From: Mobula hypostoma
Lineage: Eukaryota
DNA length: 64,000 bases
NCBI RefSeq assembly: GCF_963921235.1
Contig: NC_086097.1
Coordinates: forward strand, 164,364,001-164,428,000
Direction: 5' to 3'
Shown: piece after piece, positions 1-64,000 of the stretch
Layout: each line of letters opens with the position of its first letter
How positions within the stretch are numbered: position 1 is the stretch's first letter
Translations under genes and position numbers: made by a program
The notes under the pieces: model-generated
Databases searched by the model: none
Seen by the model: the letters and a program-made list of their open reading frames with translations, nothing else
What the model was told of the DNA's origin: nothing

Positions 1-1127
1 TTTTGAATAAATTAAACCTCTGTAAATAAAGCAACTTCTTTGTTTAGCTGTTTGTCGTGAATGGGAGCCAGTCTTCAGTTCTTAATGTAAATGGCAAGCA
101 GTAATCAGTTTGAAAGTGAAAGGTCAGCTTTTCAAGCAGTATTGTCTATAAAGCAAAGATTGCTGGCTGCGCTTGCTTTAACTGCTCAGGAGGTGCAGCA
201 TAAGACAAATGGTTATTTAATTCAGCTTGAATCAAAACAGACAATGCTAGCTGAGTTATTTAGTTCAAGGCAGCTTGCAGACCAGATGTATATTATTATT
301 TAGCATATCAGTAATTTATGACTGTAAGATATAAGAGCAGAATTAGGCCATTCAGCCCATCGATTAGTATGTTATCTATTAGTATGTTGGAAGACTTATG
401 TACTCAAGTAGTCAGCTTCACAGCGATAATTGTGGGTAACTGGGAATTGTCTCTGGAAGCTATTAGAGCTATTAGTGTTAAAAGGTATCTAAAATAATAT
501 CACATGTGTGTGAAGTCACACAAGGGGCACGGAAAAGTATAAATTTAGAGAAAAGTTCAGATTTTTTTGGAATGACCCAGGAACATCAAGATAGATGACG
601 GAAACTATTCGTCTGCCTTTGATTTCTGCGACAAATGACTGGTCTGAGTGAAGTTCGGTGGTGTGCCTTTTTAGCTTAGAGAAACTGTATCTGTGTTTTG
701 GAAATCTTTTGTGTTTTAGAAGTAGTTCGTATTTTGGAAATCTTTTATAAGATAGAAATCCTTTGTCAGTTTGAAATGTGTTGTAAGAATATTGTTTGGA
801 TTTAAGTGTGTATCTTTGAAAATAGATGAACTGTGTTTAAACTACTTTCTTAGCTGGAAGTGTCTCCTCTTTGATAGGAAGGGGGAACCTTCCACTCAAG
901 TAGTGGGTAAACAGGAAAGTGAAATAGTCCTTAAAGGTTAGGTGTAATTTCCCTTTAGTAAAGGTTCCCATGGCTATTTATATCAATAGGGCTTAAGGTC
1001 CTCATTTGAGTTTAGAACTTTGTAGTTAGCAAACTCAGTACTGTCACACGTTCATCTTGGGATCTGGATTGTAGTATTAATTATGACCTGGGCACTGAAT
1101 CATGTTCATTCTCTGGTGCACATACAG

Positions 1128-1263
1128 GAATGGTGGAGGACGCAGTGGTGCATTCTGTGCAATCAGTATCGTATGTGAAATGCTGCGGCATCAGCGGGCT
1201 GTAGATGTGTTCCACGCTGTAAAAACACTGCGTAACAACAAGCCCAATATGGTTGACTTGCTG
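1128..1263 (+). CDS. PTPRM: PTPRM penultimate coding exon (end of D2 phosphatase domain)
   Basis: AG acceptor at 1126-1127 and GTAAGT donor at 1264. The 136-bp exon reads (L)[45 protein letters not shown], nearly identical to the recalled vertebrate PTPRM C-terminal sequence. Not in the ORF track. Confidence 0.95.
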
Positions 1264-1589
1264 GTAAGTGCAAATTGAAACTACGACATTTAACTCACAG
1301 ATAACAGGCGTCTATACGCATCGCCTGTTCACCATAATTACATATCTGGCTAGACTTCCCACTGGGATTCTCTATATATTCCTGGAAAGACCTGTGCTGG
1401 CTCAACAGACAGCCCACAGGAGGAGATGATAAGAACCCAACCCTATGTAAAGTTTGCCAGGAACAGTCACTCTCATCGAGATGGCTATATCTCACATTGG
1501 GACAGTTAGGGTTTGGGCTTACATTAGGAACATGTGAAGTTTCCGTGAAGACAGGAATAGGGAACAGGAGCAAAGCAAGCTAACCAAGC

Positions 1590-1925
1590 AGCAAACAATC
1601 CGCTGGAGGTACTCAGCAAATCAAGCACCATCTGTGGGAAGAAAAGAACTGTCAATTTTTCAAGTCGAATTCCTGTGTCAGGACCCTGTTCTACCATTCA
1701 GTCAGATCTATTTTCCCATCTAATCCATATATCAGAGACACAAGATGCTCTGCTAATGCTGGCAGTCTTGAGCAACACCCACAGAATCCTGGAGAAAAAC
1801 AGTAGGTCAGGCAACAAGTATGGAAGAAATTGTACAGCTGACATTTTGTGCCAAGATCCTTCATCAGGACTCAGTCCATAGATGCTACCTAACCGCTGAG
1901 CTCCTCCAGCATTATATGTGTGTTA
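1590..1925. mobile_element. Decayed Penelope-like terminal fragments in the last PTPRM intron
   Basis: gctggaggtactcagc and ccttcatcaggact...gatgctacctaaccgctgagctcctccagca motifs are shared with other PLE ends in the window. Confidence 0.65.
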
Positions 1926-2701
1926 AGCCTTATGTTCATTCCTGGTGTTCAAATCCAGCTTTGAATGTTTAACAAAACTGAGCAACAGAACTCCTCTGAG
2001 GGAGGGAATTCCAACAATTGCAATCCTTTGAGTAACCAATTTGCTCCTCCTCTCATTCCTAAATGGACAGTGCCTTACCCAAAGATTGTGCTCCTTAGTT
2101 TTAAATTTTCCATTCTGAGGTATTGAACATCCACTGGGTCAATTGGAAACTGAAGGAGACTCCTGCTTTACCAATCAATCAGGTCACAGCTAGTCTATTA
2201 CCTCAGTCCACTTCTCTTCACCAACCTGATATCCCATGACTCACATTGATTTCTGTCACAACTAAGTCTCCACAATTCTTTCGCATAGAGAAGTCTTACT
2301 TCAGATATTCCTATTAGGAGTCCCTTTATTTTTCAAAGTTTCTTCTCATCCCTGTTTCAAAGGGTCCACCCATGAATAAAGGGGAAACCCCATTTAGTCA
2401 GGCCTGGTTAGCACACACATTATTCTGGGGAAAAAATTGCAAGGCTGTGCTTTTGGCATGGAATGGCTCATTACTAAAACCTTGGTCTCACAGAATTTAT
2501 CCTTAAAAGTGTCATCATTTTACACCAACATGAACTGTTAACATAACATCCCACTGCCTTAGCTGTATTCTGAAGGGTTTTCACCAGGAATAAAAAGAAA
2601 CTACCCTCTTGATCCAGCAGTCCATACATTATATTAAAGAGGGGTCAATTATAAAAAGAAGAAAATGATTTTGTTGACATACCTCATGTTTTTTTTTCCA
2701 G

Positions 2702-2755
2702 GATCAATATAAGTTCTGCTATGAAGTGGCAATTGAATGCTTGAATTCTGGCTGA
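2702..2755 (+). CDS. PTPRM: PTPRM last coding exon
   Basis: Polypyrimidine tract plus CAG (AG 2700-2701). Phase 0, in frame with the previous exon. Reads DQYKFCYEVAIECLNSG then TGA at 2753-2755; the recalled human end is DQYKFCYEVALEYLNSG. Confidence 0.95.
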   Translation, partial: DQYKFCYEVAIECLNSG

Positions 2756-4988
2756 TCAAGATTTAGCAGATACACTGGCAGCCGACGAGACCCATCCTGT
2801 CCACATTGAGAAAGCAACTCCCTGATTCTTGGTAAACTGTGATGAGAGAGCTTCACGTCATCAGCCATCAGTTCTACAAGCCAACGCTTCTCCCTAGTTT
2901 TTATTCCACTCACTGGGTCCCTCCTGGGCTCAGAGGAAGAGTAAGAGAGAGAGAGAGACTGTAAAATTCTGCTTGCACTGCCAGACATTTACTTTAATCC
3001 ACCAGCTCCCTATACTGTAGCTGTTTAATATTTAAAATAAAATTGATATTCATAGTAAATGTATACACATTATTCAAAATATTGTTAGTTAACTGTTGTA
3101 ACTAAAGAGCACAATATCTTTTTTAAATGCAAAGCATTTACTGACAGCCTAGAGAAGTTGACAAATGCCAAGAGCAAAAGTAAATCCATTAAACTCTATC
3201 GTTAAATACTTTTCTAAGTCTATTCCAACAATAATCTTCCTTATAACCTGAGACTGTACCCTCCCTGACTCTCACTCACTGCCCAAGAGCTGTTACGTTT
3301 CCCCATGTAAAACAACTTCAAATACTCTCCAGTCACCTGGGGTCATTTTATTCTTCATGTGAACAATTCTAATTGCAAATATGTTAAGTCTCTATTCTTG
3401 TACAGTTGGAGTTAAAGTTTATCAATAAATACCATGAAAATTAGCTTTTTTTACAGAGCATTACAGACTATAATCATCATTTCTAGCTTGTTCCTTTTTA
3501 ATACAATTTTCCTTCAGAACCTTATATTTAATTGTTTTTTTCTCTCTCTCCAACCTCCAACTTCATGTTCTTTGAGAAACAGTTGAGGTCTTCGCTTACA
3601 TTAAAGATTTTACATCAGCACAGGTCACAACAATTTAAGTTCTTTTAGTTCATCCATTCACAATTGCACCCTTGCTTATCTGTGTTTTGCCTCCAGTTAC
3701 CCACTTCTGCTCTGAATCTGTATTCAAAAGAAATGCCAAGAGGTTGAAGTTGAGCTGGCTTTCACAGCCAGGGAGAGTGAGTGTCCGATTTCTACTCCCC
3801 TTTGAATGGTGAGCTGATATGACTGGTGGGGGTGGGGGGGGAGGGGTGCAGTGGCAATGGTTGAGTTGCCAATCTCACTGATAAAAGTTGCTTATTCTTC
3901 TGTCTGGAGAAGTGAGTTGATATTCTGACTACTGGGTTGTAAAGTGCCACAGTGAAGATGTCTCGTAACATAAAGAAGAGACTGATTAGTTTGTATAGCG
4001 TCATTTTAAAGTGCCTCCCTAGGCCAACCTAGCCCTTGTCCCCATCGCCTATTCACCTTACTACTGGCTGTTCAACTAATCCTGCAGTGTGGAATTCCGT
4101 TCATGGTAATCCTGGAAAATCATAAGCAAAGCCAGTGGGTCACCAGAAATTAATGTCAATCATTAACTCCATTCCTGAGATGTTAATTCCATCCTCTCCC
4201 GGGCTATTGTCAATGGCAGATCCAGATTTTGCAATGATCCAACCTAGGGTTATTCTTGCAATTTCACTCTGTGTCCGTCACAAATATGCCTTCATCTATT
4301 TCTGTTTACATAGCTTGCCTTCACAGTCTGACTCCACCAATCTGCTACTAAAGCATTCGCTTGTACTCTTCTTACCTCCTGTCTGAGCTTCATCGGTCCC
4401 CTCATGGCTGGTGTCCTTATCCTCCATTCAAAAATAAACTTGAACTCGTCTAAGCTCTTCTGCCCACCCCCTCCTTGAAAACAAGCCATCACACACATAT
4501 TTGACAACTCTCCATTGTCTCCTTTTCTTTCTTTTAGGAAGTTTGTTTGACCTACCTGTTTGGCCAAATTTTTGACCATCTTTGCCAATTTGCTCAGTGT
4601 TATTTTGTTCTTTAATGTTTTGTCTCCCTCGTTCTGCATTGAAATATTTTTCTACATTAAAGTCTACTTTCATGCAACATTTTGATGTTATCAGGTTAAT
4701 CTGAACAGCACTGCACTGGAACAGGTTCCTGTGCTGTTTTCACCATTCCAACGACCATGGGCCAATCTCAGCTGTCGATGCTAATCACTAAGGAGTCTGC
4801 AGTTGCTCCGAGTGACAGCGTTGGGCTCACCCCGACTCTGAGTGCTGCAGTTGCAAGATGGATCCTATAAATCACCCCTTCTGTAGATGGCAAACACAAG
4901 GAAATCTGCAGATGCTGGAATTTCAAGCAACACACATAAAAATTGCTGGTGAACACAGCAGGCCAGGCAGCATATATAGGAAGAGGTA

Positions 4989-5026
4989 CAGTCGACGTTT
5001 CGGGCCAAGACCCTTCATCAGGACTG
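4989..5026 (-). ncRNA. Minimal type I hammerhead ribozyme (PLE-type)
   Basis: The minus strand reads cagtc-CTGATGA-a-GGGT cttg GCCC-GAAAC-GTC-gactg: intact core, stem I cagtc/gactg, stem II, palindromic ACGT in place of stem III, GUC cleavage triplet. Confidence 0.85.
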
Positions 5027-5057
5027 ACTGAAAGAAGAGATAGTAAGAGACTTCAGT

Positions 5058-5095
5058 TGGTCCTGACGAAGGGTCTCAGCCCGAAACGTCAACTG
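5058..5095 (+). ncRNA. Minimal hammerhead ribozyme, sense to PTPRM, weakened stem I
   Basis: tggtc-CTGACGA-a-GGGT ctca GCCC-GAAAC-GTC-aactg. The core is intact; stem I has one mismatch and wobble pairs. Confidence 0.7.
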
Positions 5096-5766
5096 TACCT
5101 CTTCCTATAGATGCTGCCTGGCCTGCTGCGTTCACCAGCAATTTTTATGTGTGTTCCTTCTGTAGATGGGCTGTGGTTGGTAGTTTAATTGGCCCATGTA
5201 ATTTATCCCTCATGTCAAGGAGTGCTAAGAAAATTAGAGTTGAGCAAATATACAGGTGGGAGATTATATGCTATGGGGGGAATGGGATTTCCCTAAGAGT
5301 CAACATAGACTGACTGGGCAGAATGGCCGCCTCATGGGGAGATATGGAAGTACGAGAACCTCACATTAACCAGTACGGTTAACACGCAGGATTCTCTTAC
5401 TGCTCTGCAGTGTTCAAAATGTTGCAGTCCAATGCCTTAAGATATTACAAATAAAAAATTAACACAAATGTGTACAATAGACATTTTTAAAATGACCTGT
5501 GTATGCTTTAATACCAGTAACACCATTTTCACCCATCAGTGAATTGGGACTGGGCACTCCCAAGAGTGGTCTGTTTAAGTGTGAGTGCCATTTCTGCAAC
5601 ATCTGTCACACATGTGATGACATCATCAGCATGCACTGTTTTTGCATCCACTGTTGGTACAGAAAAGTTCAAAGTTTAACCTATGCTTTCTCACTTATTC
5701 TTAATCAACAATGAGTAAACACTGCGCCAAGTCGCCAATCATATGTCAATGAAAGTGGGACACTGT

Positions 5767-5803
5767 TTTACGTGTCAACCTTGCATAGGGGCCATGCTAA
5801 TCT
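5767..5803 (-). pseudogene. Internal U6 snRNA fragment (AGC triad plus internal stem-loop region)
   Basis: The minus strand AGATTAGCATGGCCCCTATGCAAGGTTGACACGTAAA matches recalled vertebrate U6 AGATTAGCATGGCCCCTGCGCAAGGATGACACGCAAA at 33 of 37 positions. Confidence 0.85.
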
Positions 5804-7446
5804 GCTTTCCCACTTCATTGCTCCTGTCTGACTGATCACAGATGTTCTTACGCAGTGCTGGATTGAATTTGAACACATTAAAACTCAGTGGTCCAAGCTT
5901 CTGGGTGTCAGTCCAGTCACGTGAGCCAAACGTGGTCGTATCAAGTCAGACACTGTGTTGCCTTCTCTTCAATATTTGTACCACAGCCTGAGGAAAGAAG
6001 GCTGCAATGTACTTGGGTGATTGAGCTATAAATTATAAAGTTAATTGATAATATTGGAAGGAATAGATTCAAATGGAAAAACAAATATTCTTCATGTCCT
6101 CCTTCATTACTTTTTCATGAAGTGATTGGCTTTCAGTGTTTTCCTACATTTCTATTGTCTATCATGATTAAAACGGAAAGGTACGGTCGATTGTGATCTT
6201 CCACACCTTTAGAAATTATTTTTAAACAAAAATGACAAAGTGAGAGAATGGCTGCAGAGAAGGAGGATAAAATAAAACTCTCTTCCTTCAAGACAACTCA
6301 GTATTAACATTGGCCCCTTGGCTTAGTATATAAAGATTGAAGCAGAGACTAATATTTCAGTATGACCCACTGATAAGGATTTAGTAGTATCAGTATTATC
6401 AGTTAGCTCTGGTGTTAGTCAACTTCTAATGAGGAATTTGATTGCTCGTACTGGATCACTGAATGCAATGCTGTTCGAGGCACAGTATGCATTTCAATTT
6501 TGTGGAGAATACAGTCCCTGGTTACCTTTTATAATCCTTATATTAAAAAAAAACATTTAGTGTATGTGGCTTATATAATCTTAATGGACCATTTGTATGT
6601 TTGAAAGTTTTCCTTTTCTTTTGCCATGATTGTTACCCATCAGCTTGTCAACTTACAAATAATTGCTGAGCGCAGCTATAACAGCAAAAGCCAGAAATTA
6701 GTCAGACCCTCAATGAATGAGCCAAAGCTTTATTCTTCATTTGTTTATATTGTAAATATTTATGAATCATCTGATTATTTATTCATGAAGAAAACTCCTT
6801 TTGTGAAGCACCGTGAGTGACAATCGTTTTTCCAGAAACCTTAGTATTGTCCACAGAATGATATTGTTAACTTTTTGTTTATCTTGTGTTGCAGTAATTG
6901 ATCGTGCAATAAAGAATTATCCGACCAGCATTCTGGATGTTCTTTGCTGGTGCTACATCTTCCCTTTTCTGTTGTCTTGCTGCTGTGGCATTGTTAATGA
7001 AAATATATAATTCAAAGCCATGGTCCATTTCCTCAAACAATTGATCACAGAATAAAATGTTCCAATCTCATCTAGAATGAGTTTATTAATCAATAGTTTG
7101 CAATGCCTTCAAATACCCTATTGTTCTTGATTAACGGTTGGAATTTAAGAAGATGATAATTAGGAAATAATTCTGTTAGACAAATATGTAGTGAAGATAC
7201 AGCCATGGAATCATTAATCTAATTTTCAGTCTGCCTGAGATTTGTTACAGAAGGATCCAGGTTCTTCTTTCAATTCTTCTTCCCAATTTGTTTTTGTGGT
7301 ATCATAATTCATCTGAAAACATCAATCCTCAGTGCCTCTATACAATGGCATTGTGGGGTAAATATGATGGAGCAGTGAGTAATTCAGTCAAGAGAAAATG
7401 CAAAACGTAGTCTCTGGTCTTAAGTATAACAAAGTCAGCACCATTA

Positions 7447-7740
7447 GGGTGGCACGGCAGCACAGAGGTTAGCACAACACTTTACAGTATAGGCGACGCG
7501 AGTTCAATTTCCACCGCTGCCTGTAAGGAGTGTGTCCATTTTCTCTGTGGCTGTATGTGCTTCTGGTGTTCTGGGTGTTCTGGTTTCCTCCAACAGTCCA
7601 AAGATGTACCAGTTGGTATGTTAATTGGTCATTGTAAATTATCCCCTGATCAGGCTCAGATGAAACCGGGGGATTGCTGGACAGTGCGGCTCAAAGGGCT
7701 GGAAGGACCTATTCAGCACTGTATCTCAATCAATAAATAA
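7447..7740 (+). mobile_element. tRNA-derived V-SINE (HE1-like)
   Basis: A/B-box-like head, V-domain (ctgggtgttctggtttcctcc...ttaattggtcattgtaaatt), CR1-like 3' end and (aata)n tail. Confidence 0.8.
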
Positions 7741-7799
7741 CGCCTACCGAGCTGGATTCAGACTCCTATGGTTATATCCCACGGGTTACAGCCCACATC

Positions 7800-8480
7800 A
7801 AAGTACTATGGTTCATTATTGTCACAAGAACTGAGGTACAGTGAAGAGCTTTTGTTTTGTATGCTATCCATATAGATTGTGCCATAACATAAATACACCA
7901 AAGCTGTACAAGGGAAAGGCAATAACATAATGTAGAATATTGTATTACAGTTACAGAGAAAGGGCAGGGCAGGTAGATAGTAAGGTATACTAAATATAAC
8001 AAGGTGGATTCTGATGTTCACCATTCAATTACTGCATATTATAACCTCGGGATAGACGCTGTCCTTGAACCTGGTGGTATGTGCTTTCAGGTTTTGTATT
8101 TTTTGCATGATGGAGGGAGGTGAGGAGGGAGAATGCCTGGGGAGGGTGGGGGTCTTTGATTACATTGGCTGCTTTACTGAGGCTGCAAGAAGTGGAAACA
8201 AACTCCATAGAGGGGAGGCCAGTTTTAATTACAGACTGAGTTGTGTACAAAGCTCTCTACAATTTCTTGCAGTCTCGGGCAGAAATATTAACATACCAAG
8301 CTATGATTTAACTGGATAGAATATTTTCTGTAGTGTATTTGTAAAAATTGGCGAGGGTCAAAGGGGAATTGCCAAGTTTCCTTCGCCTTCTGAGCAAGTA
8401 TAGGCACTGGTCAACTTTATTGGCAATGGCATCAATGTTCTTGAATCACTACAAGCTACTGGTGATGTTTACACCTAGCA
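7800..8480 (-). mobile_element. Rex1/Babar LINE 3' fragment
   Basis: Decayed C-terminal motifs (KAANVIKDPH; RRY.SLK..T.RF.DSF-like) and 3' UTR. Confidence 0.7.
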
Positions 8481-10659
8481 TGATTTAGCACGAATGGCAG
8501 ATGGAGAATCAAACAGCGAGGGGATCAAATGCTATCGTTGTAAAAATAAATTAATTTTTATCGCAGTGTAAAGGAAGGAAGGCAGTAGCAAATGGAAGGT
8601 TCCTAATAAGGGAACAAGCCGAGTTCACACAAGCTGACTACAGTTGCTTTCAACTTATCAGAGCCACTATCGATATTGAGACATCTGAAGGAGAGATTAA
8701 TAAGATCAAAGCAACAACACTGGACAAGACCAAGTGGAACTGGAAACATGAACATAGTACACAATGCAGATCTTTGCCACTATACAAGTTAAACGGTTGA
8801 TGCGGCTCCAGGTGGACAGGGTGTAATATGTAATATCATCCCTGGCAAAACTGAAAGAGATAAAATTGTACAAATGTTGCACTGAACTCCCGTACCAAGG
8901 CATGATGAAAATGATAAATGGAAAGAAAGGAAATGCAATTTGATGTAATTGAACAGAAGCTTATTCCAATCTTTGGCAGCCATGTAGCTCATTAAATTGA
9001 ACTGATAATAGTACCAATACGCTGATGGAACACAGGTTATAAATGACAAATTGTACACTCAGCAAGAAGCAGCTGCCAGATGAATTTATAAATGTGTTTG
9101 AAGAGATGAAAAGATGAATGGAAAATACATCTTTCAAATAGATTCAAACTACATTCTCAAACTAGATACAAGTAGAAGTACAGTATTCCAATAATTTTCA
9201 AAGAGAAACGGAAGACTTATCTTGAAAGACTGAGAGACATTAGGTAACAGGGGGTTGATACACTTGAGTATCAGGTTGTGTGTAAGTAGAAGTGTATAGC
9301 CTTTAAAATATGCAGTCTCAACTGCTGGAGTACCAAAGAGCATGAAAATTATTTCCATTACAAGAAAATCTTTTTCTCATTCCATCTCATCCTTCTTGTC
9401 ACTGAGACTTAAGTACAAAAAGGGCTGTCAGGCAGAATTTGTGAGGAGAGAAACAGAGTCAATGATGGTTCATTGGCATAAAACGTTGAATCCATTTCTC
9501 TCTCCGTGAATCCTCCTTCACCTGCTGAGTAAATCCAACACTTTCTGTTTTTATTCCAGATATTGCAGCTTCCTCTGCTGTTTCTTTCCCCTACATTATC
9601 ATTCTTATTTTCGACCCTCATTGAAATCCGCTTTATGTTCTCACCTAAGTATTCTGTGTTGAAAAGTTCTGAGTTGTCATGCTGGCTTCTGTTCATTGAC
9701 GATAACCAGAAATCAAGAGATTGGGTGACCATCTGCGTCCGAATTTCATCTCAGCTTTATTGAAACCAGTAGAGTAAATTTTGACTAAAACTGCACCTCT
9801 CCATTGATTCAGCACACCTGCTCATCATCCAGTCCCGGGTGAGTAAATGAACAGATAAATGATTGAGTGATTGGATGGGAATAAATGAGTGATTAAGCGA
9901 ACAGATCTGGAGGAGTAATTGAGTGAATGATGGAATGAATGTTCATTCAAGACTATGGAGACAGAATAAGGATAAGGCTGATTTGATGATCCACAGAGTC
10001 AAAATCGAAAAAAAACTGGGCTGAATAGCCTAATTTGATAGGGTGATGACTACGGTTATAATAATATATGGAATGTGGATAACTGAATAAATGAATGGTG
10101 GAAGCATGCCAGAATGTGGTAATGCCCACAGCAGTAGTTAGAAGGGTGTTAGCACCGTGTTCATTAATCCAGTATTCTTTGTAAATCACTGATGAAATAG
10201 TCAATTTGCAGCTCTCTACAAATTTCAGACAGCAATTCTTCAGAATTCAAAAAGGAAATGTCGAACCGTACAATGATGTGGACAGGAAAGGCAATGATGT
10301 ATTCTTGGGCAGCAAGTAAGAACTCAGGAAATTCCAAGGTGCATGATTTAGATTAACAATAATCCAGGCAGAGAAAGATGATCAAACTTCCTGATGTTCT
10401 TTATGTAGAAAGTGGGGTCAACAGCTGTCACCATTAATGGGAGCATGCTGCAGAGAGCAGAAACAGAAACTGTTCAAGGAGAGTAGCATTCGCTAGGACT
10501 GGTTGCCTTAAATTAGGAGAGATTAGACAGGTTGATACTGTTTTCTTTGGAGTGAAGCAAGCTGTATGACATTATAGAGGTTTATAAAATAATGAGGGGC
10601 ACAGAAAAGGTAGACAGTCACATTCTTTTAATGATTCAGACTTTTGACAGTCCACGTTT

Positions 10660-11185
10660 GACAATCTACCCTGGACCCACAACACCATCTCACTATTCAA
10701 GAAGGCACAGCAGTGTATACACTTTCTGAGGAGTTTGAGAAGTGCAAGGCTCCCTGCCCCAATCCTGACAACTTTCTACAGGTGGATCATTGGGAGCGTC
10801 CTGTCGGGCTGCATCATTGTGTGGTACAGACGTTGCAAGGCATCAGACAGCAACACCCTACAGAGTTCATCACCGATCAGCAGGGTCTCCCTCCCCATTA
10901 TTTGTGACATTTATCAGGCGCGTTGCAGAAGAAGGGCTGAAAGCATTGTTAAGGATACCTACCAACCATCCCACAATCTTTTTAACCCACTACCATGAGG
11001 AAGGAGGTACAGAAACAACAGGACTAGGACTGTGGTACTGGGTAACAGCTCCTTCCCTCAAGCTGTGAGACTAATGAATATCCTGACACTGTTAGCTGTT
11101 TACTGTTTACCTGTGCTTTTTGAATTATATTTTATATCTTATTTATAGTACAGTATACTATTTTGATTTATGTGCTGTGTGTGAT
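10660..11185 (+). mobile_element. Rex1/Babar LINE 3' fragment
   Basis: ILTTFYR..I.SVLSGCIIVWY...DIYQARCRRRAESIVKD..QPSH (ORF 10735-10998). Confidence 0.8.
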
Positions 11186-11893
11186 TAGTTTTGCATCGAG
11201 TGGGTATGTAGAATTAGTTTCCAGAGGTGGGTATCGTTACGATGTTTAAAAACATTAAGACAGGTACATGGATGAGAAAAGTTTAGAGAGAGATAGGCCA
11301 AACACAGGTAAATGGGACTAGTTGAGATAGGCATCTTGGCATGTATGACTGACTGACCAAAGGACCAGTTTCTCTGCTGTATAGCTGACTCCACTGATCT
11401 GAATAGGAACAGGTTGCAACTAACAAAAAAAGGGTACAAATCATTGGAAAGAAATGACAAATGAGAACTAATGCAAGATGATATGTATCATATTATATTA
11501 TCCCTTTGTGTTTTATTACTCCTTTCCACCAAAATTTAACTTATTCATACCAATTGCAACCATACTTCTGTATATCAATAAACTTTTGTTATCATTAAGT
11601 TTGCATATAATATTTACATTATGTCAACAAGCCATAATTTTTCCAGTCCCAAACACTTCTTCAGCAATAAATTTGAGAGGTTACTGTACAGAGCTCTGGA
11701 CCTTGATATCCAGTAGTGGGAGAAAACTAAATTGTTATTTTCCCCTTTGATTAGCTGTAATTGATTAACAGTAGCTGTACCAAGTTACAGTGCATTCCCC
11801 AGCACATAGTCCTGCACCCTTGAACATGCAGCAACTATCAAGAGTACCAAGTTTCAGGAAGACCATGGTGCACTTTGACTGATTTGATCATTT

Positions 11894-14087
11894 CATTTTC
11901 ATTTTTAAAATCTTTTTTATTAATTATTATTAAAGATCAAGAAAAAAATACATTAAGGTAATCAAGTCAACATGTCAATACGTACAATGAAGAATTAAAT
12001 TACCAAATAACTGATTAACAAAGCTAAACAATATATCAATAATAAGAAGAAAAAATAAAGTGTTAAGAATATTTTTTAAAGAAAAAAAAAGAACCCCTAC
12101 TAACTAAAACAAAAAAACACTCTGCTAACAAAAAAAATGAAAAAAAACATCGGGAGCACAACCCCGGAGCTATACACCATACAAATTTCCATAAAAGAAA
12201 AACATTAATCCGCCAACTCAAATCCATTTAAACAAGAATCAGAAGGAAACCTTCTTAATTAACTCAAATCAGATGATAGTAACGGGCAAATAAACCCCAC
12301 CTTTTCTCAAAGTCAAATCGAGGATCAAAAGTTTGACTTCTGATTTTCTCCAAACTAAAACATAGCATCAAAGTGGGAGCAGAGGCATCTTTCTATTTGA
12401 ATAAAATAGACCTTCTGGCCAATAATGTAACAAATGCAATTACATGTTGGTCTGATATAGAAATACCATGAATATATTGAGGGATTATACCAAACAAAAC
12501 TGTCAATTTATTAGGTTGTAAATTAATTTTTAATGCTTTAGAAATTGTAGAGAAAATAGATTTCCAAAAATGTTTCAATACAGAACACGACCGAAACATA
12601 TGTGTCAATGTAGCTGTCTCGGTTTTACATCTATCACACTGACTATCAACATTAAGAAACATTAGACAGTCTCTCCTTTGTCAAATAGTAATGATGTACA
12701 ACTTTAAATTGATTTAAAGAGTGACTGGCACAGGTCGAAGAAGAGTTAACCAACTTCAAAATTTGCAACCAGTCCCCTGTTATCAAGGTCATGTTAAGCT
12801 CTCTTTCCCAATCTTGCTTAATCTTAAGTAAAGGGTAATTGTACTGTTGTAACAGTAAATTATAAATTTTCCCTATAAAACCTTTCACTAAAGGGTTCAT
12901 TTTTAAAATAATATCTAACAGGTCAGAATCCTGTACATATGGAAAATTACTTAAATATTCTTGTAAGAAATGTCTGACCTGAAGATATTGCAAGAAATGT
13001 GAGTACGAGAGAGAGTATTTAGCTACCAATTTCTCAAAAGACATCAATCGGCCTTCTTGGAACAGATCCATGAAGGAATAGACTCCTTTATTCCTCCAAA
13101 GAAGAAAGGTAGGATCACTTAATGAAGGTTTAACTAAATAATTTCGATAAATTAAACTAAGAAGTTTAAATCTTTTGAGATTAAAAAAATTATGAAACTG
13201 GTACCAAATTTGTAATGACTGCTTAATCATAGGATATAAATTTAGATTAGAAATTTTGGCCAGTTGTACAGGTAAAGAAGCTCCTAATAGCAAGGTTAAG
13301 TAAAACTGTTTCTCAGCTTTCAATTCCAAATCAGCACAGGGTGGTCATTCATTTTTATCAGCTCAATATAATCAAGAACACATATAACGTACATTAACAG
13401 CCCAATAGTACATTCTTAAATTAGGCAGGGCAAAACCGCCATCCTTTTTTAATATCTGTAAATGATATTTTCCAATTCTTGGTTTTTTATTATTCCAAAC
13501 GGAAGATGAAATAATAAAATCAACCAGATCAAAAAACTTCTTAGTTAAAAAAAAAGAATATTTTGAAATACATATAAAAATTTTGGTAAGATCATCATTT
13601 TAACTGCATGAATTCCGACGGCTAACGAAAGTGTAAGTGGATTCCATCTACAAAATAGTTGCTTCATAAAATCCACTAAAGGAACCAAATTAACTCTATA
13701 AAGGTCTCTGAGATTTTTTAGTGGTAATAATACCTAAATATTTAAAAGAGTCCGTAACTTTAAGAGGAATGTCATCATATAAAGAAGTAGAATCATCTAG
13801 TGGAAATAATTGACATTTATGAAGGTTTAGTTTATATCCCGAAAACTTTCCAAATTATTTAATAATTTCAATAAACTAGGAATGGATTCTTCAGGATTCA
13901 AAACATAAACTAAAAGGTCATCAGCATAAAGGGAGATCTTATGAATAGTCCCATTTATGGAAAATCCATGGATATCTTTAGCTTCACAAAGTGCAATGGC
14001 CAAGGGTTCCAACACCAAATTAAATAGCAAGGGACCTAACAGACATCCTTGTCTCATACAGAAGATCATTTTGAGAGTCGAAAATCA
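11894..14087 (-). mobile_element. 5'-truncated L1 LINE (ORF2 RT and C-terminus), frameshifted
   Basis: RQGCLLGPLLF and LYADDLL RT motifs, CDRC...H zinc knuckle and A-rich tail. Candidate 10-bp TSD ttgatcattt at 11884-11893 and 14088-14097. Confidence 0.9.
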
Positions 14088-14429
14088 TTGATCATTTTTG
14101 GTACCAGCCAATGTTTATCTCACTAGAAACAGCCCACAGAGCGGAGTCCTGCTTAATTCAATCTGAAACTTGACAAAGACCACTGCATGCTTTTCCAGAC
14201 CCTCTTGGCAAAGAAGATGGATGATGATCTCATTTTTTTATATCTGTTAAATTTTTGTTACATATTCTTGATGTGCATCTAATGGATGAAGCAAAGCAAG
14301 TTCAGCAGAAAATCAATATGAAGAGCTTTGATTATGTAGAGATAAAGATCCAGAGGTGTTTTATGTGCAGTTGAGAGGATCAGTGCATCAAGAGCACATA
14401 GCCCATGAAATAAAACCAAAGCCATGGAA

Positions 14430-15830
14430 GAACACTGCAGACCAATCAGCATCTATATCATCCAGTTCCAGAACCCTTCATCAGAACTGGAAAAAAAAGA
14501 GAAAGCAAGTTGATTTTAAATCACAGAGAAAGGGTGGGGGTGGGGGAGGTTAGAATGGAGGGACCAGAGTTACACAAGTGTTTCCGATGCCTGAGGAGAC
14601 ATTTGGTTGATAGATTAATGAAGAAAGTTAGACAAATAAAGGACACGATTCAGGTCAGAGCTTTTGCTGAACCTGAAAACACAAGGAGAATGTTAAGAAT
14701 GGCCAGCAGAGAAACAGGCTCTGAAGAGTTAATATAATAGACAGAAAGCTATAACAAGCAGAACCAGCCACTTCTGAGACAAGCATAGAGAATGAGTTAG
14801 TCAGATTTGTTGATTTCAATATTGTGTCCTGAGCATACTCAGACAGAAGATGATGGGTTTTTCCTGAGGCTTACATTAGGCATCATTGAAAGTAAGCTGG
14901 TGTGAGAGTGGAATAGAGAATTAAGATGACAGGCAACCTGAATCTTAGGATTGTCCCAATAGATTGAACAGAAGTGCCCTTCAACACTGTTACTTAATCT
15001 GTACTTGGTTTCTCCTGTGTAGAGGAGACTGCATTAAAAACATCTAATGCAATAAACTCGATTGGAAACAATGCAAGTAATCTCTGATTCACCTGGAAAA
15101 CCATTTATGATCCAGGAGAGTGAGAAAAGATGACCAAGTGAAACACATACTTGCCCTTGCCAGGAGGAGAGGGAGTGAGAGCAGAAGTTCAAGAAACAGT
15201 TGAGATGAAAGGTATCTGTCACACTATGGTAGAGGAGAAACCACTATCAAGGAAAAGAAAGATATCTCAGACATACCTGTAGAGAAAATTACATCATCAG
15301 AGCAAATACAGCACAGAATGAGGAAATGGGAGAATGGAATGAAATCTTTACAGGAAACAGAGTGGGGGAAATATAGTCAAGGTCGCTGTGAGCGTGGGGT
15401 TCTGAAAATATATTTGTTGGTAATCCATCCCGTGAGATGGACACACACAGATCCAGAAAAGAAAGGAAGAACCATTCAAAAGTGACAATACATGTAAATG
15501 GACAGGAAATAGTAAAGTTACACATGATTATAGAAATCCACACAAAATACAGTCATTGATGTAATGAAGAAAGAACTGACTGAGGGGGCCTGACTGGGAC
15601 TGAAAGAAAGACTGGGATACAGAATAGCTTGCACCCTTGCTAACTCTCATAGTTTTGATTTGGAGAAAGTGAGTGTAATTGAAGCTGAATTTGTTCAATG
15701 TGAGAACAAGTTTAACTCAGAGAATGGATTTGTTGATGGAGGGCAAACTTTAGCCATCTATTTAAGGAAGATGTAGAAGGCCATCAGACCTTTCTGGTAT
15801 GGAATTTGCGCGTAATTGTCCAGTTCTATT
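14430..15830 (-). mobile_element. Old Penelope-like element relic (RT and GIY-YIG)
   Basis: Minus-strand FLDLCVSI (RT) and FTCIVSNRVYCIRC...LLYTGET (GIY-YIG); hammerhead remnant near 14470-14490. Confidence 0.75.
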
Positions 15831-16579
15831 GCAAGATTATTCATCTTTATCATTTACACAGTCACTTCTTTTCACAGATACTAATACTGTATGCAGAGCA
15901 TTTCCAACATTTTCCACCTAGTTTCAGATTCCTCAAGTCCTGATATGTGATTTTATGTCCCTTAATTTGTGTATTCCCTCTCCATTTCACACCCTCCCTC
16001 TCCCCCTTACTCTGCCTCTCTCTCTCCCCCTCTAATCTATTAGCTAGATGACCCTGTGGCTCTGTAAATATCGAAATCACCTTGGCAATCCTGCGCTACC
16101 CCATCAAATGTATCCTGTTTATCCTAACCAGCCCTCCCCCACCTTGTTTTTTTTTATTTTCCTGGTGCTTATTAAGGATCTTCAAACCAAAGCAAACCTC
16201 TGTTTCTCTCTCCACGGATGCTGCCTAATCTGATGAGTTTACCTACTGTTTTCATTTTTCATTTCAGGTTTTCAGAATACATCATATTTAAATCACATTT
16301 TCAAACATTGTGTTATTTTCCTTTTCCTCCCCCAAAGCAATAGAATTTGGGAAACCTCCTACTCCCAGTAAAATACAAGGTTCCAGCAAGAGAGGTGAGC
16401 CAATTAAACCTGATGCTCATGAATACATTGATGTCAGATACACAAATGTACAAAAGTCACCCAGTGGATCCTTGTTCAATTGTCTCTGGTTTATAGAGTT
16501 CACCCAAGATCCTCAGAGGAAGGCAAAGTAAAGTTATTTATCAAAGATAGGTCATCTTGCATTGCCAGGGCAAAGGTGA

Positions 16580-17025
16580 GAGTAAACAATGTGGGAAAAT
16601 ATTTTATTCTTCCAAGTGTCTGACACATGAATTTGCAGTTGTTTGACCTTCCAATCAACTGTTCTCAACGAGATTCTGATTTACTTCATGTCTTTAAGAC
16701 CTGCAGGAAGATAATCTCTATGAAGTTCATGTGTCGTGTACGCATTCTTCCATCCTCTTTAGACAATAAATGCTTAACAAGCAGCTTCCTGTCATGAACA
16801 AATCAAATGGAATTATGACAGCAGTTTCCTGCCACGTTGCAGGCTGCAGATTCAGTCACGTCCTCTTATACCTTTCTTTTATCTCAGTGTGTCACACTTC
16901 CTCTCCCTTTCTTAAGCAAACATTATTATTTAACAGGAAGTTTTTTGGAATGCCAGTGTACTTACTTTCCAATCTGTCATCAAATCTGCTTTTCCTAAAT
17001 TAAAACTGCAGCACTTCCTGTGAGA
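16580..17025. promoter_or_regulatory. Candidate ETS/GATA/SOX enhancer
   Basis: Six GGAA ETS cores within about 320 bp of non-repetitive DNA, plus GATA, SOX and TEAD-like motifs. Motif evidence only. Confidence 0.35.
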
Positions 17026-17084
17026 TATGCTCATGTACTCTCAAGATTATTTCTAATCGTGCTGCAAAGTTTGCCTTTCCTTTG

Positions 17085-18545
17085 AACTGCATTGCCGTTT
17101 GAAGGTATCCTTGATTCTGGGGAGGCTAGCGTCCATGATGGAGCTGGTAGAGCTTACTGTAGCTTTTCCTGATCCTGTGCAGTGGCCTCTCCATACCCGA
17201 CAGTGATGCAACCAGTTTCCATTGCACACCCGTAGAGATTTGAAAGTTTTTGGTGACATACCAAGTCTCCTCAAATTCCTAATCCAGTATAGCCACTGTC
17301 ATGCCTTCTTTGTAATTGCATCAATATGGTGGAGCAAGGATCTTCACAGATGTTGACACCCAGTAACTTGAAGCTGCTCTCCCTTTCCACTGCTGATCCT
17401 TCGATGAGGACTGATATATGTTCCCATTGCTTCCCCTTCTTGAAGTGCCCAATCAATTCCTTGGTCTTACTGACTTTGAGTACAAGGTTGTTGTTACCAC
17501 ACAACTTAACCAGCTGATCTTTCTAGCTCCTGTACGCCTCCTTGTCACCATCTGAATTTCTGCCAACAATAGTTGTGTCATCAGCAAATCTATAGATAGT
17601 GTCTGATCTGTGCCTCGCCACACAGTCATGGGTGTAGCGAGAGTAGAGCAGTGGGCTAAGCATGCTTCCTTGAGGTGCGCCAGTTTGATTGTCAGAAAGG
17701 AGGAGGAGATGTTATTTCCGATCCGCACAGACAGTGGTTCTCTGGTGAGGAAGTCAAGGATCCAATTGCAGAGGGAGGTACAGAGGCCCAGGTTTTGGAG
17801 TTTGTTAAATAGAACTAAGTGTATGATTGTGTTGGATTGCTGAGCTGTAGTCAGTAAACTGCAGCCTGAGGTAGGTATTGTTATTGTCCAGGAGGTATAA
17901 GGCCAAGTGGAGAGCCAGTGAGATTGCATCTGCTGCAGAGCTATTGTGCTGATAGGCAATAACATCAGGTCCAGGTCCTCGTTTAGGCAGGGGATGATCC
18001 TGCCCATGACCAATCTCTCAAATCTCTCAGTAGATGTGAGTGCAAATGGGTGATAGTTGTTGACACAGCTCATCCTGCTCTCCTTGGGCACTAGTATGAT
18101 TTATGCCCTCTCGAAGCAGGTGGGAACTTTCGACTGCAGCAATGAGAGATTGAAATTGTCCTTGAACACACCCATCAGTTGGTCGGCACAGGTTTTCATT
18201 GCCTACCAGTTACACTATCAGGACCTAAGGCCTTGTGAGGTTTCACCTCCTTGAAAGATGTTTTGACATCAGCTTCCTGTACCTCATTCCTAATGTTAGC
18301 AGCAAGAGGAGAGGATGGCTGGATGCTGGGGTCCTTGATTATGGATGCTGCTTTTTTGTAGCAGCTCTCCTTGTAATGGTGGGGAGGGCTTTTCCTATGA
18401 TGGACTGGGCTGTATCCACTACTTTTTGTAGGTGTTTCCATACCAGGAAATGATGCAATCAGTCAGGATACGCTCCATTGCACATCTATAGAAGTTTGTC
18501 AAGGTTATAGATGACATGCTGAATCAGTGTAAACTTCTAAGAATG
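17085..18545 (-). mobile_element. Rex1/Babar LINE RT fragments (two abutting pieces)
   Basis: LGLCTSLCNWILDFLT and NNLVLKVSKTKELIGHFKKG motifs. Confidence 0.85.
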
Positions 18546-19539
18546 TAATATATCTCAATGGAATAGTCAGTATTTTCCAGGTAGATGAAGGTTGCCTGTG
18601 AATCAAAATGATACTCTGGTTATGGCTGTGTAAATCATATGCATACCCAGCTGAAGAGTGTAAAAGGGGCCAAAGTTAATTAATAACTTTATACACACCT
18701 ATTTAATCTAGTTTATTAAGATATCCATATGAGCTTGATCTGGCCTGACACCTTTTAATGAGTGGTGCGTAGCCCATCTGAAGCAGATTTGCATGTCTGG
18801 ACACTGGTTCCATGATCAAAATAAAAGAGCAGAGATTATTATCACGAAGATTAAAGACAAGATGGGAATTTAACTCGATTTAAAAAATCACCTAAGCATT
18901 AAAGGTTCTGCTATCTGCATCCATCAAAAACCTCAGCAGACAGCTGAAATAAAGAGCATGGCATTAGGTTGCAGAGAAATTTTTTTGAAGCAGTAATGAA
19001 TTTGATTAACTAGATGAAGGAGATAGTTTTTAGTCAGCAGTAAATAAAGCTGAAGTGAAATCCTCAGTGAATAAGTCTCAGTCCTTAAGATATGTTGAAC
19101 TCTAGTTCCTGCAGCTAGGTTTAGTCCATCTTTAACATGAGTTACATTAGTATTGTATACTTATTCAGTGAGTCTTAAAACAGCAAGTTTAGGGGGCACA
19201 AAGGTATGCAGGAGAATGGCATAGGGTGAATAAGTCAAGCCACAGCATCATTAATCGTGCACATATCAACTAGCAAAATATGGCCCATTCACTTTTATCA
19301 GGTCCCACTATAGATTCTTCCACCTATGCAGCTGCTATGATTATGGAATACTTCCTTCATCTGATGTAATTTTTTTTTTAATTGCTTCATTAAAATCACT
19401 GTGGAGGCAAGTTCAAGGGTTAAAAAGAGAAGTGAATCTTGAAAACTTCCTGAATAATTCATGCTACTCCAGTTTGATTCATATAAATGGATCTTATCAT
19501 TGCATTTCTCATTCAATCTGATTGATGAGTGAGGAATCA

Positions 19540-20900
19540 AACTGCAACATCTCCCAGCAAGTGCAAGGCAATGTTCCACATCTAAGTTGATAATGTACAT
19601 AATAAACAGCAAGGGAGACAGTACCAATTCCTATCATACACTACTGTTCGCAGGTTTCCAGTCACAAATGCAACCCTTCATCATCACTCTCTGCATCTAG
19701 TTACCAAGACAACTTTGGATCCAAATTGCCAACTTGCCCTGTGTCCCATTTTGCATATGGTGTTCCCAGTTGTGACCTCCTCTGCATCAGTGAAAAACAA
19801 TGCAGATTTGGGGATCACATCATCGAGTACTTTTGCTCTGTCCACTGTGAGAGCCAAGATCTCCTGGTAACCAAGCATTTCAATTCTACTTCCAAATCCC
19901 ACAATGAATTTCTGTCGACGGTCTCCTCTACAGCCAAATCTCTATTATCTGGATCCCATGGGCTCTCATCATTTGGACCAGTCTCTCACATAGGGCCTTG
20001 TCAAAAGCTTTACTAACGTCCATGATCCTAGATCAATCACACTGCCCTTACCAATACATTCTGTTAACTCTTCAAAAAATCATTCAAATTTATCAGACAT
20101 TTCTGCCTAACAAAGCCATGCTTTTTTAAATTAAAGTTTACAAGTGGATATTAATCCTGCCCCTCAGATTTTTTTCCCAATAACCCCACACCACTAACAC
20201 TAAATTGGCAAGTCTATAATTGTCTGGCTATTCCCTGCTGAACTGCATGAACAAAGGTTTTTTGGTGTCCAATCATGCAGTACCTCCCCTGTGGTTAACA
20301 TAAATTTAAAATTTTCTTTCACAGCTTCGGCAATCACCCCCTAAGAGCCTGGGTTACATCTTATCAGGCTCTGTGAACTTCTCCACATTTAAGCTTACTA
20401 AGACATTGAACACCTCCAACTTTTTAATAAGATGAATTTCAATAGTTTCAATAGTTCCATTTAATATCAGAATATGTGTACAATATAACTCCTGATATTA
20501 TTGTCCTTCCGAGACTTCCGCAAAAACAGAAGAGTGCCCCAAAGAATGAGTGACAGTTAAAATGTTAGAACCCCAAAGCCCCACCCTAACCTCCTGAATT
20601 CACTAACTACAATGACTTTTTCCTTGGTAAATACAGACCTTATGTACATTCTCTGGTTCCACTAACAGATTGACATTTTGGTCCTTAATGGGTCCCACCC
20701 TTTCTTCCTTGCCTTTAATATACTTATAACATGCGCTGAGGTTTTTCTTAATCATGTAACCAGTAATATTTCATGCACTTTCTTGGCACTCTTCTAACTA
20801 TCCCTCTACACTTTCTCTACACCTGAAAGCATTCATTCTGTTTGGCTTTATATTTACCAAATGTTTCCTTTTCTTTCTTTAACCAGCACTCAATATCCCT
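19540..20900 (-). mobile_element. Old CR1 LINE relic with an inserted PLE GIY-YIG fragment (about 19745-19935)
   Basis: VLSPLLFIMYIINLD (RT). The inserted piece resembles ...RFGDHIIEY...DLLVTKHFNS of PLEs. Confidence 0.6.
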
Positions 20901-21112
20901 TGAGCACCAACACATGCTGCAAAATGGCCTTTCCAGCTTTCAACTTCAAATGGTATTGAGAAGTTTATTAGAAGCTTTTTTAAAAACTTATACAAAGTTT
21001 AGTGAAACCAGTTAAGATCTGAATAAATATTTCTGGAGGGCAAGCCAAGAAAAGATTATCTGGAATTTTTGCACCAGAAATATCATCACCCTTTCTGTCA
21101 CCTCATGTATTA

Positions 21113-21690
21113 TTAAGGCATTGGTAAGGCCAAATTTGGAGTATTGTGTACAGTTCTGGTCACTGAATTATAGGAAAGATGTCAATAAAATTGAGAGAGT
21201 ACAGAGGAGATTTACTAGAATGTTACTTGGGTTCATCTCCTAAGTTGCAGAGAAAGGTTGAACAAGTTGGGTCTTTATTCTTCAGAGCGTAGAAGGTTGA
21301 GGGGGAACTTGATAGAGGTGTTTAAAATTATGAAGGGAATAGATAGAGTTGACGTGGATAGGCTTTTTCCATTGAGAGCGGGGGAGATTCAAACAAGAGG
21401 ACATAAGTTGAGAGTTAAAGGGCAAAAGTTTAGGGGTAACATCAAGGGGAACTTCTTTACTCAGAGAGTGGTAGCTGTGCGGAACGAGCTTCCAGCAGAA
21501 GTGGTTGAGGCAGGTTCGATGTTGTCATTTAAAGTTAAATCGGATAGATATATGGACAGGAAGGGAATGGAGGGCTATGGGCTGAGTGCAGGTCGGTGGG
21601 ACTAGGTGAGAGTAAGAGTTCAGCATGGACTAGAAGGGCCGAGATGGTCTGTTTCCATGCTGTATTTGTTATATGGTTATATGGTTATTA
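21113..21690 (+). mobile_element. CR1 LINE 3' end
   Basis: LEYCVQFWS...LERRRLRG.LIEVFKIMKG...TRGH..R...NFFTQRVV-type motifs; (atatggtt)n tail. Confidence 0.9.
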
Positions 21691-22644
21691 AACTTGTAAG
21701 CATTAAGAAATTTAAAATCAGTATTTACACATTTAGCTTTGAGTAATCATGAGAAGTTTAGATCTCAATTTTCATCAGTAAAGTATCGAAATTATGAAAC
21801 TTTCCCATTCAAATGGCATGTAGCCTTGGTTCTATTTCACATTCCTTTAAGATAGCAAACATTTGTTTAGTTTGAATACATTATTGGCGTCAGCCCAAAG
21901 CCATTATCTTGAAGTATATTTCAAGCACTTCAGTCAAGTTTATTGTCATATCCACAATTACAATGAGGTACAGGTACAATGAAAAACTTGCTTACAGCAG
22001 CATCATAGGCCGAGATTCAGACAACACACAGAACATAAAAATATACATAAATAAATCAGGATGACTGATCTGCAGAAGGAGACTGTTATCTGCAGGATTT
22101 TCCTATTAGGCTATCTTTTTGAAATGTTCAGAGGATTAATAACAAAAATAATCCCTTGTCTTAAACATACATAGATATGCTTGCATATGATAGGATTGGA
22201 CGTCAATGAAAAAGAAATAAAAACACATTGAATCACGGTGTGGAATGCACATTTCTGGCATTCCTCCACCCAGTCTCCATCTAAACAATGGAGACACAAG
22301 ATGGTGCAGCTTCCCACCGTCCTCCTTGTTAAAAATTATCCTTTCCAAAGTATGGTGCCATAAGTTACTCCTTCTTCTCTTTCTTTCCTCTGTCATTTCT
22401 TTCTTGATCTAAGTGGTCATGGGATGTGGAATGCCCTGGCAATGTCTCCACTTGTCATTTCCTAATGCTTACTGAACTCTGTAAGTCCACTGAAAGTTAC
22501 AGACACAGGACACTGCAGATGCTGAAATCTGGAGCAACAAACAAAATGCTTGAGGAACTCAGCGGAACAGGCAGCATCTGGAAAGAAAGAAATAGTCAAC
22601 ATTTTGGGCTGCACCCTTCTGCTGGATTTAATAAAGGATCCAGA

Positions 22645-24392
22645 TGTTGCAACGAGCGAATGAAGCAAACCCAAGTGCAGGACACAGGCACGGAGATTGA
22701 GAAGATCTTTCTAGATCTTTCTGTCTCTGTCTCTGGAGACAGCTTATCCACTGATGTCTACTATAAGCCTACTGACTCTCACAGCTATCTGGACTATTCC
22801 TCTTCTCACCCTGTCTCTTGCAAAAACGCCTCCCCTTCTCGCAATTCCTCCATCTCCACCGCATCTGCTCTCAGGATGAGGCTTTTCATTCTAGGACGAG
22901 GAAGATGTCTTCCTTTTTTAAAGAAAGGGGCTTCCCTTCCTCCACTCTCAACTCTGCTCTTAAACGCATCTCCCCCATTTCACGCACATCTGCTCTCACC
23001 TCATCCTCCCGCCACCCCACTAGGGATAGGGTTCCCCTGGCCCTCACCTACCACCCCACCAGCCTCCGGGTCCAACATATTATTCTCCGTAACTTCCGCC
23101 ACCTCCAACGGGATCCCACCACTAAGCACACCTTTCCCTCCCCTCCTCTCTCTGCATTCCGCAGGGATCACTCCCTACGCAACTCCCTTGTCCATTCGTC
23201 CCCCCAACCCCTCCCCACTGATCTCCCTCCTGGCACTTATCCGTGTAAGTGGAACAAGTGCTACACATGACCTTACACTTCCTCCCTTACCACCATTCAG
23301 GGCCCCAAACAGTCCTTCCAGGTGAGGCAACACTTCACCTGTGAGTCGGCTGGGGTGATATACTGCGTCCAGTGCTCCTGATGTGGCCTTTTATATATTG
23401 GCGAGAACCGACGCAGACTGGGAGACCGCTTTGCTGAACACCTACGCTCTGTCCGCCAGAGAAAGCAGGATCTCCCAGTGGCCACACATTTTAATTCCAC
23501 ATCCCATTCCCATTCTGACATGTCTATCCACGGCCTCCTCTACTGTAAAGATGAAGCCACACTCAGATTGGAGGAACAACACCTTATATTCCGTCTGGGT
23601 AGCCTCCAACCTGATGGCATGAACATTGACTTCTCTAACTTCCGCTAATGCCCCACCTCCCCCTCGTACCCCATCTGTTACTTATTTTTATACACACATT
23701 CTTTCTCTCACTCTCCTTTTTCTCCCTCTGTCCCTCTGAATATACCACTTGCCCATCCTCTGGGTCCCCCTCCCTTGTCTTTCTTCCCAGACCTCCTGTC
23801 CCATGATCCTCTCGTATCCCTTTTGCCTATCACCTGTCCAGCTCTTGGCTCCATCCCTCCCCCTCCTGTCTTCTCCTATCATTTTGGATCTCCCCCTCCC
23901 CCTCCCCCTCCAACTTTCAAATCCCTTACTCACTCTTCTGACGAAGGGTCTCGGCCTGAAACGTCGACTGCACCTCTTCCTAGAGATGATGCCTGGCCTG
24001 CTGCATTCACCAGCAACTTTGATGTGTGTGGCACGAAGATTGAGTTAGGATGCTTACTAGGATGTGAATGTTGAACAGCAAACAGGAGGGATCTGGACAC
24101 GGAGCCTTGACACGGAGAGACAGAGTTTAATAGGTAAACCTTGAAACTGGAGCAAGACTTAGAACACATGGTCCCAAGCGGCCGGGAAACATTAATTACC
24201 ACACAGGCAAAACCAACGATCTGGCGACTAGTGGTTGTAACGCCGGGGTTCTTATGCTGCAGGTCTTGATGGAAACCAGGTGTGCCGTCATCAAAGAGAA
24301 TAAGAAGCAAATGGGAAATTAATGGTCAGAACCGTGGCACAATCAAAGGAAGTTAGGAAAAAGATAGGGAATTAACGATCGGGACCATGACA
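22645..24392. mobile_element. Solo LTR (TG...CA) interrupted by a Penelope-like element
   Basis: tgttgc...atgaca termini flanked by the 5-bp direct repeat ccaga (22640-22644, 24393-24397). About 405 bp after removing the inner insert and one copy of its TSD. Confidence 0.75.
22702..24029 (+). mobile_element. 5'-truncated Penelope-like retroelement (RT end, Cys linker, GIY-YIG endonuclease, 3' hammerhead)
   Basis: FLDLSV...YYKPTDSHSYL (RT), PCKWNKCYT linker and FTCESAGVIYC...LLYIGE..RRLGDRFAEH...HF (GIY-YIG); stop at 23646-23648. CTGACGA...GAAACGTC core at 23938-23965. 15-bp TSD ggcacg(g/a)agattgag at 22687-22701 and 24030-24044. Confidence 0.93.
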
Positions 24393-25221
24393 CCAGATGA
24401 AGGGTTTCAACCTGAAAATTCTCTGTCCATTCTCTAGAATTTTCTGGAGTGCCACATATGTCTGATCCAGTGAGTTCCACCAGTATTTTATTTATTATTC
24501 ACTGAAAGTTATCTACTTTGTGGTGTCTGGAGACCTGCACAGGCCAGAGCAGGTAAAGATAGCCGGAGCAGTTTGGATTTGACTTTCAGATCCAACCTTC
24601 TGCCATCTTCCTCAAGAACAGTCAATGTTAAAATTCCATTTTCCCATGTTCAAAATTACATCCATTGCCATTATATCTCATCGTCCCTTGGAAAGTTTAT
24701 GAAAATTGTGTCACCTAACCCTGTTTTGAGTTATTTTGTGTTTTGCTCATGGAACTGCAAAAAAAACGCATTCTGGACTTGGCCACTATACACCAGAAGC
24801 ACTATAGCACAGAAACAAGCCTATCTCCTCCATGCCAGACTATAATTCTGCCTAGTCCCATTAACCTGCACATGGACCATAGCCCTCCATACCATCCCAT
24901 CCAAGGACATTAACAAACTTTGCTTAAATGTTGAAAATGAACTCACATCCACCAACCTGCAAATATCAGAGGCGACTGAACAGCTGCCATGTTGGGATTG
25001 CACTGGATTAGCTTTTGAAAGTTCCCTTACGATTTTTGACAGTGGCAGCTTTGGATTTTTGGAAAGCAGTAAAAATCTAAATTAATGTCATTGCAGACTA
25101 GGTAACTCTTGTACGTATAATACTGACAATCTCCACATTATAGCTGTTCAGATTACAGGAATTCATTCTGTGAAAATTATGCACGTGAAATTTATGTGAG
25201 GAAGAAGTAATTAAATTAACA

Positions 25222-26028
25222 GAAATAAGAGAAAATCTGCAGATGCTGGAAATCCAAGCAACACACACAAAATGCTGCAGGAACTCAAAAGGCCAGGTAG
25301 CATCTACGGAAAAAAGTACAGTCAACGTTTCGAGTCGAGACCCTTCGGCAGGACTGGAGAAAGAAAATGAGGAGTAGATTTAAAAAGTGGGGGGAGGGGA
25401 GAGAGAACCACTAGGTGACAGGTGAAACCAGGAGGGGGAAGGATGAAGTAAAGAGCTGGGAAGTTAATTGATGAAAGAGATACCACTGTGTCCGGTGCTC
25501 CCGGTGTGGCCTCCTGTATATTGGTGACACCCGACGTAGATTGGGAGACCACTTTGCCGAGCACCTACACATGCACCAGAAGAAGTGAGATGTCCCAATA
25601 GCCACCCATTTTAATTCCATTTCCCATTCCCTTTCCGGTATGTCAATCCATTGCCTCTTCTACTGTCACGATGAGACCACACTCAGGTTGGAGGAGCAAC
25701 ACCTGATATTCTGTCTGGGTAGCCTCCAATCTGATGGCATGAACACCGATTCCTCGAACTTCTGGTAATGCCCACCCTCTCACCCCTTCCTCACCATTCT
25801 CTCACCTTATCTCCTTGCCTACCCATTGCTACCCCTTTTCTTTCCTCCATGGCTTTCTGTCCTCTTCAATCAGACTCTTCCTTTTCCTGCCCTGTATCTT
25901 TTTCACCAATCAACTTCCCAGCTCTTTACTTGACCAATCCCCCAGTTTCACCTATCACCTAGTGTTTCTCTCTCCCCTTCCCCACCTTTTAAATCTACTC
26001 CTCATTTTTTTTCTCCAGTCCTGCCGAA
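25222..26028. mobile_element. Penelope-like element with inverted 5' copy of its 3' terminus
   Basis: About 25222-25485 is the minus-orientation 3' end; about 25486-26028 is the plus-orientation GIY-YIG C-terminus and 3' UTR. Both arms carry the same core variant ctgccgaag. Confidence 0.85.
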
Positions 26029-27149
26029 GCACAGATCTTTGCATTAGAGTAAATCACAATAGTCTTTTATCCAAGAGTGCATTCCACTTCCTCTGTAACA
26101 CAGTGGTGACCAATACACAAAATGATTGATAAAAGTATTAGGTCTAATGAATAAATAAAGAACCTGCATCCTTCTAGCACTCTCCATGTCCTTTTCAGGA
26201 AATGTCCTAATAGGTAATGGAATGCTTTGAAGTGTGGTTATTGTTATAAACTAAGAAATGACAGAGAAAATGGTTGCCAGAGTGATAATGACAAAGCTAT
26301 TGAGTATGAACAGTGTTGAGTGAGAACTAAACATTGACCAAGAGGGTGAGGTTACCTTCCAGATACTTTATAACAATGCACTACAAATAGTTGCATTGCT
26401 GTGGAAAAGCAATAGGAGTTTAATACCCCATTTGAAAGATGGCACCTCTGTCACTACTGTGTACTCTCAGTCCTGCATGGCAGTGCTAGCCTAGTCTTTT
26501 TCCTGTGTTGATTCACCCTGAAGCCAATGTCATTTCCCCACCACAGTTTGTGCAGGTAATTATGTCATTTTATTCCCAGAATGGCAGATAATGCATCAAA
26601 ATGTTGTGATTAATAGCGTGTTCAATGAACACACATTTCAACAATGCTGAAGACAGTGGAACCTGTATGATGTGAAATATTCCTCAGAGGTATCATTTTC
26701 ATGTTGAAAATCATCTCTTGTAATTTTTATTTCTATGAAACTTCATTGCCGGCAAACCTTGGAACAGGTTGAGAATTCTATTGCATCACAAAGCTGGGGC
26801 TGAGGCTGAAGCCTCCTCTCATTAAACCAACCGTGCCCCTCAACCTCTTATATTCCACCCTCCTGTTCCTATTAGTTTCTGTTGCCCCTCCACTCAAACC
26901 TTTGAACATACCTCCATTTTAGCTTCATGGAGAGGTGACTTTTACAGCACTGATCCAGTTACCTTGAATCAGAGTTTGTTTTCTGCTGTTGTGTTTGCTG
27001 CCTACCTAATAAGCAACAGTATGTGTGAAACAGATTGGGATTTATATTCCTTAAAAGGGATAAATCAGAACACCACTATCTCAAGGCAGATGTCCCAGTT
27101 TTATAGTTGCTTTTGATGACATCCAATTTGGCATTTAAACCCACAGCAC

Positions 27150-28320
27150 ACATCTAGAGCAAGAAAAATGAGTAAAATCCAATTTCCAGGCCATTGCTTC
27201 CATAATTAAAATTAATAAGAAGCAGAGGAACTTTTAGAGAGATGAAGGATGAGGGGCCTCGGCCTGAACTATGCTGGGACCAGGGTTTGGTGAATTGCAA
27301 TACTAGAACTGTAGAAACTAAATAGTAGGGAGGGAGTGAGTTCAACAGCTTGGAAAAGTATAGATAAAGTAAAAGGAAAGGAGAGTACCGGAGAGGTTAT
27401 GGAAGTCCAAAGAATTTTTTTAAAAAGTGAGACAAAAAGTTTAGGAAGGGATAAGAATTTAACTTCAGGCAACATAGAGACAAATTGAAAAGGGTGGTGG
27501 ATACAGGACTGCAGGTGTTATAATTGAATGTACACAGTGTATGTAATAAGGTAGATGACCTTACAGTGCAATTAGAAATTGGCAGGTAAGACATCGTAGG
27601 CATCACTGTGTCATGGCTGAAGCTTAACATCCAAAATACACATCATACCAAATGGACTAGTAGGCAGGCAGATAGTGTGAGATAGATCTAAAATAAAAGA
27701 AATTAAAACAAATCCTTTGAAAGAAGAGTTCAGAAGATGTAGAATCCTTGTGCAAAGAGTTAAGAAACTGCAAGGATAAAAGAAAACCTTGATGGGCGTT
27801 ACATACAGACCTACAAACAATAGACAGGATCTGGGGTGTAAATTACAACAAGAGATAAAAAAAAGGCATGTAAAAAAGACAATGTTATGATGGTCATGGG
27901 GGATTTTAATATGCAGGTAGATTGGGAAAATCAGTTTGGTGCTGGATCTCAAGAGAAGGGATTAGTAGTTGCCTACGAGATGCTTTTTAGAGCAGCTTGT
28001 GGTCAATCCCACTCGGGTAAAGGCAATTCTATGTTGGGTGTTGTGTAATGAAACAGATTTGATTAGGGAATTTATAGTAAAGGACCTTTAGAAGGCAGTG
28101 ATCACAACATGAGAGAATTCATCCTGCAGTTTGAGAGGGAGAAGTTAAAGTCAGATGCATCAGTATTACATTGGAGCAAAAGGATCTACAGAGGCATGAC
28201 GGAGGATCTGGCCAAAGTTAATTGAAAGGAGACACTAGCAGGGATGATGGTAACGGCTGGATTCAGAAGGGCACAAGATTGATACTTTACATTTCAAAGA
28301 AGAAATATACTAGAAAAAGC
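27150..28320 (+). mobile_element. CR1 LINE fragment (ORF1 end and ORF2 endonuclease)
   Basis: Decayed APE motifs: VMGDFNMQVDW and GSDHN. Confidence 0.75.
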
Positions 28321-28329
28321 CTCCAGAAA

Positions 28330-30095
28330 AGAATCAGAGTCAGAATCAGGTTTATTATCACCGACGTGTGACGTGAAACTTTTTAACTTAGCAGCAGTTC
28401 AATGCAATACATAATATAGAAGGGAAAACAATAAATAAAATAAAAATAATAATAATAAATAAATAAATTACAGCATATGTATATTGTATAGATTTCAAGG
28501 GTTCAATGTCCATTTAGAAATCAGATGCCAGAGAGGACGAAGCTGTTCCTGAATCTCTGAGTGTGTGCCTTCAGGCTTCTGTACCTCCTACCTGATGTTA
28601 ACAGTGAGAAAAGAGCATGCCTGAAGATGTCCTGGCTACTTTGTAGGCTAGTACCCGAGATGGAGCTGACTAGATTTACAACACTCTGCAGCTTCTTTAG
28701 GTTCTGTGCAGTAACCCCTCCATACCAGACAGTGATGCAACCTGTCAGAATGCTCTCTACGGTACATTGAGAGAAGTTTTTGAGTGTATTTGTTGACATG
28801 CCAAATTTCTTCAAACTCTTAATAAAGTATAGCTGCTGTCTTGCCTTTTTTATGACTACATCAATATGTTGGGACCAGGTTAGATCCTCAGATCTTGAAA
28901 CCCAGGAACTTGAAGCTGCTCACTCTCTCCACTTCTGATCCCTCTATGAGGATTGGTATGTGCTCCTTCGTCTTACCCTTCCTGAAGTCCACAATCAGCT
29001 CTTTCGTCTTACTGATGTTGAGTGCCAGGTTGTTGCTGCGGCACCATTCCACTAGTTGGCATATCTCACTCCTGTACGTCCTCTCGTCTCCATCTAAGAT
29101 TCTAACAACAATGGTTGTATCATCAGCAAACTTATAGATGGTAATTGAGCTATGCCTAGTCACACAGTCATGTGTATACAGAGAGTAGAGCAGTGGGCTA
29201 AGCACACACCCTTGAAGTACGCCAGTGTAGATCCTCAGCGAGGAAAATATGTTATCACCAATCCACACAGACTATGGTCTTCTGGTTAGGAAGTTGAGGA
29301 TCCAATTGCAGAGGGGAGTACAGAGGCCCAGGTTCTGCAACTTCTCAATCAGGATTGTGGGAATGATGGAATTAAGTGCTGAGCTATAGTCGATGAACAG
29401 CAGCCTGACATCGGTGTTTGTGTTGTCCAGGTGGTCTAAAGCCATGTGGAGAGCCATTGAGATTGTGTCTGCCATGACCTATTGTGGCGATAGGTAAATT
29501 GCATTGGGTCCGGGTCTTTGCTGAGGCAGGAGTTCAGTCTAGTCATGACCAACCTCTCAAAGCATTTCATCACTGCCGATGTGAGTGATACTGGGCAATA
29601 GTCATTAAGGCAGCCAACATTATTCTTCTTGGGCACTGGTATAATTGTTGCCTTTTTGAAGCAAGTGGGAACTTCCACCCATAACAGTGAGAGGTTGGGA
29701 GTGTCCTTGAATACGCCCGCCAGCTGGTTGACTCAGGTTTTCAGAGCCTTACCAGGTACTCCATCTGGACCTTCTGCCTTGCGAGGGTTCACTCTCTTTA
29801 AAGACAGGCTAACATCGGCTTCTGAGACAGAGATCACAGGGTCATCAGGTGTAGCAGGGATCTTCACAGCTGTAGTTGTGTTCTCCCTTTCAAAGCTTGC
29901 ATAGAAGGTGTTGAGTTCAGCTGGTAGTGAAGCATCGCATCATTCATGCTATTGGGTTTCGCTTTGTAGGAAGTAATGTCTTCCAGAATTGCCGTGCATC
30001 CGATGTCGCCTCCAACCCTGTTCAAAAATGTCTCTTCACCCTTGAAATAGCCCTCCACATATCATACCTGGTTTTCTGGTACAGGCCTGGGTCAC
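28330..30095 (-). mobile_element. Rex1/Babar LINE (RT and 3' end)
   Basis: QGCVLSPLLYSLYTHDC, YKFADDTT and KTKELIVDFRK; (attctg)n tail. Confidence 0.92.
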
Positions 30096-30907
30096 CAGAT
30101 AGATAGATAAGTAGACATATAGATACACACACACACACACACACAGTATACAATATAATTGCAAATATTATATAAACATCCACAGCCTAGCAAATTTAAA
30201 ATTCTTCCATTCAGGCCTGAAGTTTTAATCACTGCAGAGGATTTCTTACTCTTGTGGGAAACCATATTTATGGTGAGAAACACTTTGACCTCTTCTTCCA
30301 TTTCCATCTGTAGGTAGGCCTTAGCTACTGCAAGTCCACTTTGCTGAAGTGTTTCCCTCCAGAAAGCTTTGCAAAGATATTCTCTGTCCTGGGCAAAGGG
30401 ATTGATCTACTTTCAGTACTGGTTTGATGGTGACCTTAAATTCACCACAGACCATCTCCATTCAACCTTGCAAAGAATTCCTTCAGCCTCCATATGAATG
30501 AGCTCACTGGCGACTTTATCACAGATGGTATAAGGAACTGGAAAGGCTTAGTAAAACATGGGTGCAGCATTTTCTTTTAACGCTACTTTACCTCAGATAT
30601 GTTGCCATCCTTAAACACTGCTGTGGCATCATCCAGTGCCTTTCTCAATTCACTTTCAAATTGATTCTGTTACAGGAGATGCAGCATTCAGATAGTGGAT
30701 GGATCTCCAGTCAAGTTGTAGTTGTTTCAGCCAACCACACGCCCACAATGTTTGTCCTCCGTTTTTACCACCTGCAAGCCCAATATGGCTTGTTGTATTT
30801 CACTGTTACAAATGTCATTCCCACAGGCGTTATCTTTTCTACAGTAAAAGTTCTTAGATGGATATCTGCTAATTTTCTTTGAAAAGCTGTTCAAACTCAT
30901 TTTGTGG

Positions 30908-31033
30908 TCCTGATGAAGGGTTTTGGCCCAAAGTGTCGACTGTTTGCTCTTCCCCATAGATACAGCCTGCGCTCCTCCAGCATTTTTTGTGTGTTGCTTT
31001 GATTTTCAGCATCTGCAGATTTTCTCATTTGTT
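30908..31033 (+). mobile_element. Short PLE 3' terminus beginning at a decayed hammerhead core
   Basis: 9-bp TSD attttgtgg at 30899-30907 and 31034-31042; starts tcctgatgaaggg. Confidence 0.8.
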
Positions 31034-31384
31034 ATTTTGTGGAATGACTAAAACAGCAGAGCCAGTGTCCAATTCCCATTCATTTCTGGTGTAAGCCATA
31101 TTGCTTGTCTGTTGCTAGTTTTCACACTGTAAATCTCAAGGCTACACAATCCTGTGTCACTCTCATCACTATCTGACTTTTCATCAACAACATGTGGAGT
31201 AATGCTCATTTTGAAACTCTAACATGACATTTTTCAATCAAGTTATTTTTGTCTGCCCAACATGCTCTTTAGATGTATCCTACTTCGTGCATTTTCTACA
31301 AGATTTACCTTTAGCTGGTTCAGCACCACAATGTTGTGTTGAACCAGCTAAAAAGCAAATCAAAAGAACCCAAACACTAATTCC

Positions 31385-34050
31385 TGTTACCTACACCATG
31401 TCTATAACCCTCCATCTTCCTTACATCCATGTGCCAAATCCAAAGTGTCTCTTAAAAGCCTCTAATGTATTTCCCTCTACCACCATACTAGACAGTGCAT
31501 TCCAGGCATCCACCACTCTCCGAGTGGAAAACTTACCCTCAAATCCCCCTTGAACCTTCAAAGCATGCCTTCTGGTATTAGACATTTCAACCCTGGGAAA
31601 CAGAAACACTCTATCCACTCTATCTATGCCTCTCTTAATCTTTGTAAACCTCTATCAGATCTCCCCTCATCCTCCGACGATCCAGAGAAAACAACCCAAG
31701 TTTATCCAGCCTATTGTGATAGCACATGCCCTCTAACCCAAGCAGCATCCTAGTAAACCTCTTCTGCACCCTCTCCAAAGCCTAAACATCTTTCCTTTCG
31801 TGGGGTGACCAGAACTGTACACAATACTCCAGATGTAGTCTAAGCAGAGTTTTATAAAGTTGCAACATAACATTCTGACCTTTGAACTCAATGCCTTGAC
31901 TAATAAAAGCAAGCATTCCATAGGTCTTCTTAACTATGTTATCGACCTGTGTAGCCACTTTCAAGGAACTACGAACTTGGATTCCAAGATCTCTCTATTC
32001 AGCAACACTGTTAAAGATCTTGCCCTTAACAGTGTACTGTCTCCTTGTACTCCTCTGAGATTTTGCATGCAGCTAGAGGGGACACAACGATACTGGTCAA
32101 GGACCCAGCAATTTTGTCTCTCACCTCCTTCAATAACTTGTGGTATATTCCATCAGGCCCCATGGGCTTATTCTCTTAATACTCATTACAAGGCCCAAGA
32201 CTTCCTCCTCCTTGTTCTCTAAATGTCCTAACATATTTATACACTCAGCACTGATCTCTTGATCCTCCATATCCTTTCCTTGGTAAATACTGAAGCAAAG
32301 TACTCATTAAGTACCCAAACTCACATTCTCTGCATCTAAGCAAATATAGCCCCCTTTATCCTTGAGTGGTCCCAGCCTCTCCCAAGTTATCCTCTTACTC
32401 TCGATGTATGTATAGAGTGCCATGGAATTCACCTTAATCCTACTTGCCAAAAACTTTTCATGGCCCCTCCTGGCTTTCCTAATTCCCTTCTTTAGTTCTT
32501 TCCTGACTTCTTTATACTGCTCATGTGCTTCATTTGATCCTAACTACCGAAGATTTACACACTTTTCCTTTTCCTTCTTAACTAAATTCATCACCTCTGG
32601 ATATCCAAGATTCTCTTATTTTTCCAACCCCTTCTAACAGGAACATACCTTTCCTGTACTCTGTGCAATTGATCTTTAAACATATCTGATGTGGTCTTGC
32701 CAGAGAAAAGGTGTTCCTAATTAATACTTCTTAGTTCCTGCCCAATGCACTCGTAAGTTGCACTACTCCAATTTAAAACTCTTCCACAAAGACCATACCT
32801 ATCCTTATCTGTAGCTATCCTGAAAGTTAAGGGGTTACGGTCACTGTTCCCTAACAGGTCACCCATTGAAAGGGCATTCACCTGCCCATGTTCATTACCT
32901 GACAAAAAGTCCAGTACAGCCCTTCCTCTCGTTGGGCTGTCCATACACTGGTTTAAGAAATCTTCTTGGATACACTTAACGAAATCAGCCCCATCTAAAC
33001 CCTTTACACTAAGCAGGTCCCAATTTATATTAGGGAAGTTGAAATCCCCTATGACTACAACCCTATTATTCTTACACATTTCCTTAAACTGATTATATAT
33101 CTGCTCCTCAATAGCCCACTGGCTGTTAGGTGGTCTGCAATACAAACCTACCTGTGTGATTGCACCCTTCCTATTCCTGAATTCCACACAAATTGACTCT
33201 GAGCCTGATCTCTCCATTACGTCTTCACTGAATGAAACTGTGATGTTGTTCCTGATTAGTAGTGCAACTCCAATCCCTTTTTTACTTCCTCCTCTATCTT
33301 TTCTAAAACTTCAAAAATCTGGTACATTAATCACCTTTTCTGCCCCTCTCTCAACCAAGGTTCAGTAATGGCTAGAGCATCGTAGTTACATGTACTGATC
33401 CACGCTCTAAGTTCATCACCCTTCGCCATTATAATCCTAGCATTAACATATACACACCTCAAACTATCTGACCCATCATACCTGTTATTTCGATTTTACC
33501 TTTCAATACCTTCCCTGAAATCTACATTCTGCTCCAATCCTTCCCCGCTGATCTGCAGCCCTGGTTCCCAACCCCTGCAAAACTAGTTTAAACTCTCCCA
33601 AGTAGTATTAGCTAATCTAACAACCAGGGTATTGGTTCTCTTCCAGTTCAGGTGTAACCCATTCCTCTTGTGCAGGTTACCCTTTCCCCAGAAAAGTTTC
33701 CCATGATCCAAGAACTTGAAACCCTCTCCCCTGCACCATCTCCACAGCCACTCATTCATCGATGCTATCACCCCATTCCAACCTGCAGTCGTCTGTGATA
33801 CAGGGAGTGATCTGGAAATTACAAACATGGAGGTCGTTCTCCTCAGATTCTTTCCTAACTTTCTATATACTCACTGTGTAGGACCTCTTCCCCTTTTCTG
33901 CCCATGTCATTGGTGTCATTATGCACCAGGACCTCTGGCTGCTCCCCCTCCCCTTTGAGAATATCCTGCAGCCACTCCAATACACCCGGGAGGCAACACA
34001 CTATCTTGGTGTCTTTTGAAGCCACAGAATCTCCTTTCTGTCTCCTAACA
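31385..34050 (-). mobile_element. CR1 LINE with internal deletion (ORF1 esterase-like, endonuclease, 3' end)
   Basis: MNEWLWRWCRGEGFKFLDH, VVVIGDFNFPNINW and LEYCVQFWSP. Confidence 0.88.
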
Positions 34051-36202
34051 CCCTTTCATTCCTGACTGCAACTCACTTGCGTATTTGACTGCTGTTTCCA
34101 TTTATACAGCGATTTCAACTGCTCCTTTAAATGTGAGTTGTGCTTCAGTGAGTAGCCATTTTGAAAGCGTTCTTGTAATATGTCATAAACTAAATGATCT
34201 CTCAGTGCATCACTAAGCCCATTACTGAAATAACAATGCTCAGACAATCTCTTCAATTCAGCCATGTACACTGAAATGGACTTCCTCTCTTTTTGATTCC
34301 ATTTATGAAACCTAAAGCATTCTGCAATCAACAATGGTTTCATTTCAAAATGTTCCTGCATTATTTTCATGATATCAGCAAAACTCATTTTGGCTGGTTT
34401 AGTTGGAGCAGCTAAACTACTAAGCAAATTGTATGCTCATTCACCTAACGCACTCCACATAATTGGAACCCACTTTGCATTAGCTGTTTCATTTGCTTCA
34501 AAATACTGCTCAATTCATTTCATATACAATATCCATTTATCTGTTGTGTTATGAGGCTATCTTTCCAAAGTAAACAGCTACTTCTGCTTTATTTATTTAT
34601 TATTATTATCACCTAGTAATCACTGTTCATGAATTCACCCATTTTCAGCATTTTTTTTAAACTCCCAAAGAAGCAATTGCTATGCTGGTTTTTTACTTGA
34701 TCATTTCTCACTGTGATTTTTTAAAACTTGAACATCTTGCTATAATTCTATATGTAGTTAGTCAGCTCAGATCTGTCTAAAACTTCCACATTGCCACTCT
34801 TATGTCTTGTAACTCCAAAACATAACACTATTCAAAAGAAAAAAATGGGAACCCAGGAGAACTTGGATGTTTCGTTCTTACTTTTCGTAAAAGCGAATTT
34901 ATGATGTGGTGACATGATAATGTTTGCCATTCACGTACTTTTACATGTAACCCATAATGAATTATATAAAGAACAAACAATGCTTAATCAAACAATTCAT
35001 TTACAATATTACTCAAATATTACTGAAATATTAAATATACAATAGAGCCAACACAGCTTCAATTATTGAATGGCCTATTAGGATATGTGAAACCCTGTCC
35101 CATACAAATTTATAAATGACAGGTGCTTCTATAAAGGATAAAGATGCCCGCTTTGTGGCTTTTAAGGATAACAAATGAAGCTTTCTTTAAGCAATCACTT
35201 TAAGGTTAATGTCCTTTCCCTTGTAAGATCGTCAAACAACAAAAAAGGGTAAAAACATGTTTCTCTCTCTTGGATATTTCTTACTATACATTGCTTCAGC
35301 TTTTCTCTTGCTTCCAACTTCGCACAGTCTGTCAACACACAGATGGTTTCTCATCTCCTCTAAATTAATCGTTTGGACTCCTGTGTAACTACATTGATGG
35401 ATTGAACTGTCAGAAAACATGTTAGTAGATCTGCAAACAGTGTGTTTATTGGGTCCAACAGCAGGCATGCGACAATTGTACTTGCCACAGCAATAAAATA
35501 ACAGTAGTAAAGTCTTCAGTGTACTTCGTCACAAAGATAGTTTTTGACATTGATCAAAAACCTGTTAATAATGACACATTAGTTGCTTGAACCCTGCTAC
35601 CTAATTTAGTGAAGCAGCATTGGACACCCACCACTCCTCTCCACCCACCCCACCCCCCCCCCCACATCAACATTGCACTCCACTTAGAGACTGCTATTAT
35701 TAGTGATAGATCATAAAATAGAAATCTAATAATCTGTTACTCAATTATTCAGAAATCCAGTGGTTGGGCATTTGGGGCACCAGGGTAGGGTTCCACTAAA
35801 CACAATAGGGTTCAGTGCCCCTGCTTTTAAACTCAGTGTAGCCCTGTTTTCTCTGGTGCCTTTGAACTCAAAGTATTTTGCTTCCTATGCTCCCTTTAAA
35901 CTCACTGGGACTCCGTTTACAACATTTCTTTTAAGCTCATCTGGATCACTTGAGAACCTATTATACGATAGTGCAACATCTATAAAGGTAAATTAAAATA
36001 TGTTGAAATGTCATTAGGAGTAATATTCCATAGTCTGGAACCTACAATTCAGTAGCACTAAAGTTCCAAAGGTGTTGGATTAATGGTGCTCCAATCTTTC
36101 CCTTTTCTTATGTTCTACTTTCTGTCAGAATCTTGTTTGATTTGTTAAGCCAACTATAAAATCCCCAACCCAAAGTTCTTATTAGGGCAGTTGTACACAG
36201 TG

Positions 36203-36420
36203 ACACGCACAAACTGCTGGAGGAACTCAACAGGCCAAGCCAGATTTACGGGAGAGTATACAGTCGACGTTTTGGGCCGAGACCCATCCTACCAAAGGGT
36301 CGCAGCCTGAAACGTCGACTGTACTTTTTTCCATAGATGCTGCCTGGCCTGCTGAGTTCCTCCAGCATTTTGTGTATATTGCTTTGATTCCCAGCGTCTG
36401 TAGAATTTCTTTTGTTTGTG
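36203..36420. mobile_element. Palindromic Penelope-derived mini-element
   Basis: Exact 14-bp TSD agttgtacacagtg at 36189-36202 and 36421-36434. The inverted arms meet in truncated hammerhead halves. Confidence 0.88.
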
Positions 36421-37061
36421 AGTTGTACACAGTGGGCTGCTTCTAGATTAATTTAGAACATAGAACAATACAGCATAGTACTCTGCTATTGTTGTATCTT
36501 GTACTACTTTAATGCATTGTTGTATCTATTGATCTATAGGAACTGTATGCAAGACAAATGATTCACTGTATCTCAGTACATGTGGTTTTAAGAAATCAAT
36601 TTGCCAATTTAATTTGAGCTCATCCTACTTCAGGAAGAACAAGGGACAGGGATCAAATTTCTCATGTTTGTTGTGCTTTTCCTCACAACGCAGACCTCAC
36701 GAAGGAACCCTTAAAAATCACAATATGGCCAGAGCAAATTAAATCTATAGCTGGAGCATTCTCTCCCTGGGACAGAGGAACGTGCAGAGGCTTCTGAAAA
36801 ACACTGCGGGCAGAAGGCAGTATCCTTATGTGAAGGGCACAGATGGCAGGAGGCTGCCTGGAAGTATCTTCTATGAATGATGGCACTTTTGGGTTCCTTA
36901 CAATTTGAATTCAAAAGCTGCATTGACCAAAAGTCATAGGGTTCCAACATGAAAGTAATACCGCACAGGAAAAGGCCCTTTCACCCAACCCATCTATGCT
37001 GACAAGATGCTGATCTAAACTAGTACCATTTGCCCATGTTGGTCTATATCCCTCTAAATTG

Positions 37062-37624
37062 CAGACATCCCACCTCTCCCAGAAGTTCCGGGAGTCTCCT
37101 GCATATTAATAGTGGCTCCCTGATGCCCGCAAATTATCTACAATGTCCCAGAAATTGATTTTTTTGAGAGCGAGCGTGAGAGAACGCGCGAGAAAGAGTG
37201 AGAGTGCAAGCGCAAGAGCGAGAAAGCAAGCGCGCGTGAGAGAGCGACCACAAGAGAGAGAGAGCAAGAGCAAGAGCGAGAGAGTTCCAAAAAAAGAAAA
37301 AGTAAAACTTACGTCACCCCAGACTACCCTAAAGTGTACCCCTGCCTAATAAGGGTCAAAATAATGACAGTGTTGCTCGCTGCACTGTTTGGAACAGTGA
37401 CTTTTCTATTGCCCATGGTGGGTTAAAATGTAAAAGACATGTTGAGGTGAGTTTAACAGCTGTCATTTGTTCATTAGCATAGCTAACATTATTTAAACTA
37501 GCTGGCTAGCTGCTAAGGAGCTACTCTATTGCAGACATCCCACCTCTCCCGGAAGTTCCAGGAGTCTCCCACATATTGATGATGCTACCTCCCTGAAATG
37601 AGTGTTTGCAGGGTGGGATGTCTG
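37062..37624. mobile_element. Non-autonomous DNA transposon (MITE) with internally duplicated left end
   Basis: TIR cagacatcccac / gtgggatgtctg; a second copy of the left end at about 37532; GA-rich core; inserted in a CR1 tail. Confidence 0.75.
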
Positions 37625-38064
37625 AACTTGTTCTTATCCTTTCCAAACATCTACTCAACGTAGATATTGTATCTGCCTCAATCTCTCCCTTAGCGGCTAT
37701 TTTCAAATAGAGAACACGTATCACTGTAAGACAAATATGGTGCAAGATCTCATCAGAAGTGATTTTGAGTCTTGCACTAAAATTGACATTGCTTAAGCAA
37801 GATGACTACCAGAATTCATTAAGTGCCTTCCAAAATTCCATACATTATGAATGACTGGCATCAGATTAATCCTAATCAGTTACAAACACCTCCTCAAAAA
37901 CTTTTACAAGATTTTGTAATACAGTTTAATTACATGAAAACAGGCCTTTGGGCCTAACCCATCCATGCCAACCAAAGTGTGCTCCTGGTTTAGTCCCTTT
38001 TGTCTGTATTTGGCTCATATTCTTCTAAACCTTTCTTATCCATGAGTATTTTAAATATCCTAAC

Positions 38065-39847
38065 TGGAATCCGGAATTGGATCAGACTGCTCTACACAGA
38101 CATCCGTAGTGCAGTCCAGGTCAACGGGTGGGAAACAGACAGCTTCCCCATCAGGTCTGGGGTCAGGCAGGGCTGTTGCCTCTCCCCTGTCTTGTTTGTC
38201 TGCTACATAGAACCCTTTGCGGAAACCATCAGGAGGGATGAGGGCATAAGAGGGGTGATGCTGCCAGGCAGTGGAGGGACCCAAGTGAAAACCTCCCTGT
38301 ACATGGACGACGTCACCGTCTTCTGCTCTGATGCAAGGTCAATTCGTAGGTTGATTGGCACCTGCGAACAGTTCGAGCTAGCGCCGGGGGCCAGGGTCAA
38401 CCGCACGAAGAGCGAAGCCATGCTCTTCGGCAACTGGCCCGACCGATCCAGCATCCCCTTCACCATCAGGTCTGACCACGTGAGGGTGTTGGGGATCTGG
38501 TTCGGAGGGGCTGAGGCGTGCAACAAGAACTGGCAGGAGTGGACTGCCAAGGTGAAACAGAAACTGGGACTGTGGGGAGGGCGCTCCCTGTCGATAACAG
38601 GCAAGAACCTGGTCATCAGGTGTGAGGTGCTCTCAGGGCTGCTGTACTTGGCGCAGGTCTGGCCCGTCCCCCACTCCTACAGTTCGGAAATCACCCACGC
38701 TGTCTTCAGATTTATCTGGGGATCCAAGATGGAGCGGGTCAGACGGACCGTCAAGCACAAGTCCCTGGACAACGGGGGCAAGAACGTCCCCATTGTCGCC
38801 CTCACCCTGATGGCCAGCCTCATATGTGGCTGCATCAGGTTGTGTGTAGAACCCAGGTATGTGGGCACCAAGTTCCACTATGTGGCCAGGTTCTACCTGT
38901 CGCCCTGGCTACGAAGGATGGGTCTGGCCCCACTCCCACGCAACGCCCCAGTCAGGTGGTCATTGCCGGCATACCTGTCCTACGTAGAAAAGATTCTTCC
39001 AGGACAACGCCTTTGACCACAGGGCCATCAGGCAGTAGTTGTCACGTAATGTCCTGCAGGCACTGCAGGAGAAGGACGTGATGGACTCAGTGGGATGGTT
39101 CCTCGAGCGGACCGTCCAGTTCATCTGGCAAATGCTTCAACGCCAGATCTCACCAACAGGCACCAGGACCTCGCCTGGCTGGCGGTGAGAGGGGCCCTCC
39201 CAGTCAGATCCTTCCTATACGCCCGGGACGTCGTCTCCGCACCCCACTGCCCACGGGAGGACTGCAGTAAGGAGGAGTCTGTGACCCACCTCTTTGCACA
39301 CTGTCAGTTCGCAGGGAGGGTGTGGAGGAGGATGGACGGGCTAGTGTCACGTTTTATCCCCAGCAGCTGTGTAACAGAGGACTCTCTGATCTACGGGCTG
39401 TTCCCGGGGACGCACACGGAGACCAACATCCGGTGCTGCTGGCAGATCATCAACTCAGTGAAAGACGGTCTTTGGTCGGCCCGAAACTTGATGATCTACC
39501 AGCACATGGAGATGACCGTGGGAGAATGCTGCCGACTGGCACATTCTCGGCTGCAGGAGTACGTGCTGAGGGACGCACTGAAACTCGGTGCAGCCACCGC
39601 AAGGGCCCGGTGGGGAAGGCCCACGGTATAGATTTCTCCACCCGTGGGAGTGGGAGGGGTCGGTGGGCGGGGAGTATACCCCTCAACAATGATATGGTAA
39701 GGTGAACAACTGGAGTGCCACGTGGGTGGCCATAAGTACGGATGTGTACTGACTATAATGGAAATGTACGTAAAGGATGGAAAGTTATTGAATGGTTTAT
39801 TGTATATAATTTTATTTTTGAATAAAGTATATTTTGAAATAAAAAAA
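38065..39847 (+). mobile_element. 5'-truncated Tx1-type (L1 superfamily) LINE
   Basis: GVRQGCCLSP and YMDD RT motifs, CPREDC..EESVTHLF..C zinc knuckle, AATAAA and a short A tail. GC-rich with few disruptions. Confidence 0.9.
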
Positions 39848-39914
39848 TTGTACTCACCTCTATCACTTCCTCTGGCAGCTTGTCATATATATATCTACTG
39901 ACCTCCATGTGCAA

Positions 39915-41815
39915 AACTGTGGACCATCTGGATAACAGGAACACATACAGTATGCTATTGTTTACAGTTTGCTGTTCAATACAATCATCCCATCCAGACT
40001 TATCGTCAATCTTCAAGACCTGGGCCTCTTTCTTCCCTTTGCGACTGGCTCCACAGCATCTTCGCCAGTAGACCTCAGTCACTGAGGATTAATAACAGCA
40101 TCTCCTCCTAGCTGACCAACAGCACAGGTGTACCTCAAGGTTGCATGCCCTACCACCGCGCCCCCCCGCTCTACTCCCCATGTACACGTGACAGTGCAAT
40201 ATCAGCTCCAATGCCATATCAAGACTGACTGATGACACCACTGTGGTTGGACAAATTGCAGAAGATGATGAGTCAGGTTGCAGGGCCAATATAGAACATC
40301 TGGTTTAGTGATGCAGCAATAACAATCTTTCATTCAATATCAGTAAAACTAAAGAGCTGATTGTTGACTTCAGGAAGGGGAAGTGGCCACAAACATGCAT
40401 TGGGAGTCTGCATTGGGAGACCAGCAGTAGAGAAGGTTAGCAGCTTTAAATTCCTGGGCAAATAACATATCAATGATCTGTCCTGGGCCTAGTACATAGA
40501 TGTAATCATAAGTGTAAGGGGTTTCTTCTTTTATGTTACTGCAAAGGCTAACAAAATGGCTTCTTTGTTATGTTATAATTAAAATGGCTTTTCTGTAATA
40601 ATAACTGCGATGTAAGGTGTTCTTTCTCTCTCTCTCTCTGCTTGTTTGGGTTATATTATTGATAAGAGGAAGAACAAACCAATTGGGATAGATGTTATTC
40701 TTTCTTGTGTGTCTGTAAGCTATTGTGTTTCACAGGCTTTGAGGCAGAAGGCGCGATGGGGACAGAGAGAGGAGACGCGATTCTGTGACCCTGGGTGGCA
40801 GGACCAACCCTGAGCAGGAGTCCGAGGCCCAGGGTCTTTGGCGTGGAGTGGAGACGAAGACAGACTCGTGTGGAGCATCTGGTTGACCACTGTGGTTGGT
40901 CCCAGGTGGTGGGTCGGGGGGGTTGGAGGGGATCAAATGGTGGAAAGAAGACTCCGTTAATTGGGCTCCAACTGTTGTGCACGAGGTGATTGAACTTTGA
41001 TGAGTTTGGCACCTTTTATTTTCCTTTTATATTTTATCTCTATTAATTACATAGTTCCAGTAAGATCTGTAAAGTGTAATTATTTAATTGCATATGGTGT
41101 ATTGTCTGTTATTTGGCGGGGTGAGGTACATCACACAGCATCCACACAAACTTGATTACCCAGTTTGGCGGGGCCGAAGGCTGCTCTCCCCAGACGGAAG
41201 CGAGCTGAGCGAGCCTGAGGCTTATCGGAGGCTACACAAGGAATGAGGGCCAGTATCTTTGCTTTCTGAGAAGGTTCGGGCAGTTTGGCACATCACTGAA
41301 CACTCCAGCAGTCCTCTACAGATGCATTGTTGAACATATTTTGATCGGTTACATCATGGTTTGATATGGCAATTCAAATATTCAGGAACATAAGAAGTTA
41401 CAGAGATTAGTGGACTCAGTACAAAACATCATGGACATATCCTTCCCCACCACCAGCACTATCTACATGATGCACTGCCTCAAGAAGGCAACATCTATCA
41501 AATATCCCCATGATCCAGGCAAGGGCACTATCTCGCAGCTACAAATGGGCAGGAGGTAAAGAAACCTAAAGCCCCACATCACAGGGTGAGGAACAGGTTC
41601 TTGAACCATGAGGCACGTCCATAATCACTGCAACAATATAATCTCTTTGTTCAGTTTGCACTATCTTTTTTGTTCTAATTGTTTTTCTTATAAACACATT
41701 GTATCATTTGTTTTTCTTGCGAATGCTCCTTTTATAATGCTATGCACCTGTGATGCTGCTACAAGTAAGTTTTTTTTTGCACCTGTCCATACGTAAACTT
41801 ATACATACAACTATA
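39915..41815 (+). mobile_element. Old Rex1/Babar LINE interrupted by a solo LTR
   Basis: DDTTVVG...NISKTKELIVDFRKG-type motifs on both sides of the LTR. Confidence 0.75.
40513..41236. mobile_element. Solo LTR (probably Gypsy)
   Basis: tgtaag...gctaca termini; near-perfect 4-bp TSD taag/caag; the host Rex1 sequence resumes after it. Confidence 0.75.
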
Positions 41816-44714
41816 AACTCAAATTTGACTTTGACTTTGAAATGGTTGCCCCTCAGGTCCCCTTTAAACACTTCCCCTCTCAGCTTAAGCATGTGCCCTC
41901 TAGTCTTAGACTCTCCTACCATCATATCCACTGTATATCTCATATGATTTTATAAACCTTTATTAGATTACCCATCAGCTTCTTTCGCTACAAAGAAAAC
42001 AGACTTAGACTATCCAGTCTCTTATAACTCAATCCTTCCAATTTTGACATCTCTGCTCAGTGGTTTTTGGGCTTGCTTTCTTAAAAATTGGGTTATTCGG
42101 GTTGCTTGCTTTGTGACTGCCTATAAGCAGGCAAATTTCAAGGTGTATGATTTATATATTCTTTGATAATAAATGTGTTTTGAATTTTGGAATGCTTGTC
42201 AATCCATTCTGCACCCTCTCTAGCCTGCTTACATCCTTCCTACATTACGATGACCAGATCTGCACATAATAGTCCAGGTACTGACTTGCCAACATCTTGT
42301 ACACCTGTAATACAATGTCCCAACTCTTGATCTTGGTATAACCTTGTTGTTGTGAAGATTTTTGCAGATCTAGCAAAATTTGATCATTTGGGTGAATTTA
42401 GAGGTGCAGTTCTATAAAGTTTCTTTATCTGCACATACTACACACTTTAGAAACTTAACACAATGTCAAAAGAGTCCCACATCACAGCCCATTGAGGGTA
42501 AATGTAGAACCATGGCTCTGTAATTGCTCTTCATCAAGAAACCTTTGTGATTGTCTTATTGTATCATCAAGTGTATTTTATTTTCAAGTGCCAGGAACAA
42601 AGCACATCAGTGCATTAGAACAGAAGGTATAATAGCACTACTTCCATCTCTCACTCAGACAGGTCACCTGCTGTTCCTTATAGCACTCTTAGGTTAAATT
42701 GTTCACTGAAAGCCTTTCTAGCCACTCTTTATCATCAAGAACAATACCTGTCTTTGTGTAAGATGTCAAACACCATAGCAAATTATTGTTAAAAGCTAAT
42801 CACCAAATCCCATTGATGTGTAAGTCTGAAAGATGATCTAAAGGACAAAAAAGTGGGAACTAGTTCTCATTAAGAGGCATTGTAATCTTTACCTGCCAAA
42901 TAAATAGAGAGAAAAATTGCTATTGCATTTCTGATTGGTCTTTCCTGCAATACATTTGCACAACGTAGAATCCACTTATTCTTTCTAAATAAACACGGGG
43001 ACAGCAGTGGCATCAGTAGTAAGGTTTCACATGTTGCAAGCAATGTTTGAGAGCTGGTCATGTAATTTTCATTGTCCACGGAATGTCCTGGAGCCTGCAG
43101 GAGTTAGAAATTCACCTCAGTGATTGAAGTGTGAACAGTCAAGCAAGCATTTTAAAAATACCCTGAAAAATCCCTGCACATTGTAAAAAGATGCAAGAAG
43201 TGAGTAAAAGGAAAGTATATTACTGTATTTCTAAATGGTTGGTGGATCACAGAGTGGGAAGTTAGAAATATTCATGCAAGATATTTCATGGAAGGAATTA
43301 TTAGAATTTCGTTTACTACCAGAAGTAACTGTTGAAGCAAAGCTGATTGTGACATTTCAGAGGGATTAGATCAGCATTTGAGGGAAAAAATGGTAAAGGT
43401 TGTCAAGGATGATATGAACATTGGATTGAAGTTTAACAGCCCATGGCAGGGATGGTAGCTGCTCAGACACGATAAGAATATAATACAAAAGAATTAGGTG
43501 CAGGCGCAGACATACGGCCCTGAGAGCTACTCCACTATTCACTAAGTCATGGCTGACGTTGTGTCTCATCACTTGTCTGCCTAATGGCAACACCCACTAC
43601 CTCCATTAATGCTCAGCCTTTCAGCTTTCAATATACTCAGTCACGAAACATTCACAGCCACCCGAAGAGGATTCCAAATATTTACAACTCTCTGCTGGAA
43701 GAACCTCCAGTCCTAAATGCTCTCTTAACACTACACTATTCTCTAGTGGAGGTATGGGAATCTGCAGGTGCTGGAACCTAGAGAAACCACACAAAAATAG
43801 CTGAAGGAACTCAACAGGTCAGGCAGCTTCTGTGGAAATAAATGGACAGTCAACATTTTGGGTCTATTCCCTGGTACTAGATTCTCCTGCCTCTTTATTC
43901 GAAATGAGTCAAATGAACCCCTTTGTTTGCTGAAAAACCATTCATGTCTGTACCATAAGCTTCTTACAGGAGTCTTCACAGAGGATCAATGGAAGGGTGC
44001 AGGATGGGACTTAACATTCAATGTGGGAAGTGTATTTGCAAGGCACCCAATATAATGGACACATGAACACTCTTTTGTCTGTAAAATGGGTGCACCACCA
44101 ACCTAGACTGAGCTGCCTGTGCACATGAAATAAGAGAAGCTCATGCACAGCTGCAAAAAGTAACCTAGAAGAGTAACGACATGTTCGCCTCTCCCTTAAG
44201 GAGCCTACATTTCAATGCAAGGGATTATTTCAATGAAGCATTTATTTCCACAAATAACTGCTGAAACAGAGATGATCATAACAATTCAGAGGAACTACAT
44301 CCCCATTTAAAGGCAAATATTGCTGACATTTGCAAGGATAGAGTATACCTGGTGTAGGAAGTTGCAGCCCCATTACAGAGACTGAAGCTGCAGAGCATGA
44401 GAAAGAATGTTGTTCATGGTCAGACCTCAACAATGGCCATCAGGAACATACTTTAGCCTTGGGTAGGACAGTCTATCAACAGGATTCAAATGAATAAATG
44501 ATGTAATTGGATGAATTTTAAGTTTAGAAGGTGTAAGGGTGGTTAAACGGGGTGTGCTGGTGTCATTTTCAAAACCTTTGCAAAAATTTATTAGGATGGA
44601 AATGATTTTGGTGGAGATTCCACAACCAGAAGTTTTAAATATAAAATCAGAGGCAGGACTTTAGATACAACACCGGGTCATGTCATCTACAGAAATTATC
44701 TGATGACTCACCAA

Positions 44715-45520
44715 TAGTTGGGTGTATAAAGGGAGGATGGGAGGATGAATACAGGACCCTGGTGGAGGACTTTGTCAAATAATGCAAACTGAATCACCTG
44801 CAACTCAACATCAGTAAGACAAAGGAGATGGTGATGGACTTTAGGAAGACTAAGCCTGCACTGCTCCCTGTCACTACTGATGGTGAGGACATGGATGTGG
44901 TGAGGACTTACAAGTACCTGGGCTGCACCTAAATGACAGACTTGAGGAGTGGAGCACCAACACAGAGGCTGTGTACAAGAAGGGCCAGAGTTGCCTCTAC
45001 TTCCTGAGGAGACTGAGGTCCTTTGGAGTATGCAGGTCTCTCCTTCAACTGTTCTACCTGTCTGTTGTCGCCAGTACAATCTTCTATGTGGTCGTGTGTT
45101 GGGGCAATGGCATCAACACGGGTGATGCCAACAGGCTTAATAAACTGATTAGAAAGCCTGGCTTTGTTATAGCAGTCAAACTGGACACACTGGAGGCTGT
45201 GGTAGAACAAAGGACCCTACAGAAAATCCTGGCAATTCTTGACAATGTTTCTCACCCTCTGCATGCCGCCTTGCCTGAACAGATGAGCACTTTTAGTAAC
45301 TGACCAAGACAACTGCGCCACTTCAAAGAGTGCTACATGAGGTCATTTTTACCCTCGGCCATTCGGCTCTATAGCCAGGGAAGTGATGACTCCCTCCTGT
45401 TAGACCATTCGTGGTAATTTATTTTTTATTCTTTCTACTTCTCTACTAATATTTATATCTGTGCACTTGTAATGCTACTGTGACACTGTAATTTCCTTTG
45501 CAATCAATAAAGTGTCTATC
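44715..45520 (+). mobile_element. Rex1/Babar LINE 3' part
   Basis: SKTKEMVMDFRK and KKGQSCLYFLRRLRSFGV; AATAAA followed by a tail. Confidence 0.88.
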
Positions 45521-48240
45521 TTTGCAGTGAATTTGATCACATGGAAATGGAAACCAGGAGTTCTTTCCATATAGTTTTCCCACCAGACCAAACACATTCC
45601 ACTGTTTTGCCCTTTGGTAGAATCGTGCCAGAGCAATGAAGGATTGCAAATGTTACAGTACCATTCAAAAAAGGAACAAGGTATAAGTCCAGCATGGATT
45701 TGTTTGGCTAATGTGACTGAAGTCTCTCATGAACTGATGTTCAAAGTTCAAAGTATATTTATTATCTAAATATATATACTATATGCAACCTTGAGATCCG
45801 TCTCCTTACAGGCAGCCACAAAACAAAGAAACCTAATAGAAATCATTAAAAAAGAACTGTCAAACATCCAGTGTGCAGAAAAAAACCAAATCATGCAACA
45901 ATAAAAGTAAGCAAGTAACCTTCAGAACAGAAGTTCATGAAAATGAGTCCACAGCCACAAAGCCAGTCATTACTGCAGTGATTCAGGAGCCTGTTAATTG
46001 CAGGCCACAGCCTCAGTTCAGTGCAGGGAGGAGTAAACCTCATGGAGCTGAACCGGTCCGTTCCTCACTTCTGGCCCCGACATCCTGACCAATGCAATCT
46101 GGCAGTGTTTAAATCATCCAGACCAAATGTAGGTCCTTGGTCTCAGACCCAGGCCCTGCCTCCTCAATTCGGCCCGTAACTGACCTTTCCAATTCTGTGT
46201 GGTACTTAAGTTGATCAAACCTCGGGCCTTTCCTTGCTCTTGGACTTGGGCCCAGGCTCCACCGCCTCACCTCTGTTCTGCCTCATCGAATCAGCTCCAA
46301 GTCCGCTCCAGCAATTGCCAAACATTGGATTATTCTCTGCTTTTGGGCCTGGGCCTGGTCCCTGCCGCTTCAATTTGACCTAAAAAAAACAATGCTGCAA
46401 CCATCCTGCACCTTTGAGACTTCAGTTCACATCTCAAAAATGTCAGCTCGTACAGGTGGTTCAAAAACCCAACCCCAAAAAGGAAGTTACAGGCTATTGA
46501 TTGCAGTGATGGTTTACCAGAAAAGAAGTGTGATTAACAAAGTAATCAGTAGCTAAAGTCAATGCGTACATTGACTTTCAAAATTCCACATAAATGACAC
46601 ATGAGCAAAATTAATAACGTCCTAAACAATGGTGGTTACAAGTGACTGATTACCTTAGGGAAAGCATTGGGACCGTTGATCTTTATGATGTAAAAATAGT
46701 GGCCTGGACTTTGTTTCAATAGCTAGATAACAGAACATCAGAACCAGATGTGACATTATTGAAAAATCTGTTGTATAATCAAAACATACTACCTGTAAGA
46801 TAGTGGCAGGAGATTCAATTTTGCGCTATCTTAAAAGTTCAAATGGATTCAGGAAAACACACACTAAAGTCAATAAAATTGGTATTTCTGAAAGGATGCA
46901 AGAGAATTGTTGATCAACCATAATCTTCCAGGATGCGTTATAAAATAATACAGAGGCAGGTGCAAGAAATATTTACACAGGCAATACAAAACCTGAACGG
47001 AAATGCATATCAATAGAGACTGAACGGGCTGTACTTTGTTTTGAAAAGGAAAGGCTGTAGAGTGGCCTGATAGAGATCTTTATGCTTAAGTAAGGTTATG
47101 ATAAGGTAGACTCAAAAAAACTTGTAGTAGATATCTGATTGATCATAAATATATACCTTGACATTTATTAAATAATTTCGAGGCAACACCCTTATCCAGA
47201 GAATGGCCTAAACATAGAAAATTTATGACAAGGAATATTCAACATGAATAGCATAGTGGCAGTTCTGAGGCCCAGATAAAAATATGATGAAGAAATAATT
47301 GAAAAGATATTCTGTGGAGAGCAAAAGAGGGAGACTCCACTGATTATAAATCTGCGATACCTATATGGCCTATTTCTGTAATAGAAACATAGAAACCTAC
47401 AGCACAATACAGACCCTTCGGCCCATAGTGCTGTACCGTACATGTACTTACTTTAGAAACTGCACAATTTTTAAAACGGTAATTTCAAATGGAGTTGGAT
47501 AAATGTTTGAAAGAGAAGGAAACGTAGGGAGCCATGGGGAATGAACAGGGAAGAAGGCTGTAATGGATAAAGATATGGCTTCTACCGAGTAGGTCAAATA
47601 CATTCCTTCAGTACCAGTTAGTTGATGCCATGAATCTTTGGAAAAGTTCTTGGTGGACTTCTGAAATGTTCTGGATTTCACTGATGGTTTAGAAACTAGA
47701 ATTAGGCCTAGTAAATGGACCTGATGTTGATTTTCAATATAATATCACTGAAAAACAGAACAAGTTTAAGAAGCTGAAAGCACACTTTTCTTATGCATTT
47801 GCAACGCATACTAGTCTCTACCCACAGTGCTCGACATTGTCCACAGTAATTTGGCCTGCCACCACTAATGCTGGGTAGAATTCCTTTGCTTCAGAGCTTG
47901 TATATGAAATGTAGTAGCAGTAAGCAGCAGTAACTCTGAGCTTTCAGTGACATCGCTGAGAGAAACTGATAGCTAGTTACCTTTATTCGGGCTGAGTCCT
48001 GATATGGAGTTTTGATCAACAGGTCTGTCCCCTCCCACCTCCCCCCCACCCCACCCACCACACCCATAACAGACATTGCTCAGCCTACTGAGTCTCTCCA
48101 GGAAGTTGTTTGCTGCTTGGGATTCCAATGTCTGCAGTCTCTTCTGCCACCGTCTGAATCCTTCAGTACCTTGCCTATTCAAGTGCCCATATAATTGTCT
48201 CCTAGACATTGTGATTACATTGATTCCACCACTTTCTCAC

Positions 48241-49245
48241 CACAGTGGTGCAACCAATGGTGCCACAGTCCCACAATGCCAGTGACCTGTGTACAATCCT
48301 GATGCTAGCAGTATGGAGTTTAGATTAGATTAGATTATGAGGACACTGAGTCCTCGTTTATTGACATTTTGAAATGCATGCATTAAAAGATGATACAGCG
48401 TTCCTCCAGAATGATATCACAAGAAAACACAGGACAAACCAAGACTAAAACTGACAAAACCACATAATTATAACATATAGTTACAAGAGTGCAAAGCAAT
48501 ACCGTAATTTGATAAAGAGCAGACCATGGGCATGGTAAAAAAAAGTCTCAAAGTCCCGAGAGACTCATCATCTCACACAGACAGTAGAAGGGAGAAACTC
48601 TCCCTGCCATGAACCTCCAAGCACTGCAAACTTGCCGATGCAGCACCATCGGAAGCACCTGACTGCAGCGGACTCTGAGTCCATCCGAAAACTTCGAGCC
48701 TCCGACCAGCCCCTTCGACACCGACCACCGAGCACCATCTCTGCTGAGCGCTTCGACCCCGCACCGGCCGCCGAGCAACAAGCAAAGCTGAGGACTCGGG
48801 GCCTTCTCCTCCGGAGATTCTGGACCACACAGTAGCAGCAGCAGCGAACAGGAATTTCAGAAGTTTCACCAGATGTTTCTCCATGCTCTCACGTCCGTCT
48901 CCATCAAATCAGGATTGTGCACGGCACCCTACTTGACAAATAACAGATATTCATCACCGGAGTGGCCGCTGCGTGCTGCATTGCACCGCCATCTTCCTTC
49001 TTCCTAAGTTTTTTCCTGTGACTGCTTGGGTTTCCTCCAAATGCTCCAGTTTCCTCCCTCATCCCAAAAACATGTCTAATTGGCCACTGAAATTTTCCAT
49101 AGTGTGTAAGTGAGTGGTAGAGTTTGGGGAGAGTTGATGGGAATATGGAGAGAACAAAAATATGGGATTAGTGTATATTGGTGGTTCATGGTCAGTGCCG
49201 ACTCTATGAGCTAAAGAGTCCAGAGACTCTATGACTTTATGATTT
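48241..49245 (+). mobile_element. V-SINE split by a non-coding LINE-derived element
   Basis: Head at 48241-48320; the V-domain (gggtttcctcc...ccagtttcctccc) resumes at about 49008. Confidence 0.7.
48321..49005 (-). mobile_element. Non-autonomous Rex1-like retroposon (5' leader and 3' tail, no ORF)
   Basis: The minus strand begins gaagatggcgg, has a CpG-rich body, and ends AATAAA plus a (tctaa)n tail. Confidence 0.6.
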
Positions 49246-50134
49246 GACAACGCATTCCAGGAGTAAGTTTCTGTTTAAAAAATGTCCTCATCAGATCCCT
49301 TTTAAATCAATTCTCTTACCTTAAACATACGGTCTCTTGTTCTATGTATTTTTTTTGTGTGTGACTGTATTTTACTGATATGTATGCTTGCTCTCTTATA
49401 TTTGCTTCCTATTTTTTATGTGCTATGTGTGTCTTCTGCTGTGTATGACTGCTGGTACTGTGGTTTGGAGCTCAGACCCAGAGTAACGATGTCTGTATTC
49501 ATGTAAGGTATGAAATTAAAACTGAACTTGTTTTTGATAGCCGTATCATGGGAAAAGGATTCAATTCACTCTATGTATGCCTCTTTGTGATGAAGATGTT
49601 TCAACAGTGCTTCTTGAAAGGAAGCACTTGGATCAAAAGCATTACCCAAAGATATTTGTTTATCGGTATATATGTTTATTTATTGTATCATGATTCACAT
49701 GTTTGTTTCTGTTCCTGTCTTTGTACCACACACCCCTTCCCCTGATGTTTGCAGTTTCCTTGCTTTGTTCTATTTATGTTTACAGTGTTCAATTTAGCAG
49801 GCTTCCTACTGTTAGATCCAAAGAATAAAAATATCTCAACTCTTACAGCTGAATGTGCATTAAACCTTTTCCTGAGCACCCCCATCTCCTAATTACCGAT
49901 CTCATTTCCCTAGGGTTACAGATTTACACAAGCACACTGTTCTTTGGAGCAAAATGCCATCTCTTCACTAGTTACTTGTTTGATCAACTGGCTACTTTAA
50001 AAGGAGGTTTGCTATGCAAAACAACTGCTGTATTAAATTTATCCCAAATTCAATGAAGACTTAATTAAAAATTTCCTTTTCTGACTGCACTGCAAATGAG
50101 GTTGCTTTCTTGTCCTCTTAATTGTCTGAAGCTA

Positions 50135-50730
50135 GAGAGGTGTGTGAAGCACTCTATTCCAAATTTGTAGGATTCTTGGCTGGGTTTATAATTCAAATAG
50201 AATGCACTTAAGATGAGGGACGAAAGGTCAAAGATGTGTTGGTCAAGATTTTTACACAGAGGGTGTGGAATGTAGGTGGCAGTGGAATGTGCTGCCAGAG
50301 GTGTTAGGTGGAGGCAAATACAGCAGAGGTTCAAATGTTCGGAGACAGGCACACAAACACATAAAGAATGGTGAGATTATGGACTTGTGTAGGCAGAAAG
50401 GATTAGTTTTGTTAGGATTTTAATTACTAGTTTAATTAGTTCAGTGCTACATTGTGGACGGAAGGCCCTGTCCCTGTGCTTCATTGCTCTATGTTCATTC
50501 CTACGCCTTGTTCTCCAGTGTAGGAAACAATAGTAGGCAGCCTACTCCTTAAATATTCATTGTATCTCAATGCTAAGATTTCTGCAAGTTGAAATTGAGC
50601 ATCATTAGCCATATAAGCATCAAAACCTGTGCTGAAATTTAACGCTGATCCTAAATTATATCCAGTGTTGAATCATAAACCCAGCCAAGAATCCTACACG
50701 TTTTGAAATAGAGTCCATCACACACCCCCC
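50135..50730. mobile_element. Old TA-flanked MITE with about 60-bp TIRs, containing a CR1 tail insertion
   Basis: 50141-50196 is an imperfect reverse complement of 50668-50724; TA at 50133-50134 and 50731-50732. Confidence 0.65.
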
Positions 50731-51725
50731 TACTGATTTTCACAGTCTTACTGAATTAAAGTGTGTATGCTTGGTTCTTTTTTCCCCCAAAAAGGCTTGT
50801 TATTCCATTTGACAGACTGCAGCTGCGAAGGCAATGCATTTCAGAACAAGAAGGGTAAACCTACAGTGGAGTTCAAGTGGAATGCACAGTTGGAGCTAAT
50901 ATGGCAGTAGCTTAATCTATTGTAAAGCCATCAATAACTTGATCTATTGCTGGATTCAAACATTAAGAAATAAACAATCTAAAAAAAAAATCAGAACTAA
51001 TTATGATGTATTTTTTTCCAGATAGCAAAGAAATCAGGGTAATTGTTCACTCTGTTGTTCAAATAGGGTTGCTGACGGTGAGCATTAGGTATAGATAAAT
51101 CATTTAGTCCACTGAATGCTCTTCATAGATATTTGTTACAGTAGTGATCCACAGTGTACTGAACTGAGACAGATATTGCAACTAAATATATGGGAGTGGT
51201 TATAGACAATGACTATTTGGCTTATTGCCAAGAATGCCACTTGGCTTACAACTACTCCCACACACAAATAATGCCTTACATACAATAGACAGTTTATTAT
51301 AAAACCATAGACGTTAACTTTCATGTGAGCTGCTCAGCATGGATGATGATGTTGAGCCTTTCGTATGGTATTATAATCTAAAATCATTTGTGGAGTACAA
51401 TCCTCAATGCTAAATAACATACTCCAACTGTGATCTTACAAATGTTTGAACCCAATTCAACATGAAATAATTTGTTGTTTTCGTTGTAAAGGCAAGCATC
51501 TAATGGCAGACCAGTTTAGAACTTAGAACATAGAACAGTTCTGCGCAGTACAGGCCCTTTGGCCCATGATGTTGTGCCAACCTTTTAACATACTCCATGA
51601 TCAAGCTAACCATTTCCCCTTCATGGCCCTTAACCTTCAATATTTTCTTTTCATTCATGTACCTATCTAAGACTTTCTTAAGCATCCCTAATACATCAGC
51701 CTCCAGCAGTACACTTCAGGCTCTG

Positions 51726-52208
51726 TCTGTCTGTCTGTCTAGGTCCAATGCAGACATTGGTGACTTGGTGACCATGGTTTTCCATACAGATCTATCCCTT
51801 CGTTTTTCTGGATGACTTCCATTTCCTCGATGTGTAGCCACCTGGCTATGCTTTTGATGTACATAAGCCGAGGTCTTCCTCTAGGTTTTCTCCCCTCAAT
51901 CTTTCCAGAGAGTATGAGTTTTTCTAGCTCATCTTTCCGCATGATGTGTCCCAGGAATCTGAGTTGTCTTTCTCTTATTGTTGGTATGAGTGATCGAACT
52001 GCTTGGGCTCTTCTGAGAACTTCTTCATTTGATATGTGTGTGGTCCATGATATTTTTAACATTCTCCTGTAGAACCATAATTCAGCTGCTTCTAGTCTCT
52101 TTTCCATTGCTGGGGAAATGGTCCAACGTTCACTTCCATAAGTCAGGATAGAATAATTGTAGCACTGTGGTATTCTGTTTTTAGTGTACGTGCTCATCTT
52201 TCTGTTTG
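51726..52208 (-). mobile_element. 5'-truncated RTE-clade LINE
   Basis: YGSERW...RRMLKISW...NEEVL...QLRFLGHIMR...GRKPRGRP; (agac)n tail; 11-bp TSD ttcaggctctg at 51715-51725 and 52209-52219. Confidence 0.9.
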
Positions 52209-54169
52209 TTCAGGCTCTGGACCACGCTGTATATAAAAAAAAACTATCTTGAACATCTCCCTTATACTTTCCTCCACTCATCTTAAAAGGATGTCATCTG
52301 GTATTAGCAATTGCCACCCTTGGAAAAAGATGCTGGCTGCCAATTCTATCTTATACTTTCATACATCTCTATCAAGTCAACTCTCTTTCTCCTCTTTAAA
52401 GAGAAAAACCCCAGCTCAATAGGTACATTTAATGTCAGAGAAATGTATACAATATACATCCTGAAATTCTTCTTCTTTGCAAACATCCACAAAAACAGAG
52501 GAGTGCCCCAAAGAATGAATGCCAGTTAAATGTTAGAACCCCAAAATACCCCTCCAGCTCCCCCCCACACACGTAAGCAGCAGCAAAGCAACGACCCCCC
52601 CCCCCCCTTTCCCCCAGCTTTTTCAGTCTTTCCTTATAAGAGATGTTCTCCAATGCAGGCAGCATCCTGATAAATGTTCTCTGTAGCTTCCCTGAAGTGT
52701 CCACATCCTTCCTGTAGTGCAATCAGAATTGAACATAATATTCTAAGTATGCTATAACCAGAGTTTTATAGAGCTGCAACCCATAAGGAATTACAAATAA
52801 AAGAGAAACCGCTGGAATTTTTTAAAAAGCACTTGCTGGAAATTCTCCTTCTCAACTTTTCTGCAACCTAGATTAACTTGCTTTCTCTCACAGTCTTGAT
52901 GAAGGGACTTCAAACTGAAACATTAACTGTTCCTCTTTCGACAGATGCTGCCAACCTTCTGAGTTTTTTTTAACATTTTCTGTTTTTATTTCAGATTTCC
53001 CGAATGTGCAAGTCTTTCTCTTAGGTTTTCATGAGGAATTCAAAATTTCATGAGGGATTTCTTTTTACACTGCAAGTAGTCAGGGTCTAAAATGCGGAGT
53101 GAAGGACAGCAATGTACATATATCCAAGGATTGTATTCAGAAGGGAGTTGGGTGAGTATTCGAAAGGAATGAACTTTCAGAGTTAAGGGAAAGGGTGGAA
53201 AGGTAACATGGCTGAATTTCACTTTTCAGAGCTGGAATGTTTTCCATAGCTTAAACAGATGAATATGTTGTTAACAATTGAGTAATTTTGTAGTAACCCT
53301 TGAGCTGAGTAGCTTGCTAAGCTATTCCAAGGAGACAGTTAAGAGTTGACCATATTGGTGAACTTCAAAGTTCTAAGTAAATTTGTTATCAAAGTACTGT
53401 ATGAAAACCATATACATCCTTGAGATTCTTCTTCTTGCAGCTTGGTGTCACATATAAAAACAGACTGGGTAATGAAAATCAGATATCCTTTGATGAAAAC
53501 ATTTACAAACCAGGTGGGTTTTTACAATTCATTTCTATAGTCACCAAGGCTGGGGTGGGGAAAAATACTGAGTTTACTGAATATATTTTCACAGCTTCTA
53601 CAGTGGGATTTGAAGTCATGTCATTGGATTATTATTGCAGACCTCTGAATTACAATTTTCCAAAACGTAGCCACTGTTCCAATGCACCACAGGTAACTAG
53701 TGTGCATGATATGAGCTACCATTTTATGTTTCTGTTTGTCTTCACTCCCACTTCTAATGATCAATGTTTCTGAGCTACAGATTATATTATTCCTGTTTGC
53801 TATTTATAGCCATAATCTGTTAAGAATGAAGAATTTTATAGATGTTGATATTATGTTTTATGTATTGGTTTAAAAGAAAGATGTAAATGCTTTGCACCAA
53901 ATTCCTTTGTTTGTTTTTATAACAATCTCATTAATTTTGACAATGATTTCCAATCCTGAAAGGAAAGGTGAGAGCCTATGGTTTATTCTTGTTCTAAAGT
54001 TGTAAAGCAGCTGTTGTAGATTAATTTGTTTTGCTTTTACATTACCTTTTAAACAGTGATTTTATTGCTGCCTATATTATTCACATTCCATTATCTTCCC
54101 TTTCCATTCCAGCCAATGAATAAGATCATCATACACAAGAACAGAATTACATCATTGGGCCTATTGTGT

Positions 54170-54910
54170 CTGCTCTGCTGTTTCATTCTGGCTGATCCAT
54201 TACCCTCCCAACCCTATTCTCCTGCCTTCTCCCCATAACCTTTCACGCCCTGGCTAATCAAGAATCTATCAACCTCCACCTTAATTACACCCTCTGATCT
54301 GGCTTCCACAGCCACTCGTGGCATCAAATTCCACAGATTCACCACCCTCTGGCTGAAGAAATTCCTCCATATCTCTGAACTAAATGGACATACCTCTATT
54401 TTGAGGCTGCGTCCTTTGACCCTAGACTTCCACCCTAAAGGAAATATCTTCTTTACATCAGCTTTATCTAGGCCTTCCAACATTCAATAGCTTTCAATGA
54501 GATCCCCCCTCATTCTTCTAAATTCCAGTGAGTACAGGCCCAGGGCAATCAACCACTGATCATATGATAAGCCTTTCAATCCTGGAATCATTTTTGTGAA
54601 TGTTCTTTAAACCCTTTTCAAAGTCAGCACATCCTTTATGAGATAAGGGGCCTAAAACTGCTCACAATACCCCAAGTGGTGCCTTATCGGTGCCTTATAA
54701 AGTCTCAGCATTACATCCTTGCTTTTATATTCTACTCCACTTGAAATGAATACCAACATTGCATTTGTTTCTTTCACCACTGATTCAACCTGCAAGTTAG
54801 CCTTTAGGGAATCCTGGACTAGGAATCCAAAATCCATTCGGATTTCTGAATTTCCTCCTTGTTTAGAAATAGTATATGCTTTTATTCCTTCTACCAAAGT
54901 GCATGACTAT
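54170..54910 (-). mobile_element. CR1 LINE 3' fragment
   Basis: RNFFSQRVVNLWN and YKSKDVMLRLYKA. Confidence 0.85.
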
Positions 54911-55200
54911 CTCAGTATCTCAGAAACGGCTGATTTCCTGATATTTTCATGCACATGAGTCTCTAGAGTTTACAAGAATGGTGCAAAAAAAACCCAATAA
55001 AAAACAGCTAGTGAGAGGCAGCTCTGTGGGCAAAAATGCCCTATTAATGAGAGAGTTCAGAGGAGAATGGCCAGACTGGATCAAGCTGACAGGAAGGTGA
55101 CAGTAACTCAAATAACCACACCTTACAACAGTGGTGTGCAAAAGAGCAATTCTGAACACCCAGCACATCGAAACTTGAAGTGGATAAGCTCCAGCAGCAG
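54910..55200 (+). mobile_element. Tc1 transposase N-terminal relic
   Basis: SISETADFL...QRRMARLDQADRKVTVTQITTPYNSGVQKS, a Tc1 DNA-binding region. Confidence 0.75.
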
Positions 55201-56392
55201 TAGTCCATTCTGCGTGCTACAGTTCCCTTACAGACGTTGAAATGTGCGAAGGGGGAGAAAGATTTCAAAAGAAGCAAGTGGGGGCAGTCTGGACATTCTG
55301 TGTGCCATAGTTCCCTTAGAGACATTGGAACATGAGTTGCAGGAGACAAGAAGACACTGGGGCAGTTATGACATTCTATGTACCAAAGTTCCACTGGAGA
55401 CATTGGAGATGAGACAGACCAGTATCCTTGTGGGCAGATTTGCTAGAGCTGTTGGGGAGGGTTTAAACTAATTGGACAGGAGGATGGGAACTGGAGTGAT
55501 AGGGCTGAGGATAAGGAAGTTGGTATACAAGTAGATGCAGTGTGTAGAGAAACTGTGAGGAAGGAGAGGCAAATGTTAGTGCAAAATTGCAGTCAGAGGG
55601 ATGAGTCAAAGTGCAACATGGGAGCAAAATCGAAAAGGGTTGTCATGACACTCTGCAGTTTGAGAGGGAGAAACTAAACTCAGATATATTGGTATTACTG
55701 AGGAGTAAAAGGAATTACTAAGGCATGAGAGTAACTGGCTGAAGTTGATTGGAAGATCACACTAGCAGGGATGACAGCAGAACAGCAACAGCTGAAATTT
55801 ATGGGAGCAACTCAGAAGGCACAGGATAGATACATCCCAAAACTAACCGGAGCATAACACTACCATGGCTGACAAGGGAAGTCATGGACGGCATAAAAGC
55901 TAAAGAGAGAGCATATAATATAGCAAAAATTAATAGGAATTTGGAGGATTGGGAGGCTTTTTAACAACCAACAGAAGGCATCAAAGAAAGCCATAAGGAG
56001 AGAAAACACAAAATATGAAGGTAAGCTAGCCAATAATATAAAAGATGATACCAAAGGTTTTTTCAGGTATATGAGGTGTAAAAGAAAGGTGAGAGTGGAT
56101 ATCAGACCATTGGAAAATGATGCTGGAGAGATAGCAATGGGGTACAAAGAAATGGCAGATAAACTTAAGTATTTTGTGTTAGTCTTCTCTGCGAAGACTC
56201 TAGCAGCATGCCAGAAATTCAAGAGTGTCAGGGAGCAGAAGTGAGTCTAAGGAGAAGGTGCTTCAGAAGCTGAAAGGTCTGAAGGTAGATAAGTCACCTG
56301 GATCAGATGGACTACTCCCCAGGGTTCTGAAAGAGGTAACTGAAGAGATTGTGGAGATACTTGAAGTAATGATCTTTCAAGAATCACTAGAT

Positions 56393-56529
56393 GTTCCAAC
56401 TTTCAAATCCCTTACTCACTCTTCCTTCAGTTAGTCCTGACAAAAGGTCTCGGCCTGAAACGTCGACTGCACCTCTTCCTATAGATGCTGCTTGGCCTGC
56501 TGCGTTCACCAGCAACTTTGATGTATGTT
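56393..56529 (+). mobile_element. PLE 3' terminus with decayed hammerhead
   Basis: 7-bp TSD actagat at 56386-56392 and 56530-56536; tagtcCTGACAAaaggtctcggcctGAAACGTCgactg. Confidence 0.8.
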
Positions 56530-56921
56530 ACTAGATTTTGGAATGTTTCTGGAGGACTAGAAAATGGCAAATGTCACTCCACTCTTTAGGAAGGGAGAGA
56601 TACAGAAGAAAGGAAATTATAGGCCAGTTAGTCTGACTTTAGTGTTTGGGAAGATATTGGAGTCTATTATTAAGTTTGAGGTTTCAGGGTACTTGGAGGT
56701 ACATGTTAAAATAGGCCAGTCAATATGGTTTCCTTAAGGGGAAATCTTGCCTGACAAATCTGTTGTAATTCTTTGAAGGAATAGCAAGCAATATAGACAA
56801 CAAGACACAATGGAAGTTGTGTACTTGGACTTTCAGAACACCTTAGACAAGGTGCTGCACATGAAACGACTTAACAAGATAAGAACAAGATAAGAGCCGT
56901 GTAATTGCAGGAAAGATATTA

Positions 56922-57405
56922 CGAGGGGTGATTGATAAGTTCGTGGCCTAATGTAGAAGAAGTCAATTTTAGAAAACCTAGCACATTCATTTTTCAACAT
57001 AGTCCCCTCCTACATGTACACACTTAGTCCAGCGGTCGTGGAGCATACGGATCCCTTCTTTGTAGAAGTGGTCCACAGCAGGGGTGATTGATAAGTTCGT
57101 GGCCTAAGGTAGAAGGAGATGAATTATACAGCTCTCATTACATGAGCGTGCAGTTCAACTCTTTGAGTGAAAATGCAGAAAGTTTGAAGTTTCTCCTCAC
57201 CTCCTTCTACTTTAAGCCACGAACTTATCAATCACCCCTGCTGTGGACCACTTCTGGAGGTCCAAGACACTGACTTTAACAAAGAAGGGATCCGTATGCT
57301 CCACAACTGCTGGATTAAGTGTGTAAATGTAGGAAAAATAAATGTGCTAGGCTTTCTAAAATTGACTCCTTCTACCTTAGGCCACAAACTTATCAATCAC
57401 CCCCC
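56922..57405. mobile_element. Mariner-derived palindromic MITE with four TIR copies
   Basis: TA TSD at 56920-56921 and 57406-57407; TIR ggggtgattgataagttcgtggcct. The arms derive from the transposase 3' end (KEGIRMLH..W.KCVNVGGDYVEK). Confidence 0.88.
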
Positions 57406-57754
57406 ATAGAATGGATAGAAGATTGGCTGACTGGCAGGAGTCAAAGAGGAAGAATAAAGGGGGCCTTTCTTGGTTAGTTGCTGTTCACTAGTGATGTTCC
57501 GCAAGGGTTGGTGTTGGGACCATTTTTCTTCACATTATATGTCAATGATTTGGATGACAGAATTGATGGTTTGTGGGCAAGCTTTTCAGTTGATACTAAG
57601 ACAGGTAGAGGGCAGGTAATATTGAGAAAGCAAAGAGTGTGCAGAAGAACTTAGACAATTATGAGAATGGGCAAAAAAGTGGCAGATGGAATATAGTGTA
57701 GGAAAGTATATGGTCATGCACTTTAGTAGAAGGAATAAAGGCATAAACAATTTC

Positions 57755-60618
57755 CAAAAGAAAGAAGTTAAGATTGGAGTCTAGCTTCATTTTTATTTTA
57801 ACCAAGGCACACACGTACCACCTGATGCATAATGACGTATGCCATTTACATACTTTTATATATAACCTGCAATTAATTATTTAAACAACCAAACAATGCT
57901 TAATCAAATATTATAGTTACAATATTACTCAAATACAGCCGAAATATTAAATGTATAATACTTCTTCCTGCTTAGTTATAAACTCCAACTAAATACAGAA
58001 TTTGTATCAGCTGTATACACAGTATACTATATAATACAACTACTATACAGACAACCACAATATAGAAAATTTTAAATTGCCCCACTCAGGCCCAAAGATT
58101 TAATCACTGTGGAGGATTTCATACTCTTGTGGGATAACACCGTTTCTGACAAGGGAGGACATTCTGCTTGGCAGGTGAGACATGTGGCTATGAAAACAGT
58201 CTCAGGTTCTGGGGTCTCCTCTGTGGTGGGTTGTAGGAGTTGACTCTGAAATTGCAAAAAGAAGTTCTGACTTCTCTGAGATATACTTCAATCCTTGCTT
58301 TTCTCCCAGTCCTGGCTTCTTTCTCTCTCTTTATCCAACTTTTTTTCTTTATCAAATTCTTTCCCTCTTACATGTCTTTCTCTTTCTTGCTCATGTTCTT
58401 TCTCTCTATCAGCACTCTCCTTTTCTACTTGTTGTCTTTCTTTTTCTCACCTTCCTTTTTCTTCTTTGAGTTACTTGTGAGCATCCCTGAGTTTACTAAT
58501 TTCAACAGAAATTATGTCTCATTTATCCTCTTCCATTTCCATAGCACTTACAGTATGCCATCCTCCTCTTGCTTTTCCTTTTGATCTGGATGTGCATCTT
58601 GATCTAGGGAACGTGCATTCAGCTCACTGAAGTATTCTCTTAATAATCCTTCTAATGCTTCTTTTACATTCTGATCTCTCCTCCTGGTTTCCTCATCCAC
58701 AACATCATCTGGCAAATCCTCTGTTTTCGTATCTCCATTCATCCGTTCTTTTTCACCTTCCATTCATCTAGCTGGGCCTTGGCCTTTACATCTACCTTTA
58801 CAAGTTGCTTTATGTCTTTCATTAATCTTAGTACATGCAGAGTTGATACTGGTTCTTAAAATATAGCCACATTTCCAAGTAACTGCCTGATTAACATATC
58901 AGAAACTTAGTCAGATATGTTGCCTACAAAAATTGCTGTAGGCAGACCACTGCTTTCATGACTTTCATGTTTCCTCTGAACTGCATGGTCCTTCCTTGAT
59001 GCAGTATGCTTTCCAACCAGAGGCACAGGGGTTGGCACAAACACCTATTTGTCCACTGTTGGGCAACAGTTCATGACGGTTGGTATGGGAACAGTTCTGG
59101 CATTATCCAGTACTTTTCTTAATTCACTTTCTGTTGGTTTTGTTACAGGGAATGTAGCATGCAAATTCTGGATGGATCTCCAAACAAGTTGTAATTGTCT
59201 CAGGCAATCATGCCCCACAATGCTAGTCCTTCTATTTTTACCACATACAATCTCAATGTGGCTTGTTGGTTGTTGTATTTCACTGTTATGGCTGTCATTT
59301 CCACAGGAGTTATCTTTGCTCCAGTATAAGTTCTTGGTTGGATATCTGCAGGTTTCAGTTTAGTATCTTTCAAATGTCATTCAAATTCATTTTGTGGAAT
59401 GACTGAAACAGCTGAGCCAGTGTCCAATTCCATTTTAATTAATTTGCTGTTCATTTCTGGTGAAATTATTGCTTGTCTACTGGAAGATTTCACATTGTAA
59501 ATCTCAAAGCTATTCAGTTCTGTGACATTTTCATTATTATCATATTTTTCATCAACAGCATACAGATTAGTGCTTTTTTTAAAACTGCAACTTGACTTTT
59601 TATCTTTGTACTTCCCCGTGCAGATCATTTATTTTTGACTGCCTGATATGCTCTTTGTATGTGTCTTTGTATCTGTCTTTTCCATTAACACAGCTATTTC
59701 AACTGCTCCTTTGAGTTGTGCTTCAGTTAGAAGCCATTTTTGAATGATTTCCTGTGAGGTTCCACAAATGAAATGACCTCTCAGAGCATCATTAAGCACA
59801 TCTCTGAACTGACAGTATTTGGACAATCTCTTCAATTTAGCCATGTAAGCTGAAATGGACTCCCCTTCCTTTTGATTCCACTTATGAAACATAAAGCACT
59901 CTGCAAACAGCAATATTTTTGGATCTAAATGGTCCTGCATTACTTTCACAATATCAGCAAAGCTCATTTCAGTTGGTTTGGTTAGAGCAGTCACATTTCT
60001 AAGTAAACTGGATGCCTTTAAATCCAATACACTCAGCAAACTGGCACTCATTTCTCATCGGCTATTTCATTTGCTTCAAAATACTGTTCCAACTGTTCAG
60101 TATACATGAACCAATTATCAGTTGTGTAATCGAATGTGTAGCCAGGGTTTCTGCTCTTTAGTACTCAAATGTTTATGAGCCCATGAATTTTTCTGTTTGC
60201 TACTTTTTTAAAATCAACATTCCCTGTCTGTTCCTGAAGAAGCAAATGCAATACTGTTTTCTTTTATTCGACCACTTCTCACTGCACTTCCTTTTAAACT
60301 CAAACATCTTGCTGCGATTCAACAAGTAAGTATCCATCTTGGGTTTGTTTAAAACTTTCTCATCACCATTGGTGTATTTTATAAATCTAAAACATAAAGG
60401 CTAATTGAAAGGAAAGCAAGGGAGCTGAGTATGGGAGTCTAACTTCATTTTTTTACTTTGAGTGAGTCGCACACGTACCATGTGGCAGCATAATGACGTA
60501 TGTCATTTGCGTACTTTTACATATAACCAGCAATGAATCACTTTAAACAAAGAATGGTTAATCAAACAATATATTTACAATGTTACTCAAATACTACTGA
60601 AATATTGAATACACAACA
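57755..60618 (-). mobile_element. Two-LTR Gypsy element lacking RT/RNaseH/integrase core, carrying a captured host cDNA
   Basis: 5' LTR 60370-60618, PBS-like tggtgatgag at 60359-60368, gag (59629-60051), protease KMELDTGSAVSVI, integrase tail at about 58095-58265, purine tract at 57961-57973 and 3' LTR at about 57755-57960. Confidence 0.88.
58271..59090 (-). pseudogene. RBM25: Processed RBM25 fragment (RRM to RE/RD-rich region) inside the Gypsy element
   Basis: Colinear translation LVGKH..SRKDH, IFVGNISD*VSDMLIRQLL, EPVSTLHVLRL, LVKVDVKAKAQLDEWK, DEETRRRDQNVKEALEGLLREYFSELNA and MEMEEDK*DIISVEISKLRDAHK*LKEEKG matches recalled RBM25. No introns; stops and frameshifts present. Confidence 0.9.
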
Positions 60619-60619
60619 G

Positions 60620-63520
60620 AATGCTCCTCTTGTGGTATGTGGGAAGGCAGGGAAATCTCTAGTGTCCCTGATGCAGCTTCTTTCAGTCATGTTAAAGAAT
60701 TGGAGCCAGAGCTGGAGCTGGATGAACTCTACATCATTAGGGAGGCTGAAAGGGTTGACCAACAGGAGATGCGGGGGGTAGTTACTCCCAAGCCGCAGGA
60801 CACAGGTAACTGTGTGACCGTTAGGAGGGGGAGGTGGGAAAAGGAGATAGGCAGCCAGTTCAGAGTACCCTTGTACCACTTTGGAGACTGCTTGGGGAGG
60901 ATGACCGAGCAGGGTAAAGTCACAGCAGTCATGTCTCTGACACTGAGTCTGGTTCTGTGAGTCAGGAGGGAAGGGATGAGAAGAGGGTAGAAGAACAGAC
61001 AGGACGAGATTTCCGAATGGTGTGTTGCCTCCCAGGTGCCAGGATCAGGGACATCTTGAACAACGTCCTCAGCATTCTTAAGTGGGCGGGTGAGGAACCA
61101 GAGGTGATGGTCCACATCAATACCAATGACATGGGTAAAAAGAGTGACAAAGTCCTGCAGAGTGAGTTGTGCTAAGTTAAAGGACAGGACCTCCGGGGGT
61201 TGTGATCCTAGGATTGCTACCCGTGCAATGTGCTGGTGAGGCTAGAAATAGAGAGATTAACATGTGGCTAAGGAATTGGTATGGAAGAGAGGGCTTCAGG
61301 TTTTTAGATCACTGGGCTCTCTTCCAGGAAATGTGGGACTTGTACGGACAAGATGCTTTGTACCTGAACTGGAGGTGGACTGATATCACTATGGGAAGCT
61401 TTGCTAATGTCACACGGAGAAGGATTAAACTAGATTTCCAAGGAGATGTGAACCAGTGCCAGAACAGTTAATGGAGTTGTTATAGGGAAAGATGGATCAG
61501 CATGTGGAATTATGACATTGTAGACATTAGTGAAACTTGGTTGTAGGGGTTGGGGTGAGGACTGGCAACTCAATATTTCAAGGTTCCAATGTCTTCGACA
61601 TGATGGAGCAGGAGGGATTAAAGGGGGGAGGGGTGACATTACTCATAGTCAGGGAATTGTCAAGGCAGTGCTCAGACGTGACAGGCTGGAGAACTTATTT
61701 ATGAGGCTAAATGGGTAGAACCGAGGAATAAGTATTCCTTTTTCCCTCTCTCATTCTATCTCCTTACCTGCCCATCACCTTTCACAGGTGCTCCTCCTCC
61801 TTCCCTTTCTTCCATAATTTTCTGTTCTCTCCGATCAGATTTCCCGCTTCTACAGCCCTTTACCTCTTTCATCAATCTACTTCACAGCTCTTTACTTTAC
61901 TCCCTCCCCCTCCCAGTTTCACCTATCACCTACCACCTTGTACTTTCCTCCCCTCCCCCACCTTCTTTATCTGCCTTCTCCTCTTTCTTTCCAGTCCTGA
62001 TGAAGGGTTTTGGCCCAAAACAGCGACTGCCCTCTTTTCCATAGATGCTGCCTGGCCTGCTGAGTTCCTCCAGCATTTTGTGTGTGTTATTAATAGAAAA
62101 AGATGACCATGTTAATGGGATTATAGACCACCCAACAGTCAGCAGGATTTACAGGAGCACATTTGTAGAGAGATCATAGACTGTTGCAAGAAACACAGGG
62201 TTGTGATAGTAGGTGATTTTAACTTCCCACAGATTGACTGGATCTCCCATACTGTAAAAGGGCTGGATGGGATAGAGTTTGTGAAATGTGTTCAGAAAAG
62301 TATTCTTAATCAATGCATAAAGGTCCCAACTAGAGAGTGTGATACTAGATCTCCTAGTATGGAATGAGACAAGACAGGTTTGAGTAGGGCAATGGTTCCC
62401 AGCCTGGTGTCCACAGACCCATCGGTATTGGTCCATGGCATAAAAAAGGTTGAGAACCCCAGGGGCTTGTATGGTGTGCCTCATGGGAGGTTCAATCACT
62501 TGGTATTCAGGAAAAAGTAATAAATGGTTTAGAAGAAGCCACAGAGTGATAGTAAATGGTTGGCTCTCTGACTGGAGGCCTGTGATTAGTTGGGTGTCGC
62601 AGGGATCGATGCTGGATCTATTGTTGTTAGTATCTATATCAATGATCTGGATGATATTGTAGTAAACTGGATCAGCAAACTACTGATAGCTCCAAGAGTA
62701 GGGGGTAGTGGACAACGAGGAAGGCTATTAATGCTTGTGGTAGGGTCCAGACCAGCTGGAAAAATGGGTTGAAAATTGTGGATGGAATTTAATGCAGACA
62801 AGTGTGAAATGTTTCACTTTGGGGAAAAAAAACGGGATAGGACTTGTATGGTGAGCGGTAGGTCATTGACTAATTTGGTAGAACAGAGGGATCTGAGAAT
62901 ATAGATCGATAATTCCTTGAAAATTGTGTCACACGTCAATAGGGTCATAAAGATAGTATTTGGCACATTGGCCTTCATAAATTCAAGTATTGAATACAAA
63001 ATTTGGGATGTTATGTTGAAGTTGTATCAGATGTTGGTGAGGACTAATTTGGAGCATCGTGTGCAGTTTTGACCACCTACCTACAGGAAAAATGTCAATA
63101 AGATTGAAAGAGTGCAGGTAAAGTTTACAAGGATGTTTCCAGGAAATGAGGGCCTGAGTTATAAGGAAAGGTTGACTAGGTTAGAAATTTATTCTCTAGA
63201 GCATAGGATAATGAGGGGTATACAGTACACAATTATAAGGGGTATAGGTAGGGTAAATGCCAGCAGGCTTTGTCCAATGAGGTTGGGTGAGACTACTACT
63301 AGAGGTCATGAGTTAAGGATGAATAGTAAAATGTTTAAGGGGAACATGAGGGGAAACTTCTTCCCTCAGAGGATGGTGAGAGTGTGGAACGAGCTTCCGG
63401 TGAAACTGGTGGATGCAGGTTCGATTTCAATATTTAAGAGAAATTTAGATAGGCACACGGCTGAGAGGGGTGTGGAGGATGCAGGGCAATGGGACGAGGC
63501 AGATTAATAGTTTGACATGG
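60620..63520 (+). mobile_element. CR1 LINE (ORF1 SGNH-esterase-like, endonuclease, RT 3' end), internally deleted
   Basis: VCCLPGARIRDI, VHINTND, VIVGDFNFPQIDW and NFFPQRMVRVWNELP. Interrupted by a PLE end (about 61735-62088) and a small TIR element (about 62389-62462). Confidence 0.88.
61735..62088 (+). mobile_element. PLE 3' UTR and terminus with decayed hammerhead
   Basis: Pyrimidine-rich UTR, then ccagtcCTGATGAagggttttggcccaaaacagcgactg and the shared gatgctgcctggcctgctgagttcctccagca end. Confidence 0.8.
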
Positions 63521-63534
63521 ACTGAATAAGACCA

Positions 63535-63880
63535 TAAGACCATAAGACGTAGGAGCAGTATTAGGCCTTTTGATTCATTAAATATGCTCCACATTTCATC
63601 AGGACTGATCCATTTTCCCTCACAGTCCTAAACTTCTGCTTTCTCCCATATTTCTTCATACCCTGACTAATCAAGAATCTATCAACCTCTGCCTTAAAAA
63701 TACCCAATGACTTGGCCTCCACAGAAACCTGCGGCAATGCTTTCCACAGGTTCTCCACCCTCTGGCTAAAGAAATTACTCATCTCTGTTCTGAATGGACA
63801 TCCCTCTACTCTTAGGCAGTGTCCTCTGGTCTTAAGCTCCCTCACCATAGGAAGCATCCTCTCCGCATCTACTTGTCAGT
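63535..63880 (-). mobile_element. CR1 LINE 3' end
   Basis: TRGHCLR...NFFSQRVENLWKALP; (tcttatgg)n tail. Confidence 0.85.
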
Positions 63881-64000
63881 ACCTTCATTTGAACTCTGTC
63901 TTTTTGTATGTTTCCCCCAGCTGTCAGTCTGTGGTTTTGTATTGTCATGTGCTCCTGTCCCCGCTCCTGCTCTACTCCGGCCCCTGTAATACTGAGTACT

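Follow-up and report, generated by a model that had tools for sequence, protein, structure and literature searches.

A Gypsy LTR retrotransposon family of Mobula hypostoma that carries a spliced RBM25 coding fragment in place of most of pol

The element in the window and the identity of its cargo

The DNA analyzed here is a stretch of 64,000 nucleotides from Mobula hypostoma (contig NC_086097.1, positions 164,364,001 to 164,428,000 of the forward strand), referred to below as the window. Its minus strand carries, from 60618 to about 57773, an LTR element in which an LTR, a tRNA-Ser primer site, gag, protease, a piece of RBM25, an integrase tail, a purine tract, and a truncated LTR follow one another. 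This order had been proposed in a first-pass annotation and is borne out by the following assignments.

60369..60618, minus strand: 5′ LTR of about 250 bp, starting with TGTTG; its end was placed from family copies that end in ACA
60355..60368, minus strand: primer-binding site, a decayed complement of the 3′ end of tRNA-Ser(GCT), with 9 of 13 bases in the window copy
59629..60170, minus strand: gag remnant with stops and frameshifts (PF03732, E 0.012, below the Pfam cut-off)
59103..59628, minus strand: aspartic protease (ELDTGSAVS) and linker, broken (PF13975, E 0.034, below the Pfam cut-off)
59096..59102, minus strand: 5′ switch point, the 7-nt word TGCCACA, with one change in the window copy
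58279..59095, minus strand: spliced RBM25 coding fragment with the RRM and the RE/RD-rich region but no PWI
58093..58278, minus strand: integrase C-terminal tail; the 3′ switch word of the family, GAGAAGAAA, is deleted in the window copy
57959..57972, minus strand: polypurine tract directly before the 3′ LTR
57773..57958, minus strand: 3′ LTR, truncated at its outer end and recognizable only to about 57773

The LTRs of the window copy are direct repeats 2.66 kb apart, with 82% column identity in the alignment and a K2P distance of 0.19 over 191 sites; together with the stops and frameshifts, this divergence agrees with the earlier description of a decayed copy. The TG...CA ends of the LTRs were read in sibling elements, and the window copy has no readable target-site duplication because its 3′ LTR is cut short. 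Approximately 180 bp of gag that are present in sister copies are absent near 59670, the protease region is 82 to 85% identical to those of 39 siblings, and the RBM25 fragment contains private deletions, stops, and frameshifts. The primer site, the polypurine tract, and the LTRs could all be identified; that the element kept its cis signals had been proposed at first reading. When compared with a tRNA-Ser(GCT) gene of the same genome, the primer site shows at least 8 complementary bases out of 13 in 19 of the 25 copies read. With its tRNA-Ser primer and 5-bp duplication, the family may belong to the Mag lineage of Gypsy elements.

Several other repeats were seen in the window. Fragments of CR1-like LINEs lie around the element; nested inverted repeats at 56920-57408, with arms of 76, 62, and 59 nt at 90 to 95%, represent two copies of a MITE-like element that is very deep in all four runs; and a 49-nt unit is found at 55193-55407 in three diverged copies with a spacing of 78 to 88 nt.

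The assignment of the cargo to RBM25 comes from several comparisons. In a tblastn search, gar RBM25 (P0079, residues 77-361) matched positions 59044-58291 with an E value of 6e-46, and the best named matches of a 140-aa frame in the sister copy L006 were RBM25 proteins (E 1.7e-57, 75% identity). The stop-ridden frame of the window copy itself yielded no protein relatives among 50 candidates and no Pfam family for its RBM25 part; a weak PDB match of this frame to the RRM of TIAR (E 0.27) was rejected as the cargo identity. The C-terminal part of gar RBM25, which is absent from the element, located the host gene at C1:99.79-99.80 Mb, and the host exons that match the cargo lie upstream of it, at C1:99.81-99.83 Mb. 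The PWI profile matched two other loci, presumably SRRM1-like and PRPF3-like, and not RBM25.

The host region consists of eight exons with canonical splice ends, separated by 7 introns and spanning 23.4 kb. The window copy is 86% identical to the joined exons over 795 aligned bases and retains five of the seven exon-exon junctions, all of them fused (59045/44, 58875/74, 58734/33, 58563/62, and 58474/73); the e3/e4 junction is deleted, and the e7/e8 junction is nearly lost. All seven junctions are fused in several sibling copies. The piece is thus intron-less RBM25, as initially suggested. Judging from the sister copies, about 1.07 kb of mRNA was captured, beginning with the final 7 bases of an upstream exon and reaching 27 bases into exon e8; both the start and the end of the cargo fall inside the coding sequence, with no UTR, poly(A), or A tract. 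A 48-nt in-frame exon of the host gene (16 residues; C1:99,832,586-99,832,633, L040:586-633), also flanked by canonical splice ends, was captured by the element and is absent from the gar and paddlefish proteins P0079 and P0070.

The pol-bearing parent and the switch points

The order in the pol-bearing sibling elements is PR-RT-RNase H-IN. In one of these (L120), RVT_1 (E 2.7e-21), RT_RNaseH (E 1.5e-27), and rve (E 5e-9) follow in the order typical of Gypsy, and its RT shows 60 to 64% identity to teleost K02A2.6-like proteins. The K02A2.6-like single-ORF Gypsy elements of fishes share the PR-RT-RH-IN order and have full-length relatives of about 1,310 aa, whereas RT, RNase H, and the core of the integrase are missing from the RBM25-bearing derivative. 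In the siblings, at least 2.5 kb of pol lies between the flanks that enclose RBM25 in the derivative, which means that the cargo replaces pol rather than interrupting it, and the two flanks of the window copy are collinear with single pol-bearing siblings, as expected for one Gypsy insertion; both points had been anticipated. A blastn comparison of the parent pol with the 20 best RT-RNase H loci (out of 150 listed from 23,382 candidates) returned no match, which is weak evidence against a living helper. Four other loci (L072, L076, L077, and L078, on C9, C68, C80, and C5) belong to a different, young Gypsy family with frames of 1,440 to 1,580 codons; the open frames of the first three share one start.

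Since all known copies of the parent are decayed, the switch words had to be read across several broken siblings. At the 5′ switch, the word TGCCACA occurs in the parent pol as well as where the upstream host exon ends, and the reading frame is the same on both sides. At the 3′ switch, the host mRNA has the 9-nt GAGAAGAAA in common with the parent, and the cargo is out of frame with the integrase tail; the exact word is present in 2 of the copies tabulated (L093 and L106). Microhomology at both junctions had been named as a point to check, and shared words of 7 and 9 nt were read there in family copies. The positions first given for the junctions, about 59090-59098 and 58271, need to be revised: the 5′ switch lies at 59102-59096, whereas the window copy has lost the original 3′ switch, which is legible in sister copies only.

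The same junctions bear on the possibility that a LINE-made processed pseudogene of RBM25 landed inside a Gypsy element, lost its poly(A) and duplication together with pol through flanking deletions, and was then amplified. CR1-like LINE fragments do surround the element, the family is prone to deletion at short repeats, and CR1/Tx1 elements are credited with non-mammalian retrocopies in the available text of bioRxiv 10.64898/2026.06.26.734816. However, both ends of the cargo are inside the coding sequence and sit on words shared with the parent, with neither poly(A) nor duplication around the piece, just as first described; no copy examined extends into RBM25 past the first part of exon e8, and two further precise deletions would have been required before the burst. 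A processed pseudogene is therefore disfavored, there being no mRNA 3′ end and no A tract and the flanks being parent pol, and this origin is rated very improbable. The contrary outcomes that the first-pass annotation had named (a piece other than RBM25, the target-site duplication or poly(A) of a LINE insertion, and flanks of mixed origin) were all absent.

Template-switch capture at shared words is also consistent with what is seen in related copies. In L122:6300-6800, RT and RNase H run into RBM25 exon e5 and the tail of the short form, the two parts being joined at a shared 9-nt word, TCCAGTGAA; this recombinant fits the co-packaging of helper and chimera RNAs. Several cargo-free deletion derivatives (L091, L092, L096, L097, L102, L104, and L117) use the purine-rich 3′ word of the RBM25 capture, to which either the integrase zinc finger or RNase H is joined. 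This word is a switch hot spot, and the element family underwent such switching repeatedly. The same junctions could also have come from ectopic recombination at the DNA level with an existing cDNA.

Family size, integration, and age

A DNA search of the 3.48-Gb genome assembly returned 2,802 first-look candidates, and the 40 that were scored showed, apart from the window itself, 71 to 88% identity per match and came from many contigs. A 31-mer placed across an exon junction was found in the genome at 825 places within 3 mismatches, including 56 exact ones, compared to none for the reversed control. Since only 18 of 43 sampled copies (13 of 29 plus 5 of 14) pass this filter, the total can be put at about 2,000 copies, a figure extrapolated from sampled copies among which good matches are overrepresented; the lower bound is 825. 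When the protease region alone served as the query, which is blind to the cargo, RBM25 followed the protease in 14 of the 39 best relatives and pol in the other 25 (recognized in 21 by tblastn pol matches and in 4 by the junction sequence). The protease end directly precedes the cargo in 46 of 55 copies; some of the other 9 are explained by inserts.

The RBM25 part is found in long, middle, and short forms (29, 7, and 21 copies, respectively) that have the same ends, with internal deletions in the shorter ones. The tree does not separate these forms as subfamilies. In L030:1910-2807 (element sense), the integrase tail is expanded to a tandem array with a unit of roughly 14 codons.

Target-site duplications were sought in a strict first pass, which covered 5 elements and revealed no 4- or 6-bp duplication among them, and in a relaxed pass, in which 19 of 72 elements had both LTR ends. 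In 9 of these 19 (6 of the 12 that carry RBM25), 4 or 5 of the 5 flanking bases match, as against 10 of 342 mismatched pairs; since this is far above the control, the copies can be regarded as separate integrations. The earlier suggestion of amplification in trans accordingly holds with respect to amplification, given the 825 junction matches and the 5-bp target duplications; the supply in trans is a part that we infer. Segmental duplication or an assembly artefact as the source of the many copies is refuted by the divergence of the copies, which are 71 to 83% alike, their different flanks on many contigs, their own 5-bp duplications, and the presence of the family in reads of other organisms, and such an explanation has next to no probability left.

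The analyses of the cargo rest on 63 RBM25-bearing copies, whose median p-distance from the host exons is 0.135. In a tree of 57 copies, the topology is that of a star, with terminal branches of 0.115, internal branches of 0.005, and a host branch of 0.036. The LTRs of 25 pairs have a median K2P distance of 0.19, which is similar in cargo-bearing and pol-bearing copies. These distances fit one burst soon after the capture, at a time when the helpers were still active.

In three other organisms, B, C, and E, contigs run across the junction at the truncated 3′ LTR of the window copy and differ from it by about 2%, 7%, and 6%, respectively. The insertion in the window must therefore predate the splits from these organisms, and, if rates were equal, it would be roughly threefold older than the splits from C and E. 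As for absolute ages, the available text of PMC10587355 offers a shark rate on a per-generation basis only. In other organisms, depths over the RBM25 part add up to thousands, whereas single contigs reach about 10; this agrees with a family common to these organisms, although it does not measure the number of copies.

Fate of the cargo and origin of the family

Per copy, the RBM25 fragment has 3 stops and 5 frameshifts in the median. Stops or frameshifts are found in 62 of the 63 copies; in the remaining one, L133, just 286 of 750 bases are covered. Among the differences below 50% frequency, no signal of selection on the cargo was detected, the omega-like ratio being 0.99 to 1.13 in all four classes. 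A functional retrogene was rejected on these grounds: an omega of about 1 and broken frames leave no signal of purifying selection, and a role for the RBM25 fragment is not supported. With a divergence of about 13%, antisense piRNAs from the family would be expected to cross-target host RBM25 but little.

Differences from the host at 50% frequency or higher comprise 26 synonymous changes and 1 non-synonymous change. Because of this ratio, the founder piece can be placed at most 1 to 2 residues from the present host protein in 250 codons, a near-identity that could reflect either youth or selection. Decay of the copies would predict 18.5 synonymous changes (p 0.06), and a synonymous skew is expected from a constrained host gene; given the slight excess, brief selection on the cargo of the founder is possible. 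In the shortened forms, frame retention is 16, 15, and 11 of 42 over the three frames (6 of 14 in the shortest), a test that is uninformative because private indels scramble the frame. In the presumed RNA run, for which only contigs were available, no piece among those matched bridges a cargo junction; a deep 120-nt contig of run X22 on the RBM25 part may be host mRNA.

A second cargo was encountered in the same genome. Matches to Sds3 made up 119 of the 150 scored candidates in a genome search, and four loci (L148 to L151, on C71, C59, C1, and C63) contain SUDS3 coding sequence within a related but different Gypsy family, whose gag shows about 67% DNA identity to that of the RBM25 parent. In three of the four loci read, SUDS3 is in the sense orientation and in frame shortly behind the protease. 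One of these four loci also contains, about 900 bp before the SUDS3 element, a gag-protease fragment of the RBM25 parent family (L151:1-654).

These observations allow one to ask whether the cargo or its open frame helped the element, either because a long Gag-protease-cargo frame would aid self-packaging or escape from nonsense-mediated decay or because the RBM25 fragment would alter host splicing. The in-frame 5′ junction would fit, as would the similar placement of SUDS3 behind the protease motif, the RBM25 frame that crosses the tail in another frame and stops near the stop of the parent, the 26-to-1 ratio among high-frequency differences, and the share of the cargo form among the top protease relatives (14 of 39). 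Against this stand an omega of about 1 in shared variants too, a synonymous excess that falls short of significance and that change in the host gene would be expected to produce, and the lack of significant frame retention in the shortened forms (16 of 42; 6 of 14 in the shortest). Moreover, two in-frame cases would arise by chance 1 time in 9, codon-aligned microhomology itself favors the frame, and pol-deleted forms without cargo have also spread. A benefit from the cargo is therefore considered unlikely. The two in-frame captures, of RBM25 and SUDS3, are suggestive yet within chance. That Gypsy elements of this lineage repeatedly captured regulator mRNAs in frame behind the protease, and that such elements spread through the continuous frame or through a cargo protein that raises copying, is likewise an unlikely proposition; if true, it would be a retrotransposon counterpart of oncogene capture and would account for the unusual genes at the head of the retrocopy parents in cartilaginous fishes.

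The best reading, to which we assign a high probability, is that of a single capture by microhomology-guided template switching, followed by a helper-driven burst with a passive cargo. According to this scheme, a Ty3/Gypsy element with a single gag-pol frame would have co-packaged spliced RBM25 mRNA. Reverse transcription would have left the element RNA in the integrase tail at GAGAAGAAA, proceeded along about 1.07 kb of the RBM25 mRNA, and rejoined the element RNA at TGCCACA, immediately after the protease. In the resulting chimera, the LTRs, primer site, purine tract, gag, and protease would have been retained, while RT, RNase H, and the core of the integrase were gone. With pol-bearing siblings acting in trans, the chimera would then have been copied into about 2,000 places in one old burst, during which internal deletions could have yielded the shorter forms. 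All copies seen would have decayed neutrally afterwards, with the cargo as a passenger.

The RBM25 element displays those features of LTR-mediated retrocopies that were tested: it is intron-less, replaces an internal ORF, and has microsimilarity at the switches. Capture by template switching has been published by Tan 2016 (PMC5131818), with a median microsimilarity of 6 bp. In the available text of that study, the retrocopies likewise consist of partial spliced mRNA that replaces internal ORFs between LTRs, with microsimilarity at both switches and no poly(A) or duplication; they are likewise in the sense orientation, often in frame, and can be retroposed again as non-autonomous elements, and they have been seen in zebrafish, chicken, and mouse. 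In flies, 18 insertion sites were reported there for nine retrocopies, two of them with more than one site, whereas the RBM25 family has at least 825 and probably about 2,000 copies and also includes derived short forms and a secondary recombinant with a helper. Maize Bs1 and HERV-K/FAM8A1, as summarized in PMC5131818, also have host mRNA inside an LTR element but differ in element lineage, host, and cargo.

No published RBM25-bearing element was found in the literature searched, although Dfam, Repbase, and the bioRxiv supplements may hold the family. The available text of bioRxiv 10.64898/2026.06.26.734816 lists SUDS3 among the top five retrocopy parents in cartilaginous fishes, together with MIPOL1, SDF2L1, SLU7, and ZNF276, and attributes the abundance of retrocopies to non-LTR elements and to filtering by selection; neither RBM25 nor Gypsy is mentioned in its main text, and its supplements may list RBM25. 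The available text of the manta and devil ray preprint (10.64898/2026.10.27.761883) mentions neither RBM25 nor SUDS3. In Mobula hypostoma, SUDS3, a top retrocopy parent in the former study, is a Gypsy cargo, and for the SUDS3 and RBM25 retrocopy counts Gypsy-borne cargo is a simpler account than the reading based on non-LTR elements and filtering. The mechanism of capture is known; a report of such a scale in a vertebrate, about 2,000 copies, was not found in the literature searched.

If this reading is correct, one accident of LTR template switching is enough to give a vertebrate genome about two thousand copies of a spliced gene piece, so many that roughly one in three of the closest relatives sampled has the cargo. 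The RBM25 and SUDS3 counts of this genome would then follow from single captures that were multiplied as transposons. The burst also preserves a snapshot of an old RBM25 isoform, including the 48-nt exon, and provides hundreds of insertions that can serve as dated markers in the host lineage.
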